Source of the DNA: Deltaproteobacteria bacterium
GTDB taxonomy: Bacteria; Myxococcota; UBA727; VGSZ01
Assembly: GCA_016177705.1 (NCBI GenBank)
Contig: JACOUT010000009.1
Location: 48,057 to 112,056 of the forward strand
DNA length: 64,000 nt
Direction of reading: 5' to 3'
Made by a program: the position numbers and the translations under genes. The notes under the pieces were generated by a model. That model had not been told where the DNA came from and ran no database searches. It saw nothing but the letters and a program-made list of their open reading frames with translations. Shown here in pieces: positions 1 through 64,000 of the stretch. The number at the start of each line of letters is the position of its first letter. Position 1 is the stretch's first letter.

Positions 1-363
1 GCGCAGCGACGCCGACGACGCGGTGCCTTGCGCACGCGCCGACGTCGCCACCACCAGCGGGCGCGCGCCGAGCGCTTGCTCCTCGGCGGCGATCGCGTCG
101 CTCACGGAGGCGACGACATGCACGATGCGCATCGCCGTCGTGCGGTCGGGGTTGCGCCGCTGGCCCGGGCCCTCCTCCCAGAAACCGACGATGCGCCGTG
201 CCATCTCTTGCTGCGCCGACACCGGGGTGACGACGTAGAACGCGTCGCAGGCGTAGCTGGTGGCCGCGCGCGCGATGTCGTGCACGTCGAGGTTGGTGAT
301 GGAGGTCGTGAACACCTGCCCGTCCTTGTCGAGGCACGGGTGATGCACGAGCGCGAGCGCTAT
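1..363 (-). CDS. SPOUT-like putative RNA methyltransferase (N-terminal part; gene runs past the window start)
   Basis: Manual translation of the minus strand from ATG at 363..361 gives MTRIALALVHHPCLDKDGQVFTTSITNLDVHDIARAATSYACDAFYVVTPV..., resembling the predicted SAM-dependent RNA methyltransferase family often found next to trmD. It is not in the ORF track because no stop codon lies inside the window. Confidence 0.4.
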   Translation of the reverse strand, partial: MALALVHHPCLDKDGQVFTTSITNLDVHDIARAATSYACDAFYVVTPVSAQQEMARRIVGFWEEGPGQRRNPDRTTAMRIVHVVASVSDAIAAEEQALGARPLVVATSARAQGTASSASLR

Positions 364-368
364 CCTGG

Positions 369-1165
<797 letters not shown>

Positions 1166-1169
<4 letters not shown>

Positions 1170-1696
1170 TCGAGCGCGTCGGCGTCGACGAACAAGCCGG
1201 GCGGCGGCGCCAACACCACGCGGTCCTTGTCGGCGGAGCGCACCAGCGCGGCGACGAACGGCACCAACACGCTCGGCCCCGACGGCCGCGCCACCGACAA
1301 GAGCGGCTGGGCGCCGTTGTCGGTGAAGCCCTCGACGGTGCCGAGCGGGCGCCCCGCCTCGTCGACCACGGCGGCGCCGATCAGATCGATCAGGTAGACG
1401 CTCGCCTCATCGGCGGGAAAATCGGCGCGGCGTACGAACAGCTCGGTGCCCGACAGGGCCTCGGCAGCGTCGCGGTCGGTGACGTCGTCGAGCTGGAGCA
1501 CGCCGGGTGCGTAAGCGGCGACGCAGCGCACGCGCCCGCCCAGCTTGACGTCGAGGCCGGGGCGCAGCGCGCCGCCCTCGTCGCTCCAGGTGTGCAGCTT
1601 GAGCGCGCCTTTGATGCCGTGCGGCCGCACCACTACGCCGAGCGAGACCCAGCCGTCCGCGCTGACGCCGACGGTGGGCTCGATGCGCGTGGCCAT
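1166..1696 (-). CDS. rimM: ribosome maturation factor RimM
   Basis: 176 aa with the N-terminal VVRPHGIKGALKL RimM signature. Lies between the KH protein and trmD. Confidence 0.85.
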
Positions 1697-1702
1697 GGGC
1701 CG

Positions 1703-2017
1703 CTAGCTGTCGTCGCCGGGCGTCGTCGCGCCGCCGGCGTTCGCGCTGTCGTCGGCCGGGGCGCCCGGTCCGCGTCGCGAGCCCTCGGGCTCGACGATCT
1801 CGAGCGTGACGCGCAGGTTTTGCTTGGCCGCCGCCGCCGACAGCAGCGTGCGGAACGCCTTGGCGGTACGGCCCTTCTTGCCGATCACCTTGCCGAGATC
1901 GTCCTTGCCGACCTTCAAGCGGTAGATGGCGTCGCCGTCGGTGCGTTGCTCGGCGACCTCGACCGGCGCCGGATCGTCCACCAGCGAACGCGCGAGGACC
2001 TCGACGAGCCCTTTCAC
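1703..2017 (-). CDS. KH-domain RNA-binding protein (UPF0109 family)
   Basis: 104 aa with a GKVIGKKGRTAKAFRTLL KH-type motif. Conserved position between rpsP and rimM. Confidence 0.8.
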   Translation of the reverse strand: MKGLVEVLARSLVDDPAPVEVAEQRTDGDAIYRLKVGKDDLGKVIGKKGRTAKAFRTLLSAAAAKQNLRVTLEIVEPEGSRRGPGAPADDSANAGGATTPGDDS

Positions 2018-2021
2018 GAGC

Positions 2022-2279
2022 TCAGCCGTCGGCCTTCGGCGCCGCGCTCTTCGCGATCGCCAGGATGTCGCGCACCGTGTCGGACGGGCGCGCGCCCTTG
2101 GCGACCCACTGCTCGACGCGATCGATCTTGAGGTTGATGCCGTGCGCGCTCTTCTTCGGGTCGTAGGTGCCGACCTGCTCGATGAAGCGGCCGTCGCGAG
2201 GGAAGCGGTGGTCGGCGACCATCACCCGGTAGAAGGGCTTTTTGTTGGTGCCGGCGCGGGAGAGACGGATGGTGACCAT
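2022..2279 (-). CDS. rpsP: 30S ribosomal protein S16
   Basis: 85 aa, [23 protein letters not shown]..., a classic S16 N-terminus. Confidence 0.92.
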
Positions 2280-2575
2280 GCGGCGGAGTTCCTCGGGGCG
2301 GGCGCAGTCGCTGCGCGCGCGAGGGGCGAACTGGACCGCGCTCGTCGCAGGGTGTCAACCGGCTGGGCGCGCGGGTCGTGGAGGCGCCTGGAGCGCTGCG
2401 TCGTGGCCTACGCACCAAAGGGCCGTGTGGGAACCGTGGGTTCTCGACCGTTCGGCAGATAAGATCGCGATCCCGCCTTCGATCCCATAGCCCAACCCTC
2501 TGAAAGTGCCGGGTGATCGTTGGTGTGTGCGCGATCACGCAGGGCAGCGGCCTGGCTCTTGCCTACGTTGGCGAC

Positions 2576-3676
2576 ATGAGTTTCCCCGTCAGTCTGTCGG
2601 AACGCCCCTTCGCTCGCCGGGCGGCCTTCATCCTCAACGCCAACGCGCGCGGCGTCAGCGATCGCCTGATCGAGCGCCTCGCCGAGGTGGTGCCCGCCGG
2701 CGACCTGTTCCTGTCGCGCACCCTCGAGGACGCCGAGATCTTCGTGCGCACGGTGGCGCGGCGCGGCTACGGCCGTGTGTTCCTGGGCGGCGGCGACGGC
2801 ACGCTGGTGTCGACCATGAAGCTGCTGCGCGAGGTGTGCGCCAAGGAGAAGCTGGCCGTCCCCGAGGTGGGCGTGCTGCGGCTCGGCACCGGCAACGCCA
2901 TGGCGCTGGCGCTCGGCGCCGCCGAAGCCATCGTCGACGCCAGCCACGTGGTCCACCAAGGCCCGATGGCGGCGCGCCCAGTGCACTTCGTCGAGACCGA
3001 CGACGGCACGCTGACGCCCTTCGCCGGCATCGGCTACGACGGCGCCGTGCTGAACGACTACTTCGCGTTGCGTGAGAAGGCCAAGACGCCCTTTGGCAAG
3101 AAGGCGGTCGCGACCGTGTGGGGCTACCTGGCCGCCATGCTGTTCAAGACCGTGCCCGACGAGGTGAAGAAGAAGCAGGCGCGCGTGCGCATCACCACCC
3201 GGAGCGACGCGGTCGCCATCGTCCGCAGCCCGCACGGGGACGAAGAGCAGCCCATGCCTGCGGGCACCGTGCTCTACGAGGGACCGGCGCCGGTGCTCTC
3301 GGTCGGCGCCATCCCGTTCTTCGGCTACGGCTTCACCATGTTCCCGTTCGCCGATCGCAAGCCGGGGTACGTGCAGTTGCGCGTGTGCGCGGTGCCGATC
3401 CCGATCCTGCTGGCGAACCTGTTCACGTCGGTGTGGCAGGGCCGCTTCCGCCACGCCAAGCTGAAGGACTTCCTGGTCAAGGACGTCGTCGTCGAGTCGG
3501 ATCAGGAGCTGCCCTATCAGGTGGGCGGCGACGCGCACGGCTATCGGTCGCGCCTCGCCTTCAAGGTGGCCGAACAGCCACTCACCATGCTCTCACTCGG
3601 CGAGCGGCTGGTGCCGCAGGGCCACACGGTCTTGCAGCTCGGCCCCGCGCGCGTGCTGGTGCGCCTACCTCGCTGA
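2576..3676 (+). CDS. diacylglycerol-kinase-catalytic-domain (DAGK_cat / YegS-like) lipid kinase
   Basis: ORF 2513..3676. The FILNANARG region and the GGDGTL motif match the DAGKc / sphingosine-kinase fold. Start chosen at the internal ATG (MSFPVSL). Confidence 0.65.
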   Translation: MSFPVSLSERPFARRAAFILNANARGVSDRLIERLAEVVPAGDLFLSRTLEDAEIFVRTVARRGYGRVFLGGGDGTLVSTMKLLREVCAKEKLAVPEVGVLRLGTGNAMALALGAAEAIVDASHVVHQGPMAARPVHFVETDDGTLTPFAGIGYDGAVLNDYFALREKAKTPFGKKAVATVWGYLAAMLFKTVPDEVKKKQARVRITTRSDAVAIVRSPHGDEEQPMPAGTVLYEGPAPVLSVGAIPFFGYGFTMFPFADRKPGYVQLRVCAVPIPILLANLFTSVWQGRFRHAKLKDFLVKDVVVESDQELPYQVGGDAHGYRSRLAFKVAEQPLTMLSLGERLVPQGHTVLQLGPARVLVRLPR

Positions 3677-3683
3677 TCGACCG

Positions 3684-3991
3684 CTACTCGGCGCAGCGCC
3701 CGTCCTCGCACACGCCCGACGGGCACGGGGTGTAGGCGACCGCGCCGTCGACGCACGAGTAGTAGCCCTCGCCCGCACACTCGGCGCCAAAGCGCGCGGC
3801 GTCGCACTCGGCCTCGGGCACGCAGATACGTTGCCGATCAGCGGGCTCGGCCGCGTCGGCGCCGCAGAAGAAGCCTCGCTCACAGTCGTCGTCGTGCTCG
3901 CAGGGCGCGCCGAGCGCGGCGCGCTGTTCGACGCCGCACGCGACCGCGAGCGTGCACAGCGAGACGCACAGCGAAGCGACCACAGCAGCCC

Positions 3992-3995
<4 letters not shown>
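3684..3995 (-). CDS. small cysteine-rich lipoprotein (about 10 Cys in ~80 mature residues)
   Basis: A GTG at 3995..3993 overlaps the TGA of the upstream gene (GTGA). The product begins MRAAVVASLCVSLCTLAVAC, a lipobox-like signal. The mature part is Cys/Asp/Glu-rich (CEHDDDCERGFFCG...CVPEAEC...C). Confidence 0.55.
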
Positions 3996-5059
<1,064 letters not shown>

Positions 5060-5185
5060 GGCCCGATCCTCGCACGAGCACCTACATGGGGAACAGCGCG
5101 AGTGAGGTAGGGCGAACGCATTTCCATCGCCGCTGAGGACCCATGAGCCGCTGAATCCTACGCGGCCGAGGGCTTGCCCGTGCCG

Positions 5186-5467
5186 TCATGGAGGTGGCAT
5201 CGCCGCTCTCAGTCGAGCCTCTACGGCGTCCGCAACTTTTAGGGCCTCGGCGAAGACATCGGCTTCCTCGACGGTGAACTGAATCGCCTCCAATTGAGCC
5301 TCGGCGTGCCGAAGTGCTTCCCGGAGGACCCGTTCCTCGTGCGAGGCGACAACCCCTGAAGCCTCCCACAAGGCCGACTGCAGTTCACCGAGGGACAGGT
5401 CCCGGCGGCGAAACGCGTGAATCTGGTCCACCAGTTGCGTGAGCTCTCGCGCGTACACCGTGCTCAT
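5186..5467 (-). CDS. hypothetical small protein, possibly an accessory to the adjacent TA module
   Basis: ORF 5186..5512. Start chosen at the internal ATG (MSTVYARELTQLVDQIHAF...), which overlaps by ATGA the stop of a short upstream ORF in the 5464..5985 frame. No recognisable domain. Confidence 0.35.
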   Translation of the reverse strand: MSTVYARELTQLVDQIHAFRRRDLSLGELQSALWEASGVVASHEERVLREALRHAEAQLEAIQFTVEEADVFAEALKVADAVEARLRAAMPPP

Positions 5468-5705
5468 CGAGGTGCCCCGCTGAATGCAATGACCGCGACG
5501 ATGATACGGCAACCGTGTTCGGTGACTACCAGCACGGTGCTTGGCGTGACGACCGCGCGGGTGACGCCGCCCACCACCTGCGTCGCTTGAAGTCCGGTCG
5601 CAATGCGCTCCTCGACGAGGTCCGGCGCGGTCGGTGGGCGAAAGCCCGCGCGTGCCCCCGCATCAGTGGGTGACGTGGAGGCTGCACTGTCCTGCACGCT
5701 CACGG

Positions 5706-5996
5706 TCAGTCGTCGCGCCCCGGCGTACGGTCCATGCGTCCGTGAACGACGCCGAGGATGTTCACATGGTCGCGCTGCACCTCGTAGATCACGATGTAGG
5801 GCGTCGTGGCGACGACCAGCTCGCGCGTGCCGGGCACGAAGCCGTCGCGCCCCATCTGTGGGTTTCGTTCGAGGTGCTCGACGACGTCCAAGATCCGCGC
5901 GGCCAGTCTCGATGCCGCGCGCGGACTGTTCTCGGCCACGAACCGGCGGGCCTCGATGAGGTCGGCGCGCGCCTCCTTCGACCATCTCACTCGCAC
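5706..5996 (-). CDS. parE: type II toxin, ParE/RelE family
   Basis: 96 aa, MRVRWSKEARADLIEARRFVAENSPRAASRLA...ILGVVHGRMD, a typical ParE. It overlaps the 3' end of the upstream antitoxin gene by 10 nt. Confidence 0.8.
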   Translation of the reverse strand: MRVRWSKEARADLIEARRFVAENSPRAASRLAARILDVVEHLERNPQMGRDGFVPGTRELVVATTPYIVIYEVQRDHVNILGVVHGRMDRTPGRDD

Positions 5997-6238
5997 GGTG
6001 GCGGCTCGGTCTCGTCCTTCGTGCCCCAGCTCCTCAGCCAGGCAACCATCTTGTCGTTGTCGACGACGCGCCCAGCGGCGACGTCCGCCCGCGCGCGCGC
6101 GATCTTCGCCTCGGTCTTCTTGTCACTGAGCGTGCCCTTGAGCAGCTCGCCTGCGAGCTTGTCCACGCTCTTGCCGAGATCCTTCGCTAGGGCCTCGAGC
6201 TCCTTGGCGAGCTTGTCGTCGATCGAGATCGTCACCAT
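5987..6238 (-). CDS. type II antitoxin, ribbon-helix-helix (ParD/CopG-like)
   Basis: 83 aa from the internal ATG, MVTISIDDKLAKELEALAKDLGKSVDKLAGELL. RHH pattern. Lies immediately upstream of and overlapping parE. Confidence 0.7.
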   Translation of the reverse strand: MVTISIDDKLAKELEALAKDLGKSVDKLAGELLKGTLSDKKTEAKIARARADVAAGRVVDNDKMVAWLRSWGTKDETEPPPCE

Positions 6239-6620
6239 GATGAGCGAAGGATAGCGCCCCCGTGCAGCGCTGTCGTCGACGACGGTGCCCGCGCCCCTCC
6301 TCCGCAGGAGCACCATCGCCCGGGCTTGGTCACCTGGCGCGACAGAGCCCGCACCGCCGCAAGGTACGCCGTGCGGCGCGCTGCGGAGCGCCGCACACGC
6401 CGTCGGCCCTGCACAGCAATCGCCCACCGGCGCACTGTTCACCGCCGGAGATCCGCGCCTGGCCCGGGGGCGGCGGCCGCAGTGAACGCCGCACGAGCCG
6501 ACCAGCCGGCGAGCGCAACCGCCTGTATTCCCACGGGGGCGGCACCGCTGCTCGCAGCTCAGGTGGCGCTCCCCGCGATCCGATTTGCGCTCGCCCGCCT
6601 TCGGGGGTCTCCTCTCGGTG

Positions 6621-7238
6621 ATGAGCGCGACCGCCCCCCAGGTGCTCACCGCCGCGGCGCCGCACGACGCGCTGCGGGCGCTGTTCGACGCCGCGCGCGC
6701 AGGCGACGCCGCCGCGCTCGAGTCGCTGTGTGTGCAGATGCGCCCGCGCCTGTACCGCAGCGCCTGGGCGGTGCTGCACGACGCCGATGAGGCCGACGAC
6801 GTGGCGCAGGACGCGCTCGTGCGCGCCGTCACGCGTCGCTTCCTCTTCCTCGGCAGAGGCAGCGTCGCTGGTTGGATGACCCGCATCGCGCTCAACCTGG
6901 CGAAGAACCGGCTGCGCGACGGCCGCCGCCGCCGCCAGATCCTGGACGACGCCTCGCCGGAGGAGCGCGCCTCTCGCGGCGCCGCGCCGACGGCGCCAGT
7001 CCGAGCCGACGACGTTGCCGCCACCCTGCAGGCGCGCCGTCGGCTCTCCGCCGCCGTGGCCGCGCTGCCCGAGCGGCAGCGCGAGGTGGTGGAGCTGCAC
7101 GTCTCGGCCGGCCTCGACTGGGGCGACGTCGCCGAGGCGCTCGGCATCAGCGAGGCCAACGCCCGCATGACCTACTCGAACGCCAGGAAGAAGCTCTTGT
7201 CCGCGCTCGGCGCCACCGGCGCATCGGAGGAACCATGA
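6621..7238 (+). CDS. ECF (sigma-24-type) RNA polymerase sigma factor
   Basis: Region 2 (RLYRSAWAVLHDADEADDVAQDALVRA) and region 4 (LPERQREVVELHVSAGLDWGDVAEALGISEANARMTY). The stop overlaps the next ATG (ATGA). Confidence 0.8.
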   Translation: MSATAPQVLTAAAPHDALRALFDAARAGDAAALESLCVQMRPRLYRSAWAVLHDADEADDVAQDALVRAVTRRFLFLGRGSVAGWMTRIALNLAKNRLRDGRRRRQILDDASPEERASRGAAPTAPVRADDVAATLQARRRLSAAVAALPERQREVVELHVSAGLDWGDVAEALGISEANARMTYSNARKKLLSALGATGASEEP

Positions 7239-7606
7239 GCCGCCATGACGACGTGCCCGCCGCGCTGGCGCCGCTGGCCGAACCGCCGCCGCCGCCGCGT
7301 CGCACCGACGCTGCCTTTGCGCGCGCCGTCGCCGACGGCGTCAAGCAGCGTCGCGCGCCCTTCGCGCTCTGGCTCGGCGCGCCTGCGCTGGCGCTCGCTG
7401 CCGCCGGCGTCGCCATCGTGGTCGCGGGCCCAGACGGTGGGCGGGTCGCCGTCGACGCGGGCGTGACCATCGCGCGCGCCGCCGCGGTCGAGGTCGACTG
7501 GGCCGAAGAGAGCGACTTTGCGATCCCGTCGCTGGACGGGTCGACCGATGAGGAGCTGGCGCGGCTCGATCGCGCCCTCGACGAGGCCATCAAGCTGCGC
7601 CGGTGA
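7234..7606 (+). CDS. anti-sigma factor (single-pass membrane protein)
   Basis: 123 aa, translationally coupled to the sigma factor gene. One TM helix (FALWLGAPALALAAAGVAIVVAG). Confidence 0.6.
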
Positions 7607-7642
7607 ACGAGGCAGCGACCAACGAACGACCGAGGACCGACC

Positions 7643-8191
7643 ATGCGACACGCCCACGCCTTCCTGTTGACCACCACCCTGCTCGTCGGCGCGACCGCGG
7701 CGCTGGCCGAGCCGCCGCCCGGTCCGGGCCCGGCCGGTCCCTTCGCCGGCAAGCGCGAGGAGATGCGCGCGCGCGTCGAGCAGAAGATCAAGACCTATCT
7801 CACCGTCGAGCTGGCCTCGCGCCTCGCCCTCGATCAGAAGCGCGCCCTGCAGCTCGGCGACGCCGTGCAGCGCCACATGGAGCGCAAGCACCAGCGCGGC
7901 GAGAAGATGCGCACCGAGGCCGACAAACTGCGCGAGCTGGTCGAGAAGAAGGCGCCGGATGCGGCTGTGAAGTCGCAGCTCGACATGGTGGTCGGCCTGG
8001 CCGGCAAGGACGACGACCTGCACGCCTTCCTCGGCGACACCGGCAAGTTCCTGAACGTCACCGAGCAGGCCAAGCTGGCGCTGTCGATGCCCGAGATCAT
8101 GCGCGACGTGCATCGCCTGGTGCGCGAAGCGAAGCGCGAGTTTCGCGGGCGCGGCCCGGGGCCGGGCCCAGGTCACGACGACGACGAGTGA
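7643..8191 (+). CDS. periplasmic Spy/CpxP-like (LTxxQ-motif family) protein
   Basis: Signal peptide MRHAHAFLLTTTLLVGATAALA, then a helical Lys/Glu-rich body. Third gene of the ECF operon. Confidence 0.5.
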   Translation: MRHAHAFLLTTTLLVGATAALAEPPPGPGPAGPFAGKREEMRARVEQKIKTYLTVELASRLALDQKRALQLGDAVQRHMERKHQRGEKMRTEADKLRELVEKKAPDAAVKSQLDMVVGLAGKDDDLHAFLGDTGKFLNVTEQAKLALSMPEIMRDVHRLVREAKREFRGRGPGPGPGHDDDE

Positions 8192-8244
8192 CGCGGGCCC
8201 TTCGCCGTGCCGGAGGCCTGGGATGGCAGCGACGCAGCGCCGTC

Positions 8245-8598
8245 TCAGGCCTTCTTCACGAACTCGGACTTGAGCGCCATGGCGCCGAAGCCCTCGATGC
8301 GACAGTCGATGTTGTGGTCGCCCTCGACCAGGCGGATGTTCTTCACCTTGGTGCCGGACTTGAGCGTGGCGGCGCCCTTGACCTTCAGGTCCTTCACCAC
8401 CACCACGCTGTCTCCGTCCTGCAAGAGGTTGCCGTGGGCGTCTTTGACGACGAGGCCGCCGCCCTCGTCCTCGCCGTCGGGGGCTGGCGCCGCCGCGCTC
8501 GGCGACCACTCGTGCGCGCACTCCGGGCACATGAGCAGCGCGCCGTCTTGGTAGGTGAGCACCGAGTGACACTTGGGGCAGGGCGGCAGCTCTTCCAT
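8245..8598 (-). CDS. phnA: PhnA-family protein (Zn-ribbon plus PhnA C-domain)
   Basis: 117 aa from the internal ATG: [31 protein letters not shown]...[51 protein letters not shown] classic PhnA. Confidence 0.85.
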
Positions 8599-8608
8599 GA
8601 CGGCGCTG

Positions 8609-9007
8609 CTAGCTCGGAAACGGCGCCTCGTCGACCGCCAGCGCGAACAGCACCGCCGCGACGGCCTCCTTGTGGTCGAGCAGCACCGCGCGCGCCGTCG
8701 CCTCAGGACCAAAGGCGAGCGCGCCGAGCGCGTCGGCGTCGAGCGCGACGCGCAGCGCCAGCACGCTCCCGCCGTGGCGCCGCAACAGCGTCTCCGCGTT
8801 CCGGTAGAAGCGCTCCGCGCCGTCGTTCGACAGCAGCAGGATGCGCGATACCCGTTCGCCGCGCGCCTCGCCGCGCGCCTCGTCCGCCAGGCGCTGGCCA
8901 CGCGCCGCGTTGGCCAGGCTGCGCTCGGCGCCCTCGAGGCCGCGCACGAGCTGCCCGGCGTCCGCGGCGGCCCGCAGCGCCCGCGCGATGGCGTCGCTCA
9001 TCGCCAT
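8609..9007 (-). CDS. hypothetical protein, possibly an L7Ae/L30e-like fold
   Basis: C-terminal 132 aa of ORF 8609..9421 ([31 protein letters not shown]...[21 protein letters not shown]). The upstream part of the ORF is Arg/Pro-rich and probably non-coding. The start could alternatively be 9139. Confidence 0.3.
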
Positions 9008-9206
9008 CTCGGCGACGCGTAGCTCGCTCCTTGCCCACAACGGCGCTGACGCGCCAGCCAACGCGGCGTGCACCCGTGTTGCGCGCGGGTCACCTTCGAC
9101 GAGCTTCGGCAGGCGCAGTGCGGTCACGTCGCCGAGCATGGCACACGCGCACTGCCGACCAGGGGTGCAGGGGAGCAGGCGCCCGCCGACGGCGGCGCCG
9201 AGCGGG

Positions 9207-10919
9207 TCACGGCACCGGCGCCGCGCTCGGGCCGCGCCGCGCCACTGCGCTCGCGTCGAGGCTGACGGCGGCGGCCAACTGTCCCGGCGTGAAGGGCTTG
9301 GCCAGGAAGGTCGCCCCCTTCTCGAGCAAGCGCGCGATGGCGCGCGGATCGGGGGAGTAGCCGGAGACCAGCACGACCCGCGGCGCTCGTGGCCTGGCGA
9401 GCAGCTGATCCGCCAGCTCAATGCCGCTCATGCCGTGCAGGTTGACGTCGGTGATGACAATGTCGATGGCATCCAGCGCGGTGGCGAGCAGCGCCTCGGC
9501 GGAGTCGAAGGTGTGGGGCGTCATGTCGGCAGCGCCGACGATCCGCGCCATCAGCGACCGAACGCGCGCATCGTCGTCGACGATGGCCACCGATCGTGGC
9601 CTGTGGTCCTCGTGGGATGTCGGCGGGATGTCGGCCGCGGCTCTCGCCCCTTCGGCTGCGAGCGGTAGCAGGACGGTGAAGGTGCTGCCGCGCCCAGGGG
9701 TGCTGTCGACGTCGATGCGGCCGCCGAGGCTGGCGGTGACGCCGAAGACCGTGGACAGCCCGAGCCCCGTCCCCTTGCCGGGCGCCTTGGTGGTGAAGAA
9801 GGGCTCGAACATGCGCTGCCTCACCTCGTCGGTCATGCCGGCGCCGGTGTCCGCGACGACGAGGCGGCACACCCGGCCAAGTTGCGCGTCGTCGCCGCGC
9901 TCCACGCGCACGCGCAGCTCGCCCTTGCCCGCCATGGCGTCACGCGCGTTGACGGCCAGGTTCATCACGATCTGCTCGAGCTGGGACGCCGACGCGATCA
10001 CGACCAACGGGCCGCCGCTCGTCTCCATCGTCACGCGCACCTGCTTGCCGACCAGCCGCTGCACGATGTCGCCCATGGCCTCGACCACGGCGCACGGGTC
10101 GAGCTCCATGGTGCGGACCACGTCGCGACGGCTGAAGGTCAGCAGCCGGCTCGTGAGCGCGCTGCCCCGCTCGGCGGCCCCGATGATGTCTCGCACGTCC
10201 TTGGCCGCTTCGCCTTGCAGGCCCGCCTCCTCCTCGAGCAGGGAAGCGCAGCCCCGAATCACCGTCAGCAGGTTGTTGAAGTCGTGCGCGACGCTGCCAG
10301 CCAAGAGGCCGCGCGCCTCCATGCGCTGGCTGTGCTCGAGCTTGAGCGCCAGTGCGTCGGCGCGCTCGCGGGCGGCGCGCGCGTCGACGCTGCGCTGCTC
10401 GAGCTCTCCCAGCAGCCGCCGCACGCTCACCGACGTCGCGATCGCCATCGCGCCCCCCAGGGCGCAGAGGAACGCGCCCTCGGCGTACACGTTGATGAGC
10501 GGCTGCACCGGCTCGGACGAGCTGGGTCCGAAGGCGAGCACCGCTTCACCCGCCAGCGCGACCGCGACCACGACGACCACGTGCTTCGGCGGCAGGATCA
10601 TGGGCGACAGCATGACGCCGAGCACGACGTAGAACGGCGCGTTGCCGGGGTTGCCTCGCAGCAGGCCGGCGGCGACGACGCCGGCGGTGCCGAGCAGGGT
10701 GAAGCCATAGCCGGCGGTCAGCACGTGGCCGCGGCGCGCGGCGACGATCAGCGCGCCGACCAGGACCAGGCCGACGACGTTGCCGACCACATCGGTCCAC
10801 TGGCCTGTCACGAGCGCCCAGCCGCCGAAGCCGGCCGCCTGGGCGAGGATGACCCAGCCGGCGCCCTGCGCGGCGCGCTGACGACGAAGCTGCTCGGTCC
10901 GGGCGTAGTCGGTGGGCAC
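9207..10919 (-). CDS. hybrid sensor histidine kinase (TM sensor, HisKA, HATPase_c and a C-terminal receiver domain)
   Basis: 570 aa. H-box HDFNNLLTVIRG. G-box GTGLGLSTVFG. Receiver VAIVDDDARVRSL…ITDVNLHGMSGIEL…AKPF. Confidence 0.9.
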   Translation of the reverse strand: MPTDYARTEQLRRQRAAQGAGWVILAQAAGFGGWALVTGQWTDVVGNVVGLVLVGALIVAARRGHVLTAGYGFTLLGTAGVVAAGLLRGNPGNAPFYVVLGVMLSPMILPPKHVVVVVAVALAGEAVLAFGPSSSEPVQPLINVYAEGAFLCALGGAMAIATSVSVRRLLGELEQRSVDARAARERADALALKLEHSQRMEARGLLAGSVAHDFNNLLTVIRGCASLLEEEAGLQGEAAKDVRDIIGAAERGSALTSRLLTFSRRDVVRTMELDPCAVVEAMGDIVQRLVGKQVRVTMETSGGPLVVIASASQLEQIVMNLAVNARDAMAGKGELRVRVERGDDAQLGRVCRLVVADTGAGMTDEVRQRMFEPFFTTKAPGKGTGLGLSTVFGVTASLGGRIDVDSTPGRGSTFTVLLPLAAEGARAAADIPPTSHEDHRPRSVAIVDDDARVRSLMARIVGAADMTPHTFDSAEALLATALDAIDIVITDVNLHGMSGIELADQLLARPRAPRVVLVSGYSPDPRAIARLLEKGATFLAKPFTPGQLAAAVSLDASAVARRGPSAAPVP

Positions 10920-11106
10920 CTACAGCTCCGTCGTCAAGCTGGCGGCGTGGGCCCGCTGGCGCCACGAGCCTAGCAGCCCGATGCGGCACGGACCGCTGCC
11001 CGGGGGATCCAAGTGTGCCCGCCTCATCGCCGTGGTTGGCCAGCGTCGCTGGTGGCGGCTCACCTCGAGACACGCCCACCGGCCAGGGTGGGCTATGCGA
11101 CAGTGC

Positions 11107-11438
11107 TCAGCATGAGCCGCGGCGCAGCGACCGTCGGAAGTGCCCTCGCCGTCGCCATGATCGCAGGTGGATGCCGCCTGCTCGGCGTCGCGGCGCTCGA
11201 GTGCTCGGCGGACTGGGATTGCCCGACCGATCGGTGGTGTGTCGATGGGCGCTGCGCAGTCCCAACTGCCGAAGGCGAAGGCGAGGGCGATGGCGAGGGC
11301 GATGGTTGCCGGCCTCACTTGCGCGGCACCAGTCGATCGAACGCCGCGCGTCCGTGCTCGACCATCTGCGTGTCGCCGAACGACAGCAGCACGCGGACGC
11401 CGAGCTCGTCGAGCGGCGCCGCCAGATCGAGGCGATAG
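11107..11438 (+). pseudogene. small lipoprotein-like ORF with a cysteine-rich segment and a GE/GD repeat, probably a gene fragment
   Basis: MSRGAATVGSALAVAMIAGGC lipobox, then CSADWDCPTDRWCVDGRCAVPTAEGEGEGDGEGDG. The frame then runs antisense into the 3' end of the convergent Omp85 gene, so its end is not credible. It shares the (GE)n tether seen at 55.9 and 58.5 kb. Confidence 0.3.
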
Positions 11439-13051
11439 ACGCCGCGGTTGAACTGCGGGAACAGAAAGCGCACGCCGACGCCGATCGAGTGGTGCGGCTT
11501 CGCTTCGGCCGGCTCGAAGAAGATGGCGCCGGCGTCGTAGAAGGCAGCCAAACCGAGCTGGATGGTGGCGAGGTCGATGGGCAGGCTGCGCCACTCGAGC
11601 GTGCTCTGCGCCAGGCTGGCGCCGACGTCGTAGAAGGCGCTGCTCGGGTAGCCGCGCAGGCCGTTGTCACCGCCGAGCGTGACCAGCGTGTTGGTCTCGT
11701 CCTCGCGCCGCAGCGTGGTGTCGAGGCGCACGAGCAAGCGCCCCGCGAGCACGGGCGCGCTCGCCAGGCGCAGGCGCAGCGTGAGCGTGCGGTTCTTGAC
11801 CATGCCGTCCTCGAGCCGGGCGCCGCCCTCGGCGGCGGCCTCGACCAGGCCGCCCCAGGGGTCGTCGGCGATGGCGAAGGCGCCGGCGCCGAACACCGTG
11901 TCCGACGACGACAGCGCGGCCTTGCTGCCGGCGCCGATCAGCACCGACAGCGAGGGGCCGAGGCGCACCGGCTCCGAGATGCCGAAGGTGTCGAGGTCCT
12001 CGTAGATACGGTGCTTGGCGGCGAAGCCCTGGTAGGCGAGGAAGGGGAAGAGCGTGCGGCGCGTCGGCGGCAGCACCTCGCGCGCGAAGGCGTCGGCGAG
12101 CGCGGGCGGCAGCTTGGTCTCCTCGATCGGCTCGGCCGCGTCGTCGATGAAACCGACGCCGAGCGCGAGGCGGTGGACCAAGAGCTGGGTGAATTGGCGG
12201 CGCAACCTCGCGTCGATGGTGACGTTGCGCTCGCCCCAGATGCTCGGCACTTGTTCGACGGCCGGGGTGCCGGCGGCGTCCCACGGCAGCGGCTCGCCGT
12301 CGAGCATCTGACGCCGCGTGCGCGCCTCGACGCTGCCCTCGACGGAGAAGCCCCATTGCTGCGCCAGGTCGTAGAGCGGTGCGCCGGCGGTGATCAGGCC
12401 GGCGACGCCGTCGAAGCGGCCGTCGAGCCGCGAGAAGAACGCCTCGACGTGCTCGCCCGCCTCGAGCCCGCCGCCAAAGACGCGCGGGTCGTAGAGGATC
12501 TCGCCGACCGACCACGACGAGGGGTCCATGGTGAAGCGCAGCGTCGCCACCTTGGCGCGCCCGAGCAGGTTGCGCTCGGTCAGCTGCAACAACAGCCGAT
12601 CGATCGAGGGGCCGGTCACCTGGAAGCCCTGCTCGAGGCGCAGGCTCCAGAGATCGCGCACGAACACCAAGACGCCGACGGCGCCGTCGGCGGCGCGGCG
12701 CACCGGCGTCACGCGCACGAACGAGAAGATGAACATGGCGCGCAAGATGCGCGCGCTCTCGTCGAGACGCTCGAAGGGCCCGCCGACCGCGAACAGCAGC
12801 TCGCGCTCGACGACGTCCTTGGCGGTCTGCACGTGCGCCAGGTTGAACCAGTCGGGCCAGAAGTCGTCGGGCGTGAACACGTCGTGGCCGACCACGCGCA
12901 CGAAGGCGACGCGATCGCCGGCGGTCGGTGCGAACGGCGCGAGCCCCTCGCCCGCCAACACCTCGGCAAGGCGCTCGTCCTCGTAGGTGCGGGCGTCGGC
13001 GGCGCCGTCCACCTGGACGGTGAGCAAAAGGCACAGCGCGAGAGGTGTCAC
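11315..13051 (-). CDS. Omp85-superfamily outer-membrane beta-barrel protein (BamA/TamA/surface antigen D15-like)
   Basis: 578 aa. Signal peptide. A C-terminal Bac_surface_Ag-type region (GLRGYPSSAFYDVGAS…FYDAGAIF…IGVGVRFLFP…YRLDLAAPL). A short non-canonical tail follows the barrel. Confidence 0.7.
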   Translation of the reverse strand: MTPLALCLLLTVQVDGAADARTYEDERLAEVLAGEGLAPFAPTAGDRVAFVRVVGHDVFTPDDFWPDWFNLAHVQTAKDVVERELLFAVGGPFERLDESARILRAMFIFSFVRVTPVRRAADGAVGVLVFVRDLWSLRLEQGFQVTGPSIDRLLLQLTERNLLGRAKVATLRFTMDPSSWSVGEILYDPRVFGGGLEAGEHVEAFFSRLDGRFDGVAGLITAGAPLYDLAQQWGFSVEGSVEARTRRQMLDGEPLPWDAAGTPAVEQVPSIWGERNVTIDARLRRQFTQLLVHRLALGVGFIDDAAEPIEETKLPPALADAFAREVLPPTRRTLFPFLAYQGFAAKHRIYEDLDTFGISEPVRLGPSLSVLIGAGSKAALSSSDTVFGAGAFAIADDPWGGLVEAAAEGGARLEDGMVKNRTLTLRLRLASAPVLAGRLLVRLDTTLRREDETNTLVTLGGDNGLRGYPSSAFYDVGASLAQSTLEWRSLPIDLATIQLGLAAFYDAGAIFFEPAEAKPHHSIGVGVRFLFPQFNRGVYRLDLAAPLDELGVRVLLSFGDTQMVEHGRAAFDRLVPRK

Positions 13052-13139
13052 CGGCGCGAGAGTCTAGCGCCGTCGCGATTCCCGCTGGTCAGCGTCGCCG
13101 AAGTGGCTAGGATGCCCCGCCCACACCCCGGGGGGAACC

Positions 13140-15065
13140 ATGACGTCAACCAGCACCGACACCACGAGCAAGACCAACGCGCCGCCCGTCCTTGGCGGCA
13201 ACGGGAGCCCCATGACGAGCGGGAGCACCAGCAAGAGCGGCATCGCCAAGGCGCCGGGAGGCACCGTCAGCGTCGCGAGCCTGTTCCTCGATCGCGTCGC
13301 TGCCACCCCCGACCGCAAGGCCTTCACCGTGCCGAGCGCCGGCGGTTGGAAGACGCTCACCTGGAAGGAGACGCGCGAGCGCGTCATGGCCATCGCGTGC
13401 GGCCTGCGCGCGCTCGGCCTCGAGAGCGAGCAGCGCTGCGCCATCCTGTCGGGCACGCGGCTCGATTGGATCCTCGCCGACATCGGCATCTTGTGCGCGG
13501 GCGGCGCCACTACCACCATCTACCCCCAGAACACGCCGGATGAGTGCGCCTACATCCTGAACGACTCGAACACCGTGCTCGCCCTCGCCGAGGACGACAA
13601 CCAGGTGGCCAAGCTGGTCGCCAAGCGCGCCGAGCTGCCCAAGCTCAAGCACGTCATCACCTTCGACGGCAAGCCGAGCGCCGATGGCTTCGTGCTCACG
13701 CTCGCCTCGCTCGAGGAGAAGGGCCGCGAGGCGCATGCCAAGGCGCCCGACGATTTCGAGAAGATCGCGCGCGCGGTCAAGAACGACGCGCTCGCCACGC
13801 TCATCTACACCTCGGGCACCACCGGCAAGCCCAAGGGCGTCGAGCTGACCCACGACTGCTGGGTGTACACGGCCGAGGCGCTCGAGGCCGCCGGCATCCT
13901 CGGCCTCGATGACGTGCAGCTCTTGTGGCTGCCGATGGCGCACTCCTTCGGCAAGGTGCTCGAGGTCATCCAGATCAAGCTGGGCTTCGAGACCGCGGTC
14001 GATGGGCGGCAGGACAAGCTCGTCGACAACCTGGCGGCCATCAAGCCGACCTTCGTCGGCGCCGTGCCGCGCGTGTTCGAGAAGGTCTACAACAAGGTGA
14101 TCGCCGGAGCGAAGGAAGGCGGCGGCCTCAAGTACGCCATCTTCAAGTGGGCGGTGGAGAACGGCAAGCAGGCTTCGGCGCTGCGCCAGCAAGGCAAGCA
14201 GCCCGACGGCTTCCTCGCGTGGAAGCTCGGCATCGCCGACAAGCTGGTGTTCTCCAAGCTGCGCGACAAGTTCGGCGGCCGCCTCCGATTCTTCGTCTCG
14301 GGCAGCGCGCCGCTGTCGCGTGAGGTGCACCAGTTCTTCGACGCCGCCAACATCCTGATCCTCGAGGGCTACGGCCTGACCGAGACCAGCGCGGCGTCGT
14401 TCGTCAACCTGCCGAACAAGTTCCGCATCGGCACCGTGGGCCCGCCGCTGCCCGGCACCGAGATCAAGATCGTGCCCGAGGACGGCGAGATCCTGATCAA
14501 GGGTCGCGGCGTCATGCGCGGCTACCACGGCCTGAAAGAGCAGACCGCCGAGACGCTGCGTCCCGACGGCTGGCTCGCCACCGGCGACATCGGCGAGTTC
14601 GTCGACGGCTTCCTGCGCATCACCGATCGCAAGAAGGATCTGATCAAGACCTCGGGCGGCAAGTACGTCGCGCCGCAGGCGGGCGAGGGCAAGCTGAAGG
14701 CGATGTGTCCGCTGCTCAGCCAGGTGGTGGTGCACGGCAACAACCGCCAGTTCTGTTCCATGCTGGTCAGCCTCGAGCCCGAGGCGGCCAAGAAGTGGGC
14801 GGCCGAAAACGGCCTCGGCGCGCTCTCGTACGAGGAGCTGACCAAGAACGACGCGATGAAGGCAGCCATCCAGGGCTACATCGATCAGCTCAACGCCGGC
14901 CTGGCGCGTTACGAGTCCATCAAGAAGTTCGCCATCCTGCCGAAGGACCTCACCGTCGAGGACGGCGATCTCACGCCCACCTTGAAGCTCAAGCGCAAGG
15001 CGGTCGAGACCAAGTACAAGGAGCTGCTCGACAGCTTCTACGTCGGCGCTGTCGCCGACGTGTAG
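13140..15065 (+). CDS. long-chain fatty-acid–CoA ligase (AMP-dependent synthetase)
   Basis: 641 aa with the IYTSGTTGKPKGVELTH AMP-binding motif and LEGYGLTETS. Confidence 0.88.
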   Translation: MTSTSTDTTSKTNAPPVLGGNGSPMTSGSTSKSGIAKAPGGTVSVASLFLDRVAATPDRKAFTVPSAGGWKTLTWKETRERVMAIACGLRALGLESEQRCAILSGTRLDWILADIGILCAGGATTTIYPQNTPDECAYILNDSNTVLALAEDDNQVAKLVAKRAELPKLKHVITFDGKPSADGFVLTLASLEEKGREAHAKAPDDFEKIARAVKNDALATLIYTSGTTGKPKGVELTHDCWVYTAEALEAAGILGLDDVQLLWLPMAHSFGKVLEVIQIKLGFETAVDGRQDKLVDNLAAIKPTFVGAVPRVFEKVYNKVIAGAKEGGGLKYAIFKWAVENGKQASALRQQGKQPDGFLAWKLGIADKLVFSKLRDKFGGRLRFFVSGSAPLSREVHQFFDAANILILEGYGLTETSAASFVNLPNKFRIGTVGPPLPGTEIKIVPEDGEILIKGRGVMRGYHGLKEQTAETLRPDGWLATGDIGEFVDGFLRITDRKKDLIKTSGGKYVAPQAGEGKLKAMCPLLSQVVVHGNNRQFCSMLVSLEPEAAKKWAAENGLGALSYEELTKNDAMKAAIQGYIDQLNAGLARYESIKKFAILPKDLTVEDGDLTPTLKLKRKAVETKYKELLDSFYVGAVADV

Positions 15066-15085
15066 CTCAGGCGCGGGCACCGACC

Positions 15086-16444
15086 ATGTCGCGCTGCCCG
15101 TTGCCGCTGTGCCTCTGCTGCGGCGTCCTCGCCGGTTTGGGCTGCGCGCCCACGCTGGTCGAGGACGCGCAGCTTCTGGGGCCGTTCACAACGCAAGGAT
15201 CCTTCATCGTCGACGCGCACGGCGGGCGCCTCCTGTTGCGCGGCGCCAACCTGTCGCAGACCGCCAAGAGCGAGCCCTACCACCCGGCCGAGCTCGAGGG
15301 TGAAGGGCGCGCGCTCGTGGCGGCCCATGGCCCGATGGCGATCCGCTACCTGACGTCGTGGGCGGCCATCGAGCCAGATGAGGGCGCGTACGACCAAGCG
15401 TACCTCGATGGGATGGCCGAGCGCCTCGGCGCGCTCGGTGACGACGGCCACCTGGTGGTGCTCGATCTGCACCAGGATCTGTTCGGCGTCGGTTTCGCCG
15501 GCGCCAACGGCGCGCCCCGTTTCGCATGCGACGAGAGCGCGTATGCGGCCTACACGCCGGAGTCGCCGTGGTTTCGCAACTACTACGATGAGGCGGTGCA
15601 GGGCTGCTTCGACGCGCTGTTCGCCGATGAGGCACGGCTGCGCCAGATGGCGCGCGCGCTGCGCTCCGCGGTCGACGCGGTGCAGGCAGTGGCGCCGAAC
15701 GCGCTCGTCGGCGTCGACCTGCTGAACGAGCCGCACCCGGGCAGCCGCGCGCCCGCCGACTTCGACGTGCTGTTGGCGCGCTACTACCAGATCGCGGCCG
15801 AGGAGCTCGACGGCACCGGCCTGGTCTTGCTGTTCGAGCCGAACGTGCTGCACAACCTGGGCGAGGCGACCGCGCTGTCGGCCGCGCCCTCGAGCGCGTC
15901 GCTGTACGCGCCGCACCTGTACCCGGCCGACGTCGAGCTCGGTCGCTACACGGACGTTAGCGCGCTGGCCGGGCTGCTCGCTGACGACGCCGCCGAGGCC
16001 GCGGCGCTCGGCACACCGCTCGTCATCGGGGAGTACGGGCCGAAGCTGGACGACCCCGCGGCGGTGCCCTTCGTCGAGGACGCGCTCGCCATCCTCGACG
16101 AGAGCTTCGCCGGCGCCTTCTCCTGGGACTGGTCGGCGGCGAGCGACCGCGGCCTGCTGCACGAGGGCGCCGAGGAGGTGCGTCGCGCGGAGCTGCGACC
16201 GCACGCCCGCCGCGTCGCCGGTGCGTTGGTGCGCCACCGCTTCGATCCGGCGAGCGCCACGCTCGAGGTCGAGTGGGCGGACGACGGCGCCATCGGCGCC
16301 ACCGAGATCGTGGCGGCGGGGTGGGGGACGCCCACGGTCGTCGAGCTGAGCGACGGCGGGGCCGCGCTCGAAGGGGCGCTGTTGCGGGTACGCGCGAGCA
16401 CTCAGGTCGAGACCCACCGCGTGGTGGTGTCGTTCGGCGAGTAA
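15086..16444 (+). CDS. glycoside hydrolase family 5 lipoprotein
   Basis: Start at the internal ATG with lipobox MSRCPLPLCLCCGVLAGLGC. GH5 catalytic motifs LLNEPH (acid/base Glu) and VIGEYGP (nucleophile Glu). Confidence 0.7.
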   Translation: MSRCPLPLCLCCGVLAGLGCAPTLVEDAQLLGPFTTQGSFIVDAHGGRLLLRGANLSQTAKSEPYHPAELEGEGRALVAAHGPMAIRYLTSWAAIEPDEGAYDQAYLDGMAERLGALGDDGHLVVLDLHQDLFGVGFAGANGAPRFACDESAYAAYTPESPWFRNYYDEAVQGCFDALFADEARLRQMARALRSAVDAVQAVAPNALVGVDLLNEPHPGSRAPADFDVLLARYYQIAAEELDGTGLVLLFEPNVLHNLGEATALSAAPSSASLYAPHLYPADVELGRYTDVSALAGLLADDAAEAAALGTPLVIGEYGPKLDDPAAVPFVEDALAILDESFAGAFSWDWSAASDRGLLHEGAEEVRRAELRPHARRVAGALVRHRFDPASATLEVEWADDGAIGATEIVAAGWGTPTVVELSDGGAALEGALLRVRASTQVETHRVVVSFGE

Positions 16445-16533
16445 GCTTCGTCCGCGAAGTCGATTGTGGGAAAGAGCGGTTGCCAGCGCTCGCCGGCTCC
16501 TTCTAAGGTCCGCGCGCACCTTCCGGGGATACC

Positions 16534-17436
16534 ATGGCAGATCAGCCCTCTTTCATTGGCGAGCGCGCCGCACGCCAACTCTCCAACACCACCAAGACGC
16601 CGCCGCAGTGGCGCGGCGCGAGCCCCCGCTGGCTGACGCAGATGCTGCCGTGGGTGCCGGTGGAGGCGGGCGTCTACCGCGTCAACCAGGCGCTCGACGA
16701 CAAGTTCGAGCTGCGCTGTACGCCCGACCCCGCGGCGTCGTTGCCGGTCGGCCTCTCCGACTATGAGGCGCAGCCGCGCGAGTACGTGCTCTCCTCGGTG
16801 ACGACGACCATCGCCGTGCACACGCGCGTCTCCGACCTGTTCCGCAGCCCGATGGATCAGACGAAAGAGCAGCTCACCCTCGCCATCGACAAGTTGAAGG
16901 AGAAGCAAGAGGACGAGCTGATCAACAACGCGAGCTACGGCCTGATCAACAACGCCGACCCCGAGATGCGCGTCAAGACGCGCAAGGGCCCGCCCACGCC
17001 CGACGACATGGACGAGCTGATCGCGACGGTGTGGAAGGAGCCCTCCTTCTTCCTCGCGCACCCGAAGGCCATCGCTGCCTTCGGCCGCGAGTGCACCCGT
17101 CGCGGCGTGCCGCCGCCCACGGCGACCATGTTCGGCGCGCCCTTCCTCACCTGGCGCGGGCTGCCGCTCGTGCCCTGCGACAAGCTCCGCATCAAGGACA
17201 ACAAGACAAACGTGCTGTTGCTGCGCACCGGCGAGCGCAAGCGCGGCGTGGTCGGCCTGTTCCAGCCGGGCTTGCCCGGCGAAGTGAGCCCGAGCTTGAG
17301 CGTGCGCATGATGGGCATCAACGCGCAGGGCGCGACGCAGTACCTGCTGTCGCTCTACTGCTCGACGGCGGTGTTGGTGCACGACGCGCTCGGTGTGCTC
17401 GAGGGCGTGACGGTGAACCACTATTACGACTACTGA
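16534..17436 (+). CDS. Family 2A encapsulin shell protein (HK97-fold nanocompartment)
   Basis: 300 aa, the Family 2 size class, with no cNMP-binding insertion. It lies 23 nt upstream of a SufS-like cysteine desulfurase that carries a long disordered N-terminal extension and is followed by a rhodanese gene. This is the canonical Family 2A operon arrangement. Confidence 0.55.
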   Translation: MADQPSFIGERAARQLSNTTKTPPQWRGASPRWLTQMLPWVPVEAGVYRVNQALDDKFELRCTPDPAASLPVGLSDYEAQPREYVLSSVTTTIAVHTRVSDLFRSPMDQTKEQLTLAIDKLKEKQEDELINNASYGLINNADPEMRVKTRKGPPTPDDMDELIATVWKEPSFFLAHPKAIAAFGRECTRRGVPPPTATMFGAPFLTWRGLPLVPCDKLRIKDNKTNVLLLRTGERKRGVVGLFQPGLPGEVSPSLSVRMMGINAQGATQYLLSLYCSTAVLVHDALGVLEGVTVNHYYDY

Positions 17437-17459
17437 GGGGCACGAGTACGCCTGAGCCC

Positions 17460-19103
17460 ATGAACCCGACGGATCCGCTCTCACCGGGCGAGCTGGCGCT
17501 CGTCTCCCATGCGCCGACCGACGTCGAGCGCGGCGCCACGCCGCCGCTCGCGTCGCCCGGCGTGGGCATGGCGGCGACGCGCGTGCCGAGCGGGCCGAGC
17601 CTGCCCGACGCGCATCCTGCGAGCATGCACCTGGCGGCGGCCAACAGCGGGCTCGCAAACCCCTTCTTGGCGCCGCTCGACTTCTCCTCGGTGATGGCGT
17701 CGCCGAACGCGCCTGCCTCAAGCATGCCGGCGAGCTTCTCGGTGCCGCTGTTGCGCGACGACGTCCCCGCGGCGCCGGCGTCGCCGCCCGCACCTGCCGC
17801 CGCGCCGACCCCCGCTCCGCCGGTGCTCGACCTCGGGACGCTCGGGTTTGCCCCCGTGCCGGCGCTCGACGCGCCGGCATCGAGCGGATCGTTCGACGCG
17901 CACGCGCTCAAGCGCGAGTTTCCCATCCTGCAGGAGCGCGTGCACGGCAAGCCGCTCGTCTGGCTCGACAACGCGGCCACCACGCAGAAGCCGCGCATGG
18001 TCATCGAGCGGGTGAAGACCTTCTACGAGCGCGAGAACTCCAACATCCATCGCGCGGCGCACGCGCTGGCTGCTCGCGCCACCGACGCCTACGAGAGTGC
18101 GCGCGAGACGGTACGGCGCTTCCTGAACGCCTCGTCGGTGCGCGACGTGGTGTTCGTGCGCGGCGCCACCGAGGGCATCAACCTGGTGGCGCAGGCGTGG
18201 GGCAGGCGCAACGTCAAGGAGGGCGACGAGATCGTCGTCACCCACCTCGAGCACCACGCCAACATCGTGCCGTGGCAGATGCTGTGCAAAGAGACCGGCG
18301 CCATCCTGCGCGTCGCGCCCGTCGACGACACCGGGCAGGTGCTGCTCGACGACTACCAGCGGCTCTTGAGCGAGCGCACCAAGCTGGTGGCGCTGCCGCA
18401 GGTGTCGAACGCGCTCGGCACGGTGACGCCGGCCGCGCGCATGATCGAGATGGCGCATCGCCACGGTGCGCGCGTGCTGCTCGACGGCGCGCAGTCGGTG
18501 TCGCACCTGCGCGTCGACGTGCAGCAGCTCGGCTGTGACTTCTTCGTCTTCTCGGGGCACAAGGTGTTCGCGCCTACCGGCATCGGTGCGGTGGTGGCGC
18601 CGGCCGCGCTGCTCGACGAGACGCCGCCCTGGCAGGGCGGCGGCAACATGATCCAGGACGTCACCTTCGAGCGCACCGTGTACCAGCCGGCACCGGCGCG
18701 CTTCGAGGCCGGCACCGGCAACATCGCCGATGCGGTCGGGCTCGGCGCCGCGCTCGACTGGCTGTCGCGCGTGGGGCTCGAGAACGTCGAGCGGCACGAG
18801 CACGAGCTGCTGCGCTACGGCACCGAGAAGCTGCTCTCGGTGCCGGGCCTGCGCATCATCGGCACGGCGCCGGAGAAGGCGGGCGTGCTCTCCTTCGTCA
18901 TCGACGGGCACGACACGCAGACCATCGCCAAGGCGCTCGACCAGGAGGGCATCGCGGTGCGCGGCGGGCATCACTGCGCGCAGCCCATCCTGCGGCGCTT
19001 CGGACTCGAGAGCACGGTGCGTGCCTCGCTGGCGCCGTACAACACGCTCGAGGATCTCGACGCGCTGACGGCCGCTTTGTGTAGGATGGTGGGCGTCCGC
19101 TGA
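17460..19103 (+). CDS. SufS/CsdA-like cysteine desulfurase with a ~150-aa disordered N-terminal extension (putative encapsulin cargo)
   Basis: The class-V aminotransferase core starts near ALKREFPILQERVHGKPLVWLDNAATTQKP and includes HHANIVPWQ and FSGHKVFAPTGIGA. The N-terminus is Pro/Ala/Ser-rich low complexity. Confidence 0.85.
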   Translation: MNPTDPLSPGELALVSHAPTDVERGATPPLASPGVGMAATRVPSGPSLPDAHPASMHLAAANSGLANPFLAPLDFSSVMASPNAPASSMPASFSVPLLRDDVPAAPASPPAPAAAPTPAPPVLDLGTLGFAPVPALDAPASSGSFDAHALKREFPILQERVHGKPLVWLDNAATTQKPRMVIERVKTFYERENSNIHRAAHALAARATDAYESARETVRRFLNASSVRDVVFVRGATEGINLVAQAWGRRNVKEGDEIVVTHLEHHANIVPWQMLCKETGAILRVAPVDDTGQVLLDDYQRLLSERTKLVALPQVSNALGTVTPAARMIEMAHRHGARVLLDGAQSVSHLRVDVQQLGCDFFVFSGHKVFAPTGIGAVVAPAALLDETPPWQGGGNMIQDVTFERTVYQPAPARFEAGTGNIADAVGLGAALDWLSRVGLENVERHEHELLRYGTEKLLSVPGLRIIGTAPEKAGVLSFVIDGHDTQTIAKALDQEGIAVRGGHHCAQPILRRFGLESTVRASLAPYNTLEDLDALTAALCRMVGVR

Positions 19104-19114
19104 CGGCCCCACCC

Positions 19115-20038
19115 ATGAAGCTCCTCTCGCCCGTCGATCTGCAAGCGCTGCTCACCACCGACGTCGACATCGTCGACGTGCGTGAGCCCGCCGAGTGGCT
19201 GACCGGGCACGTGCCGGGCGCGCGCCTGGTGCCGCTCGCGCAGCTGCGCGCCGATCCCAGAGGTGCTTTGCCGCGCGACAACGTGGTGTTCATCTGCGCC
19301 AAGGGCAAGCGCAGCGAGACGGCCGCCGAGGTGGCGATGCAGATCGGGCGCGCGCAGGTCTACAGCTTGTCGGGCGGCACTGACGCCTGGCGCGCCGCCG
19401 GCCTGCCCATCGTCATGCCCGAGGCGCAGCGCCTCGCCCGAGGGGAGGGCGAGCCCGTGGCGCCGGTCGCCGAGCCCGAGCTGGACGCGCTGGTCGGCGC
19501 CAACCTGCACGCGGAGCGCAGCGCGCGCGGCCTGTCGCTCGACGACCTGGCGCGCGACTCGGGCGTCAGCCGCACGCTGCTCGGCCAGATCGAGCTCGGC
19601 CGCACCGTGCCGTCCATCGGCGTCATCTGGAAGATCGCGCAGGCGCTCGGCGTGCCCTTCTCGACGCTGTTGGCGAGCGCGGCGCCGCGCGTCGGCACCA
19701 CCATCACCGAGCGCGAGCAGGCAAAGAAGCTGACCTCGGCCGACGGCCGCTTCTCGTCGCGTGCGCTCTACCCGCTCGGCGACGCGCACGCCGCCGAGTT
19801 CTACGAGCTGTGGATGGCGCCGCACAGCCGCGAGGACGCCGAGCCGCACCGCCCGGGCACGCGCGAGAACCTGATCGTGGTCTCGGGCAGGCTCGAGTTG
19901 AAGGTGGGCAACGACAGCTTCCAGCTCGGCAAGGGCGCGGCGGTCAACTTCTCCGCGGATCAACCGCACAGCTACATCAACCGCTCCGGCGAGGAGTGCT
20001 GGATGTACCTGGTGATGAACTACGCCGGCCGCAAGTAG
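19115..20038 (+). CDS. rhodanese-domain, HTH_XRE and cupin fusion protein (putative sulfur-responsive regulator)
   Basis: N-terminal rhodanese (VDVREPAEWLTGHVPGARLVP…ICAKGKRS, active-site Cys). Middle XRE HTH (LSLDDLARDSGVSRTLLGQIELGRTVPSIGVIWKIAQALGV). C-terminal cupin. Confidence 0.7.
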   Translation: MKLLSPVDLQALLTTDVDIVDVREPAEWLTGHVPGARLVPLAQLRADPRGALPRDNVVFICAKGKRSETAAEVAMQIGRAQVYSLSGGTDAWRAAGLPIVMPEAQRLARGEGEPVAPVAEPELDALVGANLHAERSARGLSLDDLARDSGVSRTLLGQIELGRTVPSIGVIWKIAQALGVPFSTLLASAAPRVGTTITEREQAKKLTSADGRFSSRALYPLGDAHAAEFYELWMAPHSREDAEPHRPGTRENLIVVSGRLELKVGNDSFQLGKGAAVNFSADQPHSYINRSGEECWMYLVMNYAGRK

Positions 20039-20051
20039 CTCGCTGCACCTT

Positions 20052-20765
20052 TCAGCGCGCGCGCACGAAGAACGAGGCGAAGTACTGCTCGGCGTCCTTC
20101 GGCACGATGCGCAGCACGTCCGGTGTGCGCGACAGCGGCTCGCCGGCGTCGGTGGCGGCGCGCCACAGGCGAAACCAGACGCTCCGGCTCGACAGCAGCA
20201 CGCCCGCGAAGAAGCCGAACCAGCCGCCGGGCAGCGGGAGCAGCGAGCCGATGCCGACGTACGGGCGCGCGCAGCTCGGGCACCACGGGCGCGTGTTGAT
20301 CAGCCAGTTGGTCTTGGTGAGGTCGAGCGTCGCGTCGCAATTGACGCACAGGACCTGGAAGCGCACCGGCTCGCGCTCGACGTGCTTCGACAGGTCGAGC
20401 TCGAGGCCCGAACCATCGGGCGCCGCCTCGCCGACGCGGATCTCCTCGACGACGTCTTTGGCAAGGCGCGCCAGCTCGCCGCCATCGAGCCACGAGCAGC
20501 CGCACGAAGGACACAGGTCGACGAGCACGCCGCGCGCGCGCACCTCCGCGATGCGCGCGTCGCAGCTCGGGCAGGGGCCACGGGGGACACCGGCGCGCGC
20601 CAATTCCAGCAAGACCTCGGCGCGGATGCCGAGGATATCGACGAACAGCCGCTGCGAGGTCGCGGTGTCGAGCAAGCGCCCGTGACAGCGCGGGCACACG
20701 TCCTCGGCGAGCGCGCCCGAGCCCCTTCGTAGGTCGGTGCCGTCTCGGGGGCAGGTGTGCGCCAT
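20052..20765 (-). CDS. zinc-ribbon (zf-TFIIB-like) domain protein with a C-terminal membrane segment
   Basis: CPRCHG…, CPSCDARI…, CPSCGCSWLDGGEL… and CVNC…CPSC motifs. C-terminal hydrophobic stretch WFGFFAGVLLSS. Confidence 0.6.
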   Translation of the reverse strand: MAHTCPRDGTDLRRGSGALAEDVCPRCHGRLLDTATSQRLFVDILGIRAEVLLELARAGVPRGPCPSCDARIAEVRARGVLVDLCPSCGCSWLDGGELARLAKDVVEEIRVGEAAPDGSGLELDLSKHVEREPVRFQVLCVNCDATLDLTKTNWLINTRPWCPSCARPYVGIGSLLPLPGGWFGFFAGVLLSSRSVWFRLWRAATDAGEPLSRTPDVLRIVPKDAEQYFASFFVRAR

Positions 20766-21587
20766 GGCGCGATGCTAGCGTGCCGCCGCGTGACGCGAGC
20801 GTGGCTGCGCGCCCTCCTGGTACTGCTGCCGACCACGGCGTGGGCTTCGCTCAGCTTCATTGGCATGGCCAAGCACTGGCCCGTGGTCGGCGAGGTGTGG
20901 AGCTTCTCTCGCTTCGCCTTCGACGAGCTGGGTGTCGCGCCGGCGATGGGCTGGGCGTGCAAGGGCGCGCTGTTCACCGCGCTCGGTATCGCCGTGCTGC
21001 GCCTGTTCGTGCGGCGGCGCTACCTGCTGCACGAGGTCACGCTCGCCCCGGACCTACGACGCTTGCTCTTGCTGGCGCTCGCGGTCGCGCTGCCCGTGCA
21101 GGTGGCGCTCGGCCTGTCCCCCGGCATGCAGCACTTCTACCGCCGGTTCTTCGAGGACGGCGGCGGCACGCGCATCCTCGCCAACGCCATCACCATCTTC
21201 ACCGAGCACCTGTGGATCGAGGGAGTGGTGCTCGGCCTCGCGCTGCTGCCCGGGCTCGTCGAGCGCGTGCGCGCAGAGCAAGGGTGCGCACGTGTGGGTC
21301 GCTTCGCGCGCTTCGGGCTCGGCTATCCCGAGAGTGGGCCGCGCACCGTCAGCGCCTGGCTCGGCGTGCCGCCCGAGGCGTGGCCCGCCATCGCCGCGCA
21401 GGGTGCGCTGTTCTTCCTCGGGCACTTCACCAAGGACCCGTTCGAGGTTGCGACCTCGCTGCCGGGGGGCCTCGCCGTCGGCTGGCTCAGCCTGCGCACG
21501 CGGTCGTTCCTGCCCGCGATGGTGCTGCACCTGGTGACGGGTGCGGTGGTGATCTGCACCATGTGGTTGGCGCGCGCCGTGCGATGA
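20757..21587 (+). CDS. CPBP/Abi-family intramembrane metalloprotease (CAAX protease-like)
   Basis: Multi-TM protein with TEHLWIEGVVLG (EExxxR-like), FLGHFTKDPFE and LHLVTGAVV motifs. The start may be the downstream Met at 20772. Confidence 0.65.
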   Translation: MRHGAMLACRRVTRAWLRALLVLLPTTAWASLSFIGMAKHWPVVGEVWSFSRFAFDELGVAPAMGWACKGALFTALGIAVLRLFVRRRYLLHEVTLAPDLRRLLLLALAVALPVQVALGLSPGMQHFYRRFFEDGGGTRILANAITIFTEHLWIEGVVLGLALLPGLVERVRAEQGCARVGRFARFGLGYPESGPRTVSAWLGVPPEAWPAIAAQGALFFLGHFTKDPFEVATSLPGGLAVGWLSLRTRSFLPAMVLHLVTGAVVICTMWLARAVR

Positions 21588-21627
21588 GGGCACTTCCCGG
21601 CCGCTGCCGTTCGGCTACCATCCTCTC

Positions 21628-22326
21628 ATGCGCACCGAACCGAAGCTGATCGCCGCCGGCAAGGTCCTCGACGCGCTGGGCAAAGACGCCAAGGTCACGA
21701 GCGTCAGCGTGGACGGCGCCACGGTCGACGTCGACCTGGCGCGCGCCGCCTTCGCCGCGGCCTCGGCGCCGCAGCCCGCCGCCGAGGCGAGCGGTGTGGC
21801 GGGCCAACTGCTCGACAAGCTCGACGCCAACCTCGACAAGCTCGAGGAGAAGCTGCGCAGCACCGGGCTCGGCAACAAGATCGCGGACTTCGTGCGCGCC
21901 GATCCCGAGAAGGTCGCCGGCACGGTCACGGTCGACGTCGCGCTGGCCAACGGCGAGCACCTGCGCATCCCGGTGGTGGTGGTCGATACGCGCGCGACCG
22001 CGTTCCTGCAGCGCCTCTCGATGTACACCGAGGCCGCGGCGCTCGTGCCGGTGGTCGGGCAGCTCGCCTCCGGCGCCACCTCGCTTGCCTCGGCCATCGC
22101 CTCGGTGGTCGCCTTTGCGCTCGGCGAGCGTGAGATCGGTCGGTCGCTGCTGCGCACCGCGGGCAAGCAGGTGGTGATGGTGGGCGTGGGTTTCATCCCG
22201 GTCATCAGCAGCGCCACCTCGGCGCTGGCGGTCGTCATCGACCGCGCTGACGCACGGCGCGCGCGTACCGCCTCGGTCGCCGACGTCGTCAACTTGGGCG
22301 CGCCCATCGCCGCCGGCGGGGTCTGA
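21628..22326 (+). CDS. hypothetical protein
   Basis: 232 aa with coding-like composition. No recognisable motif. Lies 4 nt upstream of the next ORF. Confidence 0.45.
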   Translation: MRTEPKLIAAGKVLDALGKDAKVTSVSVDGATVDVDLARAAFAAASAPQPAAEASGVAGQLLDKLDANLDKLEEKLRSTGLGNKIADFVRADPEKVAGTVTVDVALANGEHLRIPVVVVDTRATAFLQRLSMYTEAAALVPVVGQLASGATSLASAIASVVAFALGEREIGRSLLRTAGKQVVMVGVGFIPVISSATSALAVVIDRADARRARTASVADVVNLGAPIAAGGV

Positions 22327-22330
22327 GACT

Positions 22331-22777
22331 GTGGAAATGCGCCACGGCGGCCTGCTTCTCGATGTGCCTGAGGGCTGGGCCGATCAGTCGACGCTGTTGT
22401 TCGTGGCGCCGCCCGAGGTCGGCGCCGCGCCCACCGCGAACCGCAGCGTGCAGGCGACCGAGGCCATCGCGGTGCGCTTCGCCGTCGGTGAGACCGACGC
22501 GCGCCAGGTAGTGCAAGCGGAGTCGGCAGCCCTGACCGCCGCGGATCCGCAAGCGACCTTGCTGTCCGAGGGCGCGTTCAGTTGCGGCCTCGGCAGCGGC
22601 TGGCAGGTGGTGCAGCGCCTCACGGTTGGTGGCGTCGTGCTTCGACAGCTCTCGTGCGCGGTCACGGTGGGCGCGGTGACCGTGGTCGCCACCGCGACGG
22701 CGGCGGATGCGCGCTTCGACAAGCAGCGCGCGCAGCTCGAGCGCGTGCTGGCGTCGATGCGCAGCGAACACCGTTAG
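22331..22777 (+). CDS. hypothetical protein
   Basis: 148 aa (MEMRHGGLLLDVPEGWADQSTLLFVAPPE...). Operonic with the preceding ORF. Confidence 0.45.
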   Translation: MEMRHGGLLLDVPEGWADQSTLLFVAPPEVGAAPTANRSVQATEAIAVRFAVGETDARQVVQAESAALTAADPQATLLSEGAFSCGLGSGWQVVQRLTVGGVVLRQLSCAVTVGAVTVVATATAADARFDKQRAQLERVLASMRSEHR

Positions 22778-22936
22778 AGCACCGAACAGGTTGGCTCCCG
22801 TCGCCAGGCGCATCCTCGGCGACGATGGCGGCGCCGCGTCCTCGCCACTGGCCTACAGGCCCGCGGCTGCGGGGCTCCTTGCCCTCCTCGCCGAGGATGC
22901 GCCGGGCTCGGTCCGCCAACCTGATCGGTGCTCTGA

Positions 22937-23863
22937 TCAGCCTCGCGCGGCGCGCAGGCGCTCGATCAGCAGATCGACGACCGGCGCGACCGTTCCCATC
23001 ACCTTGGCCTCGTCGCCGTAGACCGACACGTGGGCGCCCTGCCACATGCCGGCGAGCGACTGCGCGATGGTCGCGTCTTGCTCGAGGCGCAAGATCTCCT
23101 TGCGCCGCTCGTGCTCGAGCTTGGTCGGTTGGGTGTCGACGAGCGCACGCAGCTCCGCCAGTTGCACCTCGAGGCGACGAGCCGCGAGCTCCTCCGCGAT
23201 CAGCTCGGCGTCGAGCGTGAGGCGCAGCTTCTTCACCGGCGCCTCGGCGTCGAGGCGCGCGCGCTCGCTGTCGAGCTGCGCGAGGCGCACGCGTTCATCG
23301 GTCTCGATGCGCGACAGCTCGCTCGAGGCGCGCACCTTGTCGCGCACGCGCGCCTCGAGCTTCTTGCGCAGGTCCTCGTCGATGATGAACACCTGCGCGA
23401 CCTGCATGACGTCGAGGTCGATGCCCCAACTGCTGCCGGCCTCCGCGTCCTCGATCACGGCGAGCAGGCCGCGCCGGACCGCCTCAGTGAGCGTGGTCTT
23501 GCGACCCTCGATGCACGCTTGCATCGTCATGCTCGCCGCCAGCGCGCGCAGCTCGCCCAGGCACACGTGGGCGAGCCGTTGGCGGATCTGCTCGAGCCCG
23601 CCGCCGCCGACGAAGTCGAAGCGCCGCGCCGCATGCGCGGGCCGCGCGATGCGGTAGATGACGATGCCCTTGAAGCGCAGCGGAATGCCGTCGCTGGTCT
23701 CCTGGGTCATCTCGAAGCAGATCTCCTGCTGGGTGGCCGGCACGCGCACCGCGCTCTCGCCGGGCCAGAGCCAGGCGCGGCCGCCGAGCCCGCGATCCGA
23801 CAGCTCGCCACGCCGCACCACCACCAGAAACTCGTTCGGCATCGCCCGCGCCATCATCGTCAC
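22937..23863 (-). CDS. SPFH/Band-7 (flotillin-like) domain protein with a C-terminal coiled coil
   Basis: PLRFKGIVIYRIARPAHAARRFDF… and a long Glu/Arg/Leu-rich helical tail. Confidence 0.55.
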   Translation of the reverse strand: MTMMARAMPNEFLVVVRRGELSDRGLGGRAWLWPGESAVRVPATQQEICFEMTQETSDGIPLRFKGIVIYRIARPAHAARRFDFVGGGGLEQIRQRLAHVCLGELRALAASMTMQACIEGRKTTLTEAVRRGLLAVIEDAEAGSSWGIDLDVMQVAQVFIIDEDLRKKLEARVRDKVRASSELSRIETDERVRLAQLDSERARLDAEAPVKKLRLTLDAELIAEELAARRLEVQLAELRALVDTQPTKLEHERRKEILRLEQDATIAQSLAGMWQGAHVSVYGDEAKVMGTVAPVVDLLIERLRAARG

Positions 23864-23928
23864 CTCCTGCTGCCATGGTGGCGTTCGTGGGCCCGCCCTT
23901 CCGTATCGCGCGACACCGAGCGCGTCGA

Positions 23929-24606
23929 ATGTCTACGCTCTCGCCTATGGCCAACCCCTCCGCCGCTGACACGACGCGTTGGCTGGCGCGCCTCCCGTGG
24001 ATCGCGCAGCTCGGGCCCGAGGTCGCCGCGGCGCTCGCTGCGACCGCCGAGGTGCGCGCGTTGGCGCGCGGCGAGGTCCTTTGGTCTCGATCGTCGCGGC
24101 CCGATGCCTTGGTCGCCGTGCGTCGCGGGCGCCTCGACGTCGTGCGCGCGAGCGCGCGCGGCGACCGCATGCTCCTGCGCTGCTACGGCCCCACCGAGCT
24201 GCTCGGTCTGTCGACCATCGGCGGCGCGGAGGCGACCGCTGACGTCGTCGCGGCCGAGGCGAGCGCCGTGGTGGTGCTGCGGGGCGCGGAGGTGCGCTCG
24301 ACCCTGGTCGCACGGCCACAGGCGGCGCTCTCTGCCCTGGCGCAGCTCGGCGAGCTGGTGGGCCGGTTGACCGACGAGATCGAGGAGCTGCGCTTCGCCG
24401 ATCTCGACACCCGCCTGCTGCGCGCGCTCGCGCGTCGCGGGCGCGGGCTCGTCGAGCTACGCGTGACCCACGACGAGCTCGCGCAACAGGTGGGAGCCAC
24501 GCGGGAGAACGTGTCGCGCGCGCTCAAGCGGCTCGAGAGTCGCGGATTGCTGCGCCGCCGGCGAGGGCGCATCGAGCTGTTCCACCAAAAGCACGGCGCG
24601 GGGTGA
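23929..24606 (+). CDS. Crp/Fnr-family transcriptional regulator (cNMP-binding domain plus HTH)
   Basis: ELLGLSTIGG…ATADVVAAE cNMP-binding fold. C-terminal HTH THDELAQQVGATRENVSRALKRLESRGLL. Confidence 0.7.
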   Translation: MSTLSPMANPSAADTTRWLARLPWIAQLGPEVAAALAATAEVRALARGEVLWSRSSRPDALVAVRRGRLDVVRASARGDRMLLRCYGPTELLGLSTIGGAEATADVVAAEASAVVVLRGAEVRSTLVARPQAALSALAQLGELVGRLTDEIEELRFADLDTRLLRALARRGRGLVELRVTHDELAQQVGATRENVSRALKRLESRGLLRRRRGRIELFHQKHGAG

Positions 24607-24636
24607 CGCCGCGCTCAGGAGCGCCACCGAGGGCGC

Positions 24637-27600
24637 TCAGGCCGGCTTGTCGCGCAGCTCGAGCAGCAACTGGCGGCCGCGCGCCCACAGGTCTGCCCGG
24701 GTCAGCGTGCCGGCCGCCACCTGCTGCAAGAGCGCCCGCTGCGCGCGGTAGTCGCGGTTGACCACGCCGGCGCGGCTCTGCAACTGCCGCCACGCCTTGC
24801 GACGCTCGACGCAGAACAGCACCATCTGGCGCGAGAGCGCGTAGTAGGCGAGCTCGCCCTCCTCCTCGGTGACCAGGTAGGCGCCGAAGTCGGGCACGTA
24901 GGCGCGGTGCTTTTCGTCGAGGAAGCGGCGCCACACCAGGTCGTCCATGGTGAGCGCGCACAGCAGGTCGTCGAGGTGCGTGAGCTTCTTGGCCTGCTCC
25001 TCCTTGAGCGGCTTCACGTGGCGGCGGAAGCGCGCCTCGGTGGTGGCCCAGTGCGCCACCGTGTACCAGTGCTTGCCGCCGTCCTTGGCGCGACGGATCT
25101 CGCGCCAGTCGCGGTCGACCTCGAGGTTGCCGCCGAGGTCGAGCACCTCGGCGCTGGTCTCGCCCTTCTGCGGGTCGTAGACGAACTGCGGTACCCCGCG
25201 CGAGTCGCGCGCGCGCCGCGCCTGCGTGGAGGCCATGTCGTCGCCCACGCCGTGCTCGGGCTGGCAGGTGGTGAAGGACTGGAAGAACGCAGTGCCGCGA
25301 TACTCGAGCGCGCGCAGCAGCGACTCGTAGAGCCGCTGCTCATCGGCCATCGAGAGCTGCGCGACAAAGGGCGAGCCGTGCCCAACGGTGAACGCCTCGG
25401 CCACCGATTTCTTCTCGGTCAGCTTGCCCTGGGTCGCCGCGCCCATCTGGTTCATGTCGAAGCCACCGGTCAGCACCGACGAGTCCGAGTTCTGGCCGCC
25501 GGTATTCGAATAGACCTGCGTGTCGAGCATCAGCAGCTTCACGTTGGGCCGGTTTTGCAGGACGACCTTCGAGACGTTCTGGAAGCCGATGTCGCCCATG
25601 GCGCCGTCGCCGCCGATGCACCACACGCGCGGTAGCTCGTGCACCTCGCGGTCGGTCATGCGCGTGTCGTCGAGGTGGGTCAGCTCGAAGTAGTCGTCCT
25701 TGCTGAGGGGCAGCTCGGGCTTGTCCAGCAGGGCGTCGGCCAGGCGCTCCGGGATCACCGAGCGGCGCGCGTGGTCGAGGATGAAGCTCTCGCCCAGCAA
25801 CCAGGAGATGGTTGCGCCGTCCTGGAACAGCGAGTTCATCCAAGGGTAGGGGTGCGGCGTGGCGGGTGAGGTCGAGCCGTACACCGTGTTGCAGCCGGTG
25901 TGCGCGCCCATCGCCATCACTGCCATGCCGTTGGCGAGGCGCCCGTCGACGGCCTGCAGGTAGCGATGATTGAAGGCGTCCTGGCGGAGCACGGTGACGA
26001 GCGCGTCGACCAGCTCCCGGTCGCTCTTCTTGCTCGTGGCGGCCACCCGCTTGCCGGTGTCGGCGTCGCTCTCGCCGCCGAGGCCGAGGATCAGGTGCGC
26101 GACGGCACGCGCATAGAGCGCGTACGCCTCCGGGTCCTTTGTCGCGAGCGCGCCGAGCAACTCGGCGCCGCGCTCCTTCAGCACGGCGGCGCGCTGCTCG
26201 AGGCGTGCGGCGCGCGCGTGATAGATGGGGCGCATGTAGGCCTCGGTGATCGACGCCACCGTGTGCAGCACGCTCTTTTCACCGCAGCCCGCGCAGGCGC
26301 CGTCGCCCGACACGAGCGCGCCGTAGTTCTTCTGCACCATCAGGTGGTTGCGCAGCGTGGCCGGGCGCGACTTCTCGGGCGCGTTGTCGTCGTACTTGCC
26401 CAAGAACTTCGTGGGTGTCTGCGGCAGCAGCTCGAAGAAGGCCTGCGCGGACAAGCCGCGCGCGTTCAGCTCTTCTGAGTCGCTGCTCATCTTGAGCGCC
26501 TGTTTGTCGCCGCACTCGACCACGCACTCGCCGCAGCCCTTGCACAGGTCGTTGACGACGATGGAGAAGACCCCGCCCGTTCCCGGCTTGGCCTTCTCGA
26601 GCAGGCTGAACACCGGCTTCACGGCCTGGAAGGCCACCGGCACCGCCTCGAGCGCGGCCTGCAGCTCCGTGCGCGAGGCATGCGACACCTCTGCCAGACC
26701 CTCGACGAGCGGGCGCACCAGGTCGGCGAACTTGTCCTTCTTGCCGGCGCTTGCGATCTCGCCCATGCGCGCGCGCGCCGCCTGCTCGAGGCCGGGTAGC
26801 GCGCCGACGAGCTTCTTGCGATCGCCGGCGTCCGACACGTAGTGACGCACCGCGGTGGCCAGCACCGTCGACAGCTCCTGCGAGGTGTTCAGCAGCGCCG
26901 TGTCGGGGCACGCGGCGATGCATGCCATGCACTGCGTGCAGTTCTCAGCGATGAACACCGGCGTGGCGCGGCGGGCGACGTACTTGGAGGTGGTGGCCCC
27001 GGTGGCGGACGCGATCACACCCACCGAGGCGAGCGCCGAGGCCGGCTGGTCGTAGCCGAGCCCCGCGCGGAACTCGCCGTCGAAGTAGGAGCGCGCGGTG
27101 AGGTTGGGGCGCGCGGGCTGCTCCTGCGGGGGCGGCACGCGGCCGAGCGTGGCCACGTCGTCGAGGGTCTCGACCACGGGCAGCAGCGTCTTGCCACGCA
27201 TGGCCGAGCGATCCTCGGCATGCAACTCGCCGTAGGGCACCGGGCGCACCATGGTGAAGCCGTCGTCCATCACCGCCATGTTGGACGCGACCACCGCGTC
27301 TCCTAGTCGGCCGAATTTCTTCACGTACTGCTCGCGCACCAGCTCGCGGAACTTCTCCTTGGAGATATTGTAGTCGCCGAGGAACGACGACACCGCGAAG
27401 AAGGCACCGAGGAAGGCGTTGCCCTGCATCCGCAACTGCAAGTCGGGACGGTCGGTGGCGCGGCGCGCGATCTCGAAGCCGGGCAGGATGAACAGGCGGA
27501 TGTCCTTCTCGACCACCTCGCGGCGCAGCGCGCGCGGGATGCGCATCCAGGCCTTCTCCGGCGTGTCGTCGCTCTCCCAGACGAAGGCGCCGCCATGCTG

Positions 27601-29325
27601 CACGCCCTGCAGCGGATTACTGTGCGTGAAGGCCTTCGGGTCACAGCACAACACCACGTCGACGTGCCGCAGGTCGCAGTTGACCCGGATGCGCTCGGGG
27701 GCCACCACCAGGAAGTAAGCGGTGGGCGCGCCCTTTTTCTCGGAGCCGTATTTCGGGTTGGCGCTGACGTGCAGCACCTCTGCCGGCAGTCCGTTGGCGT
27801 CGACCAGCCCTCGCTCACGGGCGACGGACTCGCCGAGGTTGCCGACGATCATGCCGAGGTTCTTGCCGGTGGTGATCATCCCCCAGCCGCCGATCGAGTG
27901 CAGACGCACCGCGATGGCCTTCTCGGGCAAGAGCGACGGCGCCGACGCCGACACCACAGCGTAGGGGTGCGGCACGCCGAGCACGAAGTAGCGCTCGCCG
28001 TCCTTGGCGCTCTTGCCGTCGGTGCGCGCGATCTTGCCGGTGGCATACTGCCAGGCGCCCAGCACGTGCTCGGGCCGGAAGTCGCGCGAGCCCAAGCCGT
28101 AGCTGCCGCGGAACAGCGTGGGCTGATCGTCGGGCGCGATGGGCGGCACGGCACCGGGCGCCGCGGCCGCGCCCTCGCGCTGTGCGCGCCACGACTCGAG
28201 CGCCTTGCCGAGCGTGGTGCGAACGTCGCGCGCGAGCGCGTTGTCGCCCGACATCGCGTCGTCGACGCGCTCGAGCACGATGACGTTCTTCTTGCCGGCG
28301 AGCGCGCGGGCCAGCGCCGCCTCGGGGAAGGGCCGCAGCACGTTCAGGTGGATGGAGCCGACGCGCTCGCCGTGGGTCTTCTCGATCCAGTCGACCGCGG
28401 CTTCGATGTTCTCGGCGGCGGAGCCGAGCGTGAGGAACACGGTGTCTGCGCCCTCGCACTTGTGCTCGGTGACGAGGCCGTACTTCCTGCCGGTCAGCTC
28501 GGCGAAGCGCTCGAAGGACTCCTCGAGAAAGCCCAGGATCGGCTCCGAGAAGTTGTTCCGGCGCGCGATGACGCCTTGCATGTAGTGCTCTTGGTTCTGC
28601 ACCGGCCCGATCACCGCAGGGTTCTTGAGGTCGATGACCTCGGGGACGCGGCGGCGCGTTGGGCCAAAGAGCTCGCGTTGCGCGGGGGTGGGGCAGGGGA
28701 TGACGTCGTCGGCTGCACCGAGGAACTCACGGATCAGCTCGGCCTCGTGCATGAAGAAGGTGCGCTCGAGGTGGCTCGTCAGGAAGCCGTCCTGCACGTT
28801 GATGCCCGGGTTGAGCGCCAGCTCGGTTACGCGGCGCAGGATGAGCGCCTGGTCGGCCGCCTGCTGCGCGTCCTTGCCGACGAGGATGATCCAGCCGGTG
28901 TCGAGCGCGGCGTAGAAGTCGTCGTGGCCGCAGTGCACGTTGAGCGCGTGCTTGGTGAGCGCGCGCGCAGCGCACTGCACCACCATGGTCGAGAGCTTGC
29001 CGGGCGCGTGGTAGTACTGCTCGAGGCCGTAGACGAGGCCTTGCCCCGAGGTGAAGTTGACGACGCGCCTGCCCGTGATCGACGCCGCGATGGCGCCGCC
29101 CTGCGCCGCGTGCTCGCCCTCGGCCTCGATGGCGAGCGTGCGGTTGCCGAAGACGTTGAGCTTGCCTTCGGCGAAGGCCTGTTGAAACAGCTCGCCCATC
29201 TCGGTGGACGGCGTGATCGGGTAGAACACGCCCGCGTCGGCCACGCGCGCTTCGGTCATGGAGGCGATCAGCTGGTTGCCGTTGGCGACGACGCGGATGC
29301 CGGGATAGCGCGGGGACGTGGACAT
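24637..29325 (-). CDS. pyruvate:ferredoxin (flavodoxin) oxidoreductase-like fused 2-oxoacid:acceptor oxidoreductase, 1562 aa
   Basis: PFOR N-terminus (GNQLIASMTEARVADAGVFYPITPSTEMGE). Two 4Fe-4S ferredoxin motifs (CTQCMACIAACP, CKGCGECVVECG). TPP-binding GGDGAMGDIGFQN. About 350 aa longer than canonical NifJ. Confidence 0.85.
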   Translation of the reverse strand: MSTSPRYPGIRVVANGNQLIASMTEARVADAGVFYPITPSTEMGELFQQAFAEGKLNVFGNRTLAIEAEGEHAAQGGAIAASITGRRVVNFTSGQGLVYGLEQYYHAPGKLSTMVVQCAARALTKHALNVHCGHDDFYAALDTGWIILVGKDAQQAADQALILRRVTELALNPGINVQDGFLTSHLERTFFMHEAELIREFLGAADDVIPCPTPAQRELFGPTRRRVPEVIDLKNPAVIGPVQNQEHYMQGVIARRNNFSEPILGFLEESFERFAELTGRKYGLVTEHKCEGADTVFLTLGSAAENIEAAVDWIEKTHGERVGSIHLNVLRPFPEAALARALAGKKNVIVLERVDDAMSGDNALARDVRTTLGKALESWRAQREGAAAAPGAVPPIAPDDQPTLFRGSYGLGSRDFRPEHVLGAWQYATGKIARTDGKSAKDGERYFVLGVPHPYAVVSASAPSLLPEKAIAVRLHSIGGWGMITTGKNLGMIVGNLGESVARERGLVDANGLPAEVLHVSANPKYGSEKKGAPTAYFLVVAPERIRVNCDLRHVDVVLCCDPKAFTHSNPLQGVQHGGAFVWESDDTPEKAWMRIPRALRREVVEKDIRLFILPGFEIARRATDRPDLQLRMQGNAFLGAFFAVSSFLGDYNISKEKFRELVREQYVKKFGRLGDAVVASNMAVMDDGFTMVRPVPYGELHAEDRSAMRGKTLLPVVETLDDVATLGRVPPPQEQPARPNLTARSYFDGEFRAGLGYDQPASALASVGVIASATGATTSKYVARRATPVFIAENCTQCMACIAACPDTALLNTSQELSTVLATAVRHYVSDAGDRKKLVGALPGLEQAARARMGEIASAGKKDKFADLVRPLVEGLAEVSHASRTELQAALEAVPVAFQAVKPVFSLLEKAKPGTGGVFSIVVNDLCKGCGECVVECGDKQALKMSSDSEELNARGLSAQAFFELLPQTPTKFLGKYDDNAPEKSRPATLRNHLMVQKNYGALVSGDGACAGCGEKSVLHTVASITEAYMRPIYHARAARLEQRAAVLKERGAELLGALATKDPEAYALYARAVAHLILGLGGESDADTGKRVAATSKKSDRELVDALVTVLRQDAFNHRYLQAVDGRLANGMAVMAMGAHTGCNTVYGSTSPATPHPYPWMNSLFQDGATISWLLGESFILDHARRSVIPERLADALLDKPELPLSKDDYFELTHLDDTRMTDREVHELPRVWCIGGDGAMGDIGFQNVSKVVLQNRPNVKLLMLDTQVYSNTGGQNSDSSVLTGGFDMNQMGAATQGKLTEKKSVAEAFTVGHGSPFVAQLSMADEQRLYESLLRALEYRGTAFFQSFTTCQPEHGVGDDMASTQARRARDSRGVPQFVYDPQKGETSAEVLDLGGNLEVDRDWREIRRAKDGGKHWYTVAHWATTEARFRRHVKPLKEEQAKKLTHLDDLLCALTMDDLVWRRFLDEKHRAYVPDFGAYLVTEEEGELAYYALSRQMVLFCVERRKAWRQLQSRAGVVNRDYRAQRALLQQVAAGTLTRADLWARGRQLLLELRDKPA

Positions 29326-29386
29326 GGGGGCCTCCCGAGGGAGGGCTTAGCAAAAAGGCCGCGCGAGCGAAGGGGCTGTTGCGTGG

Positions 29387-31768
29387 CTATTCCACGTGGA
29401 TGTCGACGGGCGCGCTGCGCTTGCCGCCGGCGCGCGCCTCGATACGGTGCGCGCCGCGCTCGAGCGGCCAATGCGCTTCATAGGGGAACGCGACCGCGGC
29501 GAGCGCCACTCCGTCGACGTACCAAGTGAGCAACTCGCTCGGCGGATCCACCGCCGCGCTCAGTCTTAACGACTGGGTGGCGCGCTGGTAGCCCGGCTCG
29601 ACCAGGAAGCCCTCGCCGGTGCGCGGGTAGGTCACCGTCACCTGGTCGGCCACCGCGCCGTCGGCCGGGCACAAGGGCGAGTAACCCGAGGGCGGCGCCG
29701 CGCCGGCCTCGGCCTGCCACTTGGCATAGGTCGGCGGCAGCACCGCGAAGGTGCGCTCCACCACGTGGCGCGGCGGGCAGCCCGGGCCGGCGCGCAGCCC
29801 GTTGCGCGCGTCGACGGCGATGCGGCGATGCCAGGGGCACGCCTCGGTGGGCACGTCGCCGCTGCGCACGCGCACCGTGCGCCGGTGGGGGCAGTGCGGC
29901 TCGGGCAGGCGGCCGCTGACGGCGCACACCTCGACGTCGACCACACCGGCAGGTGGCTCGCGCCAGCGCGGTGGCCGCGAGGGGGGATGCAGCACGCGCA
30001 GCACCGAGGCGAGCAGCGGGCCGGCGCCGGCGGCGCCCGCGAGCCGATCCATGGGCCGGCCAGCCACGTCGCCGAACCACACCACCACGGTATGTTCGGG
30101 CGTGTAGCCGACCGCCCAACTGTCGCGGAAGCTCGTCGAGGTGCCGGTCTTGATGGCCACGGGGAAGCCGACCAACAACGCCGTGCGCTGCCCGAACGCC
30201 CGCATGCGCAGGTGCTCGTCCTTGAGCACGTGGGTCACCAGGTGCGCCACGTCCTCGTCGATGACGCGCGGGCCGTCGTCGCCGTGGTCGTCGGCGAGCG
30301 CCTGGGGACGACAAGCGCGGCCGCCGCGCGCCAACGCGGCGTAGGCGCCGGCCAGCTCGAGCGGCGTCACCTCGCCGTTGCCGAGCGTGAGGCCGAGGCC
30401 GTAGTGCCCCGCGTCCTTGTCGAGCGAGTCGATGCCGAGCGTGCGCAGCAGGGCCAGCAGGTCGTCGACGCCCACCTGCTGCGCCGCACGGATGGCCGGC
30501 ACGTTGAGCGAGCGGCCGAGCGCCTCGCCCATCAGCACCGGCCCGTCGAAGCGCTTGTCGTAGTTCTTGGGGGAAAACAGCGTGCCGTCTGCCTCTCCGT
30601 ACCGGGTCTCGACGTCGGCGACCACCGACGCGGGCGACAAGCCCTTTGCGAAGGCGAGCGCGTAGGTGAAGGGCTTGAGCGTGCTGCCCGGCTGCCGCCG
30701 CGCCAGCGCGCCATTGACCGAGCCGCCGTCGTCGTCCCAGTAGTCGAGCGAGCCGAGCAGCGCGCGCACCGTGCAGCGCTCGTTGTCGAGCACCACCACG
30801 GCCGCGTTCCTGGCACCTTGCGCGGCGATGCGCCGCGCGTGCTCGCGCGCCAGCGCCTCGACCTTGTCTTGCAGCACCGGATCGAGCGTCGTCGTCACCT
30901 CGGCCGGTGCGCTGCCGTCCTTCGCCACCTGCGCCAGCACCAGGTCGGTGAAGTGCAGCGCGCGCGGCGCCTCGCGGTCGGCGTCGAAGCGCAGCGGCTC
31001 GGCGAGCGCCGCCTCGCGCGTCGCGGCGTCGATGGCGCCGGTCTCGACCATGCGATCGAGCACCCGTCGCTGCCGGGCGCGCGCGGCGTCGGGCGCCTTG
31101 AGCGGGTTCTTCTGGGACGGCGCCTGAGGCAGCGCGGCCAAGAGCGCCGCCTGCGCCAGGCTCAGATTGACTGCAGGAGTGCCGAAGTATCGAAGCGACG
31201 CAGCCTCGACGCCGAGCGCGCCCGCGCCGTACGGGGCGCGGTTGAGGTAGTGCGTGAGAATGGCGTGCTTGTCGTGCGCGCGCTCGATGCGTCGCGCCGT
31301 CACCATCTCGGCGAGCTTGCCGGCGAGGGAGCGCGGCCGTGGCTCCACCAGCCCGGCGAGCTGCATGGTCAGGGTCGAGGCGCCCGACACCACGCGCCCC
31401 GCGCGCAGGTTCGACAGCGCCGCGCGCACCATCGCGATCCAGTCGACGCCGCCGTGCGAGAAGAAGCGCTCGTCCTCGATGGCGACGGTCGCGTCCACGA
31501 CGGCGGGCGCCACCTGGTCGAGCGACACGGCGCGCGCGCGCGCGCCGTCGGCGCCCACGGCCTCGCGCAGCAGCGAGCCGTCGGCGGCGAGCACCCGCGT
31601 CGACGAGGGCGGCCGCGACAGGTCGGGCGCGTCGCCCAGGCGCGCCGCCAGCTCCACGCCGCCCACCAGCACCAGCGCGGCGAGCGGCGGCGCGACGGCG
31701 CACAGCAGGGCCGCGACGCCCAGCCGACGTCGCCACGCGGCCCGGCGGGTGGGCGGCGAGCGCCTCAC
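29387..31768 (-). CDS. pbpC: penicillin-binding protein 1C (glycosyltransferase plus transpeptidase), PbpC-like
   Basis: GTG start overlapping the upstream stop (GTGA). TM helix. GT51 motif IEDERFFSHGGVD. Transpeptidase STLKPF and KTGTS. The Arg-rich 5' extension of the 1226-aa track ORF is not coding. Confidence 0.85.
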   Translation of the reverse strand: MRRSPPTRRAAWRRRLGVAALLCAVAPPLAALVLVGGVELAARLGDAPDLSRPPSSTRVLAADGSLLREAVGADGARARAVSLDQVAPAVVDATVAIEDERFFSHGGVDWIAMVRAALSNLRAGRVVSGASTLTMQLAGLVEPRPRSLAGKLAEMVTARRIERAHDKHAILTHYLNRAPYGAGALGVEAASLRYFGTPAVNLSLAQAALLAALPQAPSQKNPLKAPDAARARQRRVLDRMVETGAIDAATREAALAEPLRFDADREAPRALHFTDLVLAQVAKDGSAPAEVTTTLDPVLQDKVEALAREHARRIAAQGARNAAVVVLDNERCTVRALLGSLDYWDDDGGSVNGALARRQPGSTLKPFTYALAFAKGLSPASVVADVETRYGEADGTLFSPKNYDKRFDGPVLMGEALGRSLNVPAIRAAQQVGVDDLLALLRTLGIDSLDKDAGHYGLGLTLGNGEVTPLELAGAYAALARGGRACRPQALADDHGDDGPRVIDEDVAHLVTHVLKDEHLRMRAFGQRTALLVGFPVAIKTGTSTSFRDSWAVGYTPEHTVVVWFGDVAGRPMDRLAGAAGAGPLLASVLRVLHPPSRPPRWREPPAGVVDVEVCAVSGRLPEPHCPHRRTVRVRSGDVPTEACPWHRRIAVDARNGLRAGPGCPPRHVVERTFAVLPPTYAKWQAEAGAAPPSGYSPLCPADGAVADQVTVTYPRTGEGFLVEPGYQRATQSLRLSAAVDPPSELLTWYVDGVALAAVAFPYEAHWPLERGAHRIEARAGGKRSAPVDIHVE

Positions 31769-34700
31769 TTGACGTCGACCTCGTCGATGGCGGTCGAGGC
31801 GCTGCGCTCGGGCTGGTACATCGCCTCCACGCTCGCCGCCGGCCGCAGGAAGTGACCGGCCATGGTGGCGCGCGCCAGGTACACGAGCTCGTAGCGGCCG
31901 GGCGGCATGTCGTCGATGAAGAAGGCGACGCGGTGGTCGCGCATCTCGGTGTAGCTGAGCCGCTCGGTGGCGCGCTGCCGCTCGGGCGTGATGGCGCCGA
32001 GCGACAGCTTCTCGGTGGTGTCGAGCGCAAGGTTCATCGGCTCGAGCCCGGCGGGCAGCTTGTCGTCGATGGCGACGTAGTTGTTCTGATCCTTGGCCTC
32101 GACCGACAGCCGCACGCGCACCACCTGGCCGAGCGGCAGCAGCGTCGACAACGCCTTGCCTTCGAGCGTCTCGACGGTGCGCGCGATGGTGAAGCCGTTG
32201 CTGCGCGCCTTCTTGTTCTCGGGCGTCAACGCCGCTTCGTACTCGACGCGCACCCGCAGGTTGACCGGGCTCGGCTTCTTGCTGTCGATCACCACGTTGA
32301 TCTTGCCCGGCTTGTCGGCGCCGATCCCCAGCGCGGCCTCGTCGAGGCGGAGCCGGCGCGTGCGCGCGCTCGGCGCCTCGAGCTTGTTGGCGTCGATGGC
32401 GAAGCCGTTGACCATCAACGTCAAGGCCGGGCCGTCGCCGGGCGCCTCGGTGGCGCGCGCCATGGCGGCGATGCCCATCATGCCGAACACGTTCTCTTGC
32501 GTGTTGCCCCACATGCCGCCCTGCTGCCGGTGCAAGAAGCCCGTGACCAAGCGCCCGGCGATGTCCTGCCGCGGTGCGCCCGAGGCGAAGGCGAGCACCG
32601 CGCCCGCGTGGGTGCGCAGCGGCGAGTCCATCGAGTAGCCGCCGCGCGGCGCGCCCTCGTACCAGGCCTCGGCGTCGTTCTTGGCGGCGCGCTCGGCGAT
32701 GGCGGCGAGGATCGGCTCCTTGAGCGCGCGGTTGCCGCTGCCCTCCTCCACCGCAGTGGCGAGGAACGACAGGCCAAACGGCGTGAGCTTGTCGCGCTCG
32801 CGCCACAAGGTCTCCACCCAGGCGTGCTGCGGCCGGTTGAGACGGCCGAGCGTCATGACGAATAGCGCGCGCGTGTCGCCGTCGGCGATGCTGCCGTGGG
32901 GGATCTCCTCGGTGACGGTGCCCTTCTGCAGCGCACGCTCCAGGTAGTCGCCCATCTTCCGGAGCGCCTCGTCGGGCACGTCGTACTGGCCCTTGCGCTT
33001 GGCCTCGATCAACGCGGTCAGGCCGAAGGCGGTGGCGAAGGCATGCGGCTCGTCGCTGCCTGGCCAATAGGCGAGGCCGCCTTGCGTGGTCTGGAACGAC
33101 AGGATGCGCTTGATGCCGGCGTCACGGTACTTGCGCAGGTCCTCCTTGTTCACCTCGACGCCGATCTCGGGCAGCAGATCCTCGAGCAGCACCAGCGGGT
33201 AGGCGGTGGAGGTGGTCTGCTCGATGCAGCCGTTCGGGTAGCCCATCAGGTACTGAACTGCGCCACCAAGCTCGGTCAACATGGTCTGCGACGCCAGCAC
33301 CTCCACCTTGGTCGTGCCAAGGACGCGATCGCCCGGCACCTCGAGCATGGCACCGCCCCGGCCGGTGACGGACGCCGTCGCCACCAGCGTGCGGCGCGTG
33401 CCGGGGTTTCGGATCGGCACCTTCACGAGGACCGCGTCCTCGAGCTTGCCGAGCCGCGCCACCAGGCGCACCTCCGCCTCCGGGCCGTGGCCCGTCACCT
33501 CCACGTCCCATGCGGCCGCGCCCTGCTTGCCGTCCTCGACGCGCACGGTCGTCGCGGGCGGTCCGAGGCTCACGATCTTGAGGCCGTCGACGCGCGCGCC
33601 GAGCTCGACCTCACCGGCTGCGCCGGAGGCGTTGAAGGCAAGCGCCTCGATGCGCAGCTTGTCGCCGCGGTGGACGAAGCGCGGCGTCACGGCCTGCACC
33701 AACAGCGGCTTCTTGGCCACGAGCTTGACGTCGGCGGCGCCGGTGCGCGCGCCGGTGGCGACCACCACCGCCATGACGCGGTACGTCGTGACGTTGTCGG
33801 GCAGCGTGAAGCGGACGTCGGCGGCGCCGTCCTTCATCGACACCGCGGCGACGTAGTGGGCGGTGCTCTTGAACAGCGAGCGCACGTCGTCGGGGAAGTC
33901 GGCGAGCGACAGGCCGTCGCCGCCGTCGCCCGCGGGGAACAGGTTGTCGCGCCGTCCGCGCATGGCGAACAGCGTCTCGAGGCGCGACTCGCCGGTACGC
34001 ACGCCGAGCGGCCGCTCCCTGTGCAACAGCGCTACCGGATCGGGCGTCTGGTAGCCGGTGAGGCCGAGCACCGCCTCGTCGACGACCATCACGGTCGCCT
34101 GGGCGCTTGGCGGTACCGCCCCGGTGTGATCGCGCGCCTCGAGGTGAACGGTGACCTGCCCGCCCGGGTTGGCGACGGCGCGGTCCGTCGACACCGACAC
34201 CGCCAGGCGCCGCTCCTTGGGCTCGACCCGCAGCATGGTGGCGCCGAGGCGCATGGCGGGCGCGCCCGTGTCGAAGCCGCTCGCGTCCTTGGCGCCGTGC
34301 ACGCGGCCGCGCAGCAGCACCACCGAGGCGTACGCGTTCGGCGCGTGCTGCGCGCCGAGCGCGACGCTCAAGGCCGGCGTCGCCCGGTCGAGCTGCACCA
34401 CCCGGTGCTCGAGCACGCCCGCGTGCTCGACGGTGAGGAGCGCGGTGGCCGTCTCGAAGGGGCTCGCCACCACCAGCTTGGCGGTGTCTCCGGGCCCGTA
34501 GGCGGGCTTGTCGGCGATCAGCTCGACGCGCTCCTGGTCGAAGCGCGGCCACGCCGCCACGCCGTTGCCCGACGCCGTGAAGGAGAAGCCGGTCTGTACG
34601 TCGTTGCCGTCTTGGTCGCGCCCCCATGCCCGCACGCGGTAGCGCCCCGGCGCCGGCACGGTGAAGCGGCATGGCACAGCGCCGGCGGTGGTGGTCACGG

Positions 34701-37467
34701 TGCAGACCTCGCCGGCGACCACGACGTCGTGGCCCTCGAGCTGCACGCCGCCGGCAGCGGCGCGCGCGGTGGTGTGCGCGTCGATGCGCTCGAGCCGCGC
34801 GCGCACCCGGATCCCCGGCAGCACGGTTTGGTCCTCGCTTGCCACCGTGATCAGCGGCACCTCGAGCGTCTCGCCGACGCCGATGACCGCGCGCGGCGGC
34901 GCCTTGATGCCGAGCGCGAAGCGCGCCGGATGCACCACGCGGCTGAGGCGGCCGGCGTACGCCTGCCGATCGACGTCAGTGACGACGGCCTCCACCGTGT
35001 AGCGCACCGCGCCCACACCGGCGGCGCGATCGAGCGGCAGCTCGACGCCGTACAGGCCGAGGCCGTCGAGGCGCGCGGCGGCGTCGATGACGTCGGCGGC
35101 CGGCGCGGCGGCGGCGTCGAGCGCGAAGGTGAAGCCGGGGAATTGCGCCGGCGCGAAGGGCTCGGGCGCGCGCGTCACGCGCACCTTCACCGGGCGGCCC
35201 GAGAGCGCGCCGCCGTGCAGGTAGTTGGCGCTCACGCGCGCGCTCGCCTGGCGCCCCATCCCCCATCGCGCGTGCGCGTCGGGCGCGGTCACCTTGACCG
35301 CGAAGGTGGGAACGCGGAACTCCTCGACGCGGAAGGTGGTGCCGACGCCGCGGCCGTCGAGCGTCGCGCGCGCCGACCACTCGCCGACGTCGGCGCCGTC
35401 CTTGAGCGCCAGCTCGGCGTGCGCGCTGCCGAAGGCGTCGAGCGCCAACGCCTTGTCGAGCAGCTGCTGCCCGCGCGGATCGGTGACCACCAGCGCCACC
35501 TTCTTGCCGGCCGGCACCGCCGGCATCGTGTCGTCGATGCCGACGATGACCTTGAGCTGCACGCGCTCGCCCGGCCGATAGGCGCCGCGCTCGGTGAAGA
35601 GCGCCGCCGGCAGCGGCAGCGGACCGCGCGCGCTCGGCAGGCCGAACAGCCAGGGCTCGGCGAGCCGGCCGGGGCCGAGCTCGGCCACCGCGCGGTCGTT
35701 GTCGGTGCGCGCGGCAACGTATGCGCGCTTGTCGGTACCGAGCCCGGCGGCGATGCCGCCGAGCTCGAGCCGCACCGTGCCGTCGGCGGCGCTGGTGCCG
35801 CCGGCGAGACGCTCGCCGCGCTCGTCGAACAGCTCCACCACCGCGCCCGCCACCGGCTGCGCGTTCGACAGCTTGGTCACCCACACGAGCGCACCGCCCT
35901 CGAAGAGCTTGGTGGTGACGCCGAGGTCGGTGATCTGCAGCGGCATGGTCGACGCCACCACGCCGTTCGCCTCGCTGCCGGTTCCTGGCGCCTCGAGGCG
36001 CAAGCAGAACAGCCCGCCCTGCGTGCCCGCGGCCGCGCCGACGTCGACGTCGAGCGAGACCGGCTCGTTTGGCCGGCTCGGCGGCGGCGGCATCGACGAC
36101 ACCGTGGCGCCGGCGCCCGCGTTGCGCGTGGCGCAGCGCTCCTTCTGCGAGGTGATCCAGGCCCGCGCGTCGGTGAGCCGCTCGAGCCGCGCCGACAACG
36201 GGCCGACGTTGCGCGCGCGCACCGGCAGCAGCGCACGGCCGCGCTCGACGACGACGGACGCCTGCGCGAGCGCGAGCATCGGCGGCAGATCCTGGGTGGT
36301 GAAGCGCAGCACCTCGGCCGCCGCGATGGGGTTGCCGAAGATGTCGGTGAGCCCGCGCGTGGTCGTGACCGTGTAGCTGGTGCCGGGCGCCAGCTCGAGG
36401 CGCACCAGGGCCTCGCGCCACGCGCTCACCGCCATGTCCTTCGGCGCCGGCTCGATGGTGAGGTGCTTCTTGACGAGCGCCGCCGACACCGGCGTCTGAA
36501 ACGACAGCGTGAGCACGGTCGAGAGCGGCACGCGCTTGGCGTCGGTGCCGTCGGGCAGACGCGCGCCAGCGAGCGTGGTCTCGCGCTGCACCACCAGCTC
36601 CTGCACGGCGGTACCGCGCTGCTCGCCCTGCCAGCTCGGCAGCGTCAGCTCCAAGGCGTCGCCGGTGGCGGTGGCCGCCAGGTCGACCACGAGCGCCACC
36701 ACGTGCCGAACGTCCACCGGCATCTCGGTCACCTGCAACACGTCGGTCGGCCGCGTGGCCTTCAGCGACAGCGCCTTGCCGTTCACCTGCGCCCGCGCGT
36801 CCTTGCCGATGACGACGGCGTCGACGGGCTGGTCGTAGAGCGCCAGCACGGCGCCGGTGCCGATCTGGTTCGCGAAGTCGTTGAGCAGCGCGACGAAGCG
36901 GGGCTTGCCGGGATCCGTCGGCCACTCGGCCACCTTGCCCGCGGCGCGGAAGGTCGGCGCGGTCACCGGCAAGAGCCCGCGCGCCTGCTCCCTGCCGTCG
37001 AGCGCCACCAGCGGCCCCACGTCGAGCGTCACCTGGTGGCCCCAGGGAAGCGCCCCCGCGGCCGGCGTCCAGGTGAGCGTGCGGTCGCTGGTCCACTTGG
37101 CCGTGCCCGCTCGTGTGGGCGTGGTGCGCACCGCCGGCGGCGGCGCCTTGGCGTGGTCACGCACCATCGCCACCGGGAAGGCGAGCTCGATCACGCAGTC
37201 CGCGCTCTCACACCCCGACAGGATGCGCGGCCACGGCGCCTCGTCGACGCGGGCCTGGTCGTCGCCGTCGGCGCCGTGGGCGACCGCGGGTGCCGCCTGG
37301 TGATCGGCGAACGGCGGCGGCTCCGCGGGCGGCTCGGCGCTCTGCCCGATGGCGACGCCGCCGTCAGCGGCGGTGTCGGGGGTGGGCGAGCAGCGGCACC
37401 CGCCGTTGGCGAAGGCGACGGCGAGCGCGAGCGTGGCGAGAGCTGACGATGCGGGCGATCGAGCCAT
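31765..37467 (-). CDS. bacterial alpha-2-macroglobulin (YfhM-like) lipoprotein with a thioester motif
   Basis: About 1900 aa from the internal ATG (MARSPASSALATLALAVAFANGGC lipobox). CIEQ thioester in GYPNGCIEQTTSTAYPL. Conserved pairing with pbpC downstream. Confidence 0.85.
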   Translation of the reverse strand: MARSPASSALATLALAVAFANGGCRCSPTPDTAADGGVAIGQSAEPPAEPPPFADHQAAPAVAHGADGDDQARVDEAPWPRILSGCESADCVIELAFPVAMVRDHAKAPPPAVRTTPTRAGTAKWTSDRTLTWTPAAGALPWGHQVTLDVGPLVALDGREQARGLLPVTAPTFRAAGKVAEWPTDPGKPRFVALLNDFANQIGTGAVLALYDQPVDAVVIGKDARAQVNGKALSLKATRPTDVLQVTEMPVDVRHVVALVVDLAATATGDALELTLPSWQGEQRGTAVQELVVQRETTLAGARLPDGTDAKRVPLSTVLTLSFQTPVSAALVKKHLTIEPAPKDMAVSAWREALVRLELAPGTSYTVTTTRGLTDIFGNPIAAAEVLRFTTQDLPPMLALAQASVVVERGRALLPVRARNVGPLSARLERLTDARAWITSQKERCATRNAGAGATVSSMPPPPSRPNEPVSLDVDVGAAAGTQGGLFCLRLEAPGTGSEANGVVASTMPLQITDLGVTTKLFEGGALVWVTKLSNAQPVAGAVVELFDERGERLAGGTSAADGTVRLELGGIAAGLGTDKRAYVAARTDNDRAVAELGPGRLAEPWLFGLPSARGPLPLPAALFTERGAYRPGERVQLKVIVGIDDTMPAVPAGKKVALVVTDPRGQQLLDKALALDAFGSAHAELALKDGADVGEWSARATLDGRGVGTTFRVEEFRVPTFAVKVTAPDAHARWGMGRQASARVSANYLHGGALSGRPVKVRVTRAPEPFAPAQFPGFTFALDAAAAPAADVIDAAARLDGLGLYGVELPLDRAAGVGAVRYTVEAVVTDVDRQAYAGRLSRVVHPARFALGIKAPPRAVIGVGETLEVPLITVASEDQTVLPGIRVRARLERIDAHTTARAAAGGVQLEGHDVVVAGEVCTVTTTAGAVPCRFTVPAPGRYRVRAWGRDQDGNDVQTGFSFTASGNGVAAWPRFDQERVELIADKPAYGPGDTAKLVVASPFETATALLTVEHAGVLEHRVVQLDRATPALSVALGAQHAPNAYASVVLLRGRVHGAKDASGFDTGAPAMRLGATMLRVEPKERRLAVSVSTDRAVANPGGQVTVHLEARDHTGAVPPSAQATVMVVDEAVLGLTGYQTPDPVALLHRERPLGVRTGESRLETLFAMRGRRDNLFPAGDGGDGLSLADFPDDVRSLFKSTAHYVAAVSMKDGAADVRFTLPDNVTTYRVMAVVVATGARTGAADVKLVAKKPLLVQAVTPRFVHRGDKLRIEALAFNASGAAGEVELGARVDGLKIVSLGPPATTVRVEDGKQGAAAWDVEVTGHGPEAEVRLVARLGKLEDAVLVKVPIRNPGTRRTLVATASVTGRGGAMLEVPGDRVLGTTKVEVLASQTMLTELGGAVQYLMGYPNGCIEQTTSTAYPLVLLEDLLPEIGVEVNKEDLRKYRDAGIKRILSFQTTQGGLAYWPGSDEPHAFATAFGLTALIEAKRKGQYDVPDEALRKMGDYLERALQKGTVTEEIPHGSIADGDTRALFVMTLGRLNRPQHAWVETLWRERDKLTPFGLSFLATAVEEGSGNRALKEPILAAIAERAAKNDAEAWYEGAPRGGYSMDSPLRTHAGAVLAFASGAPRQDIAGRLVTGFLHRQQGGMWGNTQENVFGMMGIAAMARATEAPGDGPALTLMVNGFAIDANKLEAPSARTRRLRLDEAALGIGADKPGKINVVIDSKKPSPVNLRVRVEYEAALTPENKKARSNGFTIARTVETLEGKALSTLLPLGQVVRVRLSVEAKDQNNYVAIDDKLPAGLEPMNLALDTTEKLSLGAITPERQRATERLSYTEMRDHRVAFFIDDMPPGRYELVYLARATMAGHFLRPAASVEAMYQPERSASTAIDEVDVK

Positions 37468-37715
37468 GAAGACCTCCGACGCGGCACAGCGTCGACGAGA
37501 CCGGTGGGCGCGCGCAAGGCGCATATGCACGGCCGTTGCACGGCCCGTGCACAGCCCGAGCGCAGCCATTGCGCAGCGGGAAGCGCCTCGCGCCGGTGGC
37601 GCACGTCGTCGCTGTGGCCGCCGGGACACGACCGCTGATGCCGCACGGACACCTCGGGCGTTGATGGCACCGACGGTTGCCGCGCCGCGCCAGCGGTGCC
37701 AGCGTCAGCGCCCGC

Positions 37716-38723
37716 ATGAAGGCCCTCGTCACCGGCGCCGCCGGGCACCTCGGCACCGCGCTCACCGAGCTGTTGGTCGCCCGCGGCCATCAGGTGCGCG
37801 CCGCGGTGCGCGGCAGCGGCGACGCCGTGAAGTCCGGGCCGCTGAAGAAGCTCGGCGTCGAGGTGGTCGAGGCCGACATCCTCGACGCCGCGGCCATGGA
37901 GCGGGCCGCCGAGGGCATGGACGCGCTCTTTCACCTCGCGGCGGTCTTTCGCTTCGTCGCCGACGACGCCGAGGCGATCATTCGGCCGGCGGTGCAGGGG
38001 GCGGAGCACGCGCTGCGCGCCGCCAAGAAGGCTGGCATCCGACGCGTCGTCCTCACCTCGAGCGCCGTGGCGATCGGCACGCGCGCCCTGCCCGATCGGC
38101 CGCTCGACGAGCGCGACTGGAACGACGCCGCCACCAACGCCTACGGCCGCGCCAAGACCCTGGCCGAGCGCCGCGCGTGGCAGCTCGCCAAGGAGCTCGG
38201 CGTCGACCTGGTCTGCATCAACCCGACCTGTCTGCTCGGGCCGGGTTTCACGCGACACACACCCATCACCTACCCGATCGGGCAATGGGTGTTCGGCGAG
38301 GCGCCCGTGACGGTGCCGATGGGTGCCGACTACGTCGACACGCGGGACGTCGCGGCCGCGCACCTCGCCGCCTTCGAGACCGCGAGCGCGTCGGGCCGCT
38401 ACCTCGTAAGCGGCGTGCGCAAGCAGGCCATCGAGGTGGCGCGCGAGCTGCGTGCGCTGCGGCCGCAGACCAAACCGGCGCGCTACGAGCTGCCAAAGGC
38501 GCTGCTGCCGGTCGCGCGCGCTGCGGACTGGCTCCTGAGCAAGACCGGCAAGGTGCCGCAGCAGCTCTCGCACGACATGCTGGCGGACTACCTCGACGAC
38601 ACGGTCGAGTACTCGAGCGCGCGCGCCGCCGCCGAGCTCGGCTGGCGCGCGCGGCCCTTCGCCGAGTCGCTTACCGACACAGCCGACTGGATCCTGGCGA
38701 ACCGCCCGGCGCCGTATTCCTGA
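37716..38723 (+). CDS. NAD-dependent epimerase/dehydratase (extended SDR) family protein
   Basis: MKALVTGAAGHLGTALTELLVARGHQV Rossmann N-terminus and a YGRAK catalytic motif. Confidence 0.8.
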   Translation: MKALVTGAAGHLGTALTELLVARGHQVRAAVRGSGDAVKSGPLKKLGVEVVEADILDAAAMERAAEGMDALFHLAAVFRFVADDAEAIIRPAVQGAEHALRAAKKAGIRRVVLTSSAVAIGTRALPDRPLDERDWNDAATNAYGRAKTLAERRAWQLAKELGVDLVCINPTCLLGPGFTRHTPITYPIGQWVFGEAPVTVPMGADYVDTRDVAAAHLAAFETASASGRYLVSGVRKQAIEVARELRALRPQTKPARYELPKALLPVARAADWLLSKTGKVPQQLSHDMLADYLDDTVEYSSARAAAELGWRARPFAESLTDTADWILANRPAPYS

Positions 38724-38739
38724 GGAGCCCGCGCTGCGG

Positions 38740-39480
38740 TCAGCGTCCGAGCGTCGCGAACACGGCGGCGAAGTGCAGGCCGCTGCCCGCCAGCACGAAG
38801 GCGTGCCACACCGAGTGCATCCACTTCTTCTGCTGCACGTAGAAGGCGACGCCGACGGTGTAGGCGAGGCCGCCCGCGAGCACGAGCGCGAAGTCCGGAC
38901 CGGGCAGGCTGTCGACGAGCGGCTTGGCCGCGAGCAGCACGCACCAGCCCATCAGCAGGTAGAGCACCAGCGACAGCCGCTCGTAGCGGCGCATCGAGAG
39001 CGCCGTCTCGGTGCCCTGCAGCGAGCGCACCGTGATGTAGAGCCCGATGGCGGCGAGCGCCCAGATCAAGCCGAACAGCCGCCCGCCCCACGGCTCGGGC
39101 AGCGCGAACAGCGTGAACGGCGTGTAGGTGCCGGCGATCAGGAGGTAGATGGCGCCGTGATCGCAGCGCTGCAGGATGCGCTTGGCCCGCACCAAGGTCG
39201 CCGGCATCGCGTGATAGACGGTCGACGCGAGGTAGAGCAGCAGCAGCGTCGTGCCATAGACCGCGCAGCCGACGAGGTGGACCGGCGAGCCGGTGGTGGC
39301 GGCGGTCAGCACCAGCACCACCAGGCCCGCGACCGACAAGAGCGCGCCGATGCCGTGGGTCACCGCGTGGGCGATCTCCTCGCCGACTGTCACCGCCCAG
39401 GCGCCCTTCGGAGCGGGCGCGGCGGAGGAATCGGCGTGGGCGGCCTTCGACATGAGGACATCGTGCGCGCCGCGCATCAC
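38740..39480 (-). CDS. hemolysin III / PAQR family membrane protein
   Basis: Seven-TM pattern. The conserved Y.H motif (LYLASTVYHAMP) and a C-terminal H…H motif. The start may be the internal Met at 39453. Confidence 0.75.
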   Translation of the reverse strand: MMRGAHDVLMSKAAHADSSAAPAPKGAWAVTVGEEIAHAVTHGIGALLSVAGLVVLVLTAATTGSPVHLVGCAVYGTTLLLLYLASTVYHAMPATLVRAKRILQRCDHGAIYLLIAGTYTPFTLFALPEPWGGRLFGLIWALAAIGLYITVRSLQGTETALSMRRYERLSLVLYLLMGWCVLLAAKPLVDSLPGPDFALVLAGGLAYTVGVAFYVQQKKWMHSVWHAFVLAGSGLHFAAVFATLGR

Positions 39481-39683
39481 GGCCCGGTCACGCCGCCCAA
39501 AGTGTCTCGATCTGGCTTGTTCCAGGGATCACATCTGCGGCGGCGGCGACTCGCGGCCGCGACCGATCGAGGCCCGCCCGCTGTTCGGGGCCGCTTCGGT
39601 GTGGCATGCGGCGGGCGTCACGTCGGTGTCCGTGCGTCGGTGCTGGGGAACGCCGCGCCCAAGCCAGGCGGTCCGGAAGGTCC

Positions 39684-41327
39684 ATGCGCACGGTCGACGT
39701 CATTGTCATAGGTGGTGGCCACAACGGGCTCGCGGTCGCCTCCTACCTGGCGCACGCCGGTGTGGACGTGCTGGTGCTCGAGCGTCGCGCCGAGTTTGGC
39801 GGCGGCCTGTGCACCGAGGAAGTGACGCTGCCGGGCTTCCAGCACAACCTGCACTCGAACTTCCACGGGGCCATGCCCTTCTTCCCGCCCTTTGGCGACT
39901 TCCAGCTCGAGAAGCGCGGCGCCATCTACCTGCACCCGCCGGCCAACACCGGCATGCCGTTGAAGGACGGCCGTGCGCTCGTGCTCTACACCGACGAGCT
40001 GCGCTCCTACGAGGAGCTGGCGCGCTTTTCCAAGAAGGACGCCGAGGCCTGGCTCGAGCTGCGCGGGCAGATGATGAACCACGTCGAGGAGCTGCTCGGC
40101 AGCGGCTACTCGCCGCCCATCGACGACGAGAGCGCCGAGCCCTACCTCGCCAGGGAGCTCGACTCCTGGTTCAAGCAGGGCGTCACCGCCATGTCGGCGG
40201 TAGAGCTGGTGCGCTCGCGCTTCGAAAACCCGCACGTGCAGGCGCTGTTGCTCTTCCACATGGCCGTCGGCGGCTGGGACGTGCGCGAGCCGGGGCTGGC
40301 GCCGCTCGGCATCGCCTTCCTCGCCTACATCACCAACTGGCAGCTTTGTCGCGGCGGCTCGCACCACCTGGCGCACCTGCTCGGCGGCGTGCTGCTCGAG
40401 GCCGGCGGCGACCTGCGCGAGGACTGCCAGGTCGCGCGCATCATGGTCGAGCACGGCCGCGCCACCGGCGTGGTGTTGACGACGGGCGAGAAGATCGCGG
40501 CGAGGAAGGCCGTGGTCTCCACGGTCGACCCCCACCAGACCTTCCGCACCATGCTCGACGAGGGCGAGCTGCCCGAGGGCATGCCCGCGCGCGTCGACGC
40601 CGTTACCTATGGCCATGGCGACGTGCTGTTCGGCGTGCACCTCGCCCTCGACGAGGCTCCTCGCTACACGGCGGCCAAGGGCAACCCCGACATCGATCGC
40701 ACCTTCAACATCAACATCGGCTACGAGCGACCCGAGGATCTGATCGAGCACTACGCCGAGATCGATCGCAAGGAGCTGCCGAAGGTGCCGCGCCTGCAGG
40801 TGGGCGTGAACACGCTGTTCGACCCCTCGCAGGCGCCGCCCGGCAAGCACACCGCCATCCTGTGGCAGTTCGTGCCGTACGAGCCCGACGGCAAGGACCC
40901 GTCGATGTGGGACCGCATCAAGGGCGAGTACGCCGAGCGCTGCATCGCCGCCTGGCGCGAGTACGCGCCCAACATCACCGGCGACAAGATCTTGGGCAGC
41001 TACGCCTACTCGCCGCATGACACGGCGCGCAAGCTCATCAACATGCGTCGCGGCGGTTTTCACTGCGCGGCGGTGCTGCAGAAGCAGGCGATCTACCGGC
41101 GGCCCGTCAAGGACGTCGGCACCATGAGGACGCCCATCGAGGGCCTCTACCTGGGCGGCTCCTCCTGCCACCCGCACGGCGGCATCACCGCGGGGCCCGG
41201 CTACAACTGCTTCCAGTTGCTGGTCGAGGACCTCAAGCTCAAGACGCCGCACGTCGGCAACAAGTTCTGGGAGCCGGTGCGCGATCAGTGGCGCGCGCGC
41301 ATGCGAACCATGGGGTTCCGCGTATGA
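39684..41327 (+). CDS. phytoene-desaturase (CrtI)-family NAD(P)/FAD-dependent oxidoreductase, paralog 1
   Basis: VDVIVIGGGHNGLAVASYLAHAG dinucleotide-binding motif. Length 547 aa. Confidence 0.75.
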   Translation: MRTVDVIVIGGGHNGLAVASYLAHAGVDVLVLERRAEFGGGLCTEEVTLPGFQHNLHSNFHGAMPFFPPFGDFQLEKRGAIYLHPPANTGMPLKDGRALVLYTDELRSYEELARFSKKDAEAWLELRGQMMNHVEELLGSGYSPPIDDESAEPYLARELDSWFKQGVTAMSAVELVRSRFENPHVQALLLFHMAVGGWDVREPGLAPLGIAFLAYITNWQLCRGGSHHLAHLLGGVLLEAGGDLREDCQVARIMVEHGRATGVVLTTGEKIAARKAVVSTVDPHQTFRTMLDEGELPEGMPARVDAVTYGHGDVLFGVHLALDEAPRYTAAKGNPDIDRTFNINIGYERPEDLIEHYAEIDRKELPKVPRLQVGVNTLFDPSQAPPGKHTAILWQFVPYEPDGKDPSMWDRIKGEYAERCIAAWREYAPNITGDKILGSYAYSPHDTARKLINMRRGGFHCAAVLQKQAIYRRPVKDVGTMRTPIEGLYLGGSSCHPHGGITAGPGYNCFQLLVEDLKLKTPHVGNKFWEPVRDQWRARMRTMGFRV

Positions 41328-42913
41328 GCCACGTCGAGTCGAGCTACGACGTCGTGGTCATCGGCGGCGGCCACAACGGGCTCATCTGCGCCAACTATTT
41401 GCAGCGCGCCGGCCTGTCGACGTGCGTCTTCGAGGCGCGCCTGGAGGCGGGCGGCGGCCTGTGCACCGAGGAGACCACCATCCCGGGCCACCTGCACAAC
41501 CTCGCCTCGGTCTTTCACGACGCGGTCGAGGTCATGCCGGCCATGAAGGACCTGGAGCTGTCGCGCTTCGGCATGGAGTACCTGCGCCCCGAGGTGCAGC
41601 TCGGCCTGGCGCTGCGGGAGGGCCGGCCCTTCTTGCAGTACGACACCGTCGACAAGACCTGCCGCGCGATCGAGCGCAGGAGCCACGCCGACGCCGCCGC
41701 CTGGAACGCGATGGCCGAGGGCTACGACGAGTACTTCCGCACGCTCATCATGCCCGCGCTGTACGCGCCGCCGCCCAAGGCCTCCGAACAGGCGCTGGCG
41801 CTCGAGGAGACCGAGCAGGGCAGGGGCTTTTTGCGCATGCTGCGCGCCGCCCCGGTCGACGTCGCGTGTGACACCTTCGCCGACGAGGCGACGCGGGCGG
41901 CGCTGTTGTTTCAGCTCTTGGTGCCGCGCGGCGTGGTCTACGACTCGGCCGGGCTCGGCATGATGATCCCGCTCGTCGTCACCGGCATCGAGCAGTCGCA
42001 CCTCGCCAAAGGCGGCTCGCACCACCTGGCGCATGCGCTGTGGCGCGCGCTCCTGTCGGCCAAGGGCAAGCTGCGCGGTACCCTCAAGGTGAGCGAGATC
42101 GTCGTCGAGGGCGGTCGCGCCGTCGGCGTCGTGCTCGAGACCGGCGAGCGCGTCAAGGCGACCAAGGCGGTGGTCTCGGCCATCGACATCGAGCAGACCT
42201 TCCTGGAGCTGGTGGCCGAGAAGCACCTGCCGGCCACCTTCCGAAAGACCGTCGCGAGCCACAAGCCCGACGAGTTCTCGCTGTTCGGCGTGCACCTCGC
42301 GCTGCGCGAGCCGCCGCGCTACCGCGGCGCGGCGATGGAACCCGACCTCGACCGCGCCTACAAGGTCGGCATCGGCTTCGAGACGGTCGCCGACTTCCAC
42401 GAGCTGTTCGCCGACGTGCGTCTGGGCCGCCTGCCTGAGAAGCCGAGGATGTTCGCCTGCTGCCCGACGCTGTTCGACCACACGCAGGCGCCGCCCGAGC
42501 GGCACACCGCCTTCTGCTGGGCGATCGCGCCGTACCGCCTGCGAGACGGCGGCGCCGACGCGTGGGACCGGCACTCGGCCTCGTTCGCCAAGCGCTGCCT
42601 CGAGGCCTGGCGCGAGGTGGCGCCCAACGTCGGTGGCGACAACATCCTCGCCATGCGCACGCTGTCGCCGCGCGACATCCCACGCAAATTCGCCAACATG
42701 CGCGAGGGCGGGGTCTTTGGTGGGCGCATGTCGCAAGACCAGCTCGACGCCTTCCGGCCCCTCCCCGAGCTGTCCGACTTCCGCACTCCACTGAAGGGCC
42801 TGTACCTGGCGGGCGCGAGCCAGCACCCCGGGGGCGGTATCCTGGGAGCGTGCGGCGCCATCGCCGCCGAGGCCGTGGCGGAAGACCTGCGCATTCACCC
42901 CTGGTGGTCCTGA
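41324..42913 (+). CDS. phytoene-desaturase (CrtI)-family NAD(P)/FAD-dependent oxidoreductase, paralog 2
   Basis: YDVVVIGGGHNGLICANYLQRAG. It shares the same architecture and many conserved blocks with paralog 1. The start overlaps the previous stop (ATGA). Confidence 0.75.
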   Translation: MSHVESSYDVVVIGGGHNGLICANYLQRAGLSTCVFEARLEAGGGLCTEETTIPGHLHNLASVFHDAVEVMPAMKDLELSRFGMEYLRPEVQLGLALREGRPFLQYDTVDKTCRAIERRSHADAAAWNAMAEGYDEYFRTLIMPALYAPPPKASEQALALEETEQGRGFLRMLRAAPVDVACDTFADEATRAALLFQLLVPRGVVYDSAGLGMMIPLVVTGIEQSHLAKGGSHHLAHALWRALLSAKGKLRGTLKVSEIVVEGGRAVGVVLETGERVKATKAVVSAIDIEQTFLELVAEKHLPATFRKTVASHKPDEFSLFGVHLALREPPRYRGAAMEPDLDRAYKVGIGFETVADFHELFADVRLGRLPEKPRMFACCPTLFDHTQAPPERHTAFCWAIAPYRLRDGGADAWDRHSASFAKRCLEAWREVAPNVGGDNILAMRTLSPRDIPRKFANMREGGVFGGRMSQDQLDAFRPLPELSDFRTPLKGLYLAGASQHPGGGILGACGAIAAEAVAEDLRIHPWWS

Positions 42914-43443
42914 TGCTCGCGACGAGCGGCGAAGTGCTGGTGGCGTGCGGGCTCGAGGATGCCTGGGCGCTGTTCAACCGCTTCGACGAGGTGGCCACGC
43001 TCATCCCCACGCTCAAGTCGATCGAGTTCCGCGAGGACGAGATCTGGGCCACCATGGGCGTGCAGCTCGGCGTCATCTCGGTGACGAGCCGCGTGATGCT
43101 GCACGTGGTGCACCTCGCCCCGTGGCGCATCACCGCCGAGGGCTGGTCGTTTCTGGGCGAGACCATCAGCACGCAGATCAACAAGAACGGCGCTGCCGGC
43201 ATCGAGAAGGACGCCAAGGGCAAGCTCACCATCCACCTCGAGCTCGAGCCGGTGAACGGCGTCGGTGTCCTCGTCAAATACGCCGCCGAGGTGGAGGCGT
43301 TCGGGCGGCTCAAGCGCATCTACCAGTCGATCTTGAAGAGCAAGGCGCCGCCCTTGATGGAGGAGTTCGCCGAGCGGCTGCGCATGGCGCTCGACATCGG
43401 CGTCGACATCTCGCTCACCTCGCTCGAGGGGCCGCCGCTGTGA
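42913..43443 (+). CDS. SRPBCC-superfamily (CoxG / polyketide cyclase-like) protein
   Basis: 176 aa. ATG overlaps the stop of the preceding gene. Sequence pattern consistent with the CoxG/SRPBCC family. Confidence 0.5.
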   Translation: MLATSGEVLVACGLEDAWALFNRFDEVATLIPTLKSIEFREDEIWATMGVQLGVISVTSRVMLHVVHLAPWRITAEGWSFLGETISTQINKNGAAGIEKDAKGKLTIHLELEPVNGVGVLVKYAAEVEAFGRLKRIYQSILKSKAPPLMEEFAERLRMALDIGVDISLTSLEGPPL

Positions 43444-43453
43444 GAAAGAAGAC

Positions 43454-43711
43454 GTGAAGATCATCTCGAAGTTCCTCACCGCCGACGTGCGCCTGACCCG
43501 CATCTCGATCAAGGAGGGCAAGATCGAGATGACCGGCGTGGTCAAGGAGTTCATGCCCATCGAGATCGAGGTCAGCTTCGCGGACGTGCGCGCGACCGCG
43601 AAGCTGGTCGGCGAGGAGCTCAAGAAGGTGCCGCGGCGCGCGCTCGCGCGAGTGAAGGCGCGCGTGCCGTTCTTTGGCGGTAGAGCGGGCGAGGGCGAGA
43701 CCGCCGGCTGA
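43454..43711 (+). CDS. small hypothetical protein
   Basis: 85 aa, 10 nt after the SRPBCC gene. Lys/Glu-rich. No motif recognised. Confidence 0.4.
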   Translation: MKIISKFLTADVRLTRISIKEGKIEMTGVVKEFMPIEIEVSFADVRATAKLVGEELKKVPRRALARVKARVPFFGGRAGEGETAG

Positions 43712-43877
43712 CGACGTCGTCGTGCGGCGGCGGTCCTTGAACCGCTTCAGGGTTGCCGTCGTAGCGGGTCCTGTCACCCGACGCCGTTTCTTGCGCGCGC
43801 GCCAAAGCTCGCGCGCTCCAGAAACGCCGCCGGGTGCCACCCGCCGGCGCAGGTTCGTGCAGGTTCGGCGCATTCTT

Positions 43878-43919
43878 ACGGACCGTTAGGCTCTGTCGTC
43901 GTCAGCGCCTAACGGTCCG
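43878..43919. promoter_or_regulatory. 13-bp perfect inverted repeat (cggaccgttaggc–N15–gcctaacggtccg) upstream of the ECF sigma gene
   Basis: Read directly from the sequence. It lies about 50–90 nt upstream of the sigma factor start. No downstream T-tract, so it is more likely an operator than an intrinsic terminator. Confidence 0.45.
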
Positions 43920-43967
43920 CAGGTCGAGGGCGAAGGTCGCGCGCGGTTCGTGCCATGGTTACCCGCC

Positions 43968-44681
43968 ATGGCCCGCTTCGCCTCGACCCGCTGGAGCCTG
44001 ATCGCGCGCGCCCGCGCCGACGATGCGGTCGCGGCGTCCGAGGCGTTTGGCGCGCTGTTCGTCGCCTACCGCGATCCGCTCTACGCCTTCCTGCGGCGCA
44101 GCGGCGCTTCCCCCGAGGACGCCCTCGATCGCATGCAGGATCTGTTCGCCGGCATGCTCGCCCGGCGCGACCTCGAGAGAGTGGCGCCGGAGCGCGGGCG
44201 CTTTCGCGATTGGCTGCTCGCCGCCGCGCGCCACACGCTGTCGAACGCTAGAGACAAGGAGCGCGCCGCCAAGCGCGGCGGCGGCGCCGTGCCGCTCTCG
44301 CTCGACGCGCGCGCGGTCGAGGACGGCTACGCCTTGGATCCGGGGCACGACCTCACGCCCGAAAAGCTCTACCTGCGCCGCTTCGCGCTCGCCACCATCG
44401 CGGCCGCGCTGGCGGCGCTGCGCGTGGAGTGTGAGCAGGTGGGCAAGCTCGCGCGCTTCGAGGCGCTGCGGCCCGCGCTCGTCGGTGACCTGCCGGAGGG
44501 GGGCTATCAGGAGATTGGCGCGTCGCTCGGCTTGGGCGAGAACGCCGCCAAGCAGGAGGGGCACCGGTTGCGTACCCGATTCCGCGAGCTGGTGCGGGCG
44601 CAGGTGGCCGACACCCTCGATGACGACGAGCCCGCCGCGGTGGAGGCGGAGCTGCGCTCGCTGCTCGCCGAGATCTCGTAG
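43968..44681 (+). CDS. ECF-type sigma factor of the TRWSLI N-terminal class (Ser/Thr-kinase-associated type)
   Basis: MARFASTRWSLIARA N-terminus. Region-4-like YQEIGASLGLGENAAKQEGHRLRTRFRELV. A Ser/Thr kinase gene follows. Confidence 0.65.
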   Translation: MARFASTRWSLIARARADDAVAASEAFGALFVAYRDPLYAFLRRSGASPEDALDRMQDLFAGMLARRDLERVAPERGRFRDWLLAAARHTLSNARDKERAAKRGGGAVPLSLDARAVEDGYALDPGHDLTPEKLYLRRFALATIAAALAALRVECEQVGKLARFEALRPALVGDLPEGGYQEIGASLGLGENAAKQEGHRLRTRFRELVRAQVADTLDDDEPAAVEAELRSLLAEIS

Positions 44682-44843
44682 TACGGCCGTAACCGCGGCG
44701 CGTGCCTCCGTCTCAAGGGGATGGAGGTTGCGATGCACCCACGAGAAGCGCCGCCGTGCACGTCCGCAGGGTTCCTTGCCTTCGGAGGCGCAGGTCAGGC
44801 GTCCAGCGGTGGGCTCCGATCGCACGGAACCTCGAGCGGCCGG

Positions 44844-45317
44844 ATGCTGACCGTGCCGCTGAGCTCCAGCCTTGAACCCATTCTCGCTCCGCTCGGTTTG
44901 GTCTCGTCAATCGCATTTCTCATCCCCCATGGCTGCACGTGGGCCGCGCTCCTAAACGTGGTCATCTTCGTCGCGTGCGCACTGGGCTCGGCCGGGACTC
45001 GTAAGGTCGATGCAGATCTTGAAATCCTCCCGTGTGGCAGCCTCACCGTGACGTTTCGTCGGCCGCTCGGAGAGCGAACCGTGACCGTGTCTGCCTCGTC
45101 GGTGCGTGCGCTCGCGCTCGTCGAAGTCGTGGACGAGGGTTCGACCTGGGAAGCGCGGTTGTTGTTTCACGACCGCGCTCCTCTGGATCTCGGCATTGCG
45201 AACGACAGTGCGCCGACCATCGCGCAGTTCCTTCAGATCCCCCTGGAGCGCCACCCGGACGGTGCAGCTCCGTACGTTCCAGCTCCCGCCAGCGCTACGC
45301 TCGCTGCCGACGCATGA
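44844..45317 (+). CDS. small hypothetical membrane protein in a locally low-GC segment
   Basis: Part of ORF 44721..45317. One predicted TM segment (IAFLIPHGCTWAALLNVVIFVACALGS). GC content is clearly lower than in the flanks. The start is uncertain. Confidence 0.35.
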   Translation: MLTVPLSSSLEPILAPLGLVSSIAFLIPHGCTWAALLNVVIFVACALGSAGTRKVDADLEILPCGSLTVTFRRPLGERTVTVSASSVRALALVEVVDEGSTWEARLLFHDRAPLDLGIANDSAPTIAQFLQIPLERHPDGAAPYVPAPASATLAADA

Positions 45318-47245
45318 CCGAGCCGAGCGCAGCATGCCCGACCTGCGGCATCTCGATGCCACCGAGCGCTCCAGGTGGGCTCTGTCCTGCGTGCGTGCTC
45401 GGCGCCGCGCTCGCGCCGCCCGAGCCGTCCACCGAGCGGCGCGTCGGCAACTATGAGCTGCTCGACGTCGTCGCGCGCGGAGGGATGGGCGTGGTCTACC
45501 GCGCGCGCGACCTGCGCCTGCAGCGCATCGTGGCGCTCAAGCGCTTGGTGGGCGGCCCGCTCGCCGACGACGGCGAGATGGAGCGGCTGCGCGCCGAGGC
45601 CGCGCGCGCGGCCGCGCTCGATCACCCGGGCATCGTCCCCGTCTACGAGGTGGGCGAGCACGAGGGTGCGCCCTACGTCGCCATGCGCTTGATCGAGGGC
45701 GGCACCCTCACCGATCGGATCGGGCACACCGACGCTCGGCAAGCGGCGACGTTGGTGGCCGCGGTGGCGCACGCGGTGCACCACGCCCACCAGCGCGGCG
45801 TGCTGCACCGCGACCTCAAGCCCGACAACGTCCTCGTCGACGCGCAAGGGCAGCCCGTGGTCGCGGACTTCGGGCTGGCGCGCCGGCTCGGGCAGCGCGG
45901 CTCGAGCACCACCGGCGCCGCCGGCACCCCGGGCTTCATGGCGCCCGAGGTCTTCGACCAGCGCCCGGACGCGCTCACGGTCGCGGTCGACGTCTATGGC
46001 CTCGGCGCGCTGCTCTATGCGCTGTTGTCAGGTCGCGCGCCCATCGAAGGCGACACGCTGGTGCACCACCTGCGCCTGCTGCGCGAGCAGCGACCGGCGG
46101 CCCTGGTCGACGTCGATCGCGATCTCGCGGCCATCTGCCTCAAGTGCTTGGAGAAGAGTCCGACGCATCGCTACCGCTCCGCCGACGGGCTGGCGCACGA
46201 TCTCGAGCGCTGGCTCCGTGGCGACGAGGTGATCGCGCGGCCGCTCGGGCCCATCGATCGCGTGCTGCGCCTGGCAGGCAGCCACCCGCTCGCCTTTGCC
46301 GGCGCGAGCATCGGCGTGCTCATCGTGGTCGCCGTCGCCATCGTCGCCGTGCACGTCGCTCGCACGCAGGAGGTGGAGCTGCGCGAGCGTGCGTATCAGG
46401 CGAACGCCTTCGCCGCGCAGGCGCTCGCCGGCAGCGTGCTGCACGAGCTCGACAAGCTTGCGCTCGCCGTGCGCGCCGCGGCCGACCGTGTGGAGGCCGG
46501 CGCGACGCTCGAGTCCGTGCGCGCCGACCCCGCGCTCGCCCTGGCGGACAGCGTCGCTCGCCTCGACGGGCTGGACGCGATCAAGGTCGCCCGTGCGCCG
46601 CCGGGGGCGCGCCCGCAGGAGGGGCGCGCCTTCGCGTGGCGAGACTACGTCCACGGGCTGCGCGAGCTGCCGGCGCGCGCGGTGCACTTCTCCCGAGCCT
46701 ATCGCTCGACCGTCGACGACACGATCCGCGTCTCGCTCTCGACGACGCTGGCGTCGTCAGGCGGCGCAGCCGCGGATGTCCTCGAGGTCGCGCTTCACGT
46801 CGACCACCGTCTCGGCGATCTCGACCTGTCAAAGGCGCAGACCTGGGCGCTGCTGGCGCGCTGGGATCGGCAGAGCCCGGAGGGGGCACTGCCGGATGAC
46901 TGGGCCATCGTGGTCCACGAGGCGCTCGACCCGCACGCGGCGCCGCTGCTGCTGCGCCTTTCCCCGCTTGGCGACGCGCCGACGCGCCTCGAGTGCCACC
47001 GCGACCCGGTGCCGGGTTTCGAGGGCTGCTGGCTCGCCGCCGCCGCCCTCGTGCCGGCGACGCCCTACGCGGTCATCGTGCAGACGCGCGACTTGGAGGT
47101 GCTGGCGCCCAAGGAGCGTCTGGTCTCGCGCCTGCTCGCCACCGTAGCCATCGCCGCGCTGGTTGGCGGCGCCGCGACGCTGCTGCTCGCCGCGCTCGCT
47201 CGTGCGCGTCGGCGCCGGCGTGCTCGGCCGCGGGCCGCCGGGTAG
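45313..47245 (+). CDS. Ser/Thr protein kinase with an N-terminal Cys4 zinc ribbon, a TM helix and a C-terminal extracytoplasmic domain
   Basis: CPTCG…CPAC. Kinase subdomains VALKRL, HRDLKPDNVLV, DFGLAR and GTPGFMAPE. TM segment LAFAGASIGVLIVVAVAIVAV. A C-terminal sensor-like domain of about 280 aa. Confidence 0.88.
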
Positions 47246-47323
47246 TCCCCTCGAGGGTGGCACCCGTGCGGTTGCAGACGGCGAGCTGGTCGTCACCTGC
47301 AACGGCGCGATACGCTCGTCACA

Positions 47324-47863
47324 GTGACGACGACGTACTGGGGCTGCTCGGTGATCGCGCTGACCGCGTTGCTCGCTTCCGGGGCGCGCGCGGCGGGCCC
47401 CGTCGCGGACGCGCCGCCCGAGCGCCCGGCGATGACCGAGCAGACACCGGCGGAGTCGAGCGCGTGGCTGATCAGCGTGGGCGCGCTTGGCGGCGCCGTC
47501 GGCTACGGCCTCGGCGTCATCGCGGCGACCGTAGCGACCAACGGCGCCAACCCGGTCAACGCCGCCCTGCAGCACCCCGGCGAGTGGGGCCTGATCCTCA
47601 CCGGGCTCTTGGTGCCGATTCCGATGACCGGGCTGATGGCGGGCGCGGTCACGCTGCTGGCACGCGACTGGGTGACCGGGCTCGCCGTGGCCGCCGCCAC
47701 CGCCGGCGTTGCTTTGGTCGGACACGGCACGCTGCTGGTCATCGGCGCCGCGGGCATCGGCGAGTGGGGGTGGCAGATCGAGGGGGTCGCGCTGGTCGTC
47801 GTCGGGGCGCTGGTGGCGACCGCGGGCGGTGCCACCGCCGGGCTGGTGCAGCTCGTGGAGTAG
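47324..47863 (+). CDS. hypothetical Gly/Ala-rich membrane protein
   Basis: Signal or TM N-terminus and several glycine-zipper TM segments. 179 aa. Confidence 0.45.
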   Translation: MTTTYWGCSVIALTALLASGARAAGPVADAPPERPAMTEQTPAESSAWLISVGALGGAVGYGLGVIAATVATNGANPVNAALQHPGEWGLILTGLLVPIPMTGLMAGAVTLLARDWVTGLAVAAATAGVALVGHGTLLVIGAAGIGEWGWQIEGVALVVVGALVATAGGATAGLVQLVE

Positions 47864-47912
47864 CCGGAACGAGACCGCGCATGCCGCACCGAGCCGTGCT
47901 ATCGCGCCCGCC

Positions 47913-49106
47913 ATGCACGTCGCCATCGTCGGCGCCGGCCCCGCCGGCTCCTCCGCGGCCACCTTCCTCGCACGCGCCGGCGCTCGCGTCACGCTGCTCG
48001 AGCGCGCGCGCTTCCCGCGTGACAAGGTGTGCGGCGACGGTCTGACGCCGCGCTCCGTCTGGATGCTCGAGCAGCTCGGTCTGATCGCGCGTGACGCGGG
48101 GCCGCCGCCGGGCGGGCAGGCGATCACCAGCGTCTACCTGGCGTCGCCGGGCGGCGTGGTCGTGAAGGCGCCCATGCCCGCGCACGTCTTTGGCGGCAAG
48201 TCGGCGGTGGTGCCGCGCGAGCTGCTCGACGAGCAGCTCGTGCACCTCGCGACGGCCGCGGGCGCCACGCTGCGCGAGGACGCGACGGTCGAAGGGCTCG
48301 CGCTGCACGAGCGCGGCGTCACCGTCACATTGCGCGGCGGCGAGCGCATCGACGCCGACGTGGTGCTCGGCTGCGACGGCTCGCCGTCGGTGGTGCGCAA
48401 GCTGCTCGGCGCGCCCGACTTCCCCGACGAGGACGCGGCCTTCGCGGTGCGCGTCTACTACGAGGGCCTCTCGCTCTCGCACCCCGACGCCTACGCGATC
48501 TTCTGGGAGGGAGAGCTGCTGCCGGCGTACGGCTGGATCTTCCCGCTGCCAAACGGGCGGGCCAACGTCGGCGTGGGGCTGCGCACCGATCGCATGAGGA
48601 GAGCCGGCAGCAAGCTGCCCGAGCTGCTCGATCGCTTCTGCGCCATGCCGCGCGCCGCAGCCGAGCTCGCCGGCGGTCGACGCGTCGGGCGCGTGCGCGG
48701 GCACCACCTGCCGTTCGGCACCTTCGCGCGCCACCTGGTGTGGGATCGCTGCCTGCTGCTCGGCGACGCCGCCGGCTTCATCAACCCGCTCACCGGCGAG
48801 GGCATCGAGTTCGCGCTCGAGAGCGGCATGCTCGCGGCCGAGGCGCTCATCGCCGCAGAGCGCGCGGGCTCCTTCGCGCGCGCGCAGCTCAGCTCCTACG
48901 AGCGGCGCTGCGGTGAGCGCTTCACGCATGCGTTCCGCCAGAACGGCAAGCTGCAGCGCGTCTTCGAGCACCCGCGGCTGATCGACAACCTGATGCGCTC
49001 GGCCAACCGCTCCCAACGCGTGCTCGACGAGCTGGCGAGCGTGCTGCTCGGCGAGGCGCCGCGCATCGGCGTGCGGCTGGTCGCCGCGGTCGCGCTCGGC
49101 GTGTGA
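47913..49106 (+). CDS. geranylgeranyl reductase-family FAD-dependent oxidoreductase
   Basis: MHVAIVGAGPAGSSAATFLARAGARVTLLER…KVCGDGLTP…GDAAGFINPLTGEGI. Confidence 0.8.
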   Translation: MHVAIVGAGPAGSSAATFLARAGARVTLLERARFPRDKVCGDGLTPRSVWMLEQLGLIARDAGPPPGGQAITSVYLASPGGVVVKAPMPAHVFGGKSAVVPRELLDEQLVHLATAAGATLREDATVEGLALHERGVTVTLRGGERIDADVVLGCDGSPSVVRKLLGAPDFPDEDAAFAVRVYYEGLSLSHPDAYAIFWEGELLPAYGWIFPLPNGRANVGVGLRTDRMRRAGSKLPELLDRFCAMPRAAAELAGGRRVGRVRGHHLPFGTFARHLVWDRCLLLGDAAGFINPLTGEGIEFALESGMLAAEALIAAERAGSFARAQLSSYERRCGERFTHAFRQNGKLQRVFEHPRLIDNLMRSANRSQRVLDELASVLLGEAPRIGVRLVAAVALGV

Positions 49107-49107
49107 C

Positions 49108-49656
49108 TCAGCCCACGTCCTCGCCGTCGTAGTAGTCGACCGCGTCCTTGCGCCGGCTCAAGTGGCGCAGCCACGGCTGGCCCGCGCGCGCGGCGTCGAC
49201 CGAGGGGGAGGCGCTCGCGCCCACCTTGCCCGAGTCGGGGTAGCCGACCACCTCGGGGGTCTTCAGCGTCGAGAAACACAGGTAGCGCAAGGGCACGTTG
49301 CCGGTGTTGACGATCATGTGTGCACCGTCGGGCCCGACCAGGAAGGTGACGTAGTCGCCGGCGCGCACCGCGACCTTGCGCTCGCCGATGTGCGCCGTGC
49401 CCTCGCCCTCGAGCACGAACACCGCCTCCTCGTTGGCCGCATGCCAATGGCGCGGGAAGGCGGTCTTGCCCGGCGGCTGGTCGTAGAAGGAACAGCCGAC
49501 GCCCTGCGAGCCGGTGGCGGCGCCGAGCCCCTTCGACGTGTAGCCGAAGCGGGCGCCGGTGGAGCTGGGTCGACCTTCCAGCTCATCGAGGTTGACGACG
49601 TTCGGGTGACGACGATCGGCCATGAGGCGCTCCGAGATGGTCGCGCTTGATAGCAC
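49108..49656 (-). CDS. cupin-domain protein
   Basis: AFPRHWHAANEEAVFVLEGEGTAHIGERKVAVRAGDYVTF, a typical cupin beta-barrel motif pair. Confidence 0.65.
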   Translation of the reverse strand: MLSSATISERLMADRRHPNVVNLDELEGRPSSTGARFGYTSKGLGAATGSQGVGCSFYDQPPGKTAFPRHWHAANEEAVFVLEGEGTAHIGERKVAVRAGDYVTFLVGPDGAHMIVNTGNVPLRYLCFSTLKTPEVVGYPDSGKVGASASPSVDAARAGQPWLRHLSRRKDAVDYYDGEDVG

Positions 49657-49711
49657 GGCCGGTCAGCGGTCACCCCGTGCGCGGCGCGAGGCAGGGTGCT
49701 ACCGCGCGCTC

Positions 49712-50179
49712 ATGATCTGCCAGGTCTGCGGCGTCGAGGCGCCAACGCGGAAGGTCACCTTCCACCAGAACATCGGGGCGCTGGTGATGCGCTTCCACCA
49801 GTCGATGGACGGGCAGTTGTGCAAGCGCTGCATCCACAAGACGTTCTGGCGCATGACCGCCATCAACCTCGTGGTGGGGTGGTGGGGCGTCATCTCGTTC
49901 ATCGTCACGCCCTTCTTCACCATCAACAACGTCGTCTACTACGCGCTGTCGGCACGGCTGCCCCCGCCGGCGAAGGACGCCAAGGCGCCGGAGCTCGACG
50001 CGCGCGCGCTCGAGCGGCTCGGCGGCGTGGCCGACCGCCTCGTCGACCGGCTCAACCGCGGCGAGCCCTTCGAGGTGGTGGTGCCGCAGATCGCGCAGCT
50101 CGCGGGGGTCACGCCCGGCCAAGTGGTGCTGTTCGTGCGCGGTCTCCTCGCTGCTTCCAAGGAAGAGCCCGCGAGCTGA
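49712..50179 (+). CDS. hypothetical membrane protein with N-terminal CxxC…CxxC
   Basis: MICQVCGVEAPTRKV…LCKRCIHKTFW, then two TM segments. Start chosen at the internal ATG of ORF 49622..50179. Confidence 0.45.
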   Translation: MICQVCGVEAPTRKVTFHQNIGALVMRFHQSMDGQLCKRCIHKTFWRMTAINLVVGWWGVISFIVTPFFTINNVVYYALSARLPPPAKDAKAPELDARALERLGGVADRLVDRLNRGEPFEVVVPQIAQLAGVTPGQVVLFVRGLLAASKEEPAS

Positions 50180-50222
50180 ATTGACGTCGATGCCGACGCC
50201 CGACGCGCGACCGCGCTGATCG

Positions 50223-51182
50223 CTACGGCATCCTCGCCTTTGCGGCCGAGTAGCCCTCAACCAGCTCCCGCACCACCTCGGCAACGGTGACGACACGCGT
50301 GACCAGGCCCGCAGCCGCACCGCACGGCAAGATGCCCTCGTCCAGGTCGCCGTCGAGGCAGCCGGCGCGCGAGCGGCCGCGGCCACGCAGGCGCTCGAGC
50401 TCCTCGCCGCTGGCGCCGTGCTTCTCCATCGCCACCAGCTTGTCGACGAGGGGCGTGACGAGCGCGCGCCCCGGGTGCGTCGACTTGCAGTAGACCGTGG
50501 TCGGCGTCTCGGGCGCGTCGACGATGCGCTGCTTGAACACCGCGTGCGCGTTGCACTCCGCGGTGGCGATGAAGCGCGTGCCGAGCTGCACGCCCTCGGC
50601 GCCAAACGCCAGCGCCGCCGCCATGCCCGCGCCGTCGGCGATGCCTCCGGCCGCGATCACCGGGATCTTCACGGCGCGCACCGCGCTCGGCCACAGCACC
50701 ACCGAGGTGTGCTCGTCGTGGCCGACGTGGCCGCCCGCCTCGTAGCCCTCCGCGACCACCGCGTCGACCCCGGCGGCCTCGGCCTTCTTGGCGAGCCGCG
50801 CAGAGGGCACCACGTGGATGACGATGGCGCCGCGCTTCTTCAGCTTCTCGGTCATGACCCCGGGCGAGCCGGCCGAGATAGTGAAGATGCGCACGCCCTC
50901 CTCGAGCGCCAGCTCCGTCATGATGGCGGCGGTCTTGGCGTCGGCATCCGGATGAGCGGGCACGAGCGAGACGTTGACCGCGAACGGCTTGTCGGTGGCG
51001 GCGCGCACCTTGCGCAGCTCGTCCTTCAACTCGGTCGGCCGCAGCGTGCCGGTCGCCAGCACGCCCAAGCCGCCGGCCTCGCTGACGGCGGCGACCAGCT
51101 CGGCGCGGCTGATCCACGCCATGCCGCCTTGGAAGATCGGGTAGCGAATACCGAGCAGCTTGGTGACGCGCGTCTCGAGCAT
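50223..51182 (-). CDS. enoyl-[ACP] reductase FabK / nitronate monooxygenase family (FMN-dependent)
   Basis: GIRYPIFQGGMAWIS…, a TIM-barrel NMO/FabK signature. Lies directly downstream of fabH. Confidence 0.8.
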   Translation of the reverse strand: MLETRVTKLLGIRYPIFQGGMAWISRAELVAAVSEAGGLGVLATGTLRPTELKDELRKVRAATDKPFAVNVSLVPAHPDADAKTAAIMTELALEEGVRIFTISAGSPGVMTEKLKKRGAIVIHVVPSARLAKKAEAAGVDAVVAEGYEAGGHVGHDEHTSVVLWPSAVRAVKIPVIAAGGIADGAGMAAALAFGAEGVQLGTRFIATAECNAHAVFKQRIVDAPETPTTVYCKSTHPGRALVTPLVDKLVAMEKHGASGEELERLRGRGRSRAGCLDGDLDEGILPCGAAAGLVTRVVTVAEVVRELVEGYSAAKARMP

Positions 51183-51188
51183 GATCCC

Positions 51189-52181
51189 TCACCAGCGCAG
51201 CACGTGCGCGCCCCACGTCATGCCGGCGCCGATGGCCGCGAGCACCACCACGGAGCCGGGCTTCACCTTGCCGCGCTCGACCGCCTCGTCGAGCGTGATG
51301 GGCAAGGACGCCGACAGCGTGTTGCCGAAGCGCTCGATGGTGGTGTGCACTTTGCCCTCGTGCAGGCCGAGGTCCGCCATGACTGCCTGCAGCAGCCGCA
51401 GGCTCGCTTGGTGTGTGACCAACAGATCGACGTCGGCGACCGTCAGGCCGGCGGCCGCAAGCGCCGCTCGTATCACTGCCGGCAACTCGCGCGTCGCCCA
51501 CTCCCAGACGCCCTTGCCGTCCATCTGCACGAACTGCTCGCCGAGCGCGAGCGTCTCGGCGGTGAAGGGCGAGAGCGAGCCGCCGCCCTTCATCACCACT
51601 ACGTCCTTGCCGCGCCCGTCGGACCCGAGGCGCGCCGAGAGAAAGCCGCGCTCGGGGCTCGGTGACGGACCGACCACGGCGGCGCCGGCGCCGTCGGCGA
51701 AGATGGCGGGCGTGGTGCGGTCGCGCCAGTCGATCTTGGTGCGGCTCGCGATGTCGGCGCCGATGACCAACACCCGCTCCTTCGCGCCCGACGCCACCAT
51801 GTCTTTGGCGAGGTCGAGCGACACCGTGAAGCCTGCGCACGCTGCGCGGATGTCGAAGGCGACCGCGCCGAATGCGCCGAGCTTCTCCTGCACGTAGCAG
51901 GCGGTGGCCGGCGAGGCGACGTCGCCGTTGCCGAGCGCGACGATGATGGCCTGCAGCTCGCGTGCGTCGGTGCGCGACGACACGAGCGCGCGCTCGGCGG
52001 CGGCGGCGGCGAGGTCGGAGGTCTGCTCGTCGTCGGCGGCGAAGCGGCGCTCGACGATGCCGAGGTGCTTCCGAATCCACTCGTCGGTGGTGTCGACCCT
52101 GGCCGCGATGTCGGCGTTGGTGACCACGCGCGCTGGAACGTAGCGGCCGGTGCCGAGGATGTGCGCGCGCCGCTCCGCCAT
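51189..52181 (-). CDS. fabH: 3-oxoacyl-[ACP] synthase III
   Basis: MAERRAHILGTGRYVP…DIRAACAGF…HQAS…GNTLSASLP, the FabH catalytic Cys-His-Asn context. Confidence 0.88.
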   Translation of the reverse strand: MAERRAHILGTGRYVPARVVTNADIAARVDTTDEWIRKHLGIVERRFAADDEQTSDLAAAAAERALVSSRTDARELQAIIVALGNGDVASPATACYVQEKLGAFGAVAFDIRAACAGFTVSLDLAKDMVASGAKERVLVIGADIASRTKIDWRDRTTPAIFADGAGAAVVGPSPSPERGFLSARLGSDGRGKDVVVMKGGGSLSPFTAETLALGEQFVQMDGKGVWEWATRELPAVIRAALAAAGLTVADVDLLVTHQASLRLLQAVMADLGLHEGKVHTTIERFGNTLSASLPITLDEAVERGKVKPGSVVVLAAIGAGMTWGAHVLRW

Positions 52182-52292
52182 CGGGCCCCCTCGTGGGTGA
52201 GCCCAGTGCCTAGCAGCCTGCGCCGGGTTTTTCATCGGCCCATCGACGACGTCGCGGGCGACCCTGACGGTATCGCGCGGCGCGCCCGGCGC

Positions 52293-52862
52293 TCAGACGC
52301 CGCCGGCCGGGGCCGCGTGCGACGCGCGGCGCGGCATCGGCAGCGGGCGCAGCTCGGCGACGAAGTCGCGCATGCGGATCAGCGCCCCGAACGAGCAGGC
52401 CGCCACCACCACCCCCGATAGGATCAGGTGCGCGCAGAACACCGGCCAGGTGTAGGCGTCGCCGAACGGCAGGCCGAGCCACGAGAGCAGCAGCACCACG
52501 GTGTTGCCGAAGGTGCCGATGGCGAACGCGCGGCCCACCGCGCCCGCGCCGAGCGCGTCGAAGGCGGTGCGCAGGCGCATAGGGCGCAACGTGAAGGTGC
52601 GCACGGCGCCCACCTCGCGCAGCAGCAGCACGGGGGCGAGCGCAAAGCCGCCCAGGCCGATGGCCCAGATCAGGTACGAGGCGATGCGAACGATGCCGAA
52701 GTGCTCTTCCAAGAACAGCCGCCCCTCGGGGAACACCAGCACGCCGATCACCGCCACGGTGAAGGTGGCGAGCGCGATCAGCGAGACGTGCAGCGCCGCC
52801 AGCGCGCGGCGGCCGGGGGTACGACGGCGCGAGCGGCGGACGGCGGGATTGGGGCTGCGCAT
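52293..52862 (-). CDS. hypothetical integral membrane protein
   Basis: 189 aa with about 5 TM segments. No motif recognised. Confidence 0.45.
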   Translation of the reverse strand: MRSPNPAVRRSRRRTPGRRALAALHVSLIALATFTVAVIGVLVFPEGRLFLEEHFGIVRIASYLIWAIGLGGFALAPVLLLREVGAVRTFTLRPMRLRTAFDALGAGAVGRAFAIGTFGNTVVLLLSWLGLPFGDAYTWPVFCAHLILSGVVVAACSFGALIRMRDFVAELRPLPMPRRASHAAPAGGV

Positions 52863-52983
52863 GGTCGGCTCCTCCTCGAGGCCGCGTCGCGGCGTCCTCG
52901 ATCAGCTACCAACCATCATGGTAGCGCGCCGCTTCCGCGTGCGAGCAACCGCCGCCCCGATCTGCCTCACTGCGGGCGACGAT

Positions 52984-53664
52984 CTATTGAAGGTCGAACT
53001 GCGCTTCGCAGTTCTTGTCCTCGGTCATGATGAGCTCGACCGGGCCGGTGCCCGCGCAGTCGACCTTCCACTCCACGAACACCGAGCCCGGATCGGGGGT
53101 GGGTGTCAGCGTGTCGATCTCGCCCACGAAGTAGGCGCCAACGCAGTCGGGCGGACAGTCGATGCGCGGCGTGCCGCCGCCGCCGCCCTGGTTGGTCAGC
53201 GTGCCGGTGATGGTGCCGCTGCCGGTGCCCGAGAACAGCACCTGCAGCGTGTGCACCTGGCGAAACTCGGCGCTGCACGTGACGATGGTCTCGGCCGGGT
53301 CGTCGGCCAGCACCGCCTCGATGGTGTCGTCGACCAGCTCGCGCTGCGCGGTGGTGCCGTCGGGGAAGGTGACGCCGCACAGCGCGTCGATCAGGTTGGC
53401 GTCGCGCGACGGCTCGACGCGCACGCTCATGGCGGTGCCGGGCACGACGGTGATGCTCTGGCTGTCACAGGCGCCGTCGCAGTCGATGCCGTCCGGGTCG
53501 GAGCGGTAGCTGCCGGTGCCGTCGCCGGTCTTCTGCACCGTCAGCGTGACGCCCGGCGGGCCCGCGTCGGCGTCCGGGTTGGGGCCACCGGGGCAGACCA
53601 ACGGGCAGGCGGGCAGCGCCGCGAGCGCCGTCATGGTGAGCAGGGTAGTGGCCGAATGCGTCAT
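52984..53664 (-). CDS. secreted lipoprotein with two InlB-B-repeat-like domains
   Basis: Signal/lipobox MTALAALPAC. Two repeats of the GxGxGTx…DGIDC…C…V…G…V pattern. Confidence 0.55.
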   Translation of the reverse strand: MTHSATTLLTMTALAALPACPLVCPGGPNPDADAGPPGVTLTVQKTGDGTGSYRSDPDGIDCDGACDSQSITVVPGTAMSVRVEPSRDANLIDALCGVTFPDGTTAQRELVDDTIEAVLADDPAETIVTCSAEFRQVHTLQVLFSGTGSGTITGTLTNQGGGGGTPRIDCPPDCVGAYFVGEIDTLTPTPDPGSVFVEWKVDCAGTGPVELIMTEDKNCEAQFDLQ

Positions 53665-54224
53665 GGCTCCACCGCGGGGTCGAGCGGGTCGCTGCCGCGA
53701 CAGGTCTCGACCAGGTTGGTGCAGGCGGCCGGGTCGCCGCCGCTGCAGCTATCGTCGAGGTCGCACAGGGGCACGGTGGCGCCGTCGAGGACGACGCCGG
53801 CCGAGCCCGCGAAGGTGTCGAAGCGCATGTCGAGGCAGGAGCCGTCCGAGATGGCCTCGGCGGGCATGATGAAGGTCGCCGTCGGCTGCACCTCGTCGAC
53901 GAGCGCCAGGTCGCCCTGCGCCTGCGCCAGCACCAGCTCGAGGCCATCCTCGCGCCCGAGCGGCCGGTACCAGTCGATGGTCAGCTTGCGCACCAGGCCG
54001 GGGGCGATGTCGGCGGTACCCGACGTCGTGTTGGCGGCGGCGTCGTAGCTGAGCGGGTAGGGCTCGTCGTAGCCGCTCACCCACAGCCGCGCCGTCAGGT
54101 CGGCCGGCGGCGCGGCGCACTCGACGGCGAGCGCTTGAGGGTTCTCGATGGCGATGGTGGCCGGCTCCGACGGCGCGCACGCCGCCAGCGCCACCAGCAG
54201 CAGGCCGAGAACGCGCCCGCTCAC
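53661..54224 (-). CDS. hypothetical lipoprotein
   Basis: GTG start overlapping the upstream stop (GTGA). Lipobox LLLVALAAC. Cysteine-containing secreted domain. Confidence 0.5.
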   Translation of the reverse strand: MSGRVLGLLLVALAACAPSEPATIAIENPQALAVECAAPPADLTARLWVSGYDEPYPLSYDAAANTTSGTADIAPGLVRKLTIDWYRPLGREDGLELVLAQAQGDLALVDEVQPTATFIMPAEAISDGSCLDMRFDTFAGSAGVVLDGATVPLCDLDDSCSGGDPAACTNLVETCRGSDPLDPAVEP

Positions 54225-54916
54225 GGCGCGACCGCCGCGATGGGCGAGCCGCCGGTGATGGTCACCGCGACGGTGGCCGGTGGGCCCGACAGCAGCGCCG
54301 CCACGCCGAGCCCGATGCCGGCCGCGGCGCCGAGCACGATGACGGCGCCGACCGCGATGCCTGTGCCCCACAGCACCGCGTCGTTGCTCTCGTCCGGCGG
54401 CTTCTTGTCCGCCGGTGGGTGGTCGGGCGGCAGCGGCGTCACCGTCGTCGTCGTCGTGGTGCCTGCGAGCACGCGGGGCACGCGCAGTGGCGTCGCTTCG
54501 TCACCGGCGCGCGCCGGCCCGTTGCCGTTCTCGTCGTAGGCCTCGATCAGGTACTCTAGGTCGGCGGCGAGCAGCGCCGCCGGCACCTCGGCCGCGTAGC
54601 TGTCGGGCTTGCCCTCGACCGGCTTGAGCGGCACGCGCTCGAAGCTGCCCCCGGGCGCGCGCACCAACAGCGCCGGGTCGAACACGCCGCCGTCGTCGAC
54701 GATGGCGGCCTCGATGATGAGCGGCCCCGCGCCGTCGTGTTGCGCAGGTGGCGTGTGGGTGATGACCGGCGCTTCGGTGTCGGCCTTCTTGGTCTTGCGC
54801 TTGGCGACAGCCCCTGGGGCGGCCACCAGCGCGGCGCCGAGCACGGCGCAGAGCACGGCGCCGTGCTTGGCACCCGAGGCGCGGCCTAAAGGTTGGCGGC
54901 CCGATCGGAGCGTCAC
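54221..54916 (-). CDS. secreted protein with a Thr-rich linker and a C-terminal TM anchor
   Basis: Signal peptide GAVLCAVLGAALVAAPGAVA. A TTTTTVTPLPP linker. C-terminal TM helix GIAVGAVIVLGAAAGIGLGVAALL. Confidence 0.5.
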   Translation of the reverse strand: MTLRSGRQPLGRASGAKHGAVLCAVLGAALVAAPGAVAKRKTKKADTEAPVITHTPPAQHDGAGPLIIEAAIVDDGGVFDPALLVRAPGGSFERVPLKPVEGKPDSYAAEVPAALLAADLEYLIEAYDENGNGPARAGDEATPLRVPRVLAGTTTTTTVTPLPPDHPPADKKPPDESNDAVLWGTGIAVGAVIVLGAAAGIGLGVAALLSGPPATVAVTITGGSPIAAVAP

Positions 54917-55020
54917 GAGGACAATCTACCCCGCTCTCGCTGCGGTCGCCGGTTTTCGCCCGATGGACCGGCGATGGCCCGCCCGCTATCCAGCGCCCGC
55001 TCCCGAGCACGAGGTGCCCG

Positions 55021-55689
55021 ATGACCAGCGGCAAGAAGCAGATCGGCGTCATCCTGTCCGGCGCCGGCTTTCTCGACGGCTCCGAGATTCACGAAGCGGT
55101 GCTGGCGCTGCTCGCCATCGACGAGGCCGGCGCGGAGGCGCGCGTGTTCGCGCCCGACGGCAAGCTGGCCGAGGTCGATCACAAGACCGGCAAGCCCACC
55201 GGCAAGGAGCGCGGCGTGCTCGAGGAGGCGGCGCGCATCGCGCGCTCCAACATCGCCGACCTCGCGTCGGTCGGTGGCGCCGACGTCGACGGCTGGGTGC
55301 TGCCGGGCGGCTACGGTGCCGCCAAGACCCTGTCGGACTTCGCCAGCAAGGGCGCCGGCGCCACCGTGCACAAGGAGGTGGGCCGCGTGCTGCGCGAGGC
55401 GCTCGCGGCGCAGGTCCCCGTCGGTGCCTGCTGCATCGCGCCCGCCGTCGTGGCTGCGGCCGCCAGGCAGGCCAACGCCAAGCTGCGCCTCACGATCGGC
55501 AACGACCCCGACACCGCCAAGCAGATCGCCGCCATGGGACACGCCCACGTCGTCTGTCCGGTCGACGATGTGGTGGTCGACACCGATCGCAAGGTGGTGA
55601 CCGCGCCCGCCTACATGTACGACGCGCCAATCGCGGCGGTCGCGCGGGGCATCAAGAAGATGGTGCAGCAGGTGGTTGCGTGGGCGTAG
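55021..55689 (+). CDS. elbB: DJ-1/PfpI-family glyoxalase ElbB
   Basis: MTSGKKQIGVILSGAGFLDGSEIHEAVL…, a typical ElbB (isoprenoid biosynthesis protein with amidotransferase-like domain). Confidence 0.8.
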   Translation: MTSGKKQIGVILSGAGFLDGSEIHEAVLALLAIDEAGAEARVFAPDGKLAEVDHKTGKPTGKERGVLEEAARIARSNIADLASVGGADVDGWVLPGGYGAAKTLSDFASKGAGATVHKEVGRVLREALAAQVPVGACCIAPAVVAAAARQANAKLRLTIGNDPDTAKQIAAMGHAHVVCPVDDVVVDTDRKVVTAPAYMYDAPIAAVARGIKKMVQQVVAWA

Positions 55690-55790
55690 CGGCAAGCTGA
55701 ACCCGGCCTGCCAACCGCGCCCGCGCGCATGTCGGCCCGGTGGCGCCGCCGCGGCGCACCGCACTGTCGCCGTCGCGGTACACTGTCCCC

Positions 55791-58268
55791 ATGGGGGAAC
55801 GTCGGACTGCGCTCGCTGCGGCCGTGTGCGGCTGCCTGCTCCTCGGGGCATGCCCTGGACGCACCCCCGATCGTGGAGGCGAGGGCGAAGGAGAGGGAGA
55901 GGGCGAAGGAGAGGGCGAAGGAGAGGGCGAAGGAGAGGGCGAAGGAGAGGGCGAAGGAGAGGGCGAAGGAGAGGGTGAAGGAGAACCTACATGGCACCGC
56001 GACCTGCCCAAGGTCGAGGTGTATGCGGTGTCGAACCAGCCTGACGCCATCCGACTCGCAGGGCGATCCTACGCCGCGGGTGAAGCCTGCCTCGTGCAGG
56101 AGATCGGGCTCGACGGCACCATGGGCGCGAGCGCGTCGCTCCCGGTCAGGTGCATGGCGGGCGCTCTCGATGCAGCCGGCGGTGTGTTCATCGCGCGGGG
56201 GCCCGCCAGCGTCGAGCTCCCTGGCGGCACACTGACGCTCTCGTCGAGCCAGCGCGCGCTCATCCGCCTGCCTTTGCAGGGGCCCGCGGTGGCTGCACTG
56301 CTCCTTTACGAGGATGAGCCCTTCCAGATCGCCGTCACCGCCACGGGCGTCGTGGCCCTCGCCAGTTGGAATGGCGACACGACCGTGACCACCTACGCTC
56401 AGGGCAACACGGGCCGCGGCATCGTGGCGACCGGCGCGCCGGTCACGCGGCTCGGCTCCGGTGACGAGCTCTTGACTGCCGTGACGCGCAACGCCGCCGG
56501 TGAGGCGCGCCTCATTGCCATCGATGCCGCGACGGCCACGACCCGCTGGAGCGCCGCTTTGCCCCCGGGGACCAGCCCCTACGACACGTACCCGTCGTCG
56601 AGCATCGACGGCGTTCGAGTGTGCGGCAATCGCGCCGATGGTGACACGTCCGAGGGCTTCGTCCAGTTGCGAGACCTCGTCACGGGTTCGGTATTGCGCG
56701 AGCAGGCTACGCCGGCCGAGGTGCTCGCGTGCTCGCTCGGCGACGAGGGCAGTACGTGGACGATCGGATCAGATGTCCTTGCGCGCCTCGACCCGGATCC
56801 GGCGCAGTTCGAGCTGCTCACGGCCCAAGAACACACCGAAGCCGCCTTCATCGCGCAGCTCGCCGGCGACCTCCTCGTCGTCGCGACCGTCAACGCCACC
56901 GCGGACCGCCTGCCGCCGCTCGAGCCAGGACGCATCGGCGGCACCCCCGGCACCTGGACCACGCTGGTCGCGCGCGTTCCGCCCCAACAGCTGCGCACCG
57001 ATGACGGGCTCGCCCCCATGCACCAGGCGGACGGCTTCGCGCGCGACGGTGCGAGCTGGATCGCAAGCTCGGAGACGTGGCCGATGTCCATCGAGGTGGA
57101 GCCGGCATCTGGTGACATCATCGTGACGAAGGCCGGGCCTAGGTGGTGCGACATCGATCGGCTGTCGGAGGACGGCAGCAGCCTGCTGCACCGGCGCTTC
57201 GAGGTCGCGCAGTCCATCTATCCCTCGTGCAAAGGGGCCGCCATCGAATCGAGCACGTTCGTGGCTGTCGGCAGCCACAACGCCGTAGCGCTCGACGTGA
57301 CCGTCGACGGTCAGGTGGTCCAGCTCCCGGCGGGTTCGCACCTCCTGCTCGCGCTCGACGACGCTGCGGTGGAAGTGGGGCGCGTGCAGCTGCAAGCCAG
57401 CACGGTGAGCCTGACCGCCGACGGGGACGCTCTGCTCGTCTTCGACGGCGGCTTCCAGTGGGATCCTCCGCAGTTGCGACGCTTCGGTCCCGGGCTCGTG
57501 GACCTTGGCGCTGTCGAGATCGCCATGACTCGTCTCTTGGCCTTCTCCGGATTTGAGCCCGGTGTGCCGCGCGTCATTTCGCTGCAGGGCGGCGACGCGC
57601 TCGTCGTGACCCCCGCCCTCTACTGGACCATCGACGTCACCTTCGATGACGACAGCGTCGCGAGCGTCCCGGGCGAGGGATCGTTGGCGTTCCGCGTTGC
57701 TCCCGACGGCCGCATGCGCTGGGTCGTCGCGTTCCCGGGGCACAATGGATCCATGGACCCGCCGCGGGTGAAGGACGCCGCCGTCGACCAAGCGGCCGCG
57801 ACCGCGGAGCTCTGTGGCGGCACCTTGGGCGGAGAGGTCATCGACGGGCGGTCCGGGGCAGCAGTGGCGACGCTCGTCGGTCCCGCCTATGCCGGCTTCT
57901 GCCTCGAGCTCGACCTCGCCAACGGCAGCGTGCGCGCCCTGCACCAGCCCGCCGGCACGAGTGAAGTCACCGCCGTCGCCTTTCTCGCCGGTGAGCCGAT
58001 CGTCGTCATCAACGACGGCAGCTACCACAACCTCACCCTCCGGAGACTGCACGACGGGATCGATCTGCCCAGGTTGTTGGTCGGCAGCGCGCTCCCGCCG
58101 CGTTCGGTGCTCGTCGCCGGCCCCGCGGACCGGTACCTGCTCCTCGGCGCCTTCGCGGCAGCTCACGCCGACGCCTCGGCGATCGTGCCCGGCTTCGAGT
58201 TGCCCGGGGTGGCGGGGTACTACGACGGCTTCGTCACGCGCATCGACGCCTCGTGGCTGTCCCCGTAG
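55791..58268 (+). CDS. large lipoprotein with an N-terminal (Gly-Glu)~17 tether and an 800-aa domain of unknown function
   Basis: Lipobox CLLLGAC, then the GE repeat, then EPTWHRD…. No catalytic motif recognised. Probably beta-rich. Confidence 0.6.
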   Translation: MGERRTALAAAVCGCLLLGACPGRTPDRGGEGEGEGEGEGEGEGEGEGEGEGEGEGEGEGEGEGEPTWHRDLPKVEVYAVSNQPDAIRLAGRSYAAGEACLVQEIGLDGTMGASASLPVRCMAGALDAAGGVFIARGPASVELPGGTLTLSSSQRALIRLPLQGPAVAALLLYEDEPFQIAVTATGVVALASWNGDTTVTTYAQGNTGRGIVATGAPVTRLGSGDELLTAVTRNAAGEARLIAIDAATATTRWSAALPPGTSPYDTYPSSSIDGVRVCGNRADGDTSEGFVQLRDLVTGSVLREQATPAEVLACSLGDEGSTWTIGSDVLARLDPDPAQFELLTAQEHTEAAFIAQLAGDLLVVATVNATADRLPPLEPGRIGGTPGTWTTLVARVPPQQLRTDDGLAPMHQADGFARDGASWIASSETWPMSIEVEPASGDIIVTKAGPRWCDIDRLSEDGSSLLHRRFEVAQSIYPSCKGAAIESSTFVAVGSHNAVALDVTVDGQVVQLPAGSHLLLALDDAAVEVGRVQLQASTVSLTADGDALLVFDGGFQWDPPQLRRFGPGLVDLGAVEIAMTRLLAFSGFEPGVPRVISLQGGDALVVTPALYWTIDVTFDDDSVASVPGEGSLAFRVAPDGRMRWVVAFPGHNGSMDPPRVKDAAVDQAAATAELCGGTLGGEVIDGRSGAAVATLVGPAYAGFCLELDLANGSVRALHQPAGTSEVTAVAFLAGEPIVVINDGSYHNLTLRRLHDGIDLPRLLVGSALPPRSVLVAGPADRYLLLGAFAAAHADASAIVPGFELPGVAGYYDGFVTRIDASWLSP
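55876..55985 (+). repeat. tandem 12-nt repeat (ggcgaaggagag)n encoding (GEGE)n
   Basis: Near-perfect 12-nt periodicity over about 110 nt inside the lipoprotein gene. Confidence 0.85.
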
Positions 58269-58321
58269 CCCGGCGAGGTGCGCGGGTCTTCGACCGTGCC
58301 CGCACGCAGGCGCGCCGCGCC

Positions 58322-58383
58322 GATCGCCGCGGTAGCGCGCGGCATCAAGAAGATGGTGCAGCAGGTGGTTGCGTGGTCCTAGC
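58322..58383 (+). repeat. relic duplicate of the 3' end of elbB (about 18 codons plus stop)
   Basis: 58322..58383 encodes IAAVARGIKKMVQQVVAWS*, versus PIAAVARGIKKMVQQVVAWA* at 55633..55692. The nucleotide differences are mostly synonymous. Confidence 0.8.
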
Positions 58384-58432
58384 GGACCGTTGAAAAACGA
58401 GCGGCTGGGCAGCCTGTGCCCGAGGAGCCGCC

Positions 58433-60721
<2,289 letters not shown>

Positions 60722-60727
60722 GCGCGC

Positions 60728-62992
60728 CTACTCCTCGAGGTCGGACAGCCCCGCGCGCTTCCACAGCCGGGTGAGCGGCGCCGGCGCCCACCAGTTCCAC
60801 GCGCCCATCAGCCGCATGGTGGCCGGCACCAGCAGCGCGCGGATCACGGTGGCGTCGAGCGCGATGGCCAGCGCCATGCCGACGCCGAGCGTCTTCATGA
60901 ACAGGATCTTGGAGGTGGCGAAGGCGCCGATGACGACGACGAGCAAGAGCGCGGCGCTGGTGATGAGCCGGCCGGTGCGCGCCAGGCCGTGCGCCACCGA
61001 CAGCGCGTTGTCGCCGGTGCGCAGGAATTCCTCGCGCACGCGCGTCAACAGCAGCACCTCGTAGTCCATCGACAGGCCGAACACGACGGCGAACATCAAC
61101 AAGGGCTGCGTGGCATCGGAGATGCCGAGCGGCGAGTAGTCGAGCAGCGTCGCGAAGCGGCCGTCCTGAAACACCCAGACGATGGCGCCGAAGCTGGCGG
61201 TCAACGACAGCGAGTTCATTACCATCGCCTTGAGCGGCAACGTCACCGAGCCGAACACGACGAACAAGACGACGAACATGATGAGCGCGACGAAGCCGAC
61301 CATCCACGGCGTGATGCGCCGGAAGCACTCCTGCATGTCCCACAGGACGGCCGCGATGCCGCCGACTTGAACGCGGCCGCCGGGCGGCGGCTCGAGGGAC
61401 CGCAGCGCTGCCACCTGATCGAGCGCGCGCTGGTCGTTGAACACGTGGTCGGAGACGGCGGCGAAGCGCATGATGCCGCCGCGCGTGAACAGCTCGAGCC
61501 CGGCGAGCACGTTGGCATCCTGCTCGGCTCTCGGCTTGGCGAGCAGCGCGAGCACGCGGTCCTTGCCGACGGTGTCGGCCGGCGCGAACGGCGACTGCAC
61601 GGCGGTGATGCCGGGGATAGCGCGCATGCGCTCGTGGAACGCGTACAGCAGCTCGAGGTTGTCGCGCGCGAGCGCCTCGCCCGGCACGCGCACGATCACC
61701 TCGTGCGCGGTCACCTGATGCGGCAGGAAGTCGGCGTCGAGCACGTCGGTGGCGATGCGTGGCTCCGAGTCGGCCGGCAGGATGCGGTGGTCGGCGATCG
61801 ACGGGTTGACGCGCAGGTAGGGCGCGGCGAGCGCGAGCAGCGGCACGGTGACGGCGACCGCTACCAAGACCGGCCGCCGCATGACGCCGAAGGCGACGCG
61901 GTGCCAGAAGCCGTGCTCCTCGTCCTTGGGCGGGCGCGACAGCGAGAAGGGCAGGCGCAGCGCGTCGATGCGCGTGCCGAACAGCGCGAGCAGCGCGGGC
62001 AACAGCGTCAGCGCCAGCAGCATGGCGCCCGAGACCACCGCGATGCCGCCGTAGGCGATGGAGCGCAGGTGCATCTGCGGGAACAACAGCAGGCCACACA
62101 GGCTCGCCGCCACCGTCAGGCCGGAGAACGCTACCGCGCGGCCGGTGGTGGCGACCGTGTGCTCCACCGCGCGCGCCACGTGGCGCGCCGGCGTCTCACC
62201 TGGCTCGGGCGGCCGCGCCAGCTCCTCGCGGTAGCGCGCCACCAGGAACAGCGAGTAGTCGATGCCGAGGCCGAGCCCGAGCACGGTGACGACGTTGGCC
62301 GCGAAGATCGAGATGTCCGTCACCAGCGTCAGCATGCGCATGGCGAAGAAGGCGAACACCACGGCCAGGCCGCCCAGGATGAGCGGCAGCGAGGCGGACG
62401 CGCCGCTACCGAAGATGAGCAGCAGCAGCACCGCGGTGATGGGGAAGGCGAGCAGCTCGGCGTTGCGCAGATCCTCCTCGACGCTCTGGTAGAGCGCTTG
62501 GTTGACCGGCACGTAGCCGGCCAGGATGAGCGAGGTGCCGTCGACCTTGAACAGCGGCCGCAGCCGCTCGAGCGCCTCGCCCTTGCTCTGATCGTCGCCG
62601 CGCAGGTTGACCACCAGAAAGGTGCGCGTGCGGTCGCGCGACACCAGCTGCGTGGCGCCGTGCTCGTAGTAGCTGGTGACGCGCACCACCGACGGGTCTG
62701 CCTTGAGTTGGTCGATGACGCCGAGGACGCCGGTCAACACCTCGATGTCGTCGACGTTGCCACCGCTCGTCACCGTGTAGATGGGCAGGATATCGGGCGC
62801 GCCCACGCCGAGCTCCTCGACGAGCGCGCGATCGACCTGCCAGGAGTCCGCGCTCCAATCCTCGAAGCCGCCGATGCGCAGCAAGCGTACGGCGGGCGCG
62901 CCGAGCACGGCGGCGAGCGGCACCAGCACGACGTAGGCGATCAGGATCCACCAGCGGCGGCGAGCGCAGAAGCGACCGAGCTGGCGGAACAT
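60728..62992 (-). CDS. MMPL-family (RND superfamily) membrane transporter
   Basis: 754 aa from the internal ATG (MFRQLGRFCARRRWWILIAY). Two 6-TM bundles with large periplasmic loops. The GxxxD and SMDYEVLL motifs are typical of MMPL. Confidence 0.8.
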   Translation of the reverse strand: MFRQLGRFCARRRWWILIAYVVLVPLAAVLGAPAVRLLRIGGFEDWSADSWQVDRALVEELGVGAPDILPIYTVTSGGNVDDIEVLTGVLGVIDQLKADPSVVRVTSYYEHGATQLVSRDRTRTFLVVNLRGDDQSKGEALERLRPLFKVDGTSLILAGYVPVNQALYQSVEEDLRNAELLAFPITAVLLLLIFGSGASASLPLILGGLAVVFAFFAMRMLTLVTDISIFAANVVTVLGLGLGIDYSLFLVARYREELARPPEPGETPARHVARAVEHTVATTGRAVAFSGLTVAASLCGLLLFPQMHLRSIAYGGIAVVSGAMLLALTLLPALLALFGTRIDALRLPFSLSRPPKDEEHGFWHRVAFGVMRRPVLVAVAVTVPLLALAAPYLRVNPSIADHRILPADSEPRIATDVLDADFLPHQVTAHEVIVRVPGEALARDNLELLYAFHERMRAIPGITAVQSPFAPADTVGKDRVLALLAKPRAEQDANVLAGLELFTRGGIMRFAAVSDHVFNDQRALDQVAALRSLEPPPGGRVQVGGIAAVLWDMQECFRRITPWMVGFVALIMFVVLFVVFGSVTLPLKAMVMNSLSLTASFGAIVWVFQDGRFATLLDYSPLGISDATQPLLMFAVVFGLSMDYEVLLLTRVREEFLRTGDNALSVAHGLARTGRLITSAALLLVVVIGAFATSKILFMKTLGVGMALAIALDATVIRALLVPATMRLMGAWNWWAPAPLTRLWKRAGLSDLEE

Positions 62993-63091
62993 TCGAGGGC
63001 GGTCCTTCTCGCCACGCAGTCGCGCGGCGCGAGGGAGCCACGATAGACCAGGGGGCTCGCTCGTTTCACGTCGGGCGTCGAGGGCTGCGGT

Positions 63092-64000
63092 ATGCGCATC
63101 ACCATCCTTGCGACCGGCAGTCGCGGCGACGTGCAGCCCTACGTTGCGCTCGGTGTCGGACTGGCGCGGGCGGGGCACGGTGTGCGCGTCGTCACCACCC
63201 GCGACTTCACCGACTTGGTGACCTCGTACGGCCTGCAGGTGGCCACCGTCGACATCGACGTCCAGGCGCTGCTCGCGGCGCGCCGCTCGAGCACCGCCAT
63301 CGAGCGCGGCGGCGTACTGACCTCCTTTCGCGAGCTCGCGAACCTCGCTCGTCGGGGCACGCGCCTGTTCCTCGAGGTGGGCCTCGAGGCGGTGCGCGAC
63401 GCCGACGCCCTCGTCACCGGCTTCGGGGGCCTGTTGGTCGCCGCCACGCTCGCCGAGCGGCTCGGTCTGCCGCTGTTCCAGGCCTACAATGTGCCAATCA
63501 CGCCCACCGCCGAGATGGACGGCGTGCTGTTTCCCGGCGTGTCGGCGCTGCCCGGATCGTGGTCGCGGCGTTTGGCGCACCGGCTGTCGCGCCAGGTGCT
63601 GTGGCAGACGGCGCGCATGGCCGGCAACGCCGCGCGCAAGGAGGTGCTCGGCCTTGGTCCGCTGCCGGCCGCCTGGCCTTTCGACGACGAGCCCTGGCGG
63701 CGCACGCCGCTGCTCTACGGCATCTCGCCGTCGGTGATCGCGCGCCCCGCCGATTGGCCGGCGCGCGCCCGGGTGACCGGCTACTGGCTCGCCGACGAGC
63801 CCACCGCCTGGACGCCGCCGGCCGAGCTGTCGTCGTTCCTCGAGCGCGGCGAGCCGCCCATCTACGTCGGCTTCGGCAGCATGATCACGGAAGATCCGGC
63901 GGCCACCACACAGCTCGTGCTCGACGCCGTCGCACACAGCGGCCGGCGCGCCATCGTCCACACCGGCTGGGCGGGGCTCGCGGCCGATCGCGTGCCTGCC
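63092..64000 (+). CDS. GT1-family glycosyltransferase (MGT/UGT-like), 3'-truncated by the window end
   Basis: MRITILATGSRGDVQPYVALGVGLARAGHGVRVVTT, a classic GT-B N-domain. There is no stop before position 64000. Confidence 0.7.
   Translation, partial: MRITILATGSRGDVQPYVALGVGLARAGHGVRVVTTRDFTDLVTSYGLQVATVDIDVQALLAARRSSTAIERGGVLTSFRELANLARRGTRLFLEVGLEAVRDADALVTGFGGLLVAATLAERLGLPLFQAYNVPITPTAEMDGVLFPGVSALPGSWSRRLAHRLSRQVLWQTARMAGNAARKEVLGLGPLPAAWPFDDEPWRRTPLLYGISPSVIARPADWPARARVTGYWLADEPTAWTPPAELSSFLERGEPPIYVGFGSMITEDPAATTQLVLDAVAHSGRRAIVHTGWAGLAADRVPA

Follow-up and report, generated by a model that had tools for sequence, protein, structure and literature searches.

Does the three-gene cluster at positions 16534..20038 of the window (the whole 64,000-nucleotide stretch of DNA that was analysed) encode a Family 2A desulfurase encapsulin, and what would a rhodanese joined to a DNA-binding module do at such a locus? 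The best explanation, to which taken whole we give a probability of roughly 0.85, is a three-gene Family 2A desulfurase-encapsulin operon whose third gene, a rhodanese-SutR fusion, would provide sulfur feedback. The host genome is a Myxococcota (Polyangiales-like) metagenome-assembled genome. All three open reading frames of a preceding sequence-only reading were recovered with the same coordinates, lying on one strand and separated by gaps of 23 nt (17437..17459) and 11 nt (19104..19114):

16534..17436, plus strand: shell gene, 300 aa, by homology a Family 2A encapsulin shell protein without cNMP-binding insertion
17460..19103, plus strand: desulfurase gene, 547 aa, starting at the ATG at 17460
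19115..20038, plus strand: rhodanese-SutR-like fusion gene, 307 aa

The gene starts agree with the deposited annotation, because identical protein sequences are deposited at NCBI for the shell (MBI1946847.1), the desulfurase (MBI1946848.1) and the fusion protein (P0001); there the shell carries the product name "hypothetical protein" and the fusion protein that of "helix-turn-helix domain-containing protein". An alternative, longer desulfurase reading frame from GTG-17031 overlaps the shell gene. The consensus promoter/terminator scan found no terminator at the gene boundaries of the operon, and the single terminator-like hairpin it returned, which does not exceed chance expectation, lies within the desulfurase gene.

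The shell protein scored 466.3 bits against NCBIfam NF041162, the Family 2A shell equivalog (cut-off 380), and 327.6 bits against Pfam PF19307 (cut-off 22.8; E = 5e-98). Among shells solved by cryo-EM, that of the Acinetobacter baumannii 118362 Family 2A desulfurase encapsulin (PDB 8T6R, E = 1e-119; PMC10836720) is 58.5% identical over residues 8-300, and Synechococcus elongatus SrpI, whose cargo is CyD (PDB 6X8M, E = 8e-114; PMC8049743), is 57.7% identical over the full length (residues 8-300); the Mycobacterium smegmatis Mmp1 / Enc-CD encapsulin (8WOL, 8WON; PMC11659603) matched at E = 1e-106. The protein is thus assigned by homology to the SrpI / A. baumannii / M. smegmatis shell family, and the proposed 300-aa HK97-like encapsulin shell is supported by both models and by about 58% full-length identity to solved structures, which makes a fold other than the HK97 type very unlikely. 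AlphaFold2 run on the single sequence, without an alignment, gave a pLDDT of 34.5, too low to be of use. The shell had no Pfam match to the cNMP-binding domain PF00027, the Family 2B structures 9BJE, 9BIX and 9BHU (470-477 aa) matched residues 68-296 only, in two stretches, and the encap_f2b model aligned through its positions 218-449 only.

The second gene encodes a SufS-type desulfurase with a long N-terminal extension:

17895..19103, plus strand: SufS-type (class II) cysteine desulfurase catalytic domain, assigned by NF041166, TIGR01979 and 8KG1
18561-18563, plus strand: codon of predicted PLP-binding Lys368, SGHK motif
18975-18977, plus strand: codon of predicted catalytic Cys506, HHC motif
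17460..17894, plus strand: predicted cargo-loading domain, residues 1-145, Pro/Ala/Ser-rich and without SufS similarity
17652..17669, plus strand: LANPFL, residues 65-70, counterpart of the published LARLANEFFS motif

The protein passed the Family 2A cysteine-desulfurase cargo model NF041166 (816.2 bits, cut-off 800) and TIGR01979 sufS (543 bits, cut-off 475), and it matched Aminotran_5 (E = 1e-142), PDB 8KG1 (E = 3.5e-175) and E. coli SufS/CsdB (about 1e-125); homology thus shows the 547-aa enzyme as the dedicated cargo of the shell. A chance match is ruled out because of the E-values of the SrpI-like shell hit (5e-98) and of Aminotran_5 (1e-142). The assignment to Family 2A architecture made beforehand is upheld, both proteins lying above their curated NCBIfam cut-offs (NF041162, NF041166). 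The expected Pro/Ala/Ser-rich extension of about 150 residues was likewise found: SufS similarity starts only at about residue 132-149. In residues 1-145 Pro and Ala each make up 20% and Ser 12%, Lys/Arg occur just 3 times and aromatic residues 5 times; from this composition we infer disorder. Its description as unusually Pro-rich has to be withdrawn, since in a comparison with about 75 relatives those from Myxococcota have 15-23% Pro, and an abundance of Pro, Gly and Ser has already been noted for published loading domains (PMC10836720). Nor is its length unusual, the disordered region of M. smegmatis measuring 155 aa (PMC11659603). Three segments of the loading domain, SPGELALV, ASPGVGMAATRVPSGPSLPD and LANPFL, are conserved among Myxococcota relatives. 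A LANxF[FL] / LARLANEFFS motif has been reported for SrpI cargo (PMC8049743), and the pattern [LIVM][AS]Nx[FLYW][FLYWI], searched as a regular expression, matched the desulfurase as well as roughly half of the N-terminal domains extracted from several phyla.

These matches bear on the alternative that the shell reading frame is an HK97 capsid leftover of a defective prophage, standing beside an ordinary SufS for Fe-S assembly. Some cluster members are indeed named "Phage capsid-like protein", and NCBI lists the shell as hypothetical; yet both proteins exceed encapsulin-specific equivalog cut-offs, the neighbours scanned include no terminase, portal, protease, tail or SufBCDE/U genes, and shell and desulfurase occur as a conserved pair in about 70 species of many phyla. 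We regard the prophage-remnant interpretation as effectively refuted, its chance being negligible.

Because the curated shell and cargo models are passed and shell identity is about 58%, the core operon represents a kind that is already known and has been characterised by experiment, not a novel one. At least 1,462 desulfurase-encapsulin operons have been catalogued (PMC10836720), and the homologues are described as storing sulfur, as taking up their cargo by way of its N-terminal domain and as being induced when sulfur is scarce (PMC10836720, PMC8049743, PMC11659603). If the system works as experiments on the homologues suggest, 60 shell subunits would assemble into a T=1 particle some 24 nm in size, several short motifs of its disordered 145-residue N-terminus would tether the desulfurase to the lumen, the encapsulated enzyme would convert L-cysteine to L-alanine, and the released sulfur would build up in the shell as elemental sulfur or polysulfide.

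The three characterised systems resemble the operon in different respects. The A. baumannii system shares the SufS-type cargo with a disordered Pro/Gly/Ser-rich N-terminal loading domain and an operon-encoded rhodanese (PMC10836720). Its gene order, however, is rhodanese, serine O-acetyltransferase, shell and desulfurase (PMC10836720), whereas here the order is shell, desulfurase and rhodanese-regulator fusion, without an acetyltransferase among the window reading frames scanned; moreover, its loading domain is about 225 aa long, compared with 145 aa here. In the SrpI system the cargo is also loaded via a disordered N-terminal domain (PMC8049743), and LANPFL here corresponds to the LARLANEFFS-type motif, but the second published motif, AASPYYFLDG, is unrecognisable, with a loose VPLL(R)DD / VPALDA segment at most; furthermore, S. 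elongatus belongs to another host phylum and its operon partners are others than those found here. The M. smegmatis disordered region is nearly equal in length to that of the window's desulfurase and loading requires several short motifs, although their sequences differ from those here, and a regulator fusion is not reported for that system (PMC11659603). The larger reading frames of the window that were scanned include neither a serine acetyltransferase nor other sulfur-assimilation genes.

Apart from the third gene, in which a rhodanese is fused to a DNA-binding regulator, the operon is ordinary. By its predicted domains this gene is a rhodanese-SutR-type fusion that takes the place of the stand-alone rhodanese of sister operons:

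19133..19396, plus strand: rhodanese domain, residues 7-94, PF00581 E = 4e-16
19295-19297, plus strand: codon of predicted catalytic Cys61, in the rhodanese active-site loop CAKGKRS
19481..20023, plus strand: SutR-like module, residues 123-303, with XRE helix-turn-helix (133-184) and cupin (240-300)
19997-19999, plus strand: codon of Cys295, invariant cupin residue of the SutR-like module

Pfam divides the protein into Rhodanese (7-94), HTH_3 (133-184; E = 7.6e-13) and Cupin_2 (240-300). The first domain resembles the single-domain sulfurtransferases YgaP, GlpE and PspE, and its fold together with predicted catalytic Cys61 in a six-residue loop assigns it to the rhodanese sulfurtransferases. 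E. coli SutR (YdcN) is described as an XRE-cupin "sulfur utilization regulator" (Yamamoto et al. 2015, as cited in PMC8464067). Residues 123-303 share with it the HTH_3 + Cupin_2 architecture, which places the fusion among the SutR-like XRE-cupin transcription regulators, and they are 31% identical to SutR residues 4-175 of 178 (BLASTP, E = 1e-28). SutR differs in having no rhodanese domain, a Val at the position of Cys295 and no link to encapsulins. Of the earlier label "rhodanese-fusion regulator", the joining of a rhodanese to a DNA-binding module is confirmed by Pfam, while the regulator part is plausible through SutR homology.

The AlphaFold2 model of the fusion (pLDDT 91.5, pTM 0.63) has a flexible linker at residues 101-120, and at this pTM the arrangement of the domains in it is uncertain. 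The top match of the SutR-like module, in sequence and in fold, is the SutR structural homologue 1Y9Q (Foldseek E = 7e-19, TM-score 0.76 on target), followed in Foldseek by the Fe(II) enzymes HppE, HEPD and MPnS. The latter share the helical-plus-cupin layout and, with the invariant 2-His-1-Glu-like set of the fusions, would suit a protein that is not a transcription factor but an enzyme, a rhodanese attached to an oxygenase resembling HppE (helix-turn-helix-like plus Fe(II) cupin), processing sulfur from the compartment by analogy with persulfide dioxygenase-rhodanese fusions. Such rhodanese-dioxygenase fusions are known, and one of them, BpPRF, matched the rhodanese domain. We consider an enzyme improbable given the HTH_3 match, the identity to SutR, a demonstrated DNA-binding regulator, and HppE matches of just 16-18% identity with an rmsd above 11 Å.

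The fusion is limited to one Myxococcota clade. When contexts were sampled through the regulator, a Family 2A desulfurase stood directly upstream or one gene off in 12 of 13, with varying flanking genes. Among 22 informative Myxococcota operons located by way of the shell, the desulfurase is followed by the fusion in 10 and by a stand-alone rhodanese of about 105 aa in 7. Stand-alone SutR-like genes flank the operon at three further loci, upstream on the same strand (L042), divergently (L088) and at L163. At L169 a close regulator homologue remains with a 40-aa desulfurase remnant and without a shell. A metagenome scan using the regulator returned mostly unrelated single-domain rhodaneses.

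How could such a protein respond to sulfur? Rhodanese Cys61 would take sulfane sulfur (persulfide, polysulfide or thiosulfate) made by or drawn from the compartment, the regulator module would receive the sulfur state, perhaps by way of the cupin residue Cys295 that is specific to the clade, and altered DNA binding would feed back on transcription of the operon. We infer a sulfane-sulfur-responsive autoregulator. All 119 fusion homologues that extend over the position have Cys61, Cys295 is kept in 120 of 120, and no other cysteines are conserved across the 120. Roughly 90% of stand-alone relatives carry Ala, Thr, Leu, Val or Ser in place of Cys295. A HMMER search of the sequence library found Cys there in about 7-8% of the stand-alone relatives, and the statement that Cys295 is exclusive to fusions was softened accordingly. 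Two apparent long fusions (P0127, P0216) were rejected, as neither has a rhodanese domain. Since the fusion clade is a single lineage, the co-occurrence of Cys295 with the rhodanese may trace to one evolutionary event.

In the repressors CstR, SqrR and BigR two conserved cysteines report persulfide or polysulfide, sulfur-handling genes are controlled and rhodaneses influence the signal. The two-cysteine logic proposed for the fusion is like theirs (PMC9995734, PMC5823870), but their folds are CsoR-like or ArsR-type and unrelated to XRE-cupin, and in the fusion one of the cysteines would be the catalytic Cys of the attached sulfurtransferase. As no CsoR-like or ArsR-type domain was matched in the fusion by Pfam/NCBIfam, it does not appear to be a repressor of their type by fold; the resemblance concerns a possible working mode, not family membership. 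Tentatively, the fusion might represent an undescribed type of sulfane-sulfur-sensing transcription factor, in which a persulfide relay runs from Cys61 to Cys295 and a di- or polysulfide bridge forms. A search of the literature library consulted returned no relevant account of a rhodanese-XRE-cupin regulator or of any regulator of encapsulin operons.

With the same core operon, it is also conceivable that the cupin binds a small molecule or metal at His245/Glu251/His285(/Cys295), for example cysteine, O-acetylserine, sulfite or metal-bound sulfide, in a pocket as in ordinary XRE-cupin regulators and without a cysteine relay. The rhodanese would then be a sulfur acceptor only, and the fusion would have arisen because two genes were neighbours. 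All fusions share His245, Glu251, His285, Tyr287 and Asn289, the H/E/H set is the commonest pattern in stand-alone relatives (90/150), and among the nearest folds are Fe(II) cupins of the 2-His-1-Glu type (HppE) and TM1459 variants that bind metal. Moreover, SutR-like genes without rhodanese or Cys295 adjoin encapsulin operons (L042, L088), so the sensing function would be older than the fusion. Cys295 lies on the last cupin strand beside the invariant His/Glu/His set and may itself be a metal or ligand-pocket residue and not a relay partner. Ligand binding by the cupin leaves unexplained, however, the fixation of Cys295 in the fusions (120/120, compared with less than 10% of stand-alone relatives) and the intact rhodanese catalytic loop in every fusion, and we hold it as a doubtful but possible account.

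The region upstream of the shell gene offers two candidate elements:

16480..16509, plus strand: candidate promoter of conserved hexamers, TTGCCA (16480-16485), 18-nt spacer, TAAGGT (16504-16509)
16508..16519, plus strand: GC-rich near-palindrome GTCCGCGCGCAC, overlapping the candidate -10 element

A strict sigma-70 consensus scan gave no promoter. Both hexamers are kept in the close relatives L001 and L170, with TAAGGT also in L172, while the spacer has diverged, and in L008, L015, L025 and L163 similar TAnGGT elements precede the start codon by 29-36 nt; TTGCCA/TAAGGT is therefore put forward as a candidate operon promoter. Phylogenetic footprinting with L001, L170, L171 and L172 returned only these candidate -35/-10 hexamers and the near-palindrome, the upstream region of L171 being wholly different. 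In L001, L170 and L172 GTGCGCGCGCAC is a perfect 12-bp palindrome, which has one mismatch in the window, and GTCCGCGCGCAC could speculatively be a weak operator candidate. Counting against the autoregulator, the search for an operator was negative: no perfect inverted repeat of at least 6 nt was found upstream of the window's shell gene, nor a shared dyad or half-site in the 180 nt upstream of the shell at 17 fusion-bearing loci. The TAnGGT+GC element occurs at 7 of 19 fusion loci, 1 of 8 stand-alone-rhodanese loci and 0 of 5 loci without rhodanese, a distribution confounded by shared ancestry.

The core operon adds one further Myxococcota example to a known family, without conceptual change, and for annotation it identifies a shell that NCBI lists as a hypothetical protein. 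Published work favours the operon rhodanese as a candidate for remobilisation of stored sulfur and for sensing of sulfur status. The fused rhodanese-SutR protein of one clade, together with the separate regulators that neighbour other operons, would provide a concrete link between compartment, sulfur carrier and transcription. If the persulfide relay were true, a storage nanocompartment would receive direct transcriptional feedback from its own product, and studies of Family 2A encapsulins would be supplied with the missing regulator and a likely remobilisation partner.

The operon consists of a shell gene, a cargo gene and a third gene:

16534..17436, + strand: shell ORF, 300 aa
17460..19103, + strand: desulfurase ORF, 547 aa, which from its ATG at 17460 is exactly NCBI protein MBI1946848.1
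19115..20038, + strand: third gene, 307 aa, identical to the NCBI copy of the protein (P0001)

The three ORFs lie at the coordinates given in the sequence-only reading and are separated, as claimed there, by intergenic gaps of 23 nt and 11 nt. A mechanically called desulfurase start at GTG 17031 was rejected, as it would run into the shell gene by 400 nt. The operon type "shell + desulfurase + rhodanese" is already on record (PMC10836720, PMC8346489).

With 466 bits, the shell cleared the cut-off of 380 set for the NCBIfam equivalog NF041162 (family 2A encapsulin nanocompartment shell protein). In the PDB search, residues 8-300 aligned with the A. baumannii shell 8T6R (E = 1e-119, 58.5% identity) and residues 9-300 with S. 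elongatus SrpI, 6X8M (E = 8e-114, 57.7%; both identities counted from the alignments), followed by the mycobacterial Mmp1 shells (9KSL and 8WOL, E = 1e-106; 8WON, 3e-102). Since the match to Family 2B shells (470-477 aa) is limited to two stretches within residues 68-296 and no cNMP-binding domain was detected in the window shell, the protein is assigned to subfamily 2A. The only Pfam family found in it is PF19307 (Type 2A encapsulin shell protein SrpI-like, E = 5e-98). That the ORF is a prophage remnant is much less likely. G+C content is about 70% across the region without a compositional break (0.84-0.96 at third codon positions of the ORFs scored). The Family 2A identity proposed from sequence is confirmed by NF041162, by PF19307 and by the roughly 58% identity to solved 2A shells. 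An HK97 fold is to be expected from homology to these shells rather than from independent prediction; the single-sequence AlphaFold model was uninformative (pLDDT 34.5). At NCBI the shell (MBI1946847.1) is named "hypothetical protein HYS27_14220" despite passing the current equivalog model, an annotation gap.

The second protein exceeded the cut-off of NF041166 (family 2A encapsulin nanocompartment cargo protein cysteine desulfurase; 816 bits vs 800) and also that of the SufS subfamily model. Its best PDB match was 8KG1 (E = 3.5e-175); E. coli SufS/CsdB entries followed at about 1e-125, in alignments that always begin at query residue 132-149. With NF041166 passed and both the PLP lysine Lys368 (SGHK) and the catalytic cysteine Cys506 (HHC) present, the cargo is a SufS-like desulfurase as first read. 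Residues 1-145 have no homologue among solved structures. Pro and Ala each make up 20% of them and Ser 12%; 3 residues are basic and 5 aromatic. Composition and the start of the SufS match put the Pro/Ala/Ser-rich extension, reported as about 150 residues, at 145. Its description as unusually Pro-rich did not hold: among N-terminal domains extracted from about 75 related operons, Pro ranges from 15 to 23% for relatives from Myxococcota and Acidobacteriota, and lies at 5-12% for Firmicutes and many Gammaproteobacteria, so that 20% is typical of the lineage. The domain is short among Myxococcota, equally short only in two related loci, L001 (147 aa) and L023 (154 aa), and near in length to the region of 155 aa that was shown in M. 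smegmatis to be responsible for loading (PMC11659603). LANPFL at residues 65-70 matches [LIVM][AS]Nx[FLYW][FLYWI], the core of the "LARLANEFFS" motif (PMC8049743). In an alignment of 15 Myxococcota sequences, conserved islands (N-terminal MxTxDP...SPGELxLV, and SPGV..AATRVPSGPSLPD immediately ahead of the LAN motif) are kept apart by variable Pro-rich linkers, a pattern which fits the published model of several short shell-binding motifs on flexible spacers (PMC10836720). In loci L051 and L052 the desulfurase N-terminal domain carries PYYFLGE (of the published AASPYYFLDG type) twice, at residues 121 and 258, which suggests internal duplication of the loading domain.

There is nothing unusual about the shell-cargo pair as a member of its family, for which several structures have been solved and more than 1,400 operons catalogued. 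For homologues, experiments have demonstrated T=1 assembly, cargo loading via the N-terminal domain, higher desulfurase activity once encapsulated, storage of elemental sulfur and induction by sulfur starvation (PMC8049743, PMC10836720, PMC11659603). In A. baumannii the sulfur shows up as electron-dense puncta. By analogy, the window operon would form a T=1 particle, load its cargo through the N-terminal domain and store sulfur.

The third gene was read as rhodanese-containing, and Pfam indeed identified Rhodanese (residues 7-94, E = 4e-16) together with HTH_3 (133-184, E = 8e-13) and Cupin_2 (240-300, E = 2e-10). The rhodanese part, with the loop C61-A-K-G-K-R-S preserved, is similar to sulfurtransferases of a single domain (YgaP, GlpE, PspE). 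Residues 123-303 cover the whole of E. coli SutR/YdcN (31% identity, E = 1e-28), with which they share the HTH_3 and Cupin_2 layout; SutR itself has been described as regulating the use of sulfur (cited in PMC8464067). The AlphaFold model of the fusion, built with 43 homologues (pLDDT 91.5, pTM 0.63), is confident inside the domains and weak in the linker 101-120. In structure it is closest to 1Y9Q, an HTH_3 regulator of V. cholerae; HppE-type Fe(II) cupins come next, at low identity, and an HppE-like enzyme is a much less likely reading of the third protein than a regulator.

The fusion is tightly linked to encapsulin operons. Sampling by shell covered 80 species; among Myxococcota operons with enough DNA past the desulfurase, the next gene is the fusion in 10 (L001-L003, L008, L010, L011, L013, L015, L025, L033), a stand-alone rhodanese of about 105 aa in 7 (L017-L020, L022, L023, L026) and neither in 5. 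Two tractable relatives with the fusion are Labilithrix luteola DSM 27648 (L010) and Nannocystis punicea (L013). Shell identity to the window's is 74-93% in the fusion operons vs 64-71% in those with stand-alone rhodanese, a split which suggests one fusion event in one clade. Sampling by regulator gave 13 independent contexts with varying flanking genes, 12 of which have a Family 2A desulfurase upstream, directly (L081-L084, L161-L164, L170-L172) or one gene away (L085), and also the shell wherever the contig extends that far. The intervening gene in L085 (3836-4906; 356 aa, lipoprotein-like N-terminus) indicates that the cassette tolerates insertions. The sole exception, L169, has only a 40-aa desulfurase remnant before the regulator.

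In L169 (1-4921; GCA_964580865.1, CAZONM010000041.1) the regulator is 87% identical to the window's, the C-terminal desulfurase remnant lies at 3868-3987, and the place of the shell and remaining cargo gene is taken by four ORFs on the minus strand (693, 207, 151 and >934 aa), none with a Pfam hit; this could reflect a deletion or insertion event, or mis-assembly. In L162, Sulf_transp (PF04143, YeeE/YedE-like), DUF6691 and DUF2325 genes (673-1952) are divergent from the cassette, a sulfur-related neighbour in one relative. None of the other large genes of the window was seen to be a sulfur-assimilation gene:

9207-10919, - strand: hybrid histidine kinase
24637-29325, - strand: pyruvate:ferredoxin oxidoreductase, 1562 aa
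31765-37629, - strand: bacterial alpha-2-macroglobulin, 1954 aa
60728-63961, - strand: MMPL transporter

Convergent with the regulator gene, 13 nt from its stop codon, is a gene (20052-20765, - strand) for a 237-aa protein that carries a zinc ribbon of TFIIB type. L169 and L172 have it at the equivalent position, and in L161 a zinc-ribbon gene is found close to the cassette, which may point to local synteny or to a functional link.

Stand-alone SutR-like genes adjoin encapsulin operons in L042 (directly upstream, same strand), L088 (divergent from a shell-desulfurase-rhodanese operon) and L163 (6156-6761, immediately 3' of the rhodanese fusion, with Ala at the Cys295 position), and further stand-alone relatives occur in unrelated contexts (L087, L092, L168). 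Outside Myxococcota, the "rhodanese" of the operon is encoded upstream of the shell. In L054 (4510-5961, a Lentisphaerae MAG), L075 (5243-6880) and L079 (5439-6920) it is a 483-545 aa protein of ThiS/MoaD-like, ThiF/MoeB-like adenylyltransferase and rhodanese parts, suggesting thiocarboxylate chemistry rather than a simple sulfur acceptor. L054 also has two tandem Family 2A shell genes (6029-7939; 55% and 56% identical to the window shell) upstream of a single desulfurase; literature discussion of two-shell operons concerns Family 2B.

Only two cysteines are conserved among 120 fusion homologues, the rhodanese catalytic Cys61 (119/119) and Cys295 of the cupin (120/120); His245, Glu251, His285, Tyr287 and Asn289 are also invariant. 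In place of Cys295, SutR has Val; of the five stand-alone paralogues in the sampled loci, three have Ala, one Ser and one Leu. A search of 1.84 billion proteins was evaluated for its 150 best cluster representatives: every rhodanese-bearing one has Cys, while stand-alone proteins have Ala (84) or one of Thr, Leu, Val and Ser (35). A further 15 of stand-alone type have Cys, at least 4 of them truncated fusions. The association of Cys295 with rhodanese is strong but not exclusive, and as the fusions form one clade it counts as a single evolutionary observation. The fusion would join a sulfur-accepting cysteine to a SutR-type regulator, and operon expression may track the sulfane-sulfur state through it, possibly via Cys295. 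According to the main rival explanation, ligand or metal sensing would be the work of the cupin by itself, with the rhodanese a passenger sulfur carrier only.

The 89-nt gap 5' of the shell gene contains candidate promoter hexamers:

16480-16485: TTGCCA
16504-16509: TAAGGT, after an 18-nt spacer

L001 and L170 keep both hexamers and L172 keeps TAAGGT, with a divergent spacer. The GC-rich element after TAAGGT reads GTCCGCGCGCAC in the window; its counterpart in the relatives, GTGCGCGCGCAC, is a perfect palindrome. Since no operator shared across fusion-bearing loci was found, and the consensus scan gave no sigma-70 promoter and no terminator at gene boundaries, the proposal of autoregulation draws on gene order and SutR homology. 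In L164 (2160-2255), where the operon includes the fusion, two tandem copies of a near-perfect palindrome, TTTGAGCCGTGCCAACGGCTCAAA, lie just 5' of the shell gene; they are a candidate lineage-specific operator, absent from the window.

No mention of a rhodanese fused to a transcription factor, or of any regulator of desulfurase-encapsulin operons, was found in the searchable literature. The finding as a whole is of modest interest, and the fusion is a lead that merits experiment.

Follow-up and report, generated by a model that had tools for sequence, protein, structure and literature searches.

The window, a 64,000-nucleotide stretch of contig JACOUT010000009.1 from a Deltaproteobacteria bacterium, contains an ATG at position 17460 that opens a 547-codon reading frame ending at 19103 on the plus strand. 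The product is a cysteine desulfurase of 547 amino acids. Analysis of this gene and its neighbours shows that positions 16534–20038 hold all of a family 2A desulfurase encapsulin operon, which encodes a compartment for sulfur storage. Its features are:

16534–17436, plus strand: family 2A encapsulin shell gene, 300 amino acids (NF041162, PF19307 and PDB matches); the presumed tail-binding partner
17437–17459, plus strand: 23-nt spacer from shell stop to cargo start, containing CACGAGTACGCCTGA (junctions compared with loci L001–L003, L087 and L088)
17460–17891, plus strand: probable N-terminal disordered cargo-loading domain, residues 1–144 (GC3, homologous start, blocks, indels, pLDDT, PASG content)
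17892–19103, plus strand: SufS-type (class II) cysteine desulfurase catalytic domain, residues 145–547, and stop codon (TIGR01979, NF041166, PDB 8kg1, pLDDT)
19115–20038, plus strand: operon gene 3, a fusion of rhodanese, XRE-type HTH and cupin, 307 amino acids (Pfam)

The shell protein scores 466 bits against NF041162 (cut-off 380) and matches the SrpI-like family PF19307 (5e-98). The best PDB match was 8t6r (1e-119), with 6x8m also returned (8e-114), and the sequence is 58% identical to SrpI and 58% identical to the A. baumannii shell. There is no cNMP-binding insertion, and the GC3 of the gene is 0.94. GenBank annotates the shell as 'hypothetical protein' and calls the cargo simply 'cysteine desulfurase'.

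Against NF041166, the curated model for family 2A cargo, the desulfurase reaches 816.2 bits (cut-off 800); P0005 and P0009, two other members of the short-tail clade, reach 804 and 816 bits. The best match for the core is the M. smegmatis Enc-CD without its tail (PDB 8kg1, 3.5e-175), and the AlphaFold2 pLDDT of the core is mostly above 90. The original prediction placed the beginning of the SufS core at about residue 150 and saw no enzymatic motif in residues 1–150. Both points agree with the domain searches: TIGR01979 (sufS) covers residues 149–542 (543 bits), Pfam Aminotran_5 covers residues 167–536 (1e-142), alignments to solved SufS structures start only at residues 132–150, and Pfam, NCBIfam/TIGR01979 and PDB structure alignments gave no match to an enzymatic domain in residues 1–139. 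The NF041166 alignment is likewise confined to residues 140–542, corresponding to profile positions 220–622, and leaves the tail outside; this was counted against the tail as a loading domain.

The third gene product matches Rhodanese (4e-16), HTH_3 (8e-13) and Cupin_2 (2e-10) in Pfam. The same fusion is found 3' of the cargo gene in L001, L002, L003, L087, L088 and two more contigs, and the gene order of shell, cargo and rhodanese-HTH-cupin is kept in seven related contigs. Tight linkage of shell and cargo is maintained in all relatives, with a 4-nt gap at the junction in L001–L003 and overlaps of 14 nt in L087 and 4 nt in L088. Comparison of these junctions identifies CACGAGTACGCCTGA in the 23-nt spacer as what remains of the 3' end that the shell gene has in the relatives.

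Residues 1–144 are translated and are under purifying selection in their conserved blocks. The in-frame GC3 is 0.90 from 17460 onward, compared with 0.49 in the same frame upstream, and the start at 17460 is also that used by GenBank (MBI1946848.1). Nine clade members have a homologous start Met and common blocks from residue 9 onward, and the start and blocks are kept in eight relatives. All indels in the tail region are multiples of three among four orthologous loci. Substitution rates follow the order of codon positions 3 > 1 > 2, clearly so in residues 1–104; for residues 105–144 the per-site differences are 0.40, 0.37 and 0.55 at positions 1, 2 and 3. The original prediction had allowed for a true start near 17900, which would leave the extension untranslated. 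Positions 17460–17890 would then be a leader whose open frame merely reflects the long reading frames found in DNA of high GC content. The window is indeed about 71% GC and has many long spurious reading frames on both strands (for example 16402–17880 and 17318–18004, both minus), and 17460 has a weak Shine-Dalgarno-like sequence in front of it. Such a start is, however, contradicted by the GC3, the homologous Met, the multiple-of-three indels and the conserved blocks, which persist even in a relative with only 47% identity. Moreover, Arg is strongly depleted against base composition, no Met codon occurs from residue 89 to residue 179, and an N-terminal tail of this kind is present in every family member. 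We consider the probability of an untranslated leader to be practically negligible.

The tail had been described as compositionally biased, and this is borne out. Pro and Ala each make up 20.1% of residues 1–144 and Ser 12.5%, giving a combined PASG content of 59% versus 28% in the core; Lys, Cys, Trp, Tyr, Ile and Gln are absent. The entropy in 30-residue windows falls to 2.6–3.0 bits, with 3.3–3.9 bits in the core. The bias exceeds a base-composition effect because Arg amounts to 2.1%, against about 16% expected from local base composition. Overall, the composition is close to that of the S. elongatus, A. baumannii, Azospirillum and M. smegmatis tails. The peptide PAAPASPPAPAAAPTPAPPVLDLGTLGFAPVPALDAPASS, cited in the original prediction, corresponds to residues 103–142. 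Disorder prediction had been proposed as a check. AlphaFold2 with a 91-sequence alignment returned block-mean pLDDT values of 34–63 over residues 1–140, and the tail is taken to be disordered. The charge-hydropathy plot, which is uninformative for Pro/Ala-rich sequences of low charge, neither classed the tail as disordered nor separated it from the core.

Within the tail, short conserved blocks are set apart from a variable linker:

17484–17504, plus strand: block 1, residues 9–15, PGELALV (P-x-EL-x-LV), kept in the close clade and in wider Polyangia-type relatives
17532–17621, plus strand: block 2, residues 25–54, GATPPLASPGVGMAATRVPSGPSLPDAHPA, the best-conserved part of the tail
17616–17645, plus strand: residues 53–62, PASMHLAAAN, a weak predicted helix and the remaining N-terminal half of a LARLANEFF-type motif
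17658–17684, plus strand: block 3, residues 67–75, NPFLAPLDF, aligning with GxNPFFAxPxFD of relatives
17733–17762, plus strand: block 4, residues 92–101, SFSVPLLRDD, with VPLL invariant in nine clade members
17763–17852, plus strand: variable Pro/Ala linker, residues 102–131, the most divergent segment, where indels cluster and pLDDT is below 50
17853–17870, plus strand: block 5, residues 132–137, PVPALD, with a P.L column kept in the clade alignment

Ten residues (P33, G34, R41, P43, P46, P49, P53, P68, F69 and L97) are at least 90% conserved among the 91 sequences. The helix predicted by AlphaFold2 at residues 53–62 has a pLDDT of about 54. The motif PG[VLI][GS]xAxxR is present in 71 of 109 relatives versus 2 of 81 diverse loci, both of the latter from Myxococcota, and the window clade retains the Myxococcota-lineage blocks SPGVGMAATRVPSGPxLPD, NPFxAPLDF and SFSVPLLRDD. 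No claim is made for a repeated P-x-hydrophobic-D pattern (PLLRD, PVLDL, PALDA), which was chosen post hoc and is weakly enriched (p 0.01–0.2). A query with the tail by itself against a database of 5.8 billion proteins returned a single fragment, P0001; the word-based prefilter missed close relatives that the full-length query found. The short-tail clade was not represented among the hits of a scan of GTDB genomes, which matched best to other Myxococcota and Acidobacteriota loci.

Two motifs have been published for family 2A tails, of the LARLANEFFS and AASPYYFLDG types (Nichols et al. 2021, PMC8049743), and each of the three characterised tails has a high score for one or both. A LARLANEFF position weight matrix comprising 181 distinct instances from 255 of 298 other tails gave a best score of −2.6 bits in the window tail (shuffle p 0.04–0.06), against a family median of 30.5. 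Clade members range from −2.6 to −17 bits, and the weak window score is not conserved among them; GLANPFLAP, at −2.6 bits, was rejected as a true motif of the clade, other members reading SRMGMGSPF or SGVGNPF. For the SPYYFLD-type motif the best score was −1.3 bits (p 0.23), compared with 16–27 bits in the characterised tails. What is left of the first motif is its N-terminal half (PASxxLAA). Relatives aligned at residues 53–62 read PASLLLAVSRLANELF and carry LAVSRLANELF and a linker of about 60–70 amino acids at the aligned place. These alignments suggest that the small metagenomic clade to which the window desulfurase belongs has lost about 60 linker residues, along with the ANELF half of that motif, in an in-frame deletion. 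NPFxAPLDF and SFSVPLLRDD may be the lineage counterparts of the SPYYFLD-type motif. The proposal that the tail differs from characterised examples in both length and sequence is therefore upheld for sequence, since neither published motif is detectable, and not for length: the M. smegmatis tail has 155 residues, and natural tails, which run from about 86 to over 400 residues, take in a length of about 144–150.

The disordered N-terminal domain of the desulfurase is necessary for loading, and sufficient where tested, in S. elongatus (PMC8049743), A. baumannii (PMC10836720) and M. smegmatis (PMC11659603). The binding determinants are redundant, as either half of the M. smegmatis tail (PMC11659603) and residues 1–100 in S. 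elongatus (PMC8049743) are enough. Cryo-EM of the A. baumannii system led to a model of multi-site, discontiguous binding by short motifs between flexible linkers (PMC10836720); tail residues were not assignable to density in the cryo-EM papers, so that these give no residue-level binding site. Homology to these tails, the NF041162 shell and the NF041166 cargo together point to the role in cargo encapsulation originally proposed, and residues 1–144 are very likely an intrinsically disordered N-terminal cargo-loading domain. The tail falls into a known class, within which it is short and divergent in sequence: an ordinary new member with a modest variant twist.

On this model, shell and desulfurase would be made from one transcript, their genes lying 23 nt apart. 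The short conserved and mostly non-polar motifs, spaced by flexible Pro/Ala/Ser linkers, could then dock at discontiguous sites on the inner surface of the T=1 shell as it assembles. Docking of the tails would trap the SufS dimer inside, where it would desulfurise cysteine entering via the shell pores. We infer the binding of the tail to its shell, as well as the identity of the blocks involved.

The undetectability of both published motifs was counted against loading, and could instead suggest that the tail is translated but decaying, with the enzyme acting as a free cytosolic desulfurase. The deletion of about 60 residues relative to the nearest relatives fits such a remnant, as does the non-synonymous share of changed codons (283 of 454 in the tail versus 167 of 614 in the core). 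Decay is nevertheless hard to reconcile with blocks 1–5 being kept at 68–82% nucleotide identity in the clade and 47–68% protein identity in relatives, with the clear codon-position pattern of residues 1–104, with the tight shell-cargo linkage, and with the redundancy of binding determinants in M. smegmatis and S. elongatus. We judge a decaying remnant to be improbable. Two conserved hydrophobic shell residues at the three-fold axis, SrpI F262 and Y273, lie beneath cargo density. The near-invariant F262 position is F in 73 of 79 sampled shells, L in L087 and L088, and M in L002, L003, L007 and the window; this replacement (M259) was counted against docking. The residue is still non-polar, and SrpI Y273 is kept as Y270. 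Co-variation of this position with loss of the LARLANEFF motif was rejected: L007 combines Met with an intact LANEQY, and L087 and L088 have Leu yet an intact LANELF or VNDLY.

The roles of individual blocks are still putative, and the tail might primarily serve as a signal for secretion or membrane targeting, as a regulatory linker sensitive to proteases or as a polysulfide- or sulfur-nucleating scaffold in the shell, docking being absent or secondary. Wild-type S. elongatus CyD is reportedly proteolysed to a form lacking the N-terminal domain (PMC8049743), and sulfur deposits are found inside loaded A. baumannii shells (PMC10836720). Yet the first 40 residues have no long hydrophobic stretch or twin-arginine motif and no Sec/Tat likeness, the tail has no Cys to carry a persulfide, and homologous tails load cargo with no effect on catalysis (PMC8049743, PMC11659603); another primary role is very improbable. 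If residues 1–144 are a loading domain, the clade could conceivably load cargo without the two hallmark motifs, through the Myxococcota-specific block SPGVGMAATRVPSGPxLPD (resembling GPxGLGT..R), NPFxAPLDF and SFSVPLLRDD, a tentative idea that we regard as rather doubtful. Were loading by the GPxGLGT-like block true, family 2A and 2B shells would share one three-fold docking pocket with interchangeable short motifs, and the tail could be cut down to a minimum of motifs. A naturally short tail that lacks the published motifs, is still under selection and bears a deletion of about 60 residues makes a convenient natural experiment, with possible uses in mapping which short motifs dock on the shell and in designing compact loading tags. 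Beyond identification of the operon and of the short-tail variant, what is known of family 2A systems is unchanged.

Among known systems, one parallel is the family 2B terpene cyclase cargo motif GPxGLGT (GPTGLGTSAAR), which binds the three-fold pocket of the shell (PMC8346489; 10.1101/2024.04.23.590730). SPGVGMAATR in the window and GLGTSAAR in family 2B are both short and Gly/Pro/Ala-rich and lie in disordered cargo, an apparent likeness in pattern read by eye; the cargo enzyme, the shell subfamily and the spacing around Pro differ. CyD of S. elongatus PCC 7942 (Synpcc7942_B2661), the SrpI cargo (PMC8049743; PDB 6x8m/6x8t), has a disordered N-terminal domain like the window desulfurase, and in both the desulfurase gene directly follows the shell gene with a rhodanese gene downstream. 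The CyD tail is longer (about 225 amino acids) and carries two ERSL(E/A)QL..VLQD repeats and GFYFIDE; the locus has cysK and a serine acetyltransferase gene as neighbours, and its rhodanese is a separate small protein, unlike the fusion in the window. The A. baumannii desulfurase encapsulin (Benisch et al. 2024, PMC10836720; PDB 8t6r) has the same architecture and a Pro/Gly/Ser-rich tail of about 225–250 amino acids, with a canonical IARLANEFFSAVP and two (Y/F)YFL(N/D) motifs; no other tail aligns to the NF041166 profile over its entire length.

The M. smegmatis Enc-CD (Tang et al. 2024, PMC11659603; PDB 8kg1, 8wol) has nearly the tail length seen here, M1–I155 versus about 144–150 residues, and shares a Pro/Ala-rich disordered tail, a class II SufS core and an adjoining family 2A shell gene (the Mmp1 system). 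Its tail has LSALATQLF (28 bits) and SPDYYFLRD (16.5 bits), neither of which is found in the window tail, and the two can be aligned solely over the few residues that directly precede the core. The nearest relatives (P0010, P0011, P0013 and others, from Polyangia/Myxococcota MAGs) have tails of 190–250 amino acids in which LAVSRLANELFxAP is intact and a Pro/Ala/Thr linker takes up about 60–70 residues, both missing in the window clade, and have blocks 1–5 and the three-gene operon in common with the window.

Three plus-strand genes in close succession make up this locus, a family 2A desulfurase encapsulin operon:

16534–17436 (+): family 2A encapsulin shell, 300 aa, ending 23 nt upstream of the cargo
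17460–19103 (+): cysteine desulfurase (the cargo), ATG at 17460, 547 codons
19115–20038 (+): rhodanese, XRE-type HTH and cupin fusion, 307 aa, 11 nt downstream of the cargo

The shell scores 466 bits against NF041162 (cut-off 380) and also matches PF19307. Among its structural matches are the shells of A. baumannii (PDB code: 8t6r; 1e-119) and S. elongatus (SrpI, 6x8m; 8e-114); entries 9ksl and 8wol, of the mycobacterial MMP-I shell, match at 1e-106. The desulfurase lies above the cut-off of the curated family 2A cargo model NF041166 (816 bits versus 800). In GenBank the three genes are labelled only 'hypothetical protein', 'cysteine desulfurase' and 'helix-turn-helix domain-containing protein'. 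The same gene order is repeated on 7 related contigs, and a fusion of 306–321 aa is found 3' of the cargo on 7/7 of those examined. Rhodaneses rank among the most enriched accessory genes of such operons (PMC8346489). In S. elongatus a small protein of its own carries the rhodanese, and Azospirillum encodes an XRE regulator separately. Here the rhodanese is fused to the HTH and cupin, and the fusion could be a sulfur-sensing regulator joined to the sulfur acceptor.

Between shell and cargo, the 23-nt spacer carries CACGAGTACGCCTGA, which in close relatives is the shell 3' end (HEYA-stop); the window shell terminates sooner, at NHYYDY-stop, after approximately 16 extra bases. The junction in close relatives is a 4-nt gap. 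In more distant relatives the genes overlap by 14 nt (locus L087) or 4 nt (locus L088), with the same bases read in two frames, once for the end of the shell and once for the beginning of the cargo, MTT(P/R)D. The junctions compared were window 17420–17475, L001 30–100, L002 3950–4015, L003 900–965, and 2470–2520 in both L087 and L088.

Several neighbouring genes were also inspected:

11015–13543 (+): 842-aa ORF with no Pfam match, probably a high-GC artefact
11315–13051 (-): overlapping the 842-aa ORF, GC3 0.95, weak Omp85 match
13140–15065: acyl-CoA-ligase-like gene
~15100–16444 (+): glycoside hydrolase family 5-like gene (Cellulase 1.6e-10, GH5 C-terminal domain, GC3 0.92), between the ligase-like and shell genes; in L002 the ligase gene directly precedes the shell gene
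24637–29325 (-): 1562-aa pyruvate:ferredoxin-oxidoreductase-like protein, also present near the operon in L001
31765–37629 (-): 1954-aa bacterial alpha-2-macroglobulin

The last two, although very large, look ordinary.

The placement of the SufS core from about residue 150 in the original prediction is correct. Aminotran_5 (Pfam) covers residues 167–536 of the desulfurase, TIGR01979 (SufS) covers 149–542, and alignments with solved SufS structures begin at residues 132–150; the boundary between tail and core is placed at F145 (nt 17892). None of these sources matched an enzymatic domain in residues 1–139, as had been proposed. The peptide originally quoted for this region corresponds to residues 103–142.

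The original prediction would have been refuted by a true start near 17900, which would leave the extension untranslated; five lines of evidence instead put the start at 17460, and the tail is translated from there. GC3 in frame is 0.90 over 17460–17891, comparable with the shell gene (0.94) and core (0.95), and 0.49 upstream of 17460 in the same frame. A protein identical over all 547 aa is deposited in GenBank from a 'Deltaproteobacteria bacterium' MAG (MBI1946848.1), and the start Met is homologous in 7 metagenomic relatives (80–88% identical, 538–554 aa) and in one fragment with 47% identity in the tail. The amino-acid blocks common to these relatives begin at residue 9, upstream of the internal M37, M56, M79 and M89, and there is no Met codon between residues 89 and 179. 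Among three orthologous loci (L001–L003), 68–82% identical at the nucleotide level in the tail region, substitutions fall at codon positions in the order 3 > 1 > 2, and the internal gaps are all multiples of three (12 and 3; 6 and 3; 9, 9 and 12; 12 and 6).

The compositional bias noted originally is real: Pro and Ala each make up 20.1% of residues 1–144 and Ser 12.5%, Pro+Ala+Ser+Gly reaches 59% versus 28% in the core, and Lys, Cys, Trp, Tyr, Ile and Gln are all absent. The window has a G+C content of ~71%, yet the bias exceeds a mere reading of GC-rich DNA, since Arg amounts to 2.1% versus the ~16% expected from local base composition. Disorder is likewise predicted: AlphaFold2, run with a 91-sequence alignment, gave block-mean pLDDT values of 34–63 over residues 1–140 and mostly >90 in the core, with residues 53–62 as the sole, weak helix of the tail. 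A crude charge-hydropathy plot does not class the tail as disordered, a measure we regard as uninformative for Pro/Ala-rich, low-charge sequence. The tail is under weaker selection than the core, with a non-synonymous share of changed codons of 283/454 versus 167/614, and residues 105–144 are close to free-running.

The following blocks emerged when the tail was aligned with its nearest relatives of the long-tailed type (P0010, P0011, P0013 and others).

Conserved blocks of the window tail, all common to the long-tailed relatives
Residues 9–15: P-x-EL-x-LV
Residues 25–54: GATPPLASPGVGMAATRVPSGPSLPDAHPA
Residues 67–75: NPFLAPLDF
Residues 92–101: SFSVPLLRDD
Residues 132–137: PVPALD

Across 91 sequences, conservation reaches at least 90% at P33, G34, R41, P43, P46, P49, P53, P68, F69 and L97. 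Within the best-conserved block lies the lineage-specific motif PG[VLI][GS]xAxxR (residues 32–43, SPGVGMAATRVP; window 17553–17588), found in 71/109 relatives of the window protein, 2/81 diverse loci (both Myxococcota) and 6/117 mycobacterial tails. As a lead rather than a result, it appears to resemble GPxGLGT / GPTGLGTSAAR, the family 2B terpene-cyclase cargo-loading motif that binds a three-fold pocket (PMC8346489; 10.1101/2024.04.23.590730). A Kitasatospora family 2B-associated SufS (L089 5349–5750) carries GTGLAGVSRPP near its N-terminus.

For each of the two published motifs, a position weight matrix was built from tails outside the window clade, the short-tailed close metagenomic relatives of the window desulfurase. 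A LARLANEFF-type instance is present in 255/298 tails (family median best score 30.5 bits). In the window clade this matrix gave -2.6 to -17 bits (shuffle p 0.04–0.9), and the SPYYFLD-type matrix gave no significant score. Each of the 3/3 characterised tails scores strongly for at least one motif.

Published-motif scores and lengths of characterised tails
A. baumannii (L005), ~250 aa: LARLANEFF-type 34.8 bits, SPYYFLD-type 26.6 bits
M. smegmatis (P0123), 155 aa: LARLANEFF-type 28.0 bits, SPYYFLD-type 16.5 bits
S. elongatus (L004), ~226 aa: LARLANEFF-type -1.3 bits, SPYYFLD-type 19.4 bits

The claim that both length and sequence differ from characterised examples therefore holds for sequence, neither motif being detected, but not for length: the window tail lies towards the lower limit, yet is matched by M. 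smegmatis. Most close relatives have tails of 190–250 aa versus 141–157 aa in the window clade, and tails extracted from a sample of 80 GTDB loci range from 86 to >400 aa. The curated cargo profile fits most tails poorly, aligning end to end only with the A. baumannii type. Another short tail, of 138 aa (L062, Kofleriaceae MAG, Myxococcota), also lacks both motifs. The shortest complete-looking family 2A tail seen, of 86 aa (L058, Verrucomicrobia MAG UBA1319; the cargo starts at locus position 3803), retains both LTQLANDWF and PGYYFLTP, which makes it a candidate for a minimal loading tag of natural origin.

Where long-tailed relatives have PASLLLAVSRLANELFxAP and after it a Pro/Ala/Thr linker of 60–70 residues, the window clade has PASxHLAA(A/S)(N/R)xG running directly into NPF. 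Because the motif is ancestral across phyla, the simplest reading of this low-complexity alignment is that an in-frame deletion would have taken the motif's ANELF half together with the first linker.

On the shell, SrpI F262 and Y273 are reported to adjoin cargo density. The window shell keeps Y273 (as Y270), and M259 (17308–17310) replaces F262. Phe occupies this position in 73/79 family 2A shells sampled; Met is found in the window, L002, L003 and L007, and Leu in L087, L088, L061 and L066. The shells with Met or Leu come from the Myxococcota-type lineage of the window, plus a small number from elsewhere. Co-variation of this change with loss of the LARLANEFF-type motif was considered and dropped, since the L007, L087 and L088 cargo have intact motifs; the substitution does not track motif loss.

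The tail is best explained, from homology and operon context, as the cargo-loading domain of the desulfurase, and we infer that it binds the window shell. The observation is confirmed and its interpretation, that such domains mediate encapsulation in Family 2 systems, is supported. In M. smegmatis, deletion of the tail (M1–I155) abolishes loading, and either half (1–50 or 51–155) suffices while single motifs do not (PMC11659603). In S. elongatus, residues 1–100 are partly functional and the AASPYYFLDG segment by itself is not (PMC8049743). The Pro/Gly/Ser-rich A. baumannii tail, described as ~225 aa, shows up as discontinuous density over non-polar patches of the luminal face, at the three-fold pores and the A-domains, which suggests several short motifs with flexible linkers between (PMC10836720). 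In lacking both published motifs the window tail is a modest variant, one that could assist in mapping the true determinants of docking. It belongs to this known class as a short and divergent example, and nothing in it departs from what is known of fast-evolving disordered loading domains.

Follow-up and report, generated by a model that had tools for sequence, protein, structure and literature searches.

A Family 2A encapsulin operon in a 64,000-nucleotide stretch of DNA from a Deltaproteobacteria bacterium (GCA_016177705.1 JACOUT010000009.1:48057-112056, below called the window) ends with a gene for a single polypeptide, in which a rhodanese, an XRE-type helix-turn-helix (HTH) and a C-terminal cupin are joined. 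To judge from its sequence, this fusion protein most likely serves as a local transcription factor that responds to sulfur. The explanation that we favour overall, with a probability of about 0.5, is a SutR-like XRE-cupin factor with a tethered rhodanese, which would act as a local repressor and in which sulfur would be relayed from the rhodanese cysteine C61 to the cupin cysteine C295. By analogy with characterised XRE-cupin factors, the operon that it represses is probably its own, consisting of the shell gene (enc), the gene of the cargo cysteine desulfurase (CD) and the regulator gene itself. In this way the fusion family probably couples compartment expression to the sulfur state of the cell.

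The fusion gene is predicted to be co-transcribed with shell and cargo. All three genes lie on the same strand, separated by gaps of 23 nt (shell-CD) and 11 nt (CD-fusion), and the two upstream genes, recognised by NF041162 and NF041166, code for an SrpI-like shell and a cargo CD with an unannotated N-terminal extension, the make-up of a Family 2A operon (Table 1). The neighbouring downstream gene is convergent, thus the fusion gene closes a three-gene operon. The accessory proteins published for such operons are a standalone rhodanese and a serine O-acetyltransferase; the rhodanese found here is of neither type, being fused to an HTH-cupin. A Pfam search of the 307-aa protein found all three domains above their gathering scores, and the HTH was matched also by HTH_31 (8e-11), which brings the HTH span to residues 128-184. 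The original prediction, made from the DNA alone, of a tripartite polypeptide with an active-site cysteine in its rhodanese (C61, in the loop CAKGKRS) and a gene at the end of the operon was thereby borne out.

Table 1. Features of the encapsulin operon and its fusion protein (positions counted from the first nucleotide of the window)
Feature	Position	Strand	Details
Candidate sigma-70-type promoter	16480..16509	+	TTGCCA-18 nt-TAAGGT, read from sequence
18-bp palindrome	16505..16522	.	AAGGTCCGCGCGCACCTT; overlaps the -10; repeat 16505-16516 / 16511-16522, 92% complementarity
Family 2A encapsulin shell protein (SrpI-like)	16534..17436	+	300 aa; PF19307 5e-98; NF041162 3e-140, above cut-off
Cargo cysteine desulfurase (CD; SufS-like)	about 17460..19103	+	547 aa from first plausible ATG; NF041166 5e-245; Aminotran_5 2e-142
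Rhodanese-XRE HTH-cupin fusion gene	19115..20038	+	307 aa, ATG to TAG, last gene of the operon
Rhodanese domain, residues 7-94	19133..19396	+	Pfam 4e-16; C61 codon 19295-19297
Flexible interdomain linker, residues 104-120	19424..19474	+	AF2 pLDDT below 50
XRE-type helix-turn-helix, residues 133-184	19511..19666	+	HTH_3 8e-13; recognition region SRTLLGQIELGRTVPS
Cupin_2 sensor domain, residues 240-300	19832..20014	+	Pfam 2e-10; C295 codon 19997-19999
Next gene downstream	20052..20765		convergent to the fusion gene

Loops of the CX4R kind are those of sulfurtransferases, whereas Cdc25 and Acr2 have CX5R loops. The active-site loop of the fused domain, C61-A-K-G-K-R66-S67, is of the six-residue CX4R kind, and in the alignment of the full-length homologues C61, G64, R66 and S67 are invariant (117/117). 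The best PDB relatives of the domain are also sulfurtransferases (1YT8, 6MXV, YgaP with 1e-18 and GlpE with 6e-12), and it has the characters of the single-domain rhodaneses of the GlpE, PspE and YgaP type, with the cysteine in a six-residue CX4R/T loop. The fused rhodanese is thus predicted to be catalytically competent. It is followed by a linker whose length and sequence differ among the homologues. In the AF2 model (mean pLDDT 84.6) the domains are confidently folded inside, the linker is disordered, and the arrangement of the domains relative to each other is not confident (pTM 0.47).

On homology the C-terminal two-thirds of the protein are an XRE-cupin regulator of the SutR/1Y9Q type. 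Both in sequence (E 3.6e-28) and in fold (Foldseek TM 0.80, 27% identity), residues 132-305 resemble 1Y9Q, an XRE-cupin regulator of Vibrio cholerae, and residues 123-303 match E. coli SutR/YdcN over the whole length of SutR (31% identity, E 1e-28). R153, L156, G157, Q158, E160, G162 and S167 of the HTH are invariant in the homologue alignment; its recognition region is invariant in 18 homologues and nearly so in the whole family. The cupin residues H245, E251, H285 and N289 are conserved whether or not the protein carries the rhodanese, and also in 1Y9Q and SutR. The protein thus has the two marks of the XRE-cupin transcription factors, an XRE HTH and a Cupin_2 domain C-terminal to it, an order shared with ErfA, PsdR, PauR, PuuR and 1Y9Q. 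Curation assigns SutR to the regulation of sulfur metabolism (PMC5210515), and like the fusion protein SutR has the His/Glu/His cupin positions and a link to sulfur metabolism. SutR, however, has about 180 aa in two domains, no rhodanese, no cysteine at the position of C295 and no link to an encapsulin. Considering the 31% identity, the extra N-terminal region of 120 aa and the different genomic context, sequence comparison makes the fusion protein a relative of SutR rather than an orthologue.

It is interesting to look at the relatives that lack the rhodanese. They are 45-55% identical to the fusion and come from Alphaproteobacteria or are second copies in Myxococcota. Their genes lie beside genes for a 547-aa multi-rhodanese protein, MetN, a YeeE-type sulfur transporter and PAPS reductase, further neighbours being a Cys/Met PLP enzyme, Rrf2 regulators and a cysteine desulfurase, and at one locus (L074) a divergent enc-CD operon adjoins. 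Given the homology to SutR and 1Y9Q and this company of sulfur genes, a regulatory, sulfur-related role of the fusion protein seems well grounded. As to the mode of regulation, the XRE-cupin factors of Pseudomonas are dimeric local repressors that bind palindromes adjoining their own genes, and six of the seven characterised factors regulate the adjacent gene (PMC7901475). The fusion protein resembles the local repressors ErfA, PsdR, PauR and PuuR also in its tight gene link to a metabolic operon. In contrast to theirs, which are divergent or solitary, its gene is the last one of the putative target operon, and unlike them it has an N-terminal catalytic rhodanese on a disordered linker and a clade-specific cupin cysteine.

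A search of 5.8 billion proteins returned 1343 matches. Among the best 120 of these, with identities from 100% to 55%, 117 are full length and have Rhodanese, HTH and Cupin domains. Clustering of the library at 50% identity left two full-length fusion representatives only, thus the fusion is one tight family; the remaining strong matches in this library are either XRE-cupin proteins about 200 aa long or multi-rhodanese proteins, and none of the longer XRE-cupin matches, which were checked for a rhodanese, carries one. The original prediction took the architecture for an undescribed one. As far as the literature searched is concerned this stands, since the rhodanese-XRE-cupin fusion was not found there, but the protein is no one-off: it belongs to a widespread, conserved family, to which JGI gives the automatic label 'rhodanese-related sulfurtransferase/transcriptional regulator with XRE-family HTH domain'. 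The family is, in other words, catalogued by automatic annotation and uncharacterised.

A synteny census with one genome per species comprised 57 fusion loci, all of them in Myxococcota according to the taxonomy in the record titles (Myxococcaceae, Archangium, Polyangiaceae, Nannocystis punicea FL3, Labilithrix, Kofleriaceae, Sandaracinaceae and Bradymonadia). The end of CD is -10 to +117 nt from the start of the fusion gene in 45 of the 57 loci, nine of the 45 having a 4-nt overlap. Two further loci have CD fragments at the contig edge, in three CD lies 0.7-7.3 kb upstream, three were uninformative, and the available upstream DNA of the remaining four (L003, L046, L049, L051) contains no enc-CD. 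In about 90% of the informative loci the fusion gene is thus directly behind enc-CD, and wherever the contig was long enough (38/38 loci) enc was upstream of CD. Independent gene calls with Pfam labels gave the order SrpI-like / Aminotran_5 / Rhodanese-HTH-Cupin again. The four fusion genes that are away from enc-CD in the available DNA suggest that the protein can work also outside the operon.

In a neighbour-joining tree of the XRE-cupin part the fusions form one clade, within which the solo cases are scattered, a pattern that argues for one fusion event and occasional relocation afterwards. By this sequence tree the fusion arose once, in Myxococcota. What it may have arisen from can be seen in metagenomes. 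An enc-centred scan gave 80 loci, of which 34 were informative. The fusion gene directly followed CD in two of the 34, and a standalone rhodanese, about 50% identical to the fused domain, did so in three; rhodaneses of this kind lie right behind CD in L092, L094 and L095. Three loci had separate rhodanese and XRE-cupin genes, one had the XRE-cupin gene only, and 25 had neither. Several shorter metagenomic contigs carry an XRE-cupin gene just upstream of enc or divergent from it. The clearest unfused state is that of L096, where genes that overlap or nearly abut follow each other in the order enc, CD, rhodanese (112 aa), hexapeptide (serine acetyltransferase-like) transferase, XRE-cupin and Cys/Met PLP enzyme. 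It had been stated at the outset that other Family 2A loci encode the rhodanese, the XRE regulator and a cysE-like protein separately, and such genes were indeed seen in these metagenomic operons.

The published surveys of Family 2A list the rhodanese and the acetyltransferase and do not mention a regulator (PMC8346489, PMC10836720, PMC8049743). The sequences collected here show SutR-like XRE-cupin regulators to be recurrent, so far unremarked members of these operons, and the best explanation of the fusion is the joining of two Family 2A accessory genes, the rhodanese that follows CD and the XRE-cupin regulator. The standalone rhodanese (R) of desulfurase encapsulin operons was proposed to be a sulfur acceptor or remobiliser (PMC10836720; PMC8346489). 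The fused domain is like R in operon family, in its place right behind CD and in being about 50% identical to it, the difference being its covalent link to a DNA-binding regulator.

The fusions differ from their unfused relatives in one further respect. The alignment of the 117 full-length fusions has only two conserved cysteine columns, C61 and C295, both of which are invariant. C295 stands at the start of the last cupin strand, in the motif E-C-W; besides the 117/117 fusions it is present in L087 and L089; the two metagenomic fusions have it. All 120 fusions examined have this cysteine, as against 0/33 unfused relatives (19 from genomes and 14 from metagenomes). Even where an XRE-cupin gene lies in one operon with a separate rhodanese gene, its product has a residue other than cysteine at this position. 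The fusions are enriched also in H237 (110/117), a position that varies in the other proteins. The cupin jelly roll has the topology ABIDG/JCHEF, and this topology together with the AF2 strand assignment would place C295 beside the turn that contains H237, at the barrel end that is distant from the metal site.

Two-cysteine chemistry is the way in which the persulfide sensors CstR, SqrR and BigR act (PMC9774590). The fusion protein is like them in having exactly two conserved cysteines, in being a sulfur-linked transcription factor and in the proposed signal, sulfane sulfur. The folds are unrelated, CsoR or ArsR there and XRE-cupin here. Moreover, CstR, SqrR and BigR have both cysteines in the DNA-binding protein and are served by rhodaneses in trans, whereas one cysteine of the fusion protein is the catalytic residue of the fused sulfurtransferase. 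By analogy the protein, although it has the conserved pair C61 and C295, may work like the dithiol persulfide-sensing repressors without being a member of their group. It is from this conserved pair only that we infer sensing of persulfide or thiosulfate, which was part of the original prediction.

The mechanism that we favour would run as follows. The fusion protein would bind DNA as a dimer, as the characterised XRE-cupin factors do, and the target of repression would most likely be its own enc-CD-regulator operon. C61 of the rhodanese would take up sulfane sulfur, whose source could be thiosulfate, persulfides of low molecular weight or the sulfur that leaves the compartment, and would hand it to C295, or form a bridge with C295, within the same chain or in the partner subunit. 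This would then alter DNA binding. For the His-Glu-His pocket of the cupin, a metal or a small sulfur metabolite probably remains the ligand, as may be the case in the rhodanese-less relatives. It must be noted that these relatives also count against the proposed mechanism, since they show that an XRE-cupin module does not need a rhodanese in order to function.

Desulfurase encapsulins store elemental sulfur and are induced by sulfur starvation (PMC10836720). The fusion family physically ties the accessory rhodanese to a DNA-binding sensor, and the candidate sensor cysteine appears only when the two are fused, thus the fusion offers a direct, testable handle on the regulation of desulfurase encapsulins. 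C61, C295 and the His/Glu/His pocket make up a concrete hypothesis, accessible to mutation, of how the sulfur status of the compartment could be sensed. A bolder form of the favoured explanation, which we put forward tentatively and with clearly less confidence, is that the fusions constitute a new class of sulfane-sulfur sensors, transcription factors with a sulfurtransferase of their own, in which C61 enzymatically loads or bridges the sensor cysteine C295, so that sulfur which leaves the encapsulin store, or is available to it, is read directly at the promoter of the compartment genes. On this bolder view no regulator would have been assigned to a desulfurase encapsulin before this one, and it would also be the first persulfide sensor of the XRE-cupin family to be coupled to an enzyme. 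A real relay would mean a new design in bacterial persulfide sensing, namely a sensor that carries its own sulfurtransferase.

The two halves of the protein might also work independently. The rhodanese would then be the sulfur acceptor or mobiliser of the operon and the XRE-cupin part a local regulator sensing a small molecule, in a passive fusion of the 'Rosetta-stone' kind that does nothing but fix co-expression and involves no transfer of sulfur between domains. The existence of both parts as separate genes in related operons speaks for such an arrangement, as does the disordered, variable linker. Since the rhodanese-less relatives adjoin both sulfur genes and operons of Family 2A, the cupin pocket would suffice as a sensor, and this His/Glu/His pocket is unchanged in the fusion. 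Independent modules would not, however, predict an invariant C295 confined to the fused proteins or the enrichment of H237, and in the whole phylum-level clade there is not a single case of the fusion having been split. We regard the passive fusion as possible, though less probable than the relay.

Where the protein might bind is a question for the region upstream of enc. The TTGCCA-18-TAAGGT sequence at 16480-16509 is a plausible operon promoter by its sequence. A -10-like TAnGGT followed by a GC-rich stretch is found 25-45 nt before enc in many homologous loci; a strict consensus scan of the window called neither a promoter nor a useful terminator. The sole candidate operator in the intergenic region is the palindrome at 16505-16522, which is shared with L001 and L002 alone, the nearest relatives, rather than with the whole family. 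A nearly invariant HTH recognition region would let one expect a conserved operator, and 36 enc upstream regions were searched for it. When palindromes were enumerated (half-sites 5-6 nt, spacers 0-14 nt), they proved no more frequent than in shuffled sequences. EM motif searches at widths of 12-20, run with and without a palindrome constraint, yielded only the RBS/start context 'cGAGGaGacCATG' as a convincing motif; their palindromic solutions were low-scoring, scattered, CpG-rich strings, whose excess over mononucleotide shuffles is untrustworthy. An alignment of the enc upstream regions anchored on -35 and -10 brought out the promoter elements alone. Across the 36 regions, then, the shared motifs are promoter and RBS elements, with no conserved operator among them. 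We therefore put forward autoregulation of the compartment, likewise part of the original prediction, as a proposal only.

Comparisons with other promoters gave a similar picture. The 8-mers common to the promoter of one solo fusion gene (L084) and the enc promoters are just GC-rich strings and the -10 TAGGGT. The rhodanese-less relatives have lineage-specific palindromes, for example GCAGA..TCTGC beside cysH in L077 and L080, none of which is shared with the fusion loci. The box TAVGGTNSSCGCG was considered as a regulon marker and rejected: it has two exact matches in the window, one in the enc promoter and one at 47521-47533, seemingly inside long ORFs (coding), and this total is not clearly above chance.

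The failure to find a conserved operator in the 36 enc upstream regions leaves some weight on the passive fusion and also on regulation in trans, i.e. on the possibility that the fusion protein controls genes elsewhere and not its own operon. As the product of the last gene, its dose would report the expression of enc-CD, providing a feed-forward link to other sulfur genes. The solo copies away from enc-CD would fit in with this, and the role listed for E. coli SutR is regulation of sulfur metabolism, not repression of a single operon (PMC5210515). Against it stand the preference of characterised XRE-cupin factors for the adjacent gene (6/7, PMC7901475), the synteny of about 90% with enc-CD, and the attachment of unfused relatives, too, to Family 2A operons in several orientations including the divergent one. 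We therefore consider control in trans rather unlikely.

A third alternative is that the protein is an enzyme and does not bind DNA at all. Its HTH-like and cupin parts would form a 2-His-1-Glu non-haem iron oxygenase like HppE, HEPD or MPnS, and would process a sulfur substrate jointly with the rhodanese, the analogy being with the persulfide dioxygenase-rhodanese fusions. HppE, HEPD and MPnS do come after 1Y9Q in the Foldseek list, they have the same two-domain fold order and 2-His-1-Glu cupin site, the triad H245, E251 and H285 is invariant in the fusion family, and the rhodanese matches that of the persulfide dioxygenase-rhodanese fusion BpPRF (5VE3). The fold matches, which are what this alternative leans on, lend it weak support: they are poor (16-17% identity, rmsd about 11 A, TM about 0.5) and far weaker than the similarity to 1Y9Q, so that in spite of the triad the protein does not group with the HppE-like HTH-cupin oxygenases. 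These remote relatives act on phosphonates and do not bind DNA, whereas the fusion protein has a clear HTH_3 match (8e-13) with invariant recognition-helix residues and, in the DNA-binding regulator SutR, a homologue over the full length of the latter. BpPRF, CstB and Blh are alike in that a rhodanese (that of BpPRF, 5VE3/5VE4, being the one matched) is fused to a metal-binding partner in sulfur metabolism, but their partner is an enzyme of metallo-beta-lactamase fold without a DNA-binding domain. We think it very improbable that the protein is an oxygenase.

That three separate genes were joined by a frameshift or a missed stop, through an error of sequencing or annotation, can be dismissed: a stop near 19450 or 19700, named beforehand as the sign of such an error, was looked for and is not there, the plus-strand ORF at 19115..20038 being continuous over its 307 codons for amino acids with zero internal stops, and 117 independent full-length homologues from many assemblies and assemblers keep all the domains. 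The GC content at third codon positions is uniformly high (GC3 0.96, against GC2 0.49), as expected of a real gene in sequence with 72% GC. One GenBank protein, P0068 with 207 aa, is the sole relative that seems to be truncated and the only thing found in favour of an artefact; it was annotated from an internal start, and its DNA carries the rhodanese part in frame.

An unfused arrangement was seen on metagenome contig Ga0265316_10000641 (L096), where a Family 2A encapsulin operon consists of six overlapping or near-abutting genes, in the order shell gene (enc), cargo cysteine desulfurase (CD), 112-aa rhodanese, hexapeptide transferase, XRE-cupin and Cys/Met PLP enzyme. The last two are outside the published accessory components of Family 2A. 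Two further loci, L104 and L098, go with L096 in this observation.

In the window the gene directly 5' of enc is GH5 cellulase-like (Cellulase and Glyco_hydro_5_C domains), and such a gene also immediately precedes enc in a close relative from RBG_16_71_12. Since it has no tie to sulfur metabolism, the upstream limit of the operon falls there. In the 5' UTR of enc, in the window and several homologous loci, a C-rich tract is followed by a G-rich ribosome-binding site, and the two form a short palindrome just upstream of the start codon (for example TTCCCCGGGGAG), which could act through Shine-Dalgarno pairing or as a protein site.

CD and the gene of the rhodanese-XRE-cupin fusion are split by inserts of 6.3-7.3 kb in two genomes (L002 and L014). 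In L002 about 120 nt from the CD 3' end are present twice, the second copy lying shortly 5' of the fusion gene, and this duplication suggests an insertion event. Shortly downstream of the fusion gene there is a gene for a Zn_ribbon_TFIIB-domain protein both in the window, where the two are convergent, and in L082 (59% identity). At its 3' end the L082 fusion gene overlaps with a convergent gene for a DoxX membrane protein.

Solo fusion genes, found away from any enc-CD pair in the available DNA, lie in other surroundings. In L046 the start of the fusion gene overlaps by 4 nt a gene whose 375-aa product has an LMW-phosphatase/arsenate-reductase-like domain, an APH-type kinase gene lies downstream in L046 and L049, and in L084 a PhyH dioxygenase gene is divergent. 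A -10-like box (TAGGGT/TACTTT) stands just 7-9 nt upstream of the fusion ATG in L084 and L049, and this spacing suggests that the transcripts there would be leaderless. The TAGGGT box is also present in L051, where the fusion start is less clear.

Rhodanese-less XRE-cupin genes are preceded by a conserved small ORF of about 90-120 aa, with the N-terminus (I/V)IDLSAYR(A/E)RR and a hydrophobic, Met/Trp-rich C-terminal stretch; its L074 copy had no match in Pfam. In several Alphaproteobacteria a second ORF, of about 160-190 aa and with no Pfam match, follows the XRE-cupin gene. A Xanthobacteraceae MAG (L070) has CD and an XRE-cupin-only gene, and the region downstream of both may be a further sulfur-related cluster. 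It contains genes for a DUF971 (GBBH-like_N) protein and for a 578-aa flavoprotein whose architecture (FAD_binding_2 and Succ_DH_flav_C) is reminiscent of AprA, as well as a 77-aa ORF and a gene for a protein with HEAT repeats.

Coordinates of the features, local to each locus
Feature	Locus	Position	Strand	Length
Six-gene operon	L096	6001-12066		
GH5 cellulase-like gene	window	15038-16444	+	
GH5 cellulase-like gene	L167	1-973		
Palindrome before enc	window	16510-16533		
Palindrome before enc	L001, L002, L015, L026			
Insert	L002	3654-10000		
Insert	L014	2660-10000		
Second copy of CD 3' end	L002	9868-9987		
Zn_ribbon_TFIIB protein	window	20052-20765	-	237 aa
Zn_ribbon_TFIIB protein	L082			88 aa
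Locus features	L082	6939-7505; 8729-8995		
Solo fusion neighbourhood	L046	8796-9923		
Solo fusion neighbourhood	L084	7066-7890		
Region downstream of CD and XRE-cupin	L070	2151-5428		
ORF before XRE-cupin	L069	~9727-10010		
ORF before XRE-cupin	L065	~9270-9480		
ORF before XRE-cupin	L074	9618-9977		
ORF before XRE-cupin	L062, L064, L067			
ORF after XRE-cupin	L069	10655-11137		
ORF after XRE-cupin	L065	10170-10688		
ORF after XRE-cupin	L064	10624-11127		
ORF after XRE-cupin	L067	10677-11255

Follow-up and report, generated by a model that had tools for sequence, protein, structure and literature searches.

[quoted passage not shown] In ECF43 (EcfP-PknT of Vibrio parahaemolyticus and EcfK-PknS of Xanthomonas citri), as in groups ECF59-62, 217 and 283, the sigma factor gene is followed by the gene of a transmembrane Hanks-type kinase, with no classical anti-sigma factor (PMC7826278, PMC13147305). 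Kinase-associated ECF groups are reported to lack co-encoded regulators, except ECF267 (PMC7826278). In region 2.2 of ECF43 the DxxD motif is replaced by an uncharged QTTA or STTA carrying a phospho-threonine, and phosphorylation restores the charge (PMC13147305, PMC8103513). We analysed a locus in a window of 64 kb with a mean GC content of 71.5% (0.715), where a sigma factor gene and a Hanks-type kinase gene are likewise found in this order. It differs from ECF43-type pairs in having a third gene, for a membrane protein, between the two and in the N-terminal Cys4 motif of its kinase. The locus tag is HYS27_14315 and the source is a groundwater MAG.

The gene of the ECF-type sigma factor lies at 43968-44681 on the forward strand, as do all features described below, and encodes 237 amino acids. 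The protein begins with MARFASTRWSLIARA, has the N-terminal motif MARFASTRWSLI and contains the Sigma-2 domain of ECF factors, since Pfam Sigma70_r2 (PF04542) exceeded its cut-off of 24 with a score of 31.7 bits (E = 1.3e-7). With 40.7 bits, TIGR02937, the general ECF model, stayed slightly below its cut-off of 42.9, PF07638 reached 16.6 against 21.1, and PF08281 was present in several of the homologues. Position 43878 was rejected as the start of the gene and proved to be a palindrome with 20-nt arms that lies 5' of it. An ECF-like promoter candidate, GAAC-N16-CGT at 43739, was without conservation in the related locus L004 and was dropped. The sigma family comprised 472 homologues at E ≤ 1e-10 with the consensus FxTTRWSLV…YWYPLYAFVRR…DAxDLTQGFF…ERGRFR…KRGGG, and the nearest homologues in species-representative genomes were those of Haliangiales and Archangium (46-51%). 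The TTRWS motif of the family has an invariant T7 and a W9 conserved to at least 90%; by inference, this T7 and the conserved S10 are candidate phosphorylation sites in the sigma factor. Comparison with ECF43 showed that the adjacent Hanks-type kinase is shared by the window and most family loci, whereas the substitution in region 2.2 is not, as both the window sigma factor (D51-A-L-D54-R-M-Q57-D58) and its family (DAxDLTQG) retain the acidic DxxD. Because DxxD is retained, this sigma family is not ECF43, and the phospho-switch logic of ECF43 is not simply transferable to it.

The kinase gene (45314-47245) encodes 643 amino acids and matched Pfam Pkinase (PF00069) with E = 3.4e-42. Its kinase domain (aa 47-296, 45452-46201) has the catalytic motifs of a Hanks-type enzyme, VALK at 73, HRDLKPDN at 165, DFG at 185 and APE at 210. 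The original prediction had placed a kinase with an N-terminal Cys4 motif after the sigma factor, and we found this motif as C8xxC11…C24xxC27 (aa 8-27, 45335-45394), together with a sensor region between two transmembrane segments. These segments were located by hydropathy at 46289-46360 (about aa 326-349) and 47126-47200 (about aa 605-629), and they bound a presumed periplasmic sensor domain of about 255 amino acids; an Arg-rich tail follows the second. One kinase homologue gave a weak dCache_1 match, and the metagenome scan returned no close relatives of the kinase, all matches having at most 50% identity. The exact sequence of the kinase had no match in the protein collection. The Cys4 motif is a common property of related kinases, being present as CxxC…GLCPxCLL at the N-terminus of 73 of 80.

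The proposed link between TRWS-type sigma factors and Ser/Thr kinases was borne out by gene adjacency. The kinase started at most 200 nt past the sigma stop codon in 40 of the 49 genome loci with a downstream kinase and more than 200 nt past it in the other nine, while the gap in 61 metagenome loci was at most 184 nt in 54, 208-278 nt in four and at least 468 nt in three. Since nearly all gaps in the family are far smaller, the sigma-kinase gap of 632 nt in the window is exceptional. Large gaps at other loci held an FHA-domain and cyclase gene in the slot of the small ORF (L018), GxxExxY-like ORFs (L059 and L152) or a DUF374-like gene (L077), and four Vicinamibacterales loci had ORFs of 67-80 aa with two hydrophobic segments in the gap. 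None of the inserts at these other large-gap loci resembled the small protein of the window, and about 110 other sigma-kinase loci of the same family were without the small ORF. It is firmly established that the small ORF is a lineage-specific insertion in a sigma-kinase pair.

The small gene occupies 44733-45317 and encodes 194 amino acids from a conserved ATG. A word-seeded search of 5.8 billion proteins matched only the small ORF itself, an exhaustive search with phmmer among 1.84 billion representatives revealed two relatives, a profile search added two more, and the sixth member was found beside a sigma protein from the same 90% cluster. The evidence thus comes from one uncultured lineage, in the form of six short contigs of metagenomic origin (the window, L004, L007, L073, L074 and L155), with ORF lengths of 194-208 aa. 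In all six the ORF lies directly 5' of the kinase gene, and the sigma factor gene lies just 5' of it in the four contigs that reach far enough (the window, L004, L007 and L155). The contig of L073 ends before the sigma position, and L074 has non-sigma sequence 5' of the small ORF. The contigs of the relatives stop within the first 31-173 kinase codons, and the kinase comparisons with these relatives cover those codons.

We found a clear coding signal in the small ORF. In the C-terminal half, which could be aligned reliably, third codon positions differed most (0.50-0.66) and second positions least (0.27-0.33). For the C-terminal domain dN/dS was 0.26-0.42 in frame against 0.9-1.7 in the two shifted frames, and the closer pairs had 0.20-0.35. 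This frame-specific substitution pattern rules out a non-coding spacer or a shadow ORF. The original prediction was to fall if the ORF had no coding signal or conservation; the in-frame dN/dS and the six loci revealed both. In addition, a promoter and terminator scan found no terminator-like or sigma-70 promoter-like sites between the three genes, and an Rfam scan of 43300-47400 gave two sub-threshold miRNA-model matches and nothing else. The small ORF is firmly established as a genuine, orphan, operonic gene.

Its start codon was assigned by comparison of the relatives. The list of open reading frames had placed the start at 44721, and the NCBI annotation places it at 44844. The ATG at 44721 does not share the reading frame in L004, the relatives have no Met at the position of 44844, and the ATG equivalent to 44733 is preceded by GATGGAGG in all six loci. 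From this conservation, the public start annotation of the small ORF appears to be wrong by 37 codons. The minimum-energy fold of each of the six loci contained an RNA hairpin, CCUCCGUCUC-AAG-GGGAUGGAGG (44705-44727), of 8-10 bp in the spacer (z-scores of -0.6 to -2.75), in which an upstream CCUCC at 44705-44709 pairs with GGAGG, the Shine-Dalgarno-like element of the small ORF. This sequestering hairpin may have a regulatory role. At the other end of the gene, the TGA of the small ORF and the ATG of the kinase overlap as ATGA (45314-45317) in all six loci, with the same arrangement of the context, GAC GC(A) TGA / ATG ACC GAG. Because its stop codon overlaps the kinase start codon, the small protein is probably made together with the kinase, and the overlap and the hairpin taken together suggest a chain of coupled translation from the sigma factor through the small protein to the kinase.

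Along the small protein, an N-terminal motif and a disordered linker are predicted to precede a strand (beta0) and two membrane helices, after which come a PH-like domain and a tail. Its first 14 residues are conserved, with the motif M-H/Y-x-x-D/E-P-x-P-C-T, and P8, C9, T10 and F14 are invariant in the N-terminus. A single transmembrane helix had been predicted for the ORF, instead of which the hydropathy of five orthologues revealed two hydrophobic segments that are predicted to form a membrane hairpin (44871-44996, about aa 47-66 and 68-88). The hairpin is followed by a predicted PH-like beta-sandwich with a C-terminal helix (45003-45257, aa ~91-175), and beta0 (44841-44861) would complete a PH domain split by the hairpin. 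The PH-like superfold is a bent beta-sandwich of seven strands that a C-terminal helix caps. No Pfam or NCBIfam model matched the small protein at E ≤ 1, and nothing relevant emerged when three members were run against Pfam at E ≤ 10, neither a bPH nor an anti-sigma profile. AlphaFold2 models were built for the window protein (3 sequences) and for P0123 (38% identical, 5 sequences), with a mean pLDDT of 62-68 that reached 70-85 in the structured part. Both models share the same layout of a disordered N-terminus, beta0, helix, helix, six strands and helix, and the membrane helices of P0123 were placed at 44-68 and 72-92. Fold searches with the models returned PH-like folds, where the Foldseek match was weak (best E of 6.6e-3), and EROS (8kei_D) aligned over 121-127 residues at a sequence identity of 14-15%. 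The small protein is thus predicted to contain a PH-like domain that a membrane hairpin of two helices divides. Because the number of helices is even and the strands on each side belong to one domain, both termini are predicted to lie on the same side of the membrane, presumably in the cytoplasm.

Two known architectures resemble this prediction. Proteins of the bPH_2 or YdbS-YdbT type (PF03703) place a small PH-like domain in the cytoplasm, after membrane helices at the N-terminus, as predicted here. In EROS (CYBC1), the eukaryotic chaperone of NOX2, two membrane helices separate a PH domain, and both parts hold the transmembrane helices and the cytoplasmic tail of the client (PMC11161758). 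The moderate-confidence model of the window protein shows the same splitting of a PH domain by a membrane hairpin, although a solved structure is here compared with a model and there is no evidence that EROS and the small protein share common descent.

The predicted architecture also bears on whether the product could be a membrane anti-sigma factor of the classical type, one that would keep the ECF sigma factor sequestered until its release by the kinase or by another signal. A four-helix ASD would not fit into the N-terminal 36 residues, for which disorder is predicted, and no anti-sigma domain was found in Pfam or NCBIfam, even in the search of three members at E ≤ 10, so that the anti-sigma element suggested by the original prediction is unlikely. 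Furthermore, kinase-associated ECF groups are typically without anti-sigma factors (PMC7826278), the rest of this sigma-kinase family does without the gene, and the small ORF is hypervariable while the sigma factor is 90-94% conserved. The position of the ORF directly 3' of an ECF sigma factor gene and the membrane anchor of its product would fit such a function, which we nevertheless regard as most unlikely.

The base composition of the small ORF was compared with that of the window and of the relatives. Its GC content was 0.653 (core 0.633) against the mean of 0.715, and only 0.5% of 600-bp windows were as low, so the dip that had been noticed at this position is real. It is not unique in the window, however, and because the 64 kb contain some eight further stretches at or below 0.66, one of them directly upstream, the total GC content is unremarkable alone. 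The GC content of third codon positions (GC3) gave the stronger signal, with 0.716 in the small ORF against 0.921 ± 0.035 (minimum 0.80) in 40 gene-like ORFs of the window. By codon position the values were 0.69, 0.57 and 0.72, and a low second position is typical of coding sequence. Overall GC was 0.65-0.68 in all six members against 0.72-0.75 in the flanks, and GC3 was 0.72-0.80 in the five members measured. Because low GC is common to all six, it is a property of the gene family and no mark of recent arrival. Contrary to an earlier suggestion, the ORF was therefore not recently acquired by this genome, and its acquisition predates the split of the relatives.

We also asked whether the ORF is a selfish or neutral insertion, a mobile-element remnant or a decaying gene with no cellular role. 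The frame, the start, the Shine-Dalgarno hairpin and the kinase overlap have been kept in six lineages despite synonymous saturation, the C-terminal domain has the low dN/dS given above, and two members independently gave a foldable domain in AlphaFold2. Moreover, the small ORF is flanked by no direct or inverted repeats, and the neighbourhood has no transposase or integrase. Although an orphan with atypical codon usage, an overall dN/dS of 0.45-0.8 and plainly unrelated inserts at the same junction of other loci could be read as a neutral insertion, we consider this explanation very improbable.

We found that the divergence of the small ORF is sharply bounded. Nucleotide identity among the relatives was 80-100% in the sigma gene and 73-89% in the sigma end and the 51-nt spacer, fell to 35-60% over the whole length of the small ORF, and was 80-98% from the first codons of the kinase. 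The alleles fell into three classes, A (the window), B (L004 and L074) and C (L007, L073 and L155). The small proteins were 37-42% identical between classes and 57-72% within them, between flanks with 90-95% amino-acid identity, in agreement with the prediction that the ORF is fast-evolving. When the window was compared with L155, the sigma factor had an amino-acid identity of 94% and a dS of 0.20 (95% bootstrap interval 0.13-0.27), the kinase (172 codons) 95% and 0.28 (0.19-0.39), and the small ORF 37% and 1.14 (0.82-1.70). The synonymous divergence of the small ORF was 4-6 times that of the flanks, a ratio to be read with the caveats that dS values above 1 are saturated, that the flanking segments are short and that flanks of high GC3 may under-record neutral change.

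The picture within class C was different, with a dS of 0.26-0.32 in the small ORF against 0.27-0.33 in the kinase, and with 0.26 against 0.33 in the flank for L155 and L007. No clock that is simply faster by a constant factor could produce both outcomes. The tree of the small ORF is deeper than the flank tree and discordant with it, and it is firmly established that the gene has diverged to an extreme degree and as a mosaic. The simplest reading is that old allele classes have been swapped by homologous recombination in the conserved flanks. Hypermutation or DGR-type diversification was rejected, since the small-ORF dS of class C equals the kinase dS, and ongoing hypermutation is unlikely given a strain variant (L003) with 20 SNPs in 2.8 kb, of which one, a synonymous change, is in the small ORF. 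No part of the gene varies more than the membrane hairpin, with a dN/dS in class C of about 1.3 (L007-L073) against about 0.35 in the PH-like domain.

Hypervariable specificity cassettes between conserved flanks are known from the agr groups of staphylococci and the comQXP pherotypes of Bacillus. The window locus resembles them in the fall of identity from 80-100% to 35-60%, in its discrete alleles and in a phylogeny discordant with the flanks, but it is without a peptide signal or processing gene. Such a pattern could arise if the small gene were cargo, that is, an output of the sigma factor in an autoregulated operon that encodes a protective or immunity-type membrane protein, whose alleles would persist in an arms race against phage, bacteriocins or kin-discrimination toxins. 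This reading explains the allele classes more naturally, as hypervariability sharply bounded by conserved flanks, classes older than the flanks and a gene tree in conflict with the flank tree would all be expected of it. It is also in line with the low GC3 in the five of six alleles measured, the low overall GC in all six, the predicted membrane location of the protein and the acceptance of unrelated insertions at the sigma-kinase junction. Moreover, the sigmaW regulon of B. subtilis includes the membrane bPH proteins YdbS and YdbT, which protect against antimicrobial compounds. However, no toxin, secretion or phage genes adjoin the locus, the part exposed outside the cell would be no more than a loop of about 5-10 residues, the conserved part is the cytoplasmic domain, and the ATGA overlap kept in all six loci suggests stoichiometric co-production with the kinase. 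On balance we regard cargo as rather unlikely, though the strongest of the alternatives.

The reading that we tentatively prefer, at somewhat short of even chances, is that the small protein is an accessory third subunit of the kinase/sigma module. Here the small gene would be co-transcribed with the sigma factor gene and its product would be an inner-membrane protein, whose hairpin would dock against the transmembrane helices of the kinase while the cytoplasmic PH-like domain would dock on the cytoplasmic part of the kinase or on the sigma factor. The docked protein would then tune or gate sigma-kinase signalling. This proposal rests on the exclusive occurrence of the gene at the junction, on its conserved coupling to the kinase and on an EROS-like architecture that fits a membrane client. 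The FHA-domain gene in the same slot at one other locus (L018) was also counted for it. Small membrane modulators of sensor kinases are known in LiaF-LiaS, MgrB-PhoQ and SafA-PhoQ, which likewise involve a small membrane protein encoded beside a membrane sensor kinase and expressed together with it, although those proteins modulate histidine kinases and have no sequence or fold relationship to the small protein. An adaptor role of the small ORF is plausible.

Several observations were counted against an accessory subunit. About 110 sigma-kinase pairs of the same family work without the small gene, and a large specific interface is hard to reconcile with a small protein that is 37-42% identical where the sigma factor and the kinase are 90-95% identical. 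The hairpin is without sequence constraint, the junction sometimes takes unrelated inserts and may simply tolerate insertions, and the sequence 5' of the small ORF in L074 is non-sigma. A more specific version of the accessory-subunit proposal takes up this variability. It holds that the small protein could be a polymorphic subunit for specificity or gating, which would clamp the kinase in the way EROS clamps NOX2. Its ancient alleles would be held by frequency-dependent selection, and recombination in the conserved sigma and kinase genes would move them from strain to strain. We consider this version improbable. If it were true, the signalling module would be strain-specific, as in pherotypes or kin discrimination.

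Collectively, the sigma-kinase pair is of a kind already known, and the inserted hypervariable gene makes it a three-gene version with an undescribed protein family. The evolution of the small ORF has the hallmark of a gene for specificity or conflict, namely discrete ancient alleles between near-identical flanks. If the gene is cargo, the sigma-kinase junction would be a parking place for stress-induced, fast-evolving membrane genes. Should the small protein act on the kinase, the ECF sigma-Ser/Thr kinase class would have its first accessory subunit, and there would be an example from bacteria of a PH domain interrupted by a membrane hairpin.

The small membrane-protein gene between the sigma factor and kinase genes is annotated publicly (HYS27_14315) as encoding 157 amino acids from a start at position 44844 of the window, which corresponds to Met38 of a 194-residue protein. 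We placed the start at 44733 instead, giving the 194-residue form, because comparison with the five relatives that carry an orthologue revealed that the SD sequence, the ATG and the N-terminal motif were all conserved.

When the non-coding DNA upstream of the sigma factor gene was compared between the window and the related contig L004, we found that a block at 43733–43860 was about 99% identical, exceeding the conservation of the adjoining coding sequence (dS of about 0.3). Rfam gave no match. The whole 256-nt spacer was predicted to fold into an unusually stable RNA (−138 kcal/mol, z=−4.5). A near-perfect palindrome, with 20-nt arms that are 90% complementary, occurs at 43879–43919, roughly 50 nt 5′ of the sigma start; this is the point at which the coordinates of the original prediction begin. 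L004 has lost, or lacks, the palindrome segment. In another relative, L155, the conserved block is missing and the upstream neighbour is a different one, an ABC-F ATPase gene on the opposite strand.

In a third relative, L074, the sigma gene was found in no reading frame of the region 5′ of the small ORF (1–330), which holds a hydrophobic ORF of 65–93 amino acids in its place, and homology to the other loci begins about 45 nt ahead of the small-ORF ATG. Possible causes are that the locus was rearranged, that it received another insertion or that the assembly is chimeric. The contig is just 1,012 nt long. On the other side of the locus, directly 3′ of the kinase gene in the window, lies a Gly/Ala-rich ORF of 179 amino acids with several hydrophobic segments (47324–47863), for which Pfam and NCBIfam gave no match. 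This ORF may be part of the operon that contains the sigma, small-ORF and kinase genes; the contigs of the relatives end before this point.

Other ORFs occupy the sigma–kinase junction elsewhere in the family. Four loci from Vicinamibacterales (Acidobacteriota) carry an ORF of 67–80 amino acids with two hydrophobic segments (L021, 5736–5978; L026, 5744–5947; L036, 5746–5964; L032, about 5750–5995), those of L026 and L036 having the motif SQPVRV in common, and these ORFs possibly encode an independent small membrane partner. The slot in a verrucomicrobial locus (L018, 5879–6742) holds a gene for 287 amino acids whose sequence, by inspection, resembles an FHA domain with an adenylate/guanylate-cyclase-like domain after it. 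At two unrelated loci, the junction contains low-GC ORFs of the GxxExxY type (L059, 4949–5326; L152, 501–940, the latter disrupted in appearance). These are probably selfish insertions, showing that the junction tolerates foreign DNA.

The kinase itself carries CxxC-(12–14)-GLCPxCLL at its extreme N-terminus (45335–45394 in the window), a motif present in 73 of 80 metagenome loci. Comparison of N-termini across L005–L154 marked it as a family hallmark spanning Myxococcota, Acidobacteriota, Verrucomicrobiota and Planctomycetota. This motif might be the element that binds sigma, and if it does so, a separate anti-sigma factor would be unnecessary.
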